A stretch of 13,470 nt of DNA from a bacterium. Lineage in GTDB: Bacteria > UBA10199 > 2-02-FULL-44-16 > DYJF01. The number at the start of each line of letters is the position of its first letter. The stretch's first letter is position 1. The stretch spans positions 1 to 13,470 of the forward strand of contig JBGSNL010000017.1 of the NCBI GenBank assembly GCA_041739675.1. The letters run 5' to 3'. This document shows positions 1-13,470 of the stretch, one piece after another. The notes below the pieces were generated by a model that saw only the letters and a program-made list of their open reading frames with translations, was not told the DNA's origin and searched no databases. Position numbers and translations under genes: made by a program.

Positions 1-2
1 AA

Positions 3-626
3 CGGCATAAGGGAATTTCAGCGTTCATTGTGGAGAAAACGTTTCCGGGATACAAAGTCGGCAAGGTGGAAAAAAAGCTGGGCATCAGGGCGTCCTCCAC
101 TTCGGAGATCGTCCTCGATAATTGCGAAGTGCCGAAAGAAAACATTCTCGGCAAAGAAGGGGACGGTTTTGCCATCGCAATGTCAACTCTGGACGGCGGG
201 CGCATAGGGATAGCGGCGCAGGCGCTGGGAATTTCCCGCGCGGCGTTTGAGGTTGCGGCAAAATATTCCACCGAACGCGAGGCGTTTGGCAAGCCGATCT
301 GTGATTTCGAGGGCATCCAGTGGAAGCTGGCAGACATGGCCATGAAAATAGACGCGGCAAGGCTTCTTATGTGGCGCGCGGCATGGCTCAAGGGCCAGAA
401 GATGAAGTACACGAAGGAAGCGGCGATGGCCAAGCTCTTTGCGTCCGAAACGTCGATGGAAGTTACAAAAGAGGCGATACAGGTTTTGGGCGGATACGGT
501 TATTGTAAGGAATATCCGGTCGAGAGGTTTTTCCGCGACGCGAAGATCACGGAGATCTACGAAGGCACGAGCGAAATCCAGAGGATCGTGATTGCAAAGA
601 ACGTGTTAAAGGAAATTGTCGGCTAA
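3..626 (+). CDS. Acyl-CoA dehydrogenase (short/branched-chain type), 5'-truncated by the window edge
   Basis: The frame is open upstream of the track's GTG at 30 (RHKGISAFIVEK...). It contains the family motifs KLGIRAS, LDGGRIGIAAQALG, REAFGKPI, GGYGY and IYEGTSEIQ (catalytic Glu at the SCAD/MCAD position). The TAA stop at 624-626 directly abuts the next ATG. Confidence 0.95.
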   Translation, partial: RHKGISAFIVEKTFPGYKVGKVEKKLGIRASSTSEIVLDNCEVPKENILGKEGDGFAIAMSTLDGGRIGIAAQALGISRAAFEVAAKYSTEREAFGKPICDFEGIQWKLADMAMKIDAARLLMWRAAWLKGQKMKYTKEAAMAKLFASETSMEVTKEAIQVLGGYGYCKEYPVERFFRDAKITEIYEGTSEIQRIVIAKNVLKEIVG

Positions 627-2216
627 ATGCACAAGAAAGAATTCACAACCATATCTTCACGCCAGATAGAGCGCCTCTACGGTCCGGAGGCGATGGGCGA
701 TTTCGATTACGCGCGGGATCTGGGCTCACCGGGCGAATTTCCATTCACGCGCGGGATCCACGCCACGATGTACCGCGGCCGCCACTGGACGATGCGGCAA
801 TTCTCCGGTTTCGGCACCGCGGTTGAAACCAATGAGCGTTACAAATTTCTGCTGCATCACGGGCAGACCGGCCTCTCGGTCGCCTTCGATTTCCCAACGC
901 TCATGGGCTACGACTCCGATCAGGAGAGATCGGAAGGCGAGATAGGAAAGTGCGGCGTCGCGATAGACACGCTCGCCGATATGGAAACGCTTTTTTCAGG
1001 GATCCCGCTTGATAAGGTCACAACATCAATGACGATAAACGGGCCTGCGTCGATACTGCTCGCAATGTATCTTGTGGTCGCGGAGAAGGAAGGCGTTTCT
1101 TGGGACAAGGTCGGCGGCACGGTTCAGAATGACGTGCTCAAGGAATTCATAGCGCAAAATTCGTGGGCCTTTCCGCCGGAGCCTTCGATGCGCGTCGTCG
1201 TTGATATGATAGAGTTCTGCACGAAGCACGTTCCGAAATGGAACACGGTTTCGATATCGGGCTATCACATCCGTGAGGCGGGCTCCACGGCGGCGCAGGA
1301 GCTGGGGTTCACGCTGGCCGATGGGATCGCGTACGTCGAGGCGTGCGTCAAACGCGGCCTCAACGTTGACGATTTCGCCCCGCGTCTTTCGTTTTTCTTC
1401 AACGCGCACAACGATTTTTTCGAAGAGATAGCAAAATACCGCGCGGCGCGCCGCATCTGGGCGCACGTCATGAAAGAACGCTTTCATGCGAAAAACGAAC
1501 GTTCCCTCATCCTGAGATTCCACACGCAGACCGCGGGATGCTCGCTCACCGCGCAGCAGCCCTATAATAATGTAGTGAGAACGACCATCCAGGCGCTGGG
1601 CGCCGTTCTTGGCGGGACGCAGTCGCTTCACACGAACTCGCTCGATGAAACACTGGCTCTTCCAACCGAAAACGCGGTTCGCATTGCGCTGCGCACCCAG
1701 CAGATAATAGCGAACGAATCGGGCGTGGTGAACACAATCGATCCGCTGGGAGGATCGTATTTTGTCGAAGCGCTCACCAATGAGATGGAAAAAGATGCCC
1801 TCGCGATTATAAAAAAGATCGACGACATGGGCGGAATCCTGAAAGCGATAGCAATCGGCTACCCGCAGAAGGAGATCGCAGAGGCCTCGTACCGTTATCA
1901 GAAGCAAATTGAATCGAAGGAAAAAATAATTGTCGGCGTAAATGACTTTACGGTGAAGGAAGATCATCCCATAGAAATTCTGAGAATCGGCGAGGAAACC
2001 GCAGCGGCACAGATCGAGCGGTTAAGGAAAGTGAAGCAAACAAGAGACGCTCACAAGGTCAAGCAGACGCTGGCCGCATTGAAAGAGGCGGCCTCGACCA
2101 ATAAAAATGTTATGGGACCTCTCATCGAATGCGTACGCGCATATGCAACGTTAAACGAGATGACGGAAACGATGCGGAGCGTGTTCGGGGAATACAGGGA
2201 CCCGGCGATATTTTAG
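627..2216 (+). CDS. icmA: B12-dependent acyl-CoA mutase large (substrate-binding) subunit, isobutyryl-CoA mutase (IcmA)-type
   Basis: Methylmalonyl-CoA mutase-family motifs [62 protein letters not shown], with no fused B12 domain. Specificity positions are Phe59 (801-803) and Gln177 (1155-1157) instead of the Tyr/Arg of true MCM. Family is near-certain; the substrate call is inferred. Confidence 0.8.
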
Positions 2217-2224
2217 AGGTGTGA

Positions 2225-2623
2225 ATGGAAAAGAGAGTCCGCATATTGGTGGCAAAGCCTGGCCTCGACGGCCATGACAGGGGCGCAAAGTTCGTCGCGC
2301 GCGCTCTCCGCGACGCCGGTTATGAGGTGATCTACACCGGCCTTCATCAAACGCCTGAAATGATAGTCTCGGCTGCAATTCAGGAGGACGTCGACGCCAT
2401 CGGCCTTTCGATTCTCTCCGGCGCGCATCTTCATCTCTTTGGAAAGGTGAAAGAGCTTTTGAAGGGGCAAAAGGCTGAGGATATCGTTCTTTTCGGCGGC
2501 GGAATTATCTCCGATGAAGATGTTGCAGAGCTCAAGAAAATAGGTGTAGAAAAGATTTTCAAACCGGGAGCGCCCACTGAAGAGATAGTTTCGTGGGTCA
2601 AAAAACACGTGAAGACAAAGTAA
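2225..2623 (+). CDS. icmB: Cobalamin-binding small subunit of the acyl-CoA mutase (IcmB/McmB-like)
   Basis: [15 protein letters not shown] (DxHxxG), [10 protein letters not shown] (SxL) and GGGII motifs. 132 aa, 8 nt downstream of the large subunit, with a GAGGTG RBS-like sequence. Confidence 0.85.
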
Positions 2624-2636
2624 ACCGGAGGTGACC

Positions 2637-3767
2637 ATGAAGCGAGTTGCAATTATCGGAACCGGATCGACTGCCCACAAGGCAAAGACGCCCGACGTCT
2701 CATACCGCGAGCTTATCTTCGGCGCCGCGACGAAGGCGTATGCCGATGCGCGCATCACGCACAAAGATGTGCAAAGTTTTGTAACCTGCGCCGAAGATTT
2801 CATAGAGGGCTATTCGATAGCCGACGAATACACGCCGGATCAATTGGGCGCGGTGCTCAAACCCATGCAGACCATACCGGGCGATTTCATTCAGGGGCTG
2901 GGTGTCGCCTATATGATGATACAGGCGGGCATCTTCAGGATCGTTGCGGTCGAGGCGCACAGCAAGTTCTCCAACATCAAGACGCCTGACGAAGTGGCTT
3001 CATTTGCGCTCGATCCCGTATACAACCGCCCGCTGAATTTAAATCCGCATTTTGTGGCGGGCCTCGAGATGAACCGCTATTTGCATGATTCCGGAAACAC
3101 GGCCACGCACTGCGCGGCGGTTGTCGTAAAAAATAGAAAGAACGCGCTCAAGAACCCGCTTGCAGCGTACGGTGCGGAAATCAACATAAAGGATGTCGAA
3201 AATTCCGGTGAGGCGTCGTGGCCGCTTAGGAAGGCCGACGTGAGCAACAGGGCCGACGGCTGCATAGTGATGGTCTTGGCCGACGAAGATACCGCAAAAT
3301 CGCTCTCGAAAAAACCTGTCTGGATCAAAGGTGTCAGTTGGTGCTCCGACACGCCGGGACTTGAGACGCGTGAGTGGGGCAAGGCCGTCTACGCGGAGCT
3401 TGCGTCGAAGAAAGCGTATGAGATGGCGGGGATCAAAAATCCCGCAAAAGAGATCGACGTCGTCGAGGTCGATGACGAATATTCATACAAGGAATTGCAG
3501 CATCTGGAGGCCATGGGATTTTGTGAAAAGGGAACCGCCGGAAAATTGATCCTCGACGGCGAACTTTCTACCAACCTCTCGGGCGGAAGCCTTGGAATGG
3601 GCCATCTTCTTGAGGCATCGGGCGCTGCAAGGACGTATGAAGTTGTAACGCAGCTCCGGGGCGATGCAGGTGAGAGACAACTCAAAAAAGCGGGCTTCGG
3701 ACTGGCGCAGGGTTGGCGCGGGGTGCCGACAACGACCGGAGCGGTCATTATTTTGGCTAACAGCTAA
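2637..3767 (+). CDS. SCP2-type thiolase-fold protein lacking the canonical nucleophilic Cys (subunit 1 of a putative heteromeric aldolase/thiolase)
   Basis: N-terminal RVAIIGTG, plus VKNRKNALKNPLA, ADGCIVMVLA, IDVVEVDD and NLSGGSLGMGHLLEASG. Start placed at ATG 2637 because of GGAGG at 2627-2631. The CxS site reads TIPGDF. Confidence 0.88.
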   Translation: MKRVAIIGTGSTAHKAKTPDVSYRELIFGAATKAYADARITHKDVQSFVTCAEDFIEGYSIADEYTPDQLGAVLKPMQTIPGDFIQGLGVAYMMIQAGIFRIVAVEAHSKFSNIKTPDEVASFALDPVYNRPLNLNPHFVAGLEMNRYLHDSGNTATHCAAVVVKNRKNALKNPLAAYGAEINIKDVENSGEASWPLRKADVSNRADGCIVMVLADEDTAKSLSKKPVWIKGVSWCSDTPGLETREWGKAVYAELASKKAYEMAGIKNPAKEIDVVEVDDEYSYKELQHLEAMGFCEKGTAGKLILDGELSTNLSGGSLGMGHLLEASGAARTYEVVTQLRGDAGERQLKKAGFGLAQGWRGVPTTTGAVIILANS

Positions 3768-3778
3768 GGGGAGGCAAC

Positions 3779-4936
3779 ATGCGACGAGTTGCAATAGTTG
3801 GTGCTGGCATAACAAAATTCATGAGGCGCGCACAGGAGACGGGAAAAGAGCTTTCATATGAGGCGTCGAAGATGGCGCTCGATTCCTGCGGCCTCACGCT
3901 CAAAGACATAGACATGGTCACGCTGGGTACTGCGCCCGACGCATTCGACGGCGTCCATATGAAAGGCGAGTGGCTCTCAGACGGCGCGGGCGGATGGCGG
4001 AAACCCTACATCCGCAACTACGTGGGAGGCGGAACCGGGGTCTTTGCGCCGATTCACGGCTTTTTCCACGTCGCGTCTGGAATGGCGGACTCGTGCCTCG
4101 TCGTATGCGAAGAGAAGATGAGCTCGTGCCATCCCCATCCGCAGGGGGCGTTCAAAACAATCTTCGATCACACGCTCGAGCAACCTTTGAATCCGACGCT
4201 CATCTGGATATTTGCGCTGGAGATGAACCGCTACATGCACACATACGGGCTCACGAAGAAAGACATCGCGCTCGTCTCAGTTAAAAACAAAAGGAACGCG
4301 CTCGACCATCCGTCCGCTCAGATTCCCGAAAATCTCACCGTGGAAGACGTTCTCAATTCCGAAACTCTGGCGTGGCCGGTCAACCGCCTGGATATCAGCC
4401 CTGCGTCCGACGGCGCGGCGGCGGTCGTTCTGATGAGCGAAGAGAAGGCGAGAAAGATCACGGACAGGCCGGTCTGGATTTCGGGTGTGGGCTGGAACAT
4501 CGACACCGCATATTGGGCGACGAAGGAGCTCTGTTATCCAAGGTATGTCGAGAAGGCCGCGCGCCAGGCGTACGAGATGGCGGGTATCAAGGAGCCGCAC
4601 AAGGAAATTCAGGTGGCCGAGCCCTACGATCCGTTCAGTTATAAAGAATTACATCATATGGAAGGGCTCTTGCTCTGTAAAAAGGGCGAAGCCCCGAAAC
4701 TTCTGGCCGACGGTGTCACTCAGAGAACCGGCAATCTGCCGATCTGCCCGTCCGGCGGCGCACTGGGAGTGGGAAACCCGATTGCCGCAACCGGCCTCAT
4801 GAAGATAATAGAAATATTCCTGCAGCTCCGAGGCGAGGCGGGAAAACGCCAGGTGCCGGGAAATCCGAAAGTGGGGCTGGCTCAGGCGTGGGGCGATCTG
4901 ATGCAGGTGGGAACCGTTGTTGTCATGAAGTCTTAA
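3779..4936 (+). CDS. SCP2-type thiolase-fold protein lacking the canonical nucleophilic Cys (subunit 2; Ltp3-like)
   Basis: RVAIVGAG, GTAPDAFDGV, VKNKRNALDHP, SDGAAAVVL, EPYDPF and PSGGALGVGNPIAATG. Strong GGAGG RBS. The CxS site reads YVGGGTG and the usual GHP is GNP. Confidence 0.9.
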   Translation: MRRVAIVGAGITKFMRRAQETGKELSYEASKMALDSCGLTLKDIDMVTLGTAPDAFDGVHMKGEWLSDGAGGWRKPYIRNYVGGGTGVFAPIHGFFHVASGMADSCLVVCEEKMSSCHPHPQGAFKTIFDHTLEQPLNPTLIWIFALEMNRYMHTYGLTKKDIALVSVKNKRNALDHPSAQIPENLTVEDVLNSETLAWPVNRLDISPASDGAAAVVLMSEEKARKITDRPVWISGVGWNIDTAYWATKELCYPRYVEKAARQAYEMAGIKEPHKEIQVAEPYDPFSYKELHHMEGLLLCKKGEAPKLLADGVTQRTGNLPICPSGGALGVGNPIAATGLMKIIEIFLQLRGEAGKRQVPGNPKVGLAQAWGDLMQVGTVVVMKS

Positions 4937-4945
4937 GGAGGCGAT

Positions 4946-5464
4946 ATGTTAGATAACGCGAAAATAAAAGGTAAAGGTCTCAAGTCATCCGATATAAAAG
5001 ACGGCAGCGTGCTAACACAATCCTGCAACCCCAAGCTGCAGTACGCATGGGACACGGGTCAGGCGGTGGGCCAATATCTCGACGGATTGAAGGACGGAAA
5101 GCTGGTCGGGAAAAAGTGCAACGGATGCAACCGCATCATGATCCCACCCAGAATGTTCTGCGAGCTCTGCTTCAAGGAGACCGGGGATTGGGTCGAGCTG
5201 AAAGATACTGGCACGGTGAATACTTTTTCGATCTGCTATGTGAATTGGGACGCGTCGCGTCTGCCACCGGGTGCCAAGCCGCATCTCCCGGCTGTCGTCG
5301 AAATTGACGGGGCTTCTGAGGGGATGGGGATACTTCATGTGTTGGGCGAGGTGGATCCGAAAGAAATAAAAATCGGCATGAAAGTGAAGGCCGTGTGGAA
5401 GCCCGCAAACGAGCGCACCGGAGCGATCACGGACATTAAATATTTCAAACCGTATGGAGGATAA
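4946..5464 (+). CDS. DUF35 family Zn-ribbon + OB-fold protein (thiolase/aldolase partner)
   Basis: CNGC...PPRMFCELC Zn ribbon, then GTVNTFS and IKIGMKVKAVW of the OB fold. TAAGGAGG RBS overlaps the upstream stop. Confidence 0.92.
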   Translation: MLDNAKIKGKGLKSSDIKDGSVLTQSCNPKLQYAWDTGQAVGQYLDGLKDGKLVGKKCNGCNRIMIPPRMFCELCFKETGDWVELKDTGTVNTFSICYVNWDASRLPPGAKPHLPAVVEIDGASEGMGILHVLGEVDPKEIKIGMKVKAVWKPANERTGAITDIKYFKPYGG

Positions 5465-5465
5465 T

Positions 5466-5921
5466 ATGGGCAAAGAGATCAGAACGAAAAAATGGGAAGG
5501 CGAGATCCCCGTTCATTACCTTTACACCTACGGTTTGGCGGGCGAGAAGTTCTTCCGCGAGATCAAGGATCGCGGCACTTTTGTTGCGACGAAATGCAGC
5601 AAGTGCAACGTCACCTATGTCCCGCCGCGCATCTACTGCGAACGGTGCTTTGCGGAGTTGGGTAATTATAAAGATGTGGGGACAAAGGGAACCGTTGAGA
5701 CTTATACGGTCTGCCATGAATCTGCCGATGGCAAAAAGCTGTCAAAACCCGAAATCATTGCAGCGGTCCGTCTCGACGGCACCGATGGCGGCCTTGTGCA
5801 CAGACTTTCGGTTGCTGACCCCTCGAAAGTGAATATCGGCATGAAGGTTGAGGCAGTCTTCGCAGAACCCGCGAAACGGACCGGATCTATCAACGATATC
5901 CTCCACTTCCGACCGATATAG
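5466..5921 (+). CDS. Second DUF35 family Zn-ribbon + OB-fold protein
   Basis: CSKC...PPRIYCERC, GTVETYT, VNIGMKVEAVF and RTGSINDI, paralogous to the preceding gene (RTGAITDI). Start placed at ATG 5466 from GGAGG at 5456-5460. Confidence 0.92.
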   Translation: MGKEIRTKKWEGEIPVHYLYTYGLAGEKFFREIKDRGTFVATKCSKCNVTYVPPRIYCERCFAELGNYKDVGTKGTVETYTVCHESADGKKLSKPEIIAAVRLDGTDGGLVHRLSVADPSKVNIGMKVEAVFAEPAKRTGSINDILHFRPI

Positions 5922-5928
5922 AATCAAT

Positions 5929-5993
5929 GTCATTCTGAGCCGGAGGCGAAGAATCCCATGAAATCGAGGGGATCCGGAGCGCAGCGAGGGATT
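5929..5993. repeat. Two degenerate direct copies of a short REP-like hairpin element
   Basis: GTCATTCTGAGCCGGAGGCGAAGAATCC (5929-5956; stem ATTCT/AGAAT) and GGATCCGGAGCGCAGCGAGGGATT (5970-5993; stem ATCC/GGAT) share ATYC-KGAGC...GCGA-RGRAT. From memory, this resembles the dispersed GTCATTCTGAGCGAAGCGAAGAATC intergenic repeats. Confidence 0.45.
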
Positions 5994-6032
5994 GCCCAGA
6001 AAATGAAAATTCATTTTCTGGGCAACTTTTTT
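5992..6032 (+). terminator. Perfect 16-bp inverted repeat followed by a T-run; probable intrinsic terminator of the catabolic operon (or an operator)
   Basis: TTGCCCAGAAAATGAA (5992-6007), AA, TTCATTTTCTGGGCAA (6010-6025), then CTTTTTT. It lies 70 nt after the last operon gene. Confidence 0.6.
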
Positions 6033-6048
6033 GGAGTAGTGCCGATAA
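6022..6048 (+). promoter_or_regulatory. Sigma28 (FliA/SigD)-like promoter
   Basis: GCAACTTT-N11-GCCGATAA compared with the sigma28 consensus TAAAGTTT-N11-GCCGATAA: perfect -10, correct spacing, 27 nt upstream of ATG 6076. Both boxes recur identically at 11389-11415. Confidence 0.7.
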
Positions 6049-6075
6049 TGATAGGGGGGAACGTGTGGGGAACAT

Positions 6076-8709
6076 ATGTCATTTGACCCTATAACAAAGC
6101 GATCAGATCGCCCATGTCAGGATTACTTTAACGAGTACTGCGCGGACGAATTCGGCGCGAAGCAGGCTGCACCCGATGAAACGGGTCAGGAAAGCGCAGC
6201 CGGGACGCCCGATCAGACGGCAGCGCAGAATGCGCAAGCCGCATTTCAACGTCTTCTCGCCCGCAGAAATGCTCAGGCTGCGTTTCAGAGACTCCTGGCG
6301 CGTCAGCAGTCCCAGCCCGCCGAGCCCGGAAGTTACAATTATTTCGTCCAGGCCCTAACGAAGTATCCTGAAACGCCTGCGGCGGCTGTGGAACTGGGTG
6401 CAGCCACCTTGACTCAGTACCGTGCCGAACTGGCCGCTCTCCTAGCCGAAGTGACAAACTCTACGATTCTGACTCCCGAACAAATTTCAAATCTTCAGGA
6501 TCTTATAAGTTCGCGCGATGTGAGTGTGGAACAGGCGCAATTGCTGGCGCCCGAGCCGCTCGCTCTGCCTTCACGCTCCCAGATCAGGGGTTGGGAGAGA
6601 GTCTTGAATGGAATCGACGGGCAGAGGATTGAGAGGCTTAGTGCGGCGACTGCGCAGGAAAAAATTCAGGCTATCGACGATATAATCGATAACCTCGACG
6701 GGTATGGGCTGTACGATAGCGAACCAGAGAATCTCACGGCCTTGAGAAATCGCGCTGCAGTTCTAAAATCGCTGCTTCAGCTGGCCATCGATATCGATTC
6801 GGTTCCGCACGGCGACGCCGTTGCGGCGCTGGGTACCGAAGGTGCGTTCAGTCCGCTTCTCTCAAAGTGCAGGTTTCTCACACTGAAATTAAACGCACTT
6901 ATTATCGACTCGGATCTCGACATAAGGAGCCGCCACAAGGACAAACTAGTCGAACTCCTGAACAAATACAGGGACGCATTGACAGAAGGATTGGAGACGT
7001 TGAGGGCCAGAATCGCTACACCACCTCCTTCGCCGCCTCCGCCTCCCGAACCTGTCGAAACGCCGGTTGAACAGCCGCTACCCGCACCGGAACCATATCC
7101 CGAAGTGCTTCCGCCGGAAAATCCAGCTCCCGTTCAGCAACCGTCTGCTCCAGCGGTTGAGCTTCCCGACCGCGACAAGGTCCGCGGATGGGATCGGACA
7201 TTGGACGGCGTCAACGGAAAGAAAATAGACGAGTTGAGTCTTGCTCAGGCTCAGGCGAAATTGGAAGACGTCACAGGGATCATCAACGAATACGATTTGT
7301 TCAATCTGGGCGACAATGCCACGACAGAACTTGCGAACCTGAGGAACAGGGCGGCGGTCTTGCAGTCTCTGCTGCAGCTGAGGGTCGACATTGACGCCAT
7401 CGCGCACGGGAACGACGTTCTGGAGCTTGATACACCCGAGTCGATCACCCCGATCCTTTCGAGATGCAGATTCCTCATGTTGAGGCTTAATGCACTTGCA
7501 ATTGATGACGCGCTGGACATACGCGGCCGCCATAAAGAAAAATTGCTGACGCTTCTGAGCGGTTATCAGGACGTTTTGGCGGAGAGAAAGACCGCTATCG
7601 AACAGATAGCTGCTGCAGAGGCCGCTGTTGCGGATCTGGAGGCGAAAGTTTCCGCTGCGAATTCAAGTATAAGCCAGATAGGCGCTTGCACGGTCTACAG
7701 GGAATATCAAACTCTGAAGAGAACGGCTCAAGAGACATATGATGCGGCAAACAGTCAGCTGGCAACGGCAAGAGCCGCGGTTCAAAGCGCCGAGGCGGCA
7801 TTCAATGCCGTTCCCAGAAACGCCAGAAGCGATCTTTCAGTCAGCTCGATCAGCGACAGGTTCGAAACTTCAGATGAAACGATGGGCGGGCTCTCGGTTC
7901 CAACGCAATGCGCCCGCTGCACGGATATCCCGGTTTTGCCTTCATACGAGCAGGCGACAACGGTCACTCGCGAGAGACCCCAAATGAGTATGGTTGGATC
8001 CGGTGCAGGGGCCGCTTCTGCGGGAAGCATCTATGAGCAATTCGATACGTTTATGAGAGAAAAGGTGAACCCCATAATAGATGAATGGTGGAACGGGCTC
8101 ACTGAAGACAATCCCCGCTACTGGATAAGAATCCATTTGAACGTTCATTATGCCCCCGATTCGGGTTGCCGCACATGCCAGAGAGGTACGATACACGACA
8201 TAATCGTCGAGCAGCCCGGTGGTCCTCAGTTCATAGGCGAGGAGAGGCTGGCTCAAATAAGGACTTTAGTTCAATACCTTCAGTTTTCGATTTCCGATAA
8301 CAGTCCGGACTTTGAAAATGGCCTTCTGAGCGGCCGCGATCTGGGTATAAATATGAGTTCTCTCATTGTTCATGCGAACTTCCCTTCGCGGGGAAGAGTA
8401 GTGGCCGCTTGCAGCAACCATCCGACAACGGAGCGCGCGACACACGACGAAATGATAGCGGCGGTGCAACGTGCAAGAAACAGCTTTTTCGGTGGCTACG
8501 AAAATCTTCGCCTCGCGATCGATCTGGACGCCAACTCAGACGGCTACGTGACGAGTGTCAAGATCACAGACGAGGGAGGCGCCGATCTTCAGCAATATAA
8601 AGACGATATTGAGGCTTTTGCCACGTCAATTGCTTTGAATATCAGGGTTCCCGAGGGTTCGCGCGGCGTAAGAATTGAACCGCTGCAGCCTGAGGAGGAT
8701 GAGGAGTAG
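6076..8709 (+). CDS. Uncharacterised 877-aa multidomain protein: tandem NAQAAFQRLLARR leader, duplicated 141-aa helical domain split by a Pro-rich linker, Ala-rich coiled coil, two putative TonB-C-like C-terminal domains
   Basis: Long ORF with a GGGGA RBS-like sequence. The internal repeats are conserved as protein but diverged at synonymous sites, which shows it is coding. No signal peptide or TM helix is visible. Confidence 0.88.
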   Translation: MSFDPITKRSDRPCQDYFNEYCADEFGAKQAAPDETGQESAAGTPDQTAAQNAQAAFQRLLARRNAQAAFQRLLARQQSQPAEPGSYNYFVQALTKYPETPAAAVELGAATLTQYRAELAALLAEVTNSTILTPEQISNLQDLISSRDVSVEQAQLLAPEPLALPSRSQIRGWERVLNGIDGQRIERLSAATAQEKIQAIDDIIDNLDGYGLYDSEPENLTALRNRAAVLKSLLQLAIDIDSVPHGDAVAALGTEGAFSPLLSKCRFLTLKLNALIIDSDLDIRSRHKDKLVELLNKYRDALTEGLETLRARIATPPPSPPPPPEPVETPVEQPLPAPEPYPEVLPPENPAPVQQPSAPAVELPDRDKVRGWDRTLDGVNGKKIDELSLAQAQAKLEDVTGIINEYDLFNLGDNATTELANLRNRAAVLQSLLQLRVDIDAIAHGNDVLELDTPESITPILSRCRFLMLRLNALAIDDALDIRGRHKEKLLTLLSGYQDVLAERKTAIEQIAAAEAAVADLEAKVSAANSSISQIGACTVYREYQTLKRTAQETYDAANSQLATARAAVQSAEAAFNAVPRNARSDLSVSSISDRFETSDETMGGLSVPTQCARCTDIPVLPSYEQATTVTRERPQMSMVGSGAGAASAGSIYEQFDTFMREKVNPIIDEWWNGLTEDNPRYWIRIHLNVHYAPDSGCRTCQRGTIHDIIVEQPGGPQFIGEERLAQIRTLVQYLQFSISDNSPDFENGLLSGRDLGINMSSLIVHANFPSRGRVVAACSNHPTTERATHDEMIAAVQRARNSFFGGYENLRLAIDLDANSDGYVTSVKITDEGGADLQQYKDDIEAFATSIALNIRVPEGSRGVRIEPLQPEEDEE
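6229..6303 (+). repeat. Coding tandem repeat NAQAAFQRLLARR / NAQAAFQRLLAR
   Basis: 39-nt unit; 12/12 amino acids identical while 10 of 12 codons differ synonymously. Confidence 0.95.
6565..7584 (+). repeat. Internal domain duplication (6565-6987 and 7162-7584) flanking a Pro-rich linker
   Basis: Residues 164-304 and 363-503 align without gaps, about 73/141 identical by manual count (LRNRAAVLxSLLQL, LSxCRFLxLxLNAL, LDIRxRHKxKL). Confidence 0.95.
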
Positions 8710-8717
8710 TCTGATCT

Positions 8718-10109
8718 ATGGGATTCAGGATAACAGACAAGCCTTTTAACGGGGGAGGCTCCGAGGCGGTGTATCCGGACGTCGCCGCCAAGCAGGAGGC
8801 CTCTCAACCCGAAAACGAAGATCAGCAGGCCGTAGCCGCATCAAATGCGCAGGCCGCCTTCGAGCGCCTTCTGGCGCGAAGGAACGCGCAGGAGGCCTTC
8901 CAAAGGTTGAGGCTGAGGGATCTGGTGAGCGATTCTCGCGCCAGACTGGACGAATTCAAAACCACTATCGCAAGTGCCCGCGGCGCTGAGGACGAGATGG
9001 GGCAGGTGGCTCCTATTGTGGTGCAACTGGCTGAATTAATTGGGGAGCTTGCCGCATATCCCGACAATCACGATGCAGAAGAGCTGAAAGAGGAGGCCTC
9101 ACACCTCCATGACGATCTTGTGGATCGTTGTTTCGAATTGTTCAAACAGCAGATAGAGGATTTGCCGCCGCTGCCTCCGCTGGAACTTTATTTTCAGGCG
9201 CGCGACGCAATAGATGGTTCTGAGGCATTCTCTGAGGCGCAGCGTGCGTTCCTTTTAGGACTTCTCGGGGACAGTTATGAAGAATTCAGGAGCGAAATTC
9301 TTGAGAGCGAAGCGGCAGAAGAAGTTTCCGAGGAAGAAACTGTGCCAGCTGACATTTTTTCTGCGCGTATAAACAACGATCAGAAGACCGAAGTTGAGAT
9401 CGGTGAACAGATCGACGTGATAAGAGGCGCATGGGACGATTTGTACGTCCACGGAATATGGCGGCAGCTTGCGGTTGAGCAGATACAAAGAGCGCTGGAC
9501 AATGGCGGCTCTGAAGACGCCATAACTGATGCCACACATATCATCGATGACGCGTTGGAGCTCGACCGGCAGGCAATAGAGGATGCCAACGAGGCCGCGT
9601 CGAATCTTCCTTCAAACCTTGCCGAGGATTCCAGATACATGGTGCCTCGTCTCGAGGACATAATGACGACGGTGCTGGATGAAATAGGAGTTGAGCCGCC
9701 GCCAATGGTTTCGACGGACCCCTTGCCGTTGGGGCGGCAGGAACTCATTCGCGACATCGGCAACGCGGCTGCGAATGGATATGCAGCTTATCTGAGAGAC
9801 AAACGGGCCGATATCAGAAGCGTGGACGATGACGTGCTGAGAAGCATGGGCAGCGAAATAATGGCGCCGGCATTTGTCTCCGAGTTCGAAATTTTCAGCG
9901 ATCAGGGACACATAACGGGCATAGTCGCGACACCCACAAATGTGGAGATTCCGCGCGAAGGCGCCTCTTTTCCCGTGGAGGAGATAGCCGAACGTATTAT
10001 TCAGAGCATCGGCGAAAGCGTGAGAATGCCCTGCTATATGCATTTCATCAGAATAAAGCTCAAGTTTGAAGTCAATCTCAACGAGGTCACTGCGACCATC
10101 ATCGAATAA
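8718..10109 (+). CDS. Uncharacterised acidic 463-aa protein with the same N-terminal tandem motif as the upstream gene and a putative C-terminal TonB-C/AgmX-PglI-like domain
   Basis: Long ORF 8 nt after the previous stop, with GAGGAG upstream. NAQAAFERLLARR-NAQEAFQRL at 8844-8909, a helical acidic middle, and no signal peptide. Confidence 0.88.
   Translation: MGFRITDKPFNGGGSEAVYPDVAAKQEASQPENEDQQAVAASNAQAAFERLLARRNAQEAFQRLRLRDLVSDSRARLDEFKTTIASARGAEDEMGQVAPIVVQLAELIGELAAYPDNHDAEELKEEASHLHDDLVDRCFELFKQQIEDLPPLPPLELYFQARDAIDGSEAFSEAQRAFLLGLLGDSYEEFRSEILESEAAEEVSEEETVPADIFSARINNDQKTEVEIGEQIDVIRGAWDDLYVHGIWRQLAVEQIQRALDNGGSEDAITDATHIIDDALELDRQAIEDANEAASNLPSNLAEDSRYMVPRLEDIMTTVLDEIGVEPPPMVSTDPLPLGRQELIRDIGNAAANGYAAYLRDKRADIRSVDDDVLRSMGSEIMAPAFVSEFEIFSDQGHITGIVATPTNVEIPREGASFPVEEIAERIIQSIGESVRMPCYMHFIRIKLKFEVNLNEVTATIIE
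8844..8918 (+). repeat. Coding tandem repeat NAQAAFERLLARR / NAQEAFQRLRLR
   Basis: Same 13-aa unit as at 6229-6303. Confidence 0.9.
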
Positions 10110-10124
10110 AGAGAAACGAAGCCG

Positions 10125-11159
10125 ATGCCCCCGATAAATGACAGAGATCCGGTCATGAAAAAACTCGTCGAACTGACGTGCGGGCCGGAATATGTGCATG
10201 AGCAAGGTGAACAAGAGATCGCGCCCGAATGCGAGCAGGCTGCCATCGCAATTGCAGGCGCACTGTCCAGATACTGCGGCTGTCCGTGCAGGCACACCGA
10301 GGATCCCATCTGCGCGATCTCAAACGACCCTCTGACACAGGAGGACGAGACGCTTCCTGAGGGAAGAGTTCACAATATCCCAGCGAGATTTGCCGATTTT
10401 TTACCGGGCGATCCTTCCAACCCGGATCCCATGTCAAGGGCCGGAATGCGTGACATTTTAGCTGGAACGAACTCTGAGTTTAGCGGCGCCTCTTTCGTCT
10501 ACTGGTTCGGCTATTGCCCGGAAGAGGTGCCCGACGCATGGAACATGCTCATGAGCGAGCACCGCCTCCCCGCGCGGTCAAACGCCGAAGCTTGCACGCC
10601 GCAGATGGCCATAGACGAAGATATTTTCAACACCCCCGCGGGTGCTTGGCTCTCCGTTGCGGCAAAGCTGGGCACATTGCCGCATGATACGCTCCAAACC
10701 CCATGGACGTTCGATCTCTCGCTTCTGATGCAGGCCGCAAACGGCTTTTACAGCACCGTGGGAGGCAGGCTATCCGTTACCCCGTCTCAGGGTCAGACGC
10801 TCTTTACGGGTGAGGACGGCCGCGAATCGGCGATGATTTACGGGGCGGGAGGGTATCTGGACGTGGGCTACTATGCGGCATTCTCAAGTAGTGTCGGGCT
10901 GCGCATATATGCGGATTTCGACATCGGCGCCGATTGGGCTGATGGCGAGGTCCAGATCGCCCCAAACGAGTGGATAGATGATTTTTCTAATTTCCGAATT
11001 CGTCTCGGATCCGGCCTGAAGTTGGTCATATGGCCCATAGACGGTTTTCAGATGGGCGCCGGCTTCGACTATCAGGCCACAGTCACGGAAGGCACGCCTC
11101 TTCCGGTTCATTCCCTTCTTTTTTCGGTCGATATGGCGTTCCGGCTCTCGGAATTTTAG
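10125..11159 (+). CDS. Uncharacterised protein: Cys-rich N-domain plus predicted 8-stranded outer-membrane beta-barrel (start could be 10155)
   Basis: The C-terminal half has eight alternating Gly/aromatic strands (WLSVAAKLG, WTFDLSLLMQ, FYSTVGGRLSV, YGAGGYLDVGYY, LRIYADFDIGADW, FRIRLGSGLKLVIW, FQMGAGFDYQ, HSLLFSVDMAFRL) and ends in Phe. No signal peptide. Confidence 0.78.
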   Translation: MPPINDRDPVMKKLVELTCGPEYVHEQGEQEIAPECEQAAIAIAGALSRYCGCPCRHTEDPICAISNDPLTQEDETLPEGRVHNIPARFADFLPGDPSNPDPMSRAGMRDILAGTNSEFSGASFVYWFGYCPEEVPDAWNMLMSEHRLPARSNAEACTPQMAIDEDIFNTPAGAWLSVAAKLGTLPHDTLQTPWTFDLSLLMQAANGFYSTVGGRLSVTPSQGQTLFTGEDGRESAMIYGAGGYLDVGYYAAFSSSVGLRIYADFDIGADWADGEVQIAPNEWIDDFSNFRIRLGSGLKLVIWPIDGFQMGAGFDYQATVTEGTPLPVHSLLFSVDMAFRLSEF

Positions 11160-11195
11160 GTTAAACACTTAAGGCATTGGTTTATTATTTACAAA

Positions 11196-11208
11196 TAACA
11201 AGTTGATT
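11196..11208 (-). promoter_or_regulatory. Putative IHF binding site within an AT-rich intergenic region
   Basis: The minus strand reads AATCAACTTGTTA, an exact match to WATCAANNNNTTR, inside the AT-rich spacer 11160-11390. It could be a chance match. Confidence 0.4.
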
Positions 11209-11388
11209 TATAAAGATATATGTACCGTGGCAATAAAAGAAATAAGAAGGAAAAAATGACGTACCGCGTATTATTTTCATCCAAAAACGGTGATAAAAAC
11301 CAACCTCAAAATCCACTGAATCTCTTGAATTTCAACAGTATTTTGGTCCCGGTTCTTAAGTCTTAGCTCTAAGCTCTCAGAAAACCAC

Positions 11389-11415
11389 GCAACTTTTTTT
11401 GGCCATCGCCGATAA
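11389..11415 (+). promoter_or_regulatory. Sigma28 (FliA/SigD)-like promoter, second copy
   Basis: GCAACTTT-N11-GCCGATAA. Both boxes and the spacer length are identical to 6022-6048, and it lies 88 nt upstream of ATG 11504. Confidence 0.7.
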
Positions 11416-11503
11416 TAGCTATGGAGGGATAGAACTCGTTAGCAGGTTAATGATTTGGGGGCGTAAGCGGTCTTGGGGGAAAAAAGATTTTAAGGAGGTA
11501 AAT

Positions 11504-12739
11504 ATGTTTTCAGGCGGCAAACTCACGATAACGATGGCACCGACGGGCGAATGCGTATCCCAGCAATGGGGCAATGAACCTGCGGCGGAGTGCAGCGACG
11601 CCATGGTGAGATTTAAAGAAGAGCTTTCGACCGCTTGCGTGGGTGCAGACGGTTCGGATCAATGTGCCGGCATCACCTCCGGCGTGAGCGATGACCTTCA
11701 ATCGATGACCTACGTTTTCGATGATGGTTTTCAGTGCGGCCAGCTTCCTGAAGCAACCCAGAGTAGATTCCCCGCAATTTTTGGAACTCCCGACGGTTTG
11801 CAGGCTTGTCAGAGTCTGGTTGACGGATTTGACTTCACTCAGCCCGTTGCGAATCCCGAGGTTCCGGTGGAAAATCCTGAAGTTCCCGCTGAAGGCGGCG
11901 GGCTGCATATCCCGGTAACCATTATTGACAACGGCGTCGTTCAGAATGAGGGCGACGAGCAGGTTGATGAGGCGGATGAGGGAACTGAAGCAAACGAAGA
12001 GCCCGCTGAAGGTGAGGGAGAAGACGACGGCAACGAGGGCGGAATTTCCACTCTGATGCTTTCAATCGGCCTCGGTTACGTCCATGCATGGGCGGACGGT
12101 CTGTATGATCCGTTCCCGACCTCCGGTTTAAGCGGCGGCCTGGACGGTGATTTCCCGAATGCAGGCGGCACGGGTGATTTTCCGAACGCCGGCGGCTCGA
12201 ATGCAGACGGCTACGGCGCGGACGCTTCAAACGGAATGAGTATCGATGCCACGCTTAAGTATTTTCCGCTCAACATGGGCGCATTCGGCGTTTATATAAG
12301 TGCAGGCGCCGAGTTTGGCTGGCAGCCGGCCCCCGAGATATCGAACACGTCTCTTCTTGATCCTTATGTCAGCAACAAGACCAATCCCTCCGACTTCTTT
12401 TTTGCCGGAGGAAGAATTGGAGCCGGCGCACGTCTGGATGTCGGATTCGCGCTGGATCTGGGAATCGGTGTTCATCTCGGCTGGTTGGGACTTGGTTCCG
12501 GCGGTCCCGGTTTCCCGACGGATATCGACACATACATAGATTATAGTGAATTCAGCTACGGGCCGTATCTGAGGCTGGCGCTTGGTTACAGCTGGTTCAC
12601 AGGCTTCATTGAATATAAATACGACGGCGGGCATCAGCACGGCTTCGTCGATCCGTCGTTGGGTGTGGAAGGAAGAGAAATAAGCCCGGACAGACATACT
12701 TTCGGAGCCGGAATTTCAGTCGACATACCACTTTTGTAA
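11504..12739 (+). CDS. Uncharacterised 411-aa protein: Cys-rich N-domain, acidic linker, predicted 8-stranded outer-membrane beta-barrel
   Basis: A perfect TAAGGAGGT RBS (11491-11499) places the start at ATG 11504, not 11399. Eight amphipathic strands (LMLSIGLGYVH, MSIDATLKYF, VYISAGAEFGW, FFAGGRIGAGARL, LDLGIGVHLGWL, FSYGPYLRLALGY, FTGFIEYKY, HTFGAGISVDI). No signal peptide. Confidence 0.82.
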   Translation: MFSGGKLTITMAPTGECVSQQWGNEPAAECSDAMVRFKEELSTACVGADGSDQCAGITSGVSDDLQSMTYVFDDGFQCGQLPEATQSRFPAIFGTPDGLQACQSLVDGFDFTQPVANPEVPVENPEVPAEGGGLHIPVTIIDNGVVQNEGDEQVDEADEGTEANEEPAEGEGEDDGNEGGISTLMLSIGLGYVHAWADGLYDPFPTSGLSGGLDGDFPNAGGTGDFPNAGGSNADGYGADASNGMSIDATLKYFPLNMGAFGVYISAGAEFGWQPAPEISNTSLLDPYVSNKTNPSDFFFAGGRIGAGARLDVGFALDLGIGVHLGWLGLGSGGPGFPTDIDTYIDYSEFSYGPYLRLALGYSWFTGFIEYKYDGGHQHGFVDPSLGVEGREISPDRHTFGAGISVDIPLL

Positions 12740-12789
12740 CGAATAGGGGAGTGTAAACACCTATGAAAGAATTTTCTGGGAGGAAAATT

Positions 12790-13470
12790 ATGAAGAACAA
12801 AAAAACCATCGGCGGGTTGATCGTGCTCATGGCGATCCTTCTCGCCCCAGCGGCGCTGTTCGCGGTCCCTGCGGGGATGAGTGCGGACGACTGCGAAGTG
12901 AACAGTCAGCTGTGGACGCTGTATCCGCCGCCTGACATGTTCACGCTTCCGCGTGCGATGGCCCATGCCAACATGGACTCATCGACGGGGCTCAGGGCGT
13001 GTCAGCGGTCTATCACCATCAAGGTGGATAGCACGATCGATATGCTCGATCCTTTGCCCATCCGCATCTCGGGAACGGGCACGGATTCGCGCTTCCAGCT
13101 CATAGGCGACACTGATGCCAACGGAGGCTACGTCGTATTGAATGCCAGAAGGATAGACGCCGATTCCCTCCCTGAAGGAAGAAAGTGCGCCGTGATCGTA
13201 TACGGCGGCTATGTCAACATGCAGAAGATCAAGATTGTGGGTCTCCATGACGGCATGACCGGCGTTTGCATTAAGGGCGACTATGCCGAGATGGACGGCG
13301 TGCAGATTTTGGGCGGAACCGTCGACGACAGCGGAATGAACGGCAACGGTTTTGTGGGCGATACGACAACGAAGAGAATCAAGATTCTCCCCACGTCTTC
13401 GGTGCAGGGCGTTTCCGGCAAGGGCGTCTGGTTCACCAATCCCGCGGGCGAAAACACACTGAAACCGACC
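12790..13470 (+). CDS. Secreted protein with Sec signal peptide, probable right-handed parallel beta-helix; 3'-truncated by the window edge
   Basis: Not in the ORF track because there is no stop in the window. GGAGG at 12779-12783, then 227 open codons: MKNKKTIGGLIVLMAILLAPAALFA-VPAG...TLPRAMAHAN...SITIKVDSTI...VVLNAR...AVIVYGGYVNMQKIKIVG...GVCIKGDYAEMDGVQILG. There is an alternative in-frame ATG at 12763. Confidence 0.85.
   Translation, partial: MKNKKTIGGLIVLMAILLAPAALFAVPAGMSADDCEVNSQLWTLYPPPDMFTLPRAMAHANMDSSTGLRACQRSITIKVDSTIDMLDPLPIRISGTGTDSRFQLIGDTDANGGYVVLNARRIDADSLPEGRKCAVIVYGGYVNMQKIKIVGLHDGMTGVCIKGDYAEMDGVQILGGTVDDSGMNGNGFVGDTTTKRIKILPTSSVQGVSGKGVWFTNPAGENTLKPT

Follow-up and report, generated by a model that had tools for sequence, protein, structure and literature searches.

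Outer-membrane barrels cross the inner membrane by way of Sec and have to do so unfolded, TolA-type domains act in the periplasm, and both TonB and TolA need a membrane anchor. In the sections of the literature drawn on here, type III systems of the Myxococcales that possess neither secretin nor needle are proposed to translocate proteins or to build a periplasmic structure (PMC3459982), and secretin-less systems are proposed as an intermediate between flagellum and injectisome, with cargo still unidentified (PMC3459982, PMC12075869). The same sections do not name a barrel as cargo of the myxococcal system (T3SS*), which in M. xanthus localises to prey contacts and is required for prey lysis, its effectors being called potential (PMC12075869). 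The flagellar type III gate can carry leaderless beta-lactamase fusions to the periplasm in place of Sec; unlike the locus described here, this is an engineered reporter and not a natural route, and membrane barrels are not covered in the part of the report considered (PMC10308186). For Bdellovibrio, FliA is described as a global phase switch with 92 of 140 attack-phase promoters (PMC3627812, in part).

The window, i.e. the whole stretch of 13,470 nucleotides analysed, represents the entire contig C8 of a 1.91 Mb genome (88 contigs, 94.6 % complete). Downstream of genes for an acyl-CoA dehydrogenase, a methylmalonyl-CoA mutase, a thiolase and a ChsH2-type protein, four consecutive co-oriented ORFs are located on the forward strand, as are all further features of the window given below: A (6076..8709, 877 amino acids), B (8718..10109, 463 amino acids), C (10125..11159, 344 amino acids) and D (11504..12739, 411 amino acids, ATG with AGGAGG). 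Gene E (12790..13470) follows and is cut by the contig end. A first-pass annotation had described A-D as uncharacterised and acidic, and both properties held: no Pfam or NCBIfam family scored above cut-off with the four proteins, their domains or their homologues, and all four are net acidic (5-12 %). Likewise, no characterised operon matching the A-D cluster was found.

The order promoter-A-B-C-promoter-D-E is kept in G001, a genome of the same genus, and in the metagenome loci L128 and L129, of which L128 is truncated ahead of promoter 1. Identity to G001 amounts to 26 % for A, 30 % for B, 54 % for C and 20 % for D, whereas in L129 the ChsH2-type gene upstream of the cluster reaches 76 %. 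Protein searches retrieved nine C and two D sequences together with ten matches to the B profile (two of them partial), and among 93 genomes of the class the C family and the full-length B family were each detected in two. Overall, three lineages retain the promoter-type sites, the gene order and the absence of leaders, and the A-E cluster is genuine and under selection, evolves fast and has a narrow range. The earlier view of two protein pairs in two units applies in part: A and B share a tandem motif and two promoter sites exist, but the second unit comprises D and the signal-peptide-bearing E instead of a barrel pair, and C goes with A and B. A promoter-type site of its own was not found for E, D and E are probably co-transcribed, and scans for sigma70 promoters and terminators gave chance level only. 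Orthologues of E consist of 1319-1383 amino acids, are rich in Cys and Asp, and carry a hydrophobic plus basic tail at the C-terminus.

Promoter-type site 1 (6022..6049) is located 27 nt upstream of A and site 2 (11389..11416) 88 nt upstream of D, where an AT-rich intergenic stretch ends. Both read GCAACTTT-N11-GCCGATAA, with boxes in common and differing spacers, which agrees with the previously reported identical motif heading both units; 200 shuffles yielded no match. Site 1 occupies the same position in G001 and L129, and site 2 in G001, L128 and L129. A weight matrix trained on the genome detected 69 sites of at least 19 bits, compared to a mean of 0.45 and a maximum of 4 in 84 local shuffles, and to 1-10 sites with a shifted spacer. 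The sites are intergenic and stand ahead of co-oriented genes at fixed spacing, 69 of the 70 best falling outside called genes (own gene caller, 1707 genes). The sole high-scoring site inside a gene (G000 C38:4699) lies in a primase-like gene (own reading), 1.3 kb ahead of an rpoD-like sigma gene. All 61 genomes searched contain the strict pattern (2-64 per genome), with controls near zero. The assignment to the sigma28 type stood with respect to the -10 box GCCGATAA and the fixed spacing, but not with respect to the -35 box, which is GCAAC and not TAAA or TTAAG; at the same spacing, TAAAG occurs at no site and TCAAG at two sites. Positions 5927-6025 harbour a short repeat, present six times genome-wide, and after it a perfect inverted repeat of 16 bp, the right arm of which overlaps the -35 box of site 1.

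A sigma factor of the FliA type, as anticipated from the motif, is encoded in the genome. Its gene is split across the ends of contigs C5 and C87, FliA/WhiG being the best matches to the two halves (each below cut-off); it is intact in a relative, and 60 of 61 genomes encode an orthologue. In region 2.4 the protein aligns with FliA and WhiG, and the helix of region 4.2 reads SKSW[TV][SC]R[LM]H in 30 of 30 loci examined versus ESRVSQ[IL]H in WhiG/FliA. A FliA-like region 2.4 together with an altered region 4.2 is consistent with a retained -10 box and a changed -35 box, and we infer from these sequences that the sigma factor of this locus reads the promoter, region 2.4 probably pairing with GCCGATAA and the changed region 4.2 with GCAAC. 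No promoter site was found ahead of any type III gene. The attack-phase regulon of Bdellovibrio (TTAAG-N16-CCGATA), as far as described in the part of PMC3627812 considered, resembles the present one in the -10 box, the fixed spacing and a large regulon rich in uncharacterised and surface proteins. In contrast to that regulon, the -35 box here is GCAAC, the recognition helix is SKSWTSRLH instead of ESRVSQ[IL]H, and there is no flagellin gene to control.

The sigma gene is situated amid type III genes, of which those for SctR, SctS, SctN and FliO scored above cut-off, while SctJ, SctT, SctQ and SctL/FliH were best, though weaker, matches in the same locus, which also encodes a TPR protein with weak SycD likeness. 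SctV and SctU are encoded on contigs other than that of the core locus: sctV directly downstream of, and in the same direction as, secA, with FHA- and TPR-like genes as neighbours (G000 C31:11465-16324), and sctU (G000 C37:10367-11434) after a row of promoter-led, tail-bearing orphan genes (see below). The type III or flagellar-like export apparatus envisaged in the first-pass annotation is present, but it is non-flagellar: flagellin was not found in the genome (94.6 % complete). Only 6 of 61 genomes possess flagellin; flagellin and this sigma factor occur together in six (G014, G033, G041, G048, G049 and G050). No type III secretin was found, the two secretins of the genome standing in type II secretion and type IV pilus contexts (own reading of the neighbours), from which they could be shared. 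The needle search gave no match in the genome and none in control genomes. Three secretion ATPases scored above cut-off, all on contig C80, leaving none of the Tad type; VipB and VirB4 were not found, and no HlyD exceeded the type I cut-off. Additionally, genes for a single SecA, two Omp85 proteins and one VKOR-DsbA fusion were identified. The Myxococcales T3SS* (mxan_2434-2464), in the parts of PMC3459982 and PMC12075869 considered, is alike in its export gate, its ATPase, its SctJ ring and the genes of the sorting platform; as in that system, no flagellin was found here, and neither was an identifiable type III secretin or needle. Here, unlike in that system, sctV and sctU lie away from the core locus, a Tad/Kil-type ATPase was not found, and a FliA-type sigma factor with a large regulon is encoded within the locus.

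Leaders were called by a hydropathy heuristic (best 12-residue window within the first 60 amino acids), and barrel calls likewise relied on own heuristics. By this measure, A-D lack a hydrophobic leader (-0.24, 0.54, 1.41 and 0.92, respectively), whereas E bears a signal peptide (2.98), both in agreement with the first-pass annotation. The relatives behave alike, with best values of 1.06-1.85 for nine C, 0.71-1.62 for five D, at most 1.23 for four A and at most 1.34 for four of the nine aligned B sequences versus 2.8-3.0 for E. Alternative starts do not provide a signal peptide: the in-frame 5' extensions comprise 7, 1, 5 and 48 codons for A, B, C and D, respectively, none with an h-region, and internal hydrophobic segments were not detected in A-D (best 19-residue hydropathy 0.9-1.4), which rules out a Sec or lipoprotein signal behind a long leader. 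All five D sequences start with MFS[GA]G. About 20 genes begin with M-x-[SAP]-[GA]-[GA], among them D, two more leaderless barrels and small hydrophobic ORFs (G000 C6:39056-50374, C36, C37, C54, C71 and C81). At L133:206-1685 (G000 C81:6406-7885), three small ORFs encode coiled coils as well as hydrophobic patches rich in Ala and Gly, and look type III translocator-like by eye; two of them start with MFSG or MISAG and have no Pfam match.

C consists of a Cys-rich helical N-domain (residues 1-165) with an invariant C-x-C-x-H..C cluster and a predicted 8-stranded membrane barrel of the OmpA/OmpX type (residues 170-342). Model and fold searches agree on the barrel: apolar and polar strand faces alternate in 8 of 8 strands, and the best fold matches are outer-membrane barrels. 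D comprises the MFSGG start, a Cys-containing N-domain, an acidic Pro-rich linker and a C-terminal part predicted as barrel from sequence features, with a strand heuristic of 59 (above the 99th percentile) and Atlas feature scores of 0.95 to unnamed clusters and 0.94 to the DUF6850/PorT type. The barrel pair proposed earlier is backed by a model for C and by sequence features for D, and no Pfam OMP family matched either protein. C is like OmpA, OmpX, Ail, NspA, OprF and OmpW (PDB 9fzc, 1qj9, 1p4t, 4rlc; Dot/Icm porin III, 9nh2) in the predicted fold of residues 170-342, in the strand faces and in the C-terminal position of the barrel. It is unlike these proteins in having no cleavable Sec signal, in carrying a Cys-containing helical domain of 110-170 residues in the signal's place, and in its lack of a Pfam OMP match and identity of 5-18 %. 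In a complex prediction of C with residues 205-463 of B, the score was 0.03 (threshold 0.32; controls were not folded), which speaks neither for nor against an interaction. L128:5405-6583 and L129:9246-10268 represent close D alleles, distinguished by a thrombospondin-like, Asp/Cys-rich insertion in the linker.

That C and D share a Cys-rich N-domain was weakly reflected in their direct comparison (hhalign 5.6 %, E 0.007, 24 columns; whole profiles 1.9 %), but a third gene on contig C71 bridges the two. In a leave-one-out profile test the N-module was regained for C, C88, C71a and C71b, and not for D (rank 3, E 2.2), C65 and two C6 genes. The closest leader-bearing barrel of the genome ranked just after the leaderless ones in this search, so that the leaderless barrels probably derive from an ordinary outer-membrane protein. 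The Cys-helix module was also detected (E 5e-7) on a TPR protein of 879 amino acids without barrel (L106:947-3583, corresponding to G000 C71:45247-47883), and hence is portable.

A and B are devoid of transmembrane helices, including an N-terminal anchor. From N- to C-terminus, A displays a disordered N-terminus, a tandem amphipathic motif (two copies of NAQAAFQRLLAR, 6229..6303), two helical repeats with a Pro/Glu-rich spacer (7012..7161) whose prolines are conserved in the alignment, an Ala-rich coiled coil and two predicted TolA/TonB_2-like alpha-beta-beta-alpha-beta domains (8023..8673, approximately residues 650-770 and 790-866; low-confidence model and hhalign), of which A orthologues have one. 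B contains the tandem motif (two copies, 8844..8915, matching A of the same genome), a helical bundle and a C-terminal domain akin to those of A. The common motif was readily verified: the six-frame ORFs of the whole genome contain AQxAFxRL at four places, two in A and two in B. Each lineage has its own version of this N-terminal repeat, which A and B of that lineage have in common: NAQAAF[QE]RLLAR here, A[AL][LI]ARAQEA in G001 and YLQWLRQG[AS]G in L128/L129; a lineage repeat of this type was not found in the remaining homologues. In the present genome, 14 of 22 codon pairs for identical residues show synonymous differences; this comes close to the rate of unrelated codons and suggests that the repeat is maintained as protein sequence. 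A recent DNA copy is not supported by these pairs and is less clear in L128/L129 (22 of 58 and 22 of 56). Speculatively, the species-private repeat could represent a pairing or docking code.

A single-sequence model of A, of poor quality (pLDDT 46), shows helical repeats, the Pro-rich spacer, a long coiled coil and both alpha-beta-beta-alpha-beta ends; Foldseek returned no match to it under E 0.001, and VIA generic helical bundles only. For the TonB-C-like pair formerly proposed, the evidence is profile-based: the ends of A matched TolA-like domains of the lineage (TonB_2/TolA by Pfam) with hhalign 80 % (E 1.4e-5; score 34.8 versus a shuffled maximum of 14.3), B alone reached 9 %, and neither protein had a Pfam match. 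The end domains of A and B matched each other with 70 %, a PDB profile search with them gave nothing under E 0.4, and an Atlas search with residues 335-463 of B produced no usable match. TolA and TonB (Pfam TonB_2 PF13103, TolA PF06519 and TonB_C PF03544) are alike in the Pro-rich spacer, the Ala-rich helix (A only) and, by prediction, an end domain with an x-D-G-x-[IV] hairpin, and the profile match of A/B is to the TolA-like proteins of the lineage itself. In contrast to TolA and TonB, A and B have no N-terminal anchor, no Pfam match and no adjoining exbBD or tolQR (window, L020 and L129), and ordinary TonB- and TolA-like genes reside elsewhere in the genome. A function of A and B as TonB or TolA energy transducers is ruled out by the missing membrane anchor.

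Genome-wide, 27 proteins were flagged as barrels, 20 with leader (including TonB-dependent receptors, an Omp85 protein and an OMP_b-brl protein) and seven without. A promoter site at most 7.5 kb upstream on the same strand was found for five of the seven leaderless versus none of the 20 leader-bearing barrels (Fisher p 2.6e-4; own thresholds, paralogues not independent); the remaining two leaderless barrels have no promoter site within 450 nt. In G008, G003 and G010, leaderless barrels were absent from 78 genes within ~3 kb of 58 stretches around strict sites, some of them contig-cut, by which such barrels may be a genus-level invention. The promoter itself does not mark signal-less genes, contrary to what had been expected: signal-peptide-like starts are present in 15 of 69 genes behind it (one gene counted twice) versus 432 of 1541 elsewhere (p 0.27). 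Since housekeeping and signal-peptide genes are among the ~69 promoter-headed ones, co-regulation alone is no marker of non-Sec cargo. The leaderless promoter-led proteins are long, acidic and lysine-poor (median 3.1 % versus 7.3 %; n=52 and 1051; p 1e-20), lysine contents of A-D being 1.2-2.5 % against a 5th percentile of 2.5 % for non-exported proteins. The barrel gene on C65, like D, is followed by one for an anchored signal-peptide protein.

Type III export is proposed since neither a Sec nor a Tat leader is present on the barrels and, Sec aside, the one inner-membrane translocase found is the type III gate, for which no outer conduit was identified and the locus of which holds the likely sigma factor. 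Our preferred, if tentative, explanation is that A-D cross the inner membrane via the secretin-less type III machine into the cell's own periplasm, with C and D as outer-membrane barrels and A and B as unanchored TolA-like rods. The FliA-type sigma factor of the type III locus would read the A-D promoters, and the gate, with no secretin or needle found for it, would release unfolded cargo into the periplasm. C (by model) and D (by sequence features) would be membrane barrels, with the N-terminal tip or the Cys-helix module standing in for the Sec signal. The VKOR-DsbA fusion could oxidise the conserved cysteines and an Omp85 protein insert the barrels, the product being an acidic, lysine-poor layer of the envelope that is specific to one phase and includes Sec-exported partners such as E. 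We judge evenly poised the broader notion that the secretin-less machine provides outer-membrane biogenesis with a second inner-membrane translocase, such that sigma28-switched barrels with a Cys-helix module for the Sec signal reach the own or the prey outer membrane as natural substrates of a Myxococcus-type machine. Type III export to the own envelope is at odds with a regulon that is not depleted of signal peptides and includes housekeeping genes, with barrels far narrower in range than the machine, and with starts shared among A-C or D only and no N-terminal signal common to all four proteins; moreover, the related M. xanthus machine acts in prey lysis and hence points outward (PMC12075869, in part). 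The latter, with its position at prey contacts, would fit delivery of A-D as type III cargo into a prey bacterium or protist host, the barrels entering the target's outer or organelle membrane and free TolA-like domains disturbing Tol-Pal/TonB. The small genome (1.9 Mb), the fast divergence of A, B and D, the marked scarcity of lysine in the leaderless proteins behind the promoter (median 3.1 % versus 7.3 %), regulon members with ATPase or helicase domains and a common basic tail, and the attack-phase programme headed by FliA in Bdellovibrio (PMC3627812, in part) are in line with such delivery. Nevertheless we find it doubtful, as the searches gave no type III secretin, no needle match (control blank) and no fourth, Tad-type ATPase, and several signal-bearing regulon members are equally lysine-poor. 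The partner of D in its unit, E, is exported by Sec and anchored by its tail, and a similar protein adjoins the C65 barrel, which favours the own envelope over the envelope of another cell suggested in the first-pass annotation.

Two further possibilities dispense with the type III gate. A-D might reach the periplasm by Sec or a general route via a non-classical uncleaved signal (M-x-S-G-G tip or Cys-helix module), the type III locus being a merely co-regulated neighbour. The ~20 genes with an M-x-[SAP]-[GA]-[GA] tip and the leader-bearing barrel ranking right behind the leaderless ones, with the ordinary-OMP origin it makes probable, speak for this route, which is nonetheless unlikely given that A-D have no internal h-region (19-residue best 0.9-1.4), that only one SecA and no twin-arginine leader are apparent from sequence, and that the tip is absent from A, B and C. 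Alternatively, A-D might not be exported at all and act in the cytoplasm or on the inner membrane face in a dormant or lysis stage, with cysteines binding metal. They carry no export signal, the C-x-C-x-H..C cluster of C could bind metal, and the regulon includes plainly cytoplasmic SMC- and RecN-like proteins (own sequence reading), but the strict apolar/polar strand faces of C and its best matches to outer-membrane barrels, the composition of A-D at the extreme of non-exported proteins, and the periplasmic workplace of TolA-type domains render this very improbable. That wrong starts, frameshifts or decay in a metagenome assembly, where a 48-codon open stretch precedes D, merely simulate the lack of leaders is scarcely credible: the 5' stretches have no h-region, D starts are uniform in 5 of 5 sequences, 9 of 9 C sequences have no leader, and the frames are open in all three lineages.

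The individual parts are known folds. Conserved leaderless barrels tied to one promoter would imply another route to the outer membrane in this lineage, one that would be categorically new and undescribed if the export route were shown; in the literature searched (supplements outside its scope), no report was found of leaderless barrels exported by type III, nor of this promoter. For secretin-free type III systems, the cluster offers short N-terminal segments and a promoter marking further candidates.

Among 1521 called genes, 22 end in an Arg/Pro/Val/Ala-rich, acid-free tail of 30 residues (G000 C2, C14, C15, C20, C24, C30, C36, C37, C54, C59, C60 and C71). They are mostly lysine-poor, account for 8 of 68 promoter-led first genes, and include two with HATPase_c or SNF2 helicase domains; the tail looks like a C-terminal address common to a second cargo class. 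Promoter-led orphans of other genera (L139-L196; G008, G003 and G010) often have Ser/Pro/Thr/Met-rich tips, which we take to resemble the N-termini of type III effectors.
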